Shown here: positions 1 through 4,804 of the stretch, piece by piece
How positions within the stretch are numbered: the first letter of the stretch is position 1
How the letters are laid out: each line of letters opens with the position of its first letter
Source: a virus
Lineage: Duplodnaviria > Heunggongvirae > Uroviricota > Caudoviricetes
Reading direction: 5' to 3' (one strand)
DNA: 4,804 nucleotides
Virus record (IMG/VR): IMGVR_UViG_2751185973_000008
Translations under genes and position numbers: made by a program
Notes under the pieces: model-generated
What the model was told of the DNA's origin: nothing
Database searches by the model: none
What the model saw: only the letters and a program-made list of their open reading frames with translations

Positions 1-12
1 GCTTATAATCTG

Positions 13-285
13 GTGAGATATCAGATGATTAAAATGGCGGAACATCTGAAAGGTTACTGGCCGAATCAACTGAGTTTCTCAGAATCATGCGGAATGGTGA
101 TGAGAATGCTGATGACATTGCAGGGCGCTTCACCGGGACGTATACCGGAGCTGATGCGCGATCTTGCAAGTATGGGACAACTTGTGAAATTACCGACGAG
201 AAGGGGAAGGGCCTTCCCGAGAGTGGTAAAGGAGAGGCCCTGGAAATACCCCACAGCCCCGAAAAAGAGCCAGTCAGTTGCTTAA
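13..285 (+). CDS. Hypothetical ORF, 90 aa, no family recognised; may be the 3' end of a longer gene
   Basis: ORF track. The frame stays open back to position 1 (AYNL precedes the GTG at 13), so the ORF may continue beyond the window. It ends at TAA 283-285, and the same frame continues straight into the invertase remnant. No motif I recognise and no obvious Shine-Dalgarno upstream of 13. Confidence 0.2.
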   Translation: MRYQMIKMAEHLKGYWPNQLSFSESCGMVMRMLMTLQGASPGRIPELMRDLASMGQLVKLPTRRGRAFPRVVKERPWKYPTAPKKSQSVA

Positions 286-609
286 CTGACTGGCATTACT
301 TCTCCAATGGGGCGTTTTTTCTTCCACGTGATGGGTGCCCTGGCTGAAATGGAACGTGAATTAATTGTTGAACGTACACTGGCCGGGCTGGCGGCAGCGC
401 GCGCAAGGGGGCGCACAGGCGGACGTCGACCGAAGCTGACAAAAGAACAGCATGAGCAAATAGCAAGGCTAATCAAAAACGGGCACGACAGAAAACAACT
501 GGCAATAATTTACGGCATTGGCACATCGACGATTTATCGTTATCACCCTGTAGGCGATATACAGACTGAAGAAACAACCGGGCAGACTCAGGAAAATGAA
601 AACCGCTAA
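286..609 (+). pseudogene. 5'-truncated serine DNA invertase (Hin/Gin/Pin/Cin family); only the C-terminal ~107 codons remain
   Basis: Translation from 286 is LTGITSPMGRFFFHVMGALAEMERELIVERTLAGLAAARARGRTGGRRPKL...QLAIIYGIGTSTIYRY, which matches the conserved second half of Hin/Gin-type invertases (SPMGRFFFHVM...LAEMERELI...ERT, then the C-terminal helix-turn-helix). The N-terminal ~90 residues, including the catalytic serine region, are absent: an in-frame TAA sits at 283-285 and no upstream frame resembles an invertase N-terminus. No Shine-Dalgarno precedes the internal ATG at 307. Confidence 0.8.
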
Positions 610-628
610 TCTGACCATTAGCGGTTTT
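599..628. terminator. Bidirectional intrinsic terminator hairpin between the convergent invertase remnant and the gpU-like gene
   Basis: AAAACCGCTAAT (599-610) pairs perfectly with ATTAGCGGTTTT (617-628) around a 6-nt loop CTGACC, giving a 12-bp stem. On the plus strand it is followed by T, then GTGTT. On the minus strand it is followed by CATTTTCC. It lies about 10 nt past the U stop (640-638) and contains the invertase-fragment stop (607-609). Confidence 0.55.
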
Positions 629-637
629 TGTGTTAAA

Positions 638-1132
638 TCAGAACAGCCCTTTAACTGAACTGGCCGCGCTGTTAAGAGATGATGTCACCTTATCTTTGAA
701 GCCGGACAGCATATCACTGAACGATGAGGATTGCAGGCGCTCCCGCAAATCCTCATCACAGCGTTCAAGAGTCAGTGAAAATTCTATCTTTTTCGCCTTA
801 CCGTAGCGATCAAACTCGGAGCGGGTCGTATTCGTTTCAGTCAGGACATACATGCCGTAAATCTGCCCGACGCCATCAATCAAAGGCCAGGGTCGTCCTG
901 TATACGCCTGCGTGGTCAGCAGCGACAGCGACACTTCGCCACCTGTAATTTCAGGATAAAGCACACCAGAAAGAACGATGCGATCATCACCTGCACCGAT
1001 ATACTGCCAGCTTGCTGAACGGTTAACGCGTTCATTTTTCACATGCCGCCAGCTTTTGTTTTGCTGTAACTGCTGATGCGGCAGCGTGCGCAGCTCAAAA
1101 ACAAACATGCCGTAGATCATCATCATGGCCAT
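638..1132 (-). CDS. Phage tail protein, P2 gpU-like, 164 aa from the first ATG; the more likely start is ATG 1126, giving MMMIYG...
   Basis: ORF track. The N-terminus MAMMMIYGMFVFELRTLPHQQLQQNKSWRH resembles the gpU family as I remember it (MMM..G.FVF.L.T.P.Q.L); this is recall, not alignment. The gene sits immediately after the tape measure gene, as U does in the P2 FETUD tail operon. GAGGAG (1140-1135) overlaps the tape measure stop TGA (1141-1139); it is 2 nt from ATG 1132 and 8 nt from ATG 1126. Confidence 0.7.
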   Translation of the reverse strand: MAMMMIYGMFVFELRTLPHQQLQQNKSWRHVKNERVNRSASWQYIGAGDDRIVLSGVLYPEITGGEVSLSLLTTQAYTGRPWPLIDGVGQIYGMYVLTETNTTRSEFDRYGKAKKIEFSLTLERCDEDLRERLQSSSFSDMLSGFKDKVTSSLNSAASSVKGLF

Positions 1133-1134
1133 GA

Positions 1135-1140
1135 CTCCTC
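1135..1140 (-). promoter_or_regulatory. Shine-Dalgarno for the gpU-like gene, overlapping the tape measure stop codon (translational coupling)
   Basis: Minus strand reads GAT TGA GGAGTC ATG GCC ATG ATG ATG; the GAGGAG includes the TGA stop of the upstream gene. Confidence 0.6.
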
Positions 1141-3982
1141 AATCTTTATCGTAAAAACAGCCACGCCCGGCACGGGCGCGCCGTTCCATTTCTGCCCTGA
1201 CCATTTCACCGACCAGTTTCGCCAGTTCGCGGGGATTCTGCGTAACAACGTTATGCAGATGAACATGAATTTCACCACCAAATCCGGAGGCAACAGGCTC
1301 CCGGTTACGGGAAGTTACAGGAACTGATGCCACTGGAGATCGTATAGCCTCCGCCACCGGGCGGGAGCTGGCCGCAACAACAGGGACCAGCGCCGGAGGC
1401 AGCGGAGCCGGAACCACGGGTGTGATATTAATTGCGGGGGCAGGCTTACTGACCTGCGCAATCTTCCGCTCCTGCCACTCCCCACGAACAGCAAGTGCTC
1501 GGGGCAGGTTTTTAAAGACAATATCGCCGGGGCCAATGCGTTTTTTCGTCTCCTCAACCAGCTTACCTGTGTTATCAGCAATTTTGCTGAGTCTGCGCAG
1601 CGTACCGGTATTGCTGTCTGTGAGCGGTTTATTGTCTTTGGGGTTATCACCTCCGGTGCCATTGCCATTTTCCACAGGCTTCGGCGGATTGATTTTCGCC
1701 AGGTCCCCCTGAAGCAAGGCAACCTTGTCCTGAAGAATGGCCGCACGCTGTGCGTCTTCGATTTTCTTGCGCGCCCTTTCCGCTTCATCCGGAAGCACAC
1801 CAAGCTTTTCAAGTATCCACGCCAGCGTATCCAGCAACATTTTTGCAGGTGTCAGAACAAGTTGTAACGCACCGCCAAGAACGTTACCGAATATCTCGCC
1901 AGCACTGGTACATTTATCCAGAGTTTCCTTGCTGGACTCCATCGGTGACAGCAGCGATTTAAACCAGTTAAACACCTGGCTGATCCCACTCCCGATTGCG
2001 TCAAAAACAGGACCAAACCGTTCAAATGTTTCGCGCAACGGGGTCAGCCTTTCCATAATCCCGCTGAACACCCCGGCAAAAAATGCCCTGATGGGATCCC
2101 AGTATTTCCAGATAAGAACGGCAGCTCCGGCAAGCGCAGCCACGATAAGACCAACCGGACTGAACAACGCCCCGATAGCGCCTCCCAGTAAAGAAACGGA
2201 ACCCGTCACCATTCCCCATAGTGCTGGCAGAACCCTGACAGCATTCATTGATCCGGTCAGGAGGGAAAAACCAAGACGCAGTTTTGCCAGCGGGCCAGCA
2301 AGCACACCAATAGCCAGCGACAACGAGCCAACCGTTGCAGTCATTGCCAGCAATGCACCGCCTGCAATCAGTAGCTGGCGCGTCAGTGCGGGATGGGCCT
2401 GCGCCAGCGCCGTCACCTTTGATACCACACGCGTGAGCCACTGCGTGACAGAACGCAGCGGACCGTCAATCAGATCTGCAATGCGGATGCGCAACCCTTC
2501 CCATGCACTGCTGAGTGATTTCAGATCGCCGTCAAGGTTGTTGGCCATAACCTTTGCCGTGCGTTCAGCCTCACCGCGCGCGCCTTCAAGTTCTTTTCTC
2601 AGTTTGGGTAAGGAGCCGTCACCTGCCGCATCAACGAGGGCCATAAATGATGTGAAAGCCTCTTCTCCGGCAATGTCCTTAAAGAACGATACCCGGTCAA
2701 CTTCCCCGTATTTGCGGGTAGCTTTATAAAGGTCAGCCAGCACATCCTCCATCGGGCGCATTTTGCCCCCGGCATCCGAGACAGACACGCCAAGCTCTTT
2801 CAGCGCCTCTGCTGCCGCCTTTGGCGGTGATGCCAGACGAGCCAGGCTGGCACGCATTGCCGTACCAGCATCACTCCCCCTGATACCCATATTCGCCAGC
2901 ACGCCCGCCATCGCTGCGGCCTGCTCCAGAGATATTCCCAGCTTACCCGCCACCGGACCTGCATATTTCATGGTTTCACCCAGTGCGCGAAGGTCAGTGT
3001 TGGTACGGGTAAACGCTGCGGTGAGTGTGTCGCCGACCCGGTCCATCTGGTCAGCAGAAAGACCGAACTGCGTCAGAATATTTGAGCCAATATCCGCCGT
3101 CTCACCGAGGTCCATACCGCCAGCCGTTGCCATGCTCAGTACGCCAGGGAGCGCAGCCTGAATGGCCTGTGGTGTAAAGCCAGCCATTGCAAGAAATGCC
3201 TGTCCACTGGCGGCATCGCCTGCGGTGAACTGCGTTTCAGAGCCAAGTTTTAACGCCTGCTCACGCAGCGCCTTAAACTGCGGGCTGTTCTGGTCGATTC
3301 GCGTCAGTGCCTGAACGCGGAACATCTCTTTGCCGAACCCGATCGCAGGCTGCAAAAAACGCCCGGCAGCATAGCCGCCCGCCGCTGCCGCACCAATTGC
3401 CAGCGCACCACCTGTTTTCAGTTTTCCCGCTGTTTCCTGCGCGCGCGAATACCGCTCACGCGCCCGTGTTACACGCGCAAGCGCCTGCCGTTCGCGTTCA
3501 AGCTGGTTGTTGTACTGTTCGGTGCGTCTGATGGCCTGCTGGATGGTGTTATCGCTGCCTGTCAGGGAAATGCCGTGGCGTTTCAGCTCTCCGCCAAGCT
3601 CCCGCATTTTCTGAATTTCCCGTGTGCGCGATTCATTCAGGCGTTCAAGCCGGGTGCTTAACTGCTGCATCAGCTTTTGTTGTTTTTCGCTGAGCACTGT
3701 ACCCGTGCGTTGTAACTGATTAAGGGCGTTAAGCTGGCGTCGTGCTTTCACGATGCCCGCATCCGCTTTACTGACAGCGTCACGGGCGCGCTCAAATGAT
3801 CGCGCCTGACGCTCGAGATTTTTGATCGCCCCCTGCGTTCGCTGGATGGAGTCACCAAACTGCCCCATCAGGCGGCGGGCGTTTTCGGCAGGCCGGGTCA
3901 GCCTGTCAACGGCGCTGAAAGCGACCCGGATATCAAGAGTCTTCATTGTCTGCATTCCCGCTACGAAGTGCCGCTCGCTCAC
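1139..3982 (-). CDS. Phage tail tape measure protein, 947 aa from GTG 3982; a start at ATG 3946 (MKTLDIRVAFSAVD...) or ATG 3955 is possible
   Basis: Single 2844-nt ORF. The N-terminal third is coiled-coil-like and rich in Q/R/E/L/A. The centre has long Gly/Ala-rich hydrophobic stretches (LLIAGGALLAMTATVGSLSLAIGVLAGPL...GLIVAALAGAAVLIWKYW, about 2099-2390). The C-terminus has a Pro/Ala/Val-rich low-complexity segment (about 1315-1452). It sits directly downstream of an overlapping chaperone pair and upstream of a gpU-like gene. The only ambiguity is the start codon. Confidence 0.9.
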   Translation of the reverse strand: MSERHFVAGMQTMKTLDIRVAFSAVDRLTRPAENARRLMGQFGDSIQRTQGAIKNLERQARSFERARDAVSKADAGIVKARRQLNALNQLQRTGTVLSEKQQKLMQQLSTRLERLNESRTREIQKMRELGGELKRHGISLTGSDNTIQQAIRRTEQYNNQLERERQALARVTRARERYSRAQETAGKLKTGGALAIGAAAAGGYAAGRFLQPAIGFGKEMFRVQALTRIDQNSPQFKALREQALKLGSETQFTAGDAASGQAFLAMAGFTPQAIQAALPGVLSMATAGGMDLGETADIGSNILTQFGLSADQMDRVGDTLTAAFTRTNTDLRALGETMKYAGPVAGKLGISLEQAAAMAGVLANMGIRGSDAGTAMRASLARLASPPKAAAEALKELGVSVSDAGGKMRPMEDVLADLYKATRKYGEVDRVSFFKDIAGEEAFTSFMALVDAAGDGSLPKLRKELEGARGEAERTAKVMANNLDGDLKSLSSAWEGLRIRIADLIDGPLRSVTQWLTRVVSKVTALAQAHPALTRQLLIAGGALLAMTATVGSLSLAIGVLAGPLAKLRLGFSLLTGSMNAVRVLPALWGMVTGSVSLLGGAIGALFSPVGLIVAALAGAAVLIWKYWDPIRAFFAGVFSGIMERLTPLRETFERFGPVFDAIGSGISQVFNWFKSLLSPMESSKETLDKCTSAGEIFGNVLGGALQLVLTPAKMLLDTLAWILEKLGVLPDEAERARKKIEDAQRAAILQDKVALLQGDLAKINPPKPVENGNGTGGDNPKDNKPLTDSNTGTLRRLSKIADNTGKLVEETKKRIGPGDIVFKNLPRALAVRGEWQERKIAQVSKPAPAINITPVVPAPLPPALVPVVAASSRPVAEAIRSPVASVPVTSRNREPVASGFGGEIHVHLHNVVTQNPRELAKLVGEMVRAEMERRARAGRGCFYDKD

Positions 3983-4471
3983 GCCAGCTAACCACTTCGC
4001 AGGGCGTCATCATGAAGATTTCGGCGGGCGACCAGTTAAAAATGGCGGCAATATCCGCCACCAGATCTTCGATGTGCTCAAAGCACACCAGGGTGATTAC
4101 GCTGCCGTCTCCTGCACGCTCTTCGCGCCAGAGTCTGGCTCGCTCATAAAATTTACAGCCACAGCGCACAACTGAATAAAATCGCGTGACGACATTTTTT
4201 TAATCATCACTTCATCCAGTCGTGGCGAGGTCACGCGAGGCAACAGCGTGAACATGGTATCCGCTTTCAGATTCAGCACATCAGACAGCGACAGACCACG
4301 CAGGGATCCAGCCTGCTCAATAGCCCCGGTGATCTCCACATACGTGATTTTTTCGCCACCACGCTCAATTGGTCGGGTCAGTTTTACGCCACGTTCGACA
4401 GCCATATCCTCAACTGCCGTCACATTATCCGCCACGGTGTTATTCCGGGTTTCAGTATCGATGTCTTTCAT
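3933..4471 (-). CDS. Tail assembly chaperone fusion E+E' (gpGT analogue) made by programmed -1 ribosomal frameshift; about 179 aa if the shift is at 4154-4148
   Basis: The -1 frame relative to E is open from TAA (4202-4200) to TGA (3935-3933) and overlaps the last ~35 codons of E and the first codons of the tape measure gene. E codons start at coordinates of residue 1 mod 3 and E' codons at residue 2 mod 3, which on the minus strand is exactly a -1 shift. The in-frame heptamer A AAT TTT (4154-4148) reads AAT TTT in the E frame and AAA TTT after the slip, continuing YERARLW in E'. Confidence 0.6.
4097..4471 (-). CDS. Tail assembly chaperone, P2 gpE-like (lambda gpG analogue), 124 aa
   Basis: ORF track. 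Strong Shine-Dalgarno AGGAG (4483-4479) lies 7 nt before ATG 4471. A small ORF immediately upstream of the tape measure gene whose 3' part is overlapped by a -1 frame ORF is the conserved chaperone architecture of long-tailed phages. The translation contains SLRGLSLSDVLNLKADTMFTLLPRVTSPRL. Confidence 0.8.
   Translation of the reverse strand: MKDIDTETRNNTVADNVTAVEDMAVERGVKLTRPIERGGEKITYVEITGAIEQAGSLRGLSLSDVLNLKADTMFTLLPRVTSPRLDEVMIKKMSSRDFIQLCAVAVNFMSEPDSGAKSVQETAA
4148..4154 (-). other. Candidate -1 slippery heptamer A AAT TTT for the E to E' shift
   Basis: X XXY YYZ pattern in the correct phase within the E/E' overlap. An alternative is the A7 run at 4201-4195 (ATT AAA AAA ATG in the E frame), but the -1 frame has a TAA at 4202-4200, so the P-site re-pairing would be imperfect. 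Confidence 0.4.
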
Positions 4472-4478
4472 CTGTTGT

Positions 4479-4483
4479 CTCCT
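4479..4483 (-). promoter_or_regulatory. Shine-Dalgarno for the E-like chaperone
   Basis: Minus strand reads ACTGAAAAGGAGACAACAG ATG; AGGAG with a 7-nt spacer. Confidence 0.7.
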
Positions 4484-4526
4484 TTTCAGTCAGAGGCGAC
4501 GCACTGCGCCGCCAGCATATTACTTA

Positions 4527-4584
4527 TCAGCCAAGCCCAAGCGCGGAACGGATGCGATCGGGCACAATGTCCTTGCCGTCCTTC
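4527..4584 (-). pseudogene. Possible 3' end (last 18 codons) of a tail tube (P2 FII-like) gene cut by the IS1 insertion
   Basis: The minus-strand frame ending at TGA (4529-4527) reads KDGKDIVPDRIRSALGLG and is the most protein-like of the three frames between IS1 and E. Its position, directly upstream of E with a 55-nt gap, matches the FII-E order in P2-like tail operons. The link to FII is positional only, with a vague recollection of the family's C-terminus. Confidence 0.3.
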
Positions 4585-4607
4585 GGTGATGCTGCCAACT
4601 TACTGAT
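4585..4607 (+). repeat. IS1 left terminal inverted repeat (IRL, 23 bp)
   Basis: Exact IS1 end sequence GGTGATGCTGCCAACTTACTGAT. The flanking 9 bp on the outside are CCGTCCTTC (4576-4584). Confidence 0.9.
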
Positions 4608-4639
4608 TTAGTGTATGATGGTGTTTTTGAGGTGCTCCA

Positions 4640-4804
4640 GTGGCTTCTGTTTCTATCAGCTGTCCCTCCTGTTCAGCTACTGACGGGGTGGTGCGTAACG
4701 GCAAAAGCACTGCCGGACATCAGCGCTATCTCTGCTCTCACTGCCGTAAAACATGGCAACTGCAGTTCACTTACACCGCTTCTCAACCCGGTACGCACCA
4801 GAAA
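4640..4804 (+). CDS. insA: IS1 InsA (transposition repressor / N-terminal part of the InsAB' transposase), first 55 codons; partial
   Basis: A GTG start at 4640 is preceded by GAGGTG. Translation is [55 protein letters not shown], the InsA N-terminus with its zinc-finger cysteines. It is missing from the ORF track because it has no stop inside the window. Confidence 0.9.

Follow-up and report, generated by a model that had tools for sequence, protein, structure and literature searches.

Introduction

In phage P2 itself the tail gene U is directly followed by D on one transcript, and P2-type phages reach the GpE-family (E') frame by programmed frameshift. Ser9, the nucleophile of the serine invertase Gin, sits in the N-terminal catalytic domain of the protein, which also has conserved Arg and Asp residues, and the invertases Gin, Cin, Pin and Hin can stand in for each other. 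IS4 typically duplicates about 11-13 bp of its target. Phage P88 (genus Xuanwuvirus) has a different tail layout, with the order H, G, inverted G'/H' cassette, invertase (+), then U, T, E', E, FII and FI (-), then D (+); D is divergent from FI, and none follows U. The same order was found in E. coli prophages. P88, an induced phage, lyses E. coli hosts, and Citrobacter phage PhiSM is described as temperate and fully functional (PMC5285337; PMC6456863); an arrangement that ends at U and keeps D separate therefore works.

We examined a 4,804-nt stretch of DNA (IMG/VR record IMGVR_UViG_2751185973_000008), referred to throughout, at its full length, as the window. An initial annotation had taken the P2 order as its yardstick, which is right for P2 itself, and had seen in this locus a tail operon deprived of D. 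We instead favor, at a probability of roughly 0.9, insertion of IS4 into the invertase gene of a degraded P88-like (P2-family, Xuanwuvirus) prophage from a Shigella-type host; that D does not follow U is how this group is laid out. Comparison of sequences establishes the identity of every piece of the window, both IS junctions, the target duplications and the synteny with intact phages. In the sequence of events that we propose, the starting point would be a P88-like tail operon FI-FII-E-E'-T-U, lying on the strand opposite to its P2 counterpart and ending at U. U and a convergent Gin-type invertase gene would have a common hairpin terminator, the invertase would flip the neighboring tail-fibre segment, and D would be a separate gene on the far side of FI. 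The 1426-bp IS4 would then have entered the invertase gene at codon 97, in gene-wise orientation, duplicating 13 bp (CTTCTCCAATGGG). Because the window begins inside IS4, it shows the right end of the element and the 3' half of the invertase gene only; lacking catalytic domain, promoter and ribosome-binding site, that half is a dead pseudogene fragment. At its opposite end the window has a separate IS1 insertion, which cuts the gene for the tail tube.

Tail genes and the place of D

Positions 299-4585 of the window are covered in full by phages 503458, 520873 and P884B11 (99.5-99.8% identical), by Citrobacter phage PhiSM (97.6%) and by P88 (95%). Identity of 95-99.8% to these five named phages, with the same order from the invertase through FII, places the locus in the P88-like group (Xuanwuvirus). 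Still closer are five Shigella prophage loci (L003, L004, L005, L006 and L008), each 100.000% identical to window 299-4804 and each with an intact 199-aa invertase. These sister loci were retrieved by way of the exact tape-measure protein, named 'MULTISPECIES: phage tail tape measure protein [Shigella]'.

The tail genes of the window lie on the minus strand. The gpU homologue, last gene of the operon, occupies 638-1126, with the open reading frame extending to 1132 (162 aa as annotated in relatives; Pfam Phage_P2_GpU, E = 5.5e-39). The gpT homologue, a tape measure protein of 935 aa, is at 1139-3946 (Pfam PhageMin_Tail, E = 3.7e-58), and the gpE' segment, a GpE-family frame, is at 3933-4088 (Pfam Phage_P2_GpE, E = 2.4e-12; annotated 'GpE family phage tail protein' in the relative L001). 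The gpE homologue, a tail assembly chaperone of 124 aa at 4097-4471, was assigned from synteny with P2 and P88 and a weak Pfam Phage_TAC_7 match below the curated cut-off.

A hairpin at 599-628, flagged as terminator-like, is common to the convergent invertase and U genes, overlapping the stop codon of the former and lying 9 nt beyond that of the latter. Its folding energy is -16.7 kcal/mol on the plus strand and -15.7 on the minus strand (z about -4.4 to -4.7); on the plus strand it has 15 pairs counted from 596, and none of 200 shuffled sequences folded as well. The stem is identical in P88, L001 and L014. This predicted bidirectional intrinsic terminator most likely ends both convergent transcripts. 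Rfam and tRNA scans of the window found no RNA genes. The succession that the initial annotation had described, a U-like gene, a strong hairpin and a plus-strand invertase remnant, was thus recovered in full, by the GpU, folding-energy and Resolvase/HTH_7 results.

A P2-type F operon would have D immediately downstream of U on the same strand; in the window the hairpin and a convergent gene follow U. The 100%-identical loci do have a gpD homologue (Pfam Phage_GPD), on the plus strand and about 2.5 kb beyond the window's right end. The initial annotation had named a gpD homologue just outside the window on the minus strand as a finding that would change its reading of the operon; the gene does lie outside, but on the plus strand and past the right end. 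In PhiR44_2 and Chuche, which have no invertase, another gene stands beside U; the inverted FI-U block again ends at U, and D is beyond FI. Intact and infectious relatives share the U-hairpin-invertase junction and have D elsewhere, so the invertase is not in the place of D, as had been supposed, and D was not deleted. A tail operon that ends at U, with no D behind it, is normal for the P88-like group.

The whole FI-FII-E-E'-T-U block is inverted with respect to P2 in all P88-like phages examined (P88 27600-34433, here L002; L033; L034), and we found no paper describing this inversion. A conserved 157-bp intergenic region separates FI and the divergent D in these phages. The P2 late-promoter motif is TGT-N12-ACA; the 157-bp region of four relatives has no exact match to it.

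The right end of IS4

The first 298 bp of the window (plus strand) are the last 298 bp of IS4, positions 1129-1426 of the element, without mismatch to a 1426-bp reference copy (L023 373-1798) whose coding sequence is annotated 'IS4-like element IS4 family transposase'. Thousands of IS4 copies in E. coli genomes are 100% identical to window 1-300, and all are annotated as IS4 family transposase. The final 94 codons of the transposase occupy 1-282, with the stop codon TAA at 283-285 as in the annotated reference copy, and the 18-bp right terminal inverted repeat occupies 281-298. The element is IS4 on all three counts: the terminal repeat, 298/298 identity to the reference right end, and a transposase coding sequence that ends at 285.

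The open reading frame at 13-285 is the C-terminus of this transposase. Pfam and NCBIfam scans of 13-285 and of 1-285 gave no match, and the assignment was made because the DNA is identical to annotated IS4 copies. The initial annotation had noted here an unrelated frame, in phase with the invertase and closed by the TAA; phase and stop codon hold, and the frame is now identified. The agreement of reading frame between transposase and invertase is a coincidence and yields no fusion. Homology to the invertase had also been said to start abruptly right after the TAA. The start is indeed abrupt, but it falls at 298/299, 13 nt past the stop codon, and the 13 bases in between are part of IS4's terminal inverted repeat.

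A second terminator-like hairpin, of 11 pairs, was predicted at the IS4 end (269-294). It overlaps both the transposase stop codon and the terminal repeat and is terminator-like on both strands. This hairpin could limit transcription across the IS boundary.

IS4 and the invertase gene

In the translation of 286-609 (+) Pfam Resolvase is matched at its last 39 positions only (106-144 of 145; E = 2.3e-10), followed by an HTH_7 domain (E = 2.7e-13). The fragment encodes the long E helix and the HTH_7 DNA-binding domain found in serine invertases, and it aligns to the DNA-binding domains of Gin and Hin. Invertase sequence picks up again at base 299, within codon 97 of the 199, and its 3' half on the plus strand (299-609, assigned by Pfam and DNA identity) runs from a portion of codon 97 through codons 98-199 to a stop codon at 607-609. 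L001 and L003 have the gene intact, at 600 nt, and its 3' part there matches this half at 100% identity; ATG 307 is the internal Met100 of the invertase. With residues 98-199 only, the window fragment has no catalytic domain; it is a remnant of a member of the serine-invertase family and not a functional member. The Fis-dependent recombinational enhancer typical of this subfamily belongs to the 5' part of the gene, which lies outside the window. Its earlier description as a catalytically dead C-terminal half, chiefly helix-turn-helix, agrees with the domain matches, and both the nearest intact invertase (the 199-aa protein of L003 and the other 100%-identical loci) and the exact breakpoint could be located.

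The right-hand copy of a 13-bp IS4 target-site duplication, CTTCTCCAATGGG, lies at 299-311 of the window. The N-terminal product of a simple insertion was predicted for duplications of 11, 12 and 13 bp, and all three were looked up in the protein collection. The 13-bp product, 109 aa made up of invertase residues 1-100 and the IS4-encoded GNADQLRIS, is exactly the public protein SJE90233.1, named 'DNA-invertase [Shigella sonnei]'; the 11-bp and 12-bp products are not in the collection. Two contigs that encode the 109-aa fragment, L024 and L025, end in the left end of IS4 directly after the same 13 bp (junctions at L024 9805-9817 and L025 1078-1090). These contigs come from samples other than that of the window (SRR7988730; S. 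sonnei GCA_900159145.1). L025 follows L003 at 100% identity as far as 13636, and the match of the window to L003 starts at 13648, so that the two flanks overlap by exactly 13 bp (L003 13636-13648). When the left flank of L024 is joined to the window and one copy of the duplication is removed, the 600-nt gene is restored with 2 mismatches. The target resembles other IS4 sites, in that the duplication begins with CT and a T-run follows; seven other IS4 copies examined have 12-13-bp duplications at similar target sites.

The duplication at the invertase is assembled from the right junction of the window and the left junctions of L024 and L025, no one record spanning both, and since the window ends inside IS4 the far side of the insertion lies outside it. 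The 31-nt right junction between IS4 and invertase had 0 matches in genome, viral and metagenome contig collections, and no complete E. coli genome covers at least 80% of window 1-700. An IS4-mediated deletion or inversion, following the insertion, might have separated or removed the N-terminal half and the fibre segment in the genome of the window. Hosts of this type are rich in insertion sequences (IS4 at up to 18 and IS1 at up to 34 places per genome), and sister loci have several other IS-associated changes. We nevertheless judge such a later rearrangement improbable: the two independent contigs, one of them 100% identical to the lineage of the window, keep the N-terminal half joined to the left end of IS4, and the window has no sign of a rearrangement. 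We infer, with strong support from these contigs, that the N-terminal half is kept directly beyond IS4 in the window's own genome.

The same IS4 position with the same 13-bp duplication occurs in two backgrounds, L025, of the window's lineage, and the S. sonnei contig L024, about 95-98% identical; the lysis module of L024 differs from that of the window's lineage. Either independent hits at a preferred target or a single insertion spread by recombination would account for this. Since even L024, at an identity of only about 95-98%, has IS4 at this site, a matching site is by itself no proof of a single shared event.

Draft contigs that start 0-25 nt from the IS4 site (L017-L022) were considered as signs of an IS hotspot. 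This was rejected: contig ends show partial invertase proteins of many different lengths, and the invertase gene is in its 5' half almost the same as Mu gin. Breaks in assembly at a repeated gene most likely account for where these contigs start.

The intact invertase gene (L003 13338-13937) is a mosaic, in which DNA identity to Mu/D108 gin (95.5%) stops at about window position 365; the IS4 site is close to this boundary. In another relative an IS26-type element with an IS6/IS240-family transposase (L016 1390-2172) lies 6 nt upstream of the IS4 site.

The tail-fibre switch

Contig L024, one of the two with the N-terminal invertase fragment, carries baseplate genes, H, G and the inverted G'/H' cassette. 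A 65-nt inverted repeat contains two inverted gix-like sites of the 26-bp crossover type (6361-6386 and 9436-9461), beyond IS4, that bound a tail-fibre segment of roughly 3 kb which is invertible. They have 1-2 mismatches to gixL. The window has no gixL, hixL or hixR site within 8 mismatches and no adjacent invertible segment, and within the same limit it lacks the gix/hix-like site expected had the invertase made the FI-U inversion. The crossover sites that the initial annotation had envisaged in the flanks are thus absent from the window but present, as an inverted pair, in L024. By the evidence of this contig the cis elements of the fibre switch are placed just beyond IS4, and the fibre genes, whose possible deletion the initial annotation had raised, are there too. 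Splitting of the invertase should leave the switch frozen, barring the action in trans of some other invertase.

These results also bear on the proposal that a recombination or deletion scar fused two phage modules, removed D and the fibre genes, and left half an invertase in the place of D. It drew on the P2 arrangement, in which D comes immediately after U, and on the abrupt break in homology at 298/299. The sequence upstream of the break, however, is no phage module: it is IS4, inserted with a 13-bp duplication and present here with its right end, and the N-terminal half of the invertase survives in matching contigs. Moreover, intact, infectious relatives have the identical U-hairpin-invertase junction with D elsewhere, a gpD homologue is present beyond FI in the 100%-identical loci, and fibre genes with their invertible segment are present beyond IS4 in partner contigs. 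Such a scar is almost certainly not the origin of this locus, and the IS4 insertion is preferred.

Expression of the invertase remnant

The initial annotation had called the remnant a pseudogene for want of a Shine-Dalgarno sequence before ATG 307, and this was upheld: the sequence upstream of that ATG (CATTACTTCTCCA) has no purine-rich Shine-Dalgarno motif, and no sigma-70-like promoter was found in 1-1300. The terminator-like hairpin at the IS4 end is just upstream of the remnant frame. Gene callers do predict the 100-aa remnant frame, in 62 contigs, but the same 100-aa frame is predicted wherever the gene is broken, whether by a frameshift, by IS26 or by a contig end. The prediction accompanies every type of break and so carries no functional weight. 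Judged from these sequence features, translation of the remnant is very unlikely, and it is a pseudogene fragment.

The frame is intact from Met100 to the native stop and has a complete HTH_7 domain. Together with the gene calls, this would be the case for a remnant expressed from ATG 307 as a 100-aa protein of E helix and HTH that binds gix-type sites and acts as a regulator or as a dominant-negative partner of other invertases. Against it are the missing ribosome-binding and promoter-like sites, the hairpin at 269-294, the occurrence of the gene calls at any break, and the decay of the rest of the prophage; we hold it to be highly improbable. A broader proposal would have the E helix and HTH made at a low level by read-through from IS4, binding the gix-like sites of the fibre segment and blocking or modulating inversion by other invertases of the cell, with the 13-bp site a recurrent IS4 hotspot hit independently in two P88-like prophages and so repeatedly freezing the switch. 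This combination we regard as very doubtful, if slightly less so.

IS1 and decay of the prophage

Of the tail tube gene FII, the window keeps at its right end only the last 18 codons and the stop (4527-4584, minus strand; residues 153-170 of 170, 18/18 identical to the C-terminus of the L001 tube protein). Beyond it are the first 220 bp of IS1 (4585-4804, plus strand), in which the left inverted repeat begins at 4585 and insA at 4640; positions 4640-4804 match the IS1 family transposase of NCBIfam and the IS1 zinc-binding domain. The target duplication is of 9 bp, CCGTCCTTC, with one copy at 4576-4584, and in L003 the complete 768-bp element is seen with the 9 bp duplicated. The window's IS1 is 100% identical to other IS1 copies in L003-L008. 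IS1 cuts the tube gene after codon 152, and all five 100%-identical sister loci have the same insertion.

Other genes of the sister loci are damaged as well. The gpD gene (L003 5685-6791, minus strand) is 97.8% identical to that of P88 and has an in-frame stop at codon 41, and D is probably a pseudogene in the window's lineage. The ogr gene is shortened by an IS3-family element, and a fibre gene is interrupted by IS1. In a prophage in decay, selection on the invertase remnant is unlikely.

Between gpD and ogr the sister loci have a 1039-aa open reading frame (L003 2314-5433, minus strand), for which Pfam, PADLOC and NCBIfam all gave no match. Among 5426 complete E. coli genomes only 5 contain its DNA, and they annotate it inconsistently, as 'MFS transporter' or as hypothetical. 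The frame is an orphan cargo gene that occupies an accessory prophage slot.

Comparison with known systems

IS4, IS1 and the P88-type layout were all known already, and these sequences are in public records as partial or pseudogene entries. The locus is one more case of IS-driven prophage decay in an IS-rich enteric host, and carries little biological weight. It does offer two lessons for annotation: an abrupt loss of homology beside an unrelated in-frame open reading frame should be tested against insertion sequences first, and expectations of gene order taken from P2 fail for P88-like phages, whose tail operon normally stops at U, with D transcribed on its own.

No difference was detected from IS4 (1426 bp, IS4 family), of which the window holds the right end only. 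The intact invertase of the sister loci is closest to Gin of phage Mu (PDB 4m6f, 3uj3), with which it aligns over 183 residues (E = 3e-100). The two are identical at 102 of the first 103 residues but only about 55-60% identical beyond residue 103, where the sister-locus protein also has a 16-aa C-terminal extension. Relative to the P2 F operon (FI FII E E' T U D), the E, E', T and U genes of the window are homologous and keep the same internal order. P2 has D after U on one transcript and lacks an invertase, whereas all P88-like phages examined stop at U and have D divergent from FI. P88, 503458, 520873, P884B11 and PhiSM share with the window the order and orientation of invertase, hairpin, U, T, E', E and FII; their invertase and tube genes are intact, while those of the window are cut by IS4 and IS1.

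Follow-up and report, generated by a model that had tools for sequence, protein, structure and literature searches.

A probable P2-type tail assembly chaperone pair with a predicted -1 frameshift at a variant slippery heptamer, located between two insertion sequences

The closest known counterpart of the locus analyzed here is the gpE/gpE+E' pair of phage P2, followed by Orf51/Orf52 of phage 186 and E/E' of Fels-2, with the Pfam families PF10109 and PF06528 covering the two parts. P2 is described as shifting at TTTTTTG, leading to a 91-aa E and a 142-aa E+E' (PMC3091744). The gpG/gpGT pair of phage lambda belongs to a siphovirus tail and uses the heptamer G GGA AAG; the likeness is one of mechanism (PMC5009743) and not of family membership, and is considered here as functional analogy alone. 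The window, i.e., the whole stretch of 4,804 nucleotides that was analyzed (IMG/VR virus record IMGVR_UViG_2751185973_000008, Caudoviricetes), carries a pair of the well-known P2 kind, which is an ordinary member with a slightly unusual slip sequence. Its features are the following:

4527 to 4584, minus strand: the final approximately 19 codons of FII, the tail tube gene, severed by IS1; the FII stop of the intact relative L001 maps to 4527.
4479 to 4484, minus strand: Shine-Dalgarno AAGGAG, read from the sequence, 7 nt 5' of the E start codon.
4097 to 4471, minus strand: open reading frame of gene E, tail assembly chaperone, 124 aa by standard decoding.
4195 to 4201, minus strand: A7 run, an alternative site; frame 0 reads ATT AAA AAA ATG, i.e., T AAA AAA.
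4148 to 4154, minus strand: in-phase slippery heptamer A AAT TTT (form X XXY YYZ), where the -1 slip is predicted.
3933 to 4148, minus strand: E' extension, 71 codons of the -1 frame read from the slip onwards, followed by TGA 3935-3933.
3954 to 4061, minus strand: Phage_P2_GpE domain (Pfam PF06528) in E'.
1139 to 3946, minus strand: tape measure gene T, 935 aa from ATG 3946 (Pfam PhageMin_Tail, E-value 3.7e-58).
638 to 1126, minus strand: gene U, a tail protein, 3' of T (Pfam Phage_P2_GpU, E-value 5.5e-39; PGAP CDS in L001).

In P2 the pair is flanked by the tube gene FII and the tape measure gene T; similarly, E and E' are placed here between the FII remnant (4584-4527) and T (3946), and intact relatives have the gene order FI-FII-E-E'-T-U. 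E starts with ATG at 4471 and stops with TAA at 4099-4097, and PGAP annotates the same E CDS in intact relatives; ATG 3946 is likewise the PGAP start of T in these relatives, including L001. After a TAA at 4202-4200, the -1 frame stays open from 4199 until TGA at 3935-3933. The end of E' overlaps the first 14 nt of T, as in P2, where E' also ends a few bases inside T. A preliminary description of this DNA had already given these coordinates for E and the -1 frame as well as a TAA of the -1 frame beside the A7 run, all of which hold.

Both parts of the pair have recognizable relatives. E matches PHROG 103, annotated as "tail protein" (E-value 8e-37), and Pfam Phage_TAC_7 (PF10109) with 20.7 bits (E-value 4e-4), which is below the gathering cut-off of 25. 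E' matches PHROG 1756 (E-value 2e-41), and residues 47-82 of the -1 open reading frame match positions 1-36 of the 37 positions of the Phage_P2_GpE profile with 46.2 bits (cut-off 23; E-value 3.2e-12). In NCBIfam no match was obtained for E, E', or the fusion. Downstream (3') of the E stop, substitutions suit the -1 frame better than frame 0. The preliminary description had proposed the P2 E/E+E' arrangement, similar to lambda G/GT, which is supported by the GpE domain above its curated cut-off in the -1 product, as in known E' extensions, and by the alignment of the fusion with P2 gpE+E'. The 179 aa align end to end, straight through the junction (BLASTP E-value 7e-29, 33% identity over 153 columns), with E aligning to P2 gpE as part of this alignment and residue F108 falling in a column in which Phe is nearly invariant. 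Furthermore, tblastn of the fusion matched 403 phage records, and among the matches listed 59 out of 60, including P2, 186 and Fels-2, fell into two pieces. Compared with P2, E of the window has a 22-residue N-terminal extension (residue 23 corresponds to P2 residue 1), the linker from the junction to the GpE domain exceeds that of P2 by about 10 residues, seen as a single 10-residue gap in P2, and the overlap from the slip site to the E stop comprises 16 codons instead of 6.

Based on the directly observed geometry of the open reading frames, the homology that each half shows to P2 gpE+E' and an in-phase heptamer kept at one position across relatives, E and E+E' are very probably the tail assembly chaperone pair of a P2-like prophage (Peduoviridae, Xuanwuvirus-type) made by a -1 slip. 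Most ribosomes would translate from ATG 4471 to TAA 4097 and produce the 124-aa E. A minority would slip back by one base at A AAU UUU (4154-4148), where the P-site tRNA-Asn would move from AAU to AAA and the A-site tRNA-Phe from UUU to UUU, and would then continue in the -1 frame to TGA 3933. The resulting 179-aa E+E' would consist of E residues 1-108 and a 71-residue arm ending in the GpE domain. That ribosomes slip at this variant heptamer, and how often, we infer from sequence, the slip itself from the position of the motif and its class. By analogy to lambda G/GT and P2 E/E+E', the shared E part can be assumed to coat the tape measure protein T and the E' arm to recruit the tube protein, and the slip frequency would set a fixed E : E+E' ratio; the binding roles of both parts are thus taken over from these systems.

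The heptamer is in the X XXY YYZ phase because the zero-frame codons are GTA AAT TTT ATG. As the preliminary description had predicted for 4154-4148, a slip there leads to 108 + 71 = 179 aa with the junction ...AVNF|YERARLW...; the predicted tryptic junction peptide is DFIQLCAVAVNFYER, and the peptide diagnostic of unshifted E is DFIQLCAVAVNFMSEPDSGAK. A AAT TTT shares its alignment column with T TTT TTG of P2, 186 and other sampled Peduoviridae. Similar to P2, a -1 shift at the same slip column with the Phe codon TTT within the heptamer is predicted; unlike P2, the heptamer lies one codon upstream of the P2 register, since the TTG codon of the family is ATG here. After the slip, tRNA-Phe would re-pair cognately in the A site of the window, whereas in P2 tRNA-Leu would re-pair near-cognately.

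The comparison of the heptamer across related prophages, which had been proposed as a check, revealed an in-phase heptamer at the P2 slip column, which decides between the two candidate sites in favour of 4154-4148. Two sets of relatives were used, 16 reference Peduoviridae loci and 65 distinct IMG/VR relatives. All 16 reference loci contain an in-phase heptamer in the same stretch, which is T TTT TTG in 13 of them (Ec500465-2 among these also has A AAT TTT) and T TTT TTT, C CCT TTC, and A AAT TTT (Ec503458) in one each. In 15 of the 16 it is located at the GTA AAT TTT ATG column of the window, the other being G GGA AAG of a Mannheimia phage 19 columns downstream in alignment A1. Among the IMG/VR relatives, 63 out of 65 have an in-phase heptamer, 15-19 codons 5' of the E stop except for three SEN5-like loci (22 codons): C CCT TTC (19), T TTT TTG (18), A AAT TTT (8), A AAT TTT together with T TTT TTG (7), C CCT TTT together with T TTT TTG (7), and T TTT TTA (4). 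The two exceptions are T7 and T8 homopolymer-length variants exactly at the slip spot, and a single frame spans E and E' in the T7 variant (L111). Close relatives carry GTA AAT TTT TTG, C CCT TTC or T TTT TTA at the slip column. In L125 a TAA of the -1 frame stands immediately before TTT TTT, and therefore the productive shift is not upstream of the slip column.

Two sister lineages encode these E/E' proteins as well (50-85% identity), and their heptamers share the column of that in the window. The lineage of the P88/500465-2 type has GTA AAT TTT TTG and keeps both overlapping heptamers, whereas the lineage of the window has lost T TTT TTG; the Klebsiella Reipivirus type has C CCT TTC TTG, in which T TTT TTG is replaced by C CCT TTC. 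Hence, in the clade of the window the predicted slip position is conserved and the heptamer sequence turns over. Among the 79 close loci the slip region is invariant. The 61-nt slip region occurs in 599 of the 5426 complete E. coli genomes; its match reaches 99% identity or more in 526 records.

For a heptamer plus an open -1 frame, chance by itself cannot be neglected: E, T, and U contain three in-phase heptamers in 1224 codons, corresponding to about 0.08 expected in the 34-codon overlap, and an 88-codon open -1 frame arose in 1.2% of mononucleotide shuffles. It is homology that takes the finding beyond chance, namely the GpE domain encoded by the -1 frame and the conserved position of the heptamer.

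Frameshift cassettes of the dnaX, IS3 or IS911 type have a hairpin or pseudoknot and/or an SD-like element, whereas conserved ones are absent from the site of the window, and P2 is likewise reported to be without a conserved stimulatory RNA structure. RNAalifold on 12 lineages returned zero pairs, hence no conserved downstream fold, and the folds of the individual lineages are not homologous. A local hairpin starting 4 nt 3' of the heptamer (-18.9 kcal/mol, z -1.86, 10 of 200 shuffles as good) is unremarkable, and a longer 88-nt downstream fold has a z of -1.14. No GGAGG-like stimulator is present upstream of the heptamer in the window sequence, and Rfam at gathering thresholds gave no match anywhere in the window.

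Whether the pair is still in use is a separate matter from what it is. The window ends in insertion sequences on both sides, which were not visible to the reader who prepared the preliminary description: an IS4 end at 1-298 truncates the invertase, and an IS1 end (approximately 4585-4804) falls within the 3' end of FII, at 113 nt 5' of E, where the match to intact prophages stops at 4587. These insertions make the prophage defective here and the E/E+E' pair probably vestigial; the pair is probably no longer used in the genome of the window because the operon is cut by IS1. We consider it likely that the locus is a genuine P2-type frameshift cassette left as a remnant, not expressed or not used after this dismantling by the IS1 cut in FII and the IS4 truncation of the invertase. 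Further decay in related IS1-bearing genomes is in line with this, as the tube gene is cut to 106 aa and T to 697 aa (L183) in genomes sharing the IS1; in one relative (L185) IS1 comes directly after the truncated tube gene. In the lineage of the window, moreover, E' has a Gly-to-Cys change at 4001, which is absent from 78 of 79 close relatives. However, none of E, E', T, and U is disrupted, intact prophages match the segment at 99.7-99.8% identity, and use may be supplied by read-out from IS1 or by another P2-like prophage complementing in trans. CP026814.1 shows no mismatch to the window from the IS1 end through position 299 and has an intact invertase, and among complete E. coli genomes none contains the two IS junctions together. 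As a vestigial state concerns present use and not identity, it is compatible with the chaperone pair made by a -1 slip.

It is very unlikely that E' is instead a separate small gene with its own initiation and without any frameshift, although PGAP annotates it in this way. PGAP calls a 51-aa "GpE family phage tail protein" from GTG 4088, the gene caller of one relative (L184) a 78-aa E' from GTG 4169, both GTG codons being present in the window, and RefSeq/GenBank records of this lineage contain two separate CDS or omit E'. However, neither GTG is preceded by a Shine-Dalgarno sequence. Moreover, the in-phase heptamer is fixed at one column across relatives, whereas the start point of the -1 frame varies freely, and in P2 no start codon precedes the conserved DDLMAD motif in the -1 frame. 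In addition, P2 E+E' has been reported as a frameshift product (PMC3091744), and E and E' share one open reading frame in the L111 variant. In the records of O145:H28 RM12581 and of phages 503458, P88, and phiSM, E' is a free-standing small gene or omitted, and slippage is marked in none of these inspected records. The value of the -1 slip reading therefore lies mostly in annotation, as placing the slip at 4154-4148 would correct the product to 179 aa and supply a junction peptide that can be tested.

Still less probable is a shift at A7 (4201-4195), whether tRNA-Lys were to slip on the ribosome or the slippage were to occur during transcription. It would join the fusion after ...MIKK, reading NVVTRFYSVVRCGCKFYERARLW..., with the junction KK-NVVTR, and since the window has an open -1 frame starting at 4199, such a shift would also reach E' and also yield 179 aa. 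A-runs and tRNA-Lys are described as intrinsically shifty (PMC4066793), and A7 is kept in 79 of 79 close loci. However, A7 is out of the canonical phase (T AAA AAA), is missing in L125 and L128, and in two members of the sister lineage (L007, L112) that keep it a TGA of the -1 frame falls between A7 and the heptamer. The A7 product would also replace the conserved E segment SRDFIQLCAVAVNF, which is alignable with the P2 family, and variants between A7 and the heptamer are five synonymous to one non-synonymous in frame 0 but one to five in the -1 frame. Seven A are also fewer than the run length usually needed for efficient transcriptional slippage. The A7 alternative of the preliminary description is thus rejected as a conserved productive site on phase, -1 stops in sister lineages, and polymorphism pattern. 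The T_TTT tetramer at 4181-4178 (GAT TTT ATT), an in-phase candidate absent from that description, was rejected as well: relatives carry GAC, so that the tetramer is not conserved, and in several lineages the -1 frame is closed immediately 5' of it.

For the slip at A AAT TTT, the variation among relatives is a small biological point, namely that the slip position is kept and not the heptamer sequence, and it opens no new question of tail assembly. The lineage of the window swapped U_UU.U_UU.G for H_HH.U_UU.Y, a class ranked highly efficient in E. coli reporter work; H_HH.U_UU.Y motifs, including A_AA.U_UU.U and C_CC.U_UU.C, are described among the most efficient ones in E. coli (PMC4066793). 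We raise only tentatively the idea of a fixed slip column at which the heptamer turns over (T TTT TTG, A AAT TTT TTG, A AAT TTT A, C CCT TTC, T TTT TTA) and of lineages differing in their E : E+E' ratios. If the efficiencies differ in native context, the lineages would run different ratios, and they would then form a natural series for how tightly the chaperone ratio is constrained, in which one could ask whether the ratio was re-tuned together with the longer E' linker of the clade. The slip region of phiSM, a plaque-forming phage (PMC6456863), is identical to that of the window, and the variant heptamer is therefore compatible with a viable phage.

The tail assembly chaperone gene E of the window and its -1 frame extension E' are members of the P2 E/E+E' family. 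The pair is laid out as follows.

4484-4479, minus strand: AAGGAG, 7 nt 5' of the E start codon
4471 (ATG) to 4099-4097 (TAA), minus strand: gene E, 124 aa
4202-4200, minus strand: TAA of the -1 frame, which is then open from 4199 to the TGA at 3935-3933 (88 codons)

Re-reading of the open reading frames, codons and motifs showed all coordinates of the preliminary description to be correct, and its assignment to the P2-type chaperones is borne out, since the -1 frame matches Pfam Phage_P2_GpE (46.2 bits against a cut-off of 23, E 3e-12, residues 47-82). The next gene after E' matches PhageMin_Tail, the tape measure family, and the gene 3' of the tape measure matches Phage_P2_GpU; E reaches 20.7 bits with Phage_TAC_7, under the cut-off of 25. 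E and E' fall into the PHROGs tail families 103 (8e-37) and 1756 (2e-41), respectively, and an NCBIfam search gave no match. Using the conceptual E+E' fusion, tblastn matched 403 phage records, including P2, 186 and Fels-2 as well as phages of Burkholderia, Ralstonia, Klebsiella, Yersinia and Mannheimia, and the match was in two pieces in 59 of 60 among the matches listed. The alignment of the fusion with P2 gpE+E' spans 153 columns (7e-29) and continues unbroken through the junction, where F108 of the window sits in a near-invariant Phe column (14-sequence alignment). Compared with P2, the window heptamer differs in sequence and its register lies one codon upstream, the overlap after the slip is 16 codons instead of 6, E has an N-terminal extension and the linker ahead of the GpE domain is longer. 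By analogy, the pair would be like lambda G/GT in how it works. Among classified phages, those of Xuanwuvirus (family Peduoviridae) are nearest.

The zero-frame codons at the candidate site are GCT GTA AAT TTT ATG, so that A AAT TTT (4154-4148) is in X XXY YYZ phase, and a conceptual slip there reproduces the predicted fusion of 108 + 71 = 179 aa with the junction AVNF-YERARLW. The tape measure gene T could start as early as GTG 3982; taking instead the PGAP start of intact relatives, ATG 3946, E' ends 14 nt within T. Chance statistics by themselves make a weak case for a frameshift cassette: three in-phase heptamers in the 1224 codons of E, T and U correspond to about 0.08 expected in the 34-codon overlap, and the -1 frame is open at such length in 1.2% of shuffles. 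Two further in-phase heptamers within T, G GGA AAA (codon 174, 3428-3422, minus strand) and T TTT TTG (codon 197, 3359-3353, minus strand), are followed by only 49 and 26 codons in the -1 frame and are probably incidental.

The arrangement itself is textbook; a modest addition is that relatives keep the slip column but exchange the heptamer. The suggested comparison across relatives found an in-phase heptamer in the same stretch of all 16 reference loci, which is T TTT TTG in 13 and T TTT TTT, C CCT TTC and A AAT TTT (Ec503458) in one each; Ec500465-2 has A AAT TTT in addition to T TTT TTG. In 15 of these loci the heptamer codes for the conserved x-F-L of E, the -1 frame there reading FF, the exception being a Mannheimia phage with G GGA AAG 19 alignment columns downstream, after an acidic insertion. 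The shared column reads GTA AAT TTT ATG in the window, GTA AAT TTT TTG, with both heptamers overlapping, in the sister lineage (500465-2, P88 type), and C CCT TTC TTG in one Klebsiella lineage. Of 65 distinct IMG/VR relatives, 63 carry an in-phase heptamer.

In-phase heptamers at 65 distinct IMG/VR loci
C CCT TTC: 19
T TTT TTG: 18
A AAT TTT: 8
A AAT TTT + T TTT TTG: 7
C CCT TTT + T TTT TTG: 7
T TTT TTA: 4
none: 2 (L111, L127)

The distance from heptamer to E stop is 15-19 codons in these relatives and 22 in three SEN5-like loci. The two loci with no heptamer have T7 (L111, 757-768) and T8 (L127, 739-752) instead of T6 at the slip site, and in L111 E and E' form one continuous ORF (...IVPFFDAYGLW...); whether homopolymer sequencing errors or natural indels, both variants mark the junction. 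Among close loci A AAT TTT is invariant (79/79).

Of the two slip sites originally put forward, A AAT TTT lies in the slip column of the relatives and is retained, whereas the A7 run (4201-4195) is discarded as a clade-wide site. In frame 0 the run reads ATT AAA AAA ATG, giving the non-canonical heptamer T AAA AAA. The related loci L007 and L112 have a -1 frame TGA between A7 and the heptamer, L125 has a TAA directly 5' of TTT TTT, and A7 is absent from L125 and L128; if the clade has one productive shift in common, it can therefore lie only at the heptamer column. A further in-phase T_TTT inside the open part of the -1 frame (GAT TTT ATT; 4181-4178, minus strand), not among the sites originally put forward, was rejected as a possible minor slip point, as it is not conserved: relatives have GAC and several a -1 stop just upstream. 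The polymorphism among 46 close haplotypes agrees with a shift at the heptamer column.

Synonymous / non-synonymous changes by frame, 46 close haplotypes
A7 to heptamer: frame 0, 5 / 1; -1 frame, 1 / 5
After the E stop: frame 0, 4 / 21; -1 frame, 14 / 11

By the accepted rules of frameshifting, P-site tRNA-Asn on AAU and A-site tRNA-Phe on UUU would re-pair on AAA and UUU, which would be fully cognate in the A site, whereas the A-site tRNA-Leu at U UUU UUG of P2 would re-pair only near-cognately. Sharma et al. (PMC4066793), who tried all 64 heptamers in E. coli, describe the top motifs as permitting cognate A-site re-pairing, with R_RR.U_UU.Y as a frameshift-prone exception; they count H_HH.U_UU.Y with the most efficient motifs of E. 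coli and give U_UU.U_UU.G in the eukaryotic list only. Both replacement heptamers of the clade, A_AA.U_UU.U and C_CC.U_UU.C, belong to the H_HH.U_UU.Y class. No frameshift stimulator was found in the window or across lineages: the window sequence 5' of the heptamer has no SD-like element, a local hairpin from 4 nt 3' of it does not stand out (-18.9 kcal/mol, z -1.86), no homologous downstream fold was found between lineages, RNAalifold predicted no pair over 12 lineages and Rfam gave no match. The same absence is reported for P2 and Burkholderia P2-like phages (PMC3091744). By analogy with P2 and lambda G/GT, the model for this role assignment (PMC5009743), binding of the tape measure would fall to E and to the corresponding part of E+E', and recruitment of the tube protein to E'.

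Support for a working variant site is indirect; its best source is the Citrobacter phage phiSM, which is 98.5% identical over E-E' and has the same slip region, GTA AAT TTT ATG. Since phiSM forms plaques and lysogenizes E. coli K-12 (PMC6456863), a phage with A AAT TTT as its sole heptamer is viable. The 61-nt slip region is present in 599 of 5426 complete E. coli genomes, with at least 99% identity in 526 records; the inspected database records of the window lineage carry no slippage annotation. Positions 299-4587 are 99.7-99.8% identical to prophages of E. coli O145:H28 and many other strains, with the gene order FI-FII-E-E'-T-U beside invertase and tail fibre genes.

The window copy is flanked by insertion sequences.

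1-298, plus strand: end of an IS4-family element, truncating a phage DNA invertase (recombinase family)
307-609, plus strand: invertase remnant, the C-terminal 100 residues of a ~199-aa protein
about 4585-4804, plus strand: left end of IS1 including the beginning of insA, within the tail tube gene FII, ~19 codons short of its stop and 113 nt upstream of E

CP026814.1 has the identical IS1 junction (0 mismatches over 363 nt) and matches the window perfectly from the end of IS1 as far as position 299; its tube gene, on the far side of IS1, is cut to 106 aa. Because IS1 lies inside FII, the tail operon of the window has neither a promoter link nor a complete tube gene. E, E', T and U are intact and probably relics. 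A Gly-to-Cys change in E' at 4001 (T in the window, G in 78 of 79 close relatives) and two N-terminal non-synonymous differences in E at 4413 and 4426 (G at both in 75 of 79), at all of which phiSM has the majority base, could reflect drift in a defective prophage.

A terminator-like hairpin at 4063-4043 (minus strand; 9-bp stem TGGTGGCGG-ATA-TTGCCGCCA, then TTTTT) lies within the most conserved E' motif, DLVADIAAIF, ~100 nt 5' of the T start; with 1 site in the scan and 0.7 expected from shuffled sequences, the hairpin probably just reflects the coding sequence. In the intact relative E. coli O145:H28 RM12581 (6340-13495), the FI-FII-E-T-U block is transcribed against D and ogr, and ~157 bp separate the starts of FI and D. 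P2 has these genes in a single FETUD operon, and the arrangement of the relative may reflect a lineage-specific inversion beside the invertase.

Follow-up and report, generated by a model that had tools for sequence, protein, structure and literature searches.

The right-hand edge of the viral DNA examined here (the window, a stretch of 4,804 nt) raises the question of what the IS1 element lying just upstream of a set of phage tail genes has interrupted, whether it arrived by simple insertion or marks the border of a rearrangement, and whether its arrival is what disabled the tail module. The explanation that we hold with considerable confidence, taken as a whole, is that the window represents part of a decayed Xuanwuvirus-type prophage (P2-like, Peduoviridae) within a Shigella boydii-like genome, with IS4 at its left edge and IS1 at its right, and that the IS1 element entered by simple insertion, without deletion, as a late and neutral hit in an already dead tail tube gene, with the tail genes E, T and U probably unexpressed.

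Between the two insertion sequences the window closely follows known phages. Over 4286 nt it shares 99.8% nucleotide identity and the same gene order with Escherichia phage 503458, and other Xuanwuvirus (Peduoviridae) phages are also similar (520873, 99.7%; P884B11, 99.5%; P88, 95%). An uninterrupted homologue of positions 299–4584 occurs in 1,358 complete E. coli genomes at identities of up to 99.8%, and the exact 935 aa tape measure protein is present in 179 blocks of the assembly collection, including 67 blocks with contigs of 2–5 kb and 104 with contigs of 5–10 kb. Four tail genes lie on the minus strand, all of them intact. These are the gpU homologue (638–1126, 162 aa, with the start codon as annotated in UTI89; PF06995 Phage_P2_GpU, 5.5e-39), the tail tape measure protein or gpT homologue (1139–3946, 935 aa; PF10145, 3.7e-58), the E′ segment that extends the chaperone in the −1 frame (3933–4088; PF06528 Phage_P2_GpE, 1.2e-12) and the gpE-type tail assembly chaperone itself (4097–4471, 124 aa; a weak PF10109 Phage_TAC_7 match). 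The E′ homologue in UTI89 is annotated as a ‘GpE family phage tail protein’, and the gpE protein is identical to its UTI89 homologue. No internal stops are found in E, E′, T or U, and comparison with UTI89 gives 12 nucleotide differences over 4286 nt and 4 amino acid changes.

The native gene order, common to P88 and UTI89, is invertase / U-T-E′-E-tube-sheath / D, with U, T, E′, E, tube and sheath on the strand opposite the invertase. In P2, the late tail operon FI-FII-E-E′-T-U is served by one late promoter upstream of FI, and E+E′ is produced via a −1 frameshift. The window resembles this operon in its gene set and order, in an E′ that overlaps in the −1 frame and in a slippery heptamer. It differs in that the Xuanwuvirus block reads towards the invertase and tail-fibre genes, D being separate and in the opposite direction, and in that the P2-type late promoter motif TGT-N12-ACA has no perfect match upstream of the sheath gene in L012, a long contig identical to window positions 299–4804, and occurs elsewhere at chance level. 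The heptamer, A_AAT_TTT, is located at 4154–4148 on the minus strand, near the end of gpE and in the X_XXY_YYZ register; the E′ −1 frame is open from 4169, overlaps the heptamer and ends at 3933. As a predicted signal, the heptamer fits the programmed −1 frameshift that yields E+E′ in P2-like phages.

The gap between gpE and IS1 (4472–4584) measures 113 bp. It holds the native 55 bp tube–E intergenic spacer (4472–4526, minus strand), which can be read directly from the sequence, and then a minus-strand frame of 18 codons (4583–4527) that translates to KDGKDIVPDRIRSALGLG followed by a stop codon. This stub is identical to residues 153–170 of the 170 aa UTI89 protein WP_000290450.1, annotated as ‘phage major tail tube protein’. 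Converting coordinates by adding 8702 to those of the UTI89 contig (L001), the stop codon of WP_000290450.1 falls exactly on positions 4527–4529 of the window. Across residues 4–168, the full-length UTI89 protein scores 7.5e-47 against PF04985 (‘Phage tail tube protein FII’); the score belongs to that protein, as the 18 aa stub is too short to score by itself. The tube gene is also located between the sheath gene and chaperone E in UTI89, in phage P88 and in the Shigella relatives. The gpFII genes of P2-like phages (Xuanwuvirus 503458, 520873, P884B11 and P88) and of the UTI89 prophage have the same last 18 residues, position and spacer. By these matches, IS1 sits in codons 152–155 of the 170-codon tail tube gene (gpFII, PF04985). 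Unlike the gpFII genes of those phages, the gene in the window is a pseudogene, split by IS1 at these codons and with no intact translatable copy, and in the identical relatives it additionally has two frameshifts further upstream.

The IS1 element occupies positions 4585–4804 on the plus strand and runs off the window. Elements annotated as ‘IS1 family transposase’ in complete E. coli genomes (4,960 of 5,426) match it with 100% identity over all 220 nt; IS1 has a median of 10 places per E. coli genome. The left 220 nt contained in the window show no difference from the IS1A/IS1B-type IS1 of E. coli and Shigella. The tip at 4585 is the start of the canonical 23 bp left inverted repeat (IRL), GGTGATGCTGCCAACTTACTGAT, at 4585–4607. 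From a GTG at 4640, a plus-strand frame matches the Pfam domain Zn_ribbon_InsA (PF03811, E = 6.5e-22) and the start of PF12759 (4640–4804), identifying insA, which reads rightward, inward from the IRL. A promoter-like site, CTGCCA-16-TATGAT, lies on the plus strand at 4592–4619, within the IRL, and is the sole such site in 4000–4804; it coincides with the insA promoter, which is known to be embedded in the IRL. Homology to uninterrupted prophages reaches the IS1 boundary and ends there; a further 3–7 nt past the boundary is a chance match. With the IS1 identity and the tube match, the feature is a real insertion junction and not a chance resemblance. The initial annotation had placed the IS1 left end at 4585, 113 bp upstream of the E start, had insA pointing away from the tail genes and had suspected that the 18-codon frame was the C-terminus of a tail tube protein interrupted by IS1. 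The coordinates hold throughout, the PF03811 match confirms the direction of insA and the identity to UTI89 bears out the suspicion about the tube gene.

The window ends 220 nt into IS1 with one copy of the target-site duplication, the 9 bp CCGTCCTTC at 4576–4584, and the far side of the element was seen in identical relatives only. The exact 405 nt IS1/tube junction is present in six long contigs (L012–L017) from five assemblies, which over the 4506 nt of window positions 299–4804 have no mismatches (L012–L015 and L017) or a single one (L016). Among them is CP049281 (L013), the Shigella boydii 600657 (clade 2) chromosome (PMC7545283). The IS1 of every one of the six measures exactly 768 bp, contains both insA and insB with a PF03400 (DDE_Tnp_IS1) product, and ends in a right inverted repeat (IRR), GGTAATGACTCCAACTTATTGAT (beginning GGTAATGACTCC), that matches the IRL at 18 of 23 positions. 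The 9 bp sequence GAAGGACGG, the reverse complement of CCGTCCTTC, flanks both ends of the element. On the far flank the sequence continues into TTCATTTACCGGAAGGACGG, corresponding to tube codons F-I-Y-R-K-D-G, and the remaining tube gene and then the sheath gene, both called as genes (the former as a tube fragment), lie directly beyond. Removal of IS1 together with one copy of the repeat leaves a sequence colinear with the UTI89 tube gene.

UTI89 shows the site without IS1, as a single CCGTCCTTC with CGGTAAATGAAG after it, and so does L040, a sister contig of Shigella type that has 9 differences from the window over 4254 positions. The initial annotation had proposed that a simple insertion would show an IS1 right end about 768 bp away, a 9 bp direct repeat and possibly a tube gene continuing beyond the element, and that an uninterrupted homologous prophage should be compared; the six relatives agree with the first set of expectations in every case, and UTI89 and L040 provide the comparison. 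The 768 bp element, the 9 bp duplication and the tube and sheath genes beyond it in L012–L017 indicate simple insertion rather than deletion. The IS1/tube junction itself has no match in the 5,426 complete E. coli genomes, the GTDB species representatives or the JGI metagenome contigs. As a mechanism, IS1 would have transposed into tube codons 152–155 by ordinary simple insertion, duplicating the 9 bp target CCGTCCTTC. Nothing would have been deleted, and the first ~152 tube codons and the sheath gene would remain on the far side of the 768 bp element. In orientation, the IRL and insA stand beside the stub, and insA is transcribed away from E-T-U.

Given that the IS1 right end lies outside the window, the genome from which the window derives could have undergone a further event, either recombination between IS1 copies or an IS1-mediated adjacent deletion, that took away the 5′ portion of the tube gene or moved it elsewhere. 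In that case the DNA to the right of IS1 would be unrelated and would lack a matching 9 bp repeat. Rates of IS-mediated rearrangement are high in Shigella genomes (PMC8072062), the relatives differ among themselves in nearby IS content, and the window strain has undergone an IS4 event at 298/299 that no long-contig relative has. However, all six long contigs with the exact junction have an intact simple insertion with target duplication, and these same contigs are essentially identical to the window over 4.5 kb. We consider such a later rearrangement unlikely. The junction might also be imagined as an assembly artefact in which a prophage contig was wrongly joined to a copy of the IS1 repeat, as IS1 is highly repeated and assemblers often mis-join at repeats. 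Yet the identical 405 nt junction recurs in six long contigs from five independent assemblies, PacBio and hybrid complete genomes among them, it is found again at the ends of many short-read contigs, and it carries a proper 9 bp target duplication; an artefact of this kind is extremely improbable.

With simple insertion as the preferred reading, the order of events can be addressed from the 5′ part of the tube gene in the relatives (8133–8594 in L012, the same region in L013–L017 and about 4200–4707 in L040). All IS1-bearing relatives share a K22N substitution and two 1 nt deletions, both in homopolymers (G6 to G5 at nt 192 and A5 to A4 at nt 382), and the resulting frameshifts lead to a stop after codon 106. 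Both deletions appear alike in PacBio, hybrid and Illumina assemblies and are thus not sequencing errors. In L040, K22N and both deletions are present while the IS1 site is empty. A sister sequence that is frameshifted and free of IS1 implies, by parsimony, that the tube gene was already a pseudogene before IS1 arrived. As read from these sequences, IS1 is a late passenger and not the cause of tail-module loss; polarity and the loss of the tube protein would both predate it. Coming late, into a gene that two 1 nt deletions had inactivated beforehand, the insertion would have been selectively neutral.

The initial annotation had IS1 probably disabling the tail module. A non-functional tail is well supported and further strengthened by other lesions in the prophage, while the causal role assigned to IS1 does not stand, as the tube frameshifts in the relatives came first. 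In the relatives, the prophage additionally contains an IS1 in the tail fibre gene, a 3.5 kb insertion between D and ogr and a 1.3 kb IS after a truncated ogr. The prophage is not complete or potentially inducible, with IS4 in the invertase in the window and, in the relatives, IS1 in the tube and tail-fibre genes, frameshifts and the IS adjacent to ogr. IS-driven pseudogenization is the norm in Shigella (PMC8072062), and in this Shigella-type genome the insertion in the window is one IS hit among many.

Whether the intact E, E′, T and U reading frames are expressed is a separate matter. The gpE gene is preceded by a strong Shine–Dalgarno sequence, AAGGAG (4484–4479), 7 nt before the ATG. For a late transcript that starts upstream of the sheath gene, the path to E-T-U would lead first through a tube gene whose reading frame ends at codon 107 and then through the 768 nt of IS1, antisense and untranslated. 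Classical IS1 insertions, such as those in the gal and lac operons, are polar, and a terminator in IS1 was reportedly described by Hübner and colleagues in 1987. A simple scan found no intrinsic terminator in IS1 in the direction of the tail operon, so polarity, if present, would be Rho-dependent. Likewise, RNA folding of the gap was not more stable than that of shuffled sequence (z = 0.77), indicating no structured RNA or terminator there, and no Rfam matches were found in the window. With this premature stop and the untranslated antisense IS1 in the path of the transcript, E, E′, T and U would be expected to be silenced through Rho-dependent polarity. As in gal and lac, IS1 lies within an operon and separates the distal genes from their promoter. 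In contrast to those cases, the silencing of E-T-U is an expectation drawn from classical IS1 polarity and from consensus promoter scans, and the operon was frameshift-broken before IS1 arrived. Although intact as ORFs, E, E′, T and U are probably silent.

Expression could be restored if a −35 element at the IS1 end were paired with a −10 element in the flanking DNA, or if an antisense promoter inside IS1 drove E-T-U. Such hybrid promoters created by IS1, with an outward −35 element and a −10 element in the flank, are said to have been documented by Prentki and colleagues in 1986 (cited in PMC12095673), and the IRL does contain an outward-facing TTGGCA (4598–4593) that matches the −35 consensus at 5 of 6 positions, 8 nt from the IS1 tip. 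The intact state of all four genes and the strong ribosome-binding site before E would also be in keeping with expression. However, no hexamer with the A2/T6 signature of a −10 element lies at 15–19 nt spacing from this TTGGCA. No usable minus-strand sigma-70-like promoter was found in 4440–4804, including the 113 bp gap and the IS1 end, by either a program scan or a lenient scan; the sole lenient match (8/12) places its −10 element downstream of the E start codon, and the whole IS1 of L012 was free of promoter-like sites on the corresponding strand. Additionally, in the absence of the tube, sheath–tube assembly and tail fibres, the products would be of no evident use. Expression of this kind is very unlikely.

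A related suggestion is that E-E′-T-U are under selection, with transcription initiating cryptically at the IS1 end or within the 113 bp gap, and serve a role beneficial to the host. What invites it is that the 3.8 kb E-E′-T-U block has no stops or frameshifts, whereas the adjacent 0.5 kb tube gene has three lesions. With approximately 8 lesions in the 22 kb tail region of the relatives, zero lesions in 3.8 kb would be expected about one-quarter of the time. An unhit block of this length is unremarkable. Selective retention has no positive support and is, in our estimation, highly improbable. The reading of E, E′, T and U as intact and probably silent remains the one that we prefer.

At the opposite end of the window, positions 1–298 (plus strand) match elements annotated as ‘IS4-like element IS4 family transposase’ at all 298 nt (100% identity). 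They contain the C-terminal portion of the transposase coding sequence together with the terminal inverted repeat, whose last bases, CTGGCATTA, end at 298. Prophage homology begins at 299 with the C-terminal remnant of the DNA invertase (299–609, plus strand), approximately the last 100 of 199 aa, which matches the end of the Resolvase domain and HTH_7, as in a serine DNA invertase. The gene has been cut by IS4; an intact 199 aa invertase gene is present in UTI89 and the Shigella relatives. None of the 5,426 complete E. coli genomes contains the IS4/invertase junction, and it is also absent from the GTDB representatives, the JGI metagenome contigs and the otherwise identical Shigella relatives. 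The truncated invertase product, taken with either of two possible starts, matched only proteins truncated in other ways or at contig ends, and the relatives found through the tape measure protein and its near flank all have an intact invertase. Two inverted repeats are apparent in this region. One, with an 11 bp stem at 269–294 (GCCAGTCAGTT...AACTGACTGGC), is terminator-like on both strands and belongs to the end of IS4, whose terminal repeat region it overlaps, rather than to the prophage. The other is a hairpin with a 12 bp stem at 599–628 (AAAACCGCTAAT...ATTAGCGGTTTT), between the convergent invertase and gpU genes, with T/A runs on both sides, and looks like a putative bidirectional intrinsic terminator.

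Variation is evident elsewhere in the prophages of the relatives. The tail-fibre segment beside the invertase, including its IS1 copy, occurs in both orientations (L012 and L015 versus L014 and L016). In strain 600657, the chromosome CP049281 (L013) has one orientation and CP049283 (L017) the other. The latter, p600657_26, is a 26.7 kb, non-circular record and is probably the alternative inversion state of the prophage rather than a plasmid. The presence of both orientations suggests that the invertase may still be active where intact. The 3.5 kb insertion between D and ogr in the Shigella relatives encodes a 1039 aa protein (L012 2314–5433, minus strand) without a Pfam or PADLOC match. In other relatives the same place is taken by a 930 aa ORF beside an ORF with a HetE-N domain, or by DUF87 and SIR2_2 (L038 7371–10279; L039 7329–10279), and UTI89 has nothing there. 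The D–ogr interval appears to be a site of variable cargo, perhaps genes for defence.

IS1, a gpFII-type tube gene, the phage genus and IS pseudogenization in Shigella are all well-known categories, and nothing here is new; S. boydii genomes already deposited carry this same insertion. The IS1 near the 3′ end of the tube gene is ordinary mobile-element damage to an already broken gene. In practice, the locus should be annotated as a prophage remnant in which the tube gene is a pseudogene disrupted by IS1 and, in the relatives, also frameshifted; otherwise the insertion matters little. A working tail or tailocin should not be deduced from E-T-U. Both insertion junctions, IS1/tube and IS4/invertase (the latter so far found only in the window), are possible lineage markers for S. 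boydii-like strains. A frameshifted sister free of IS1, set beside the IS1-bearing lineage, gives a clear order of events, in which IS hits accumulate in genes that are already dead.
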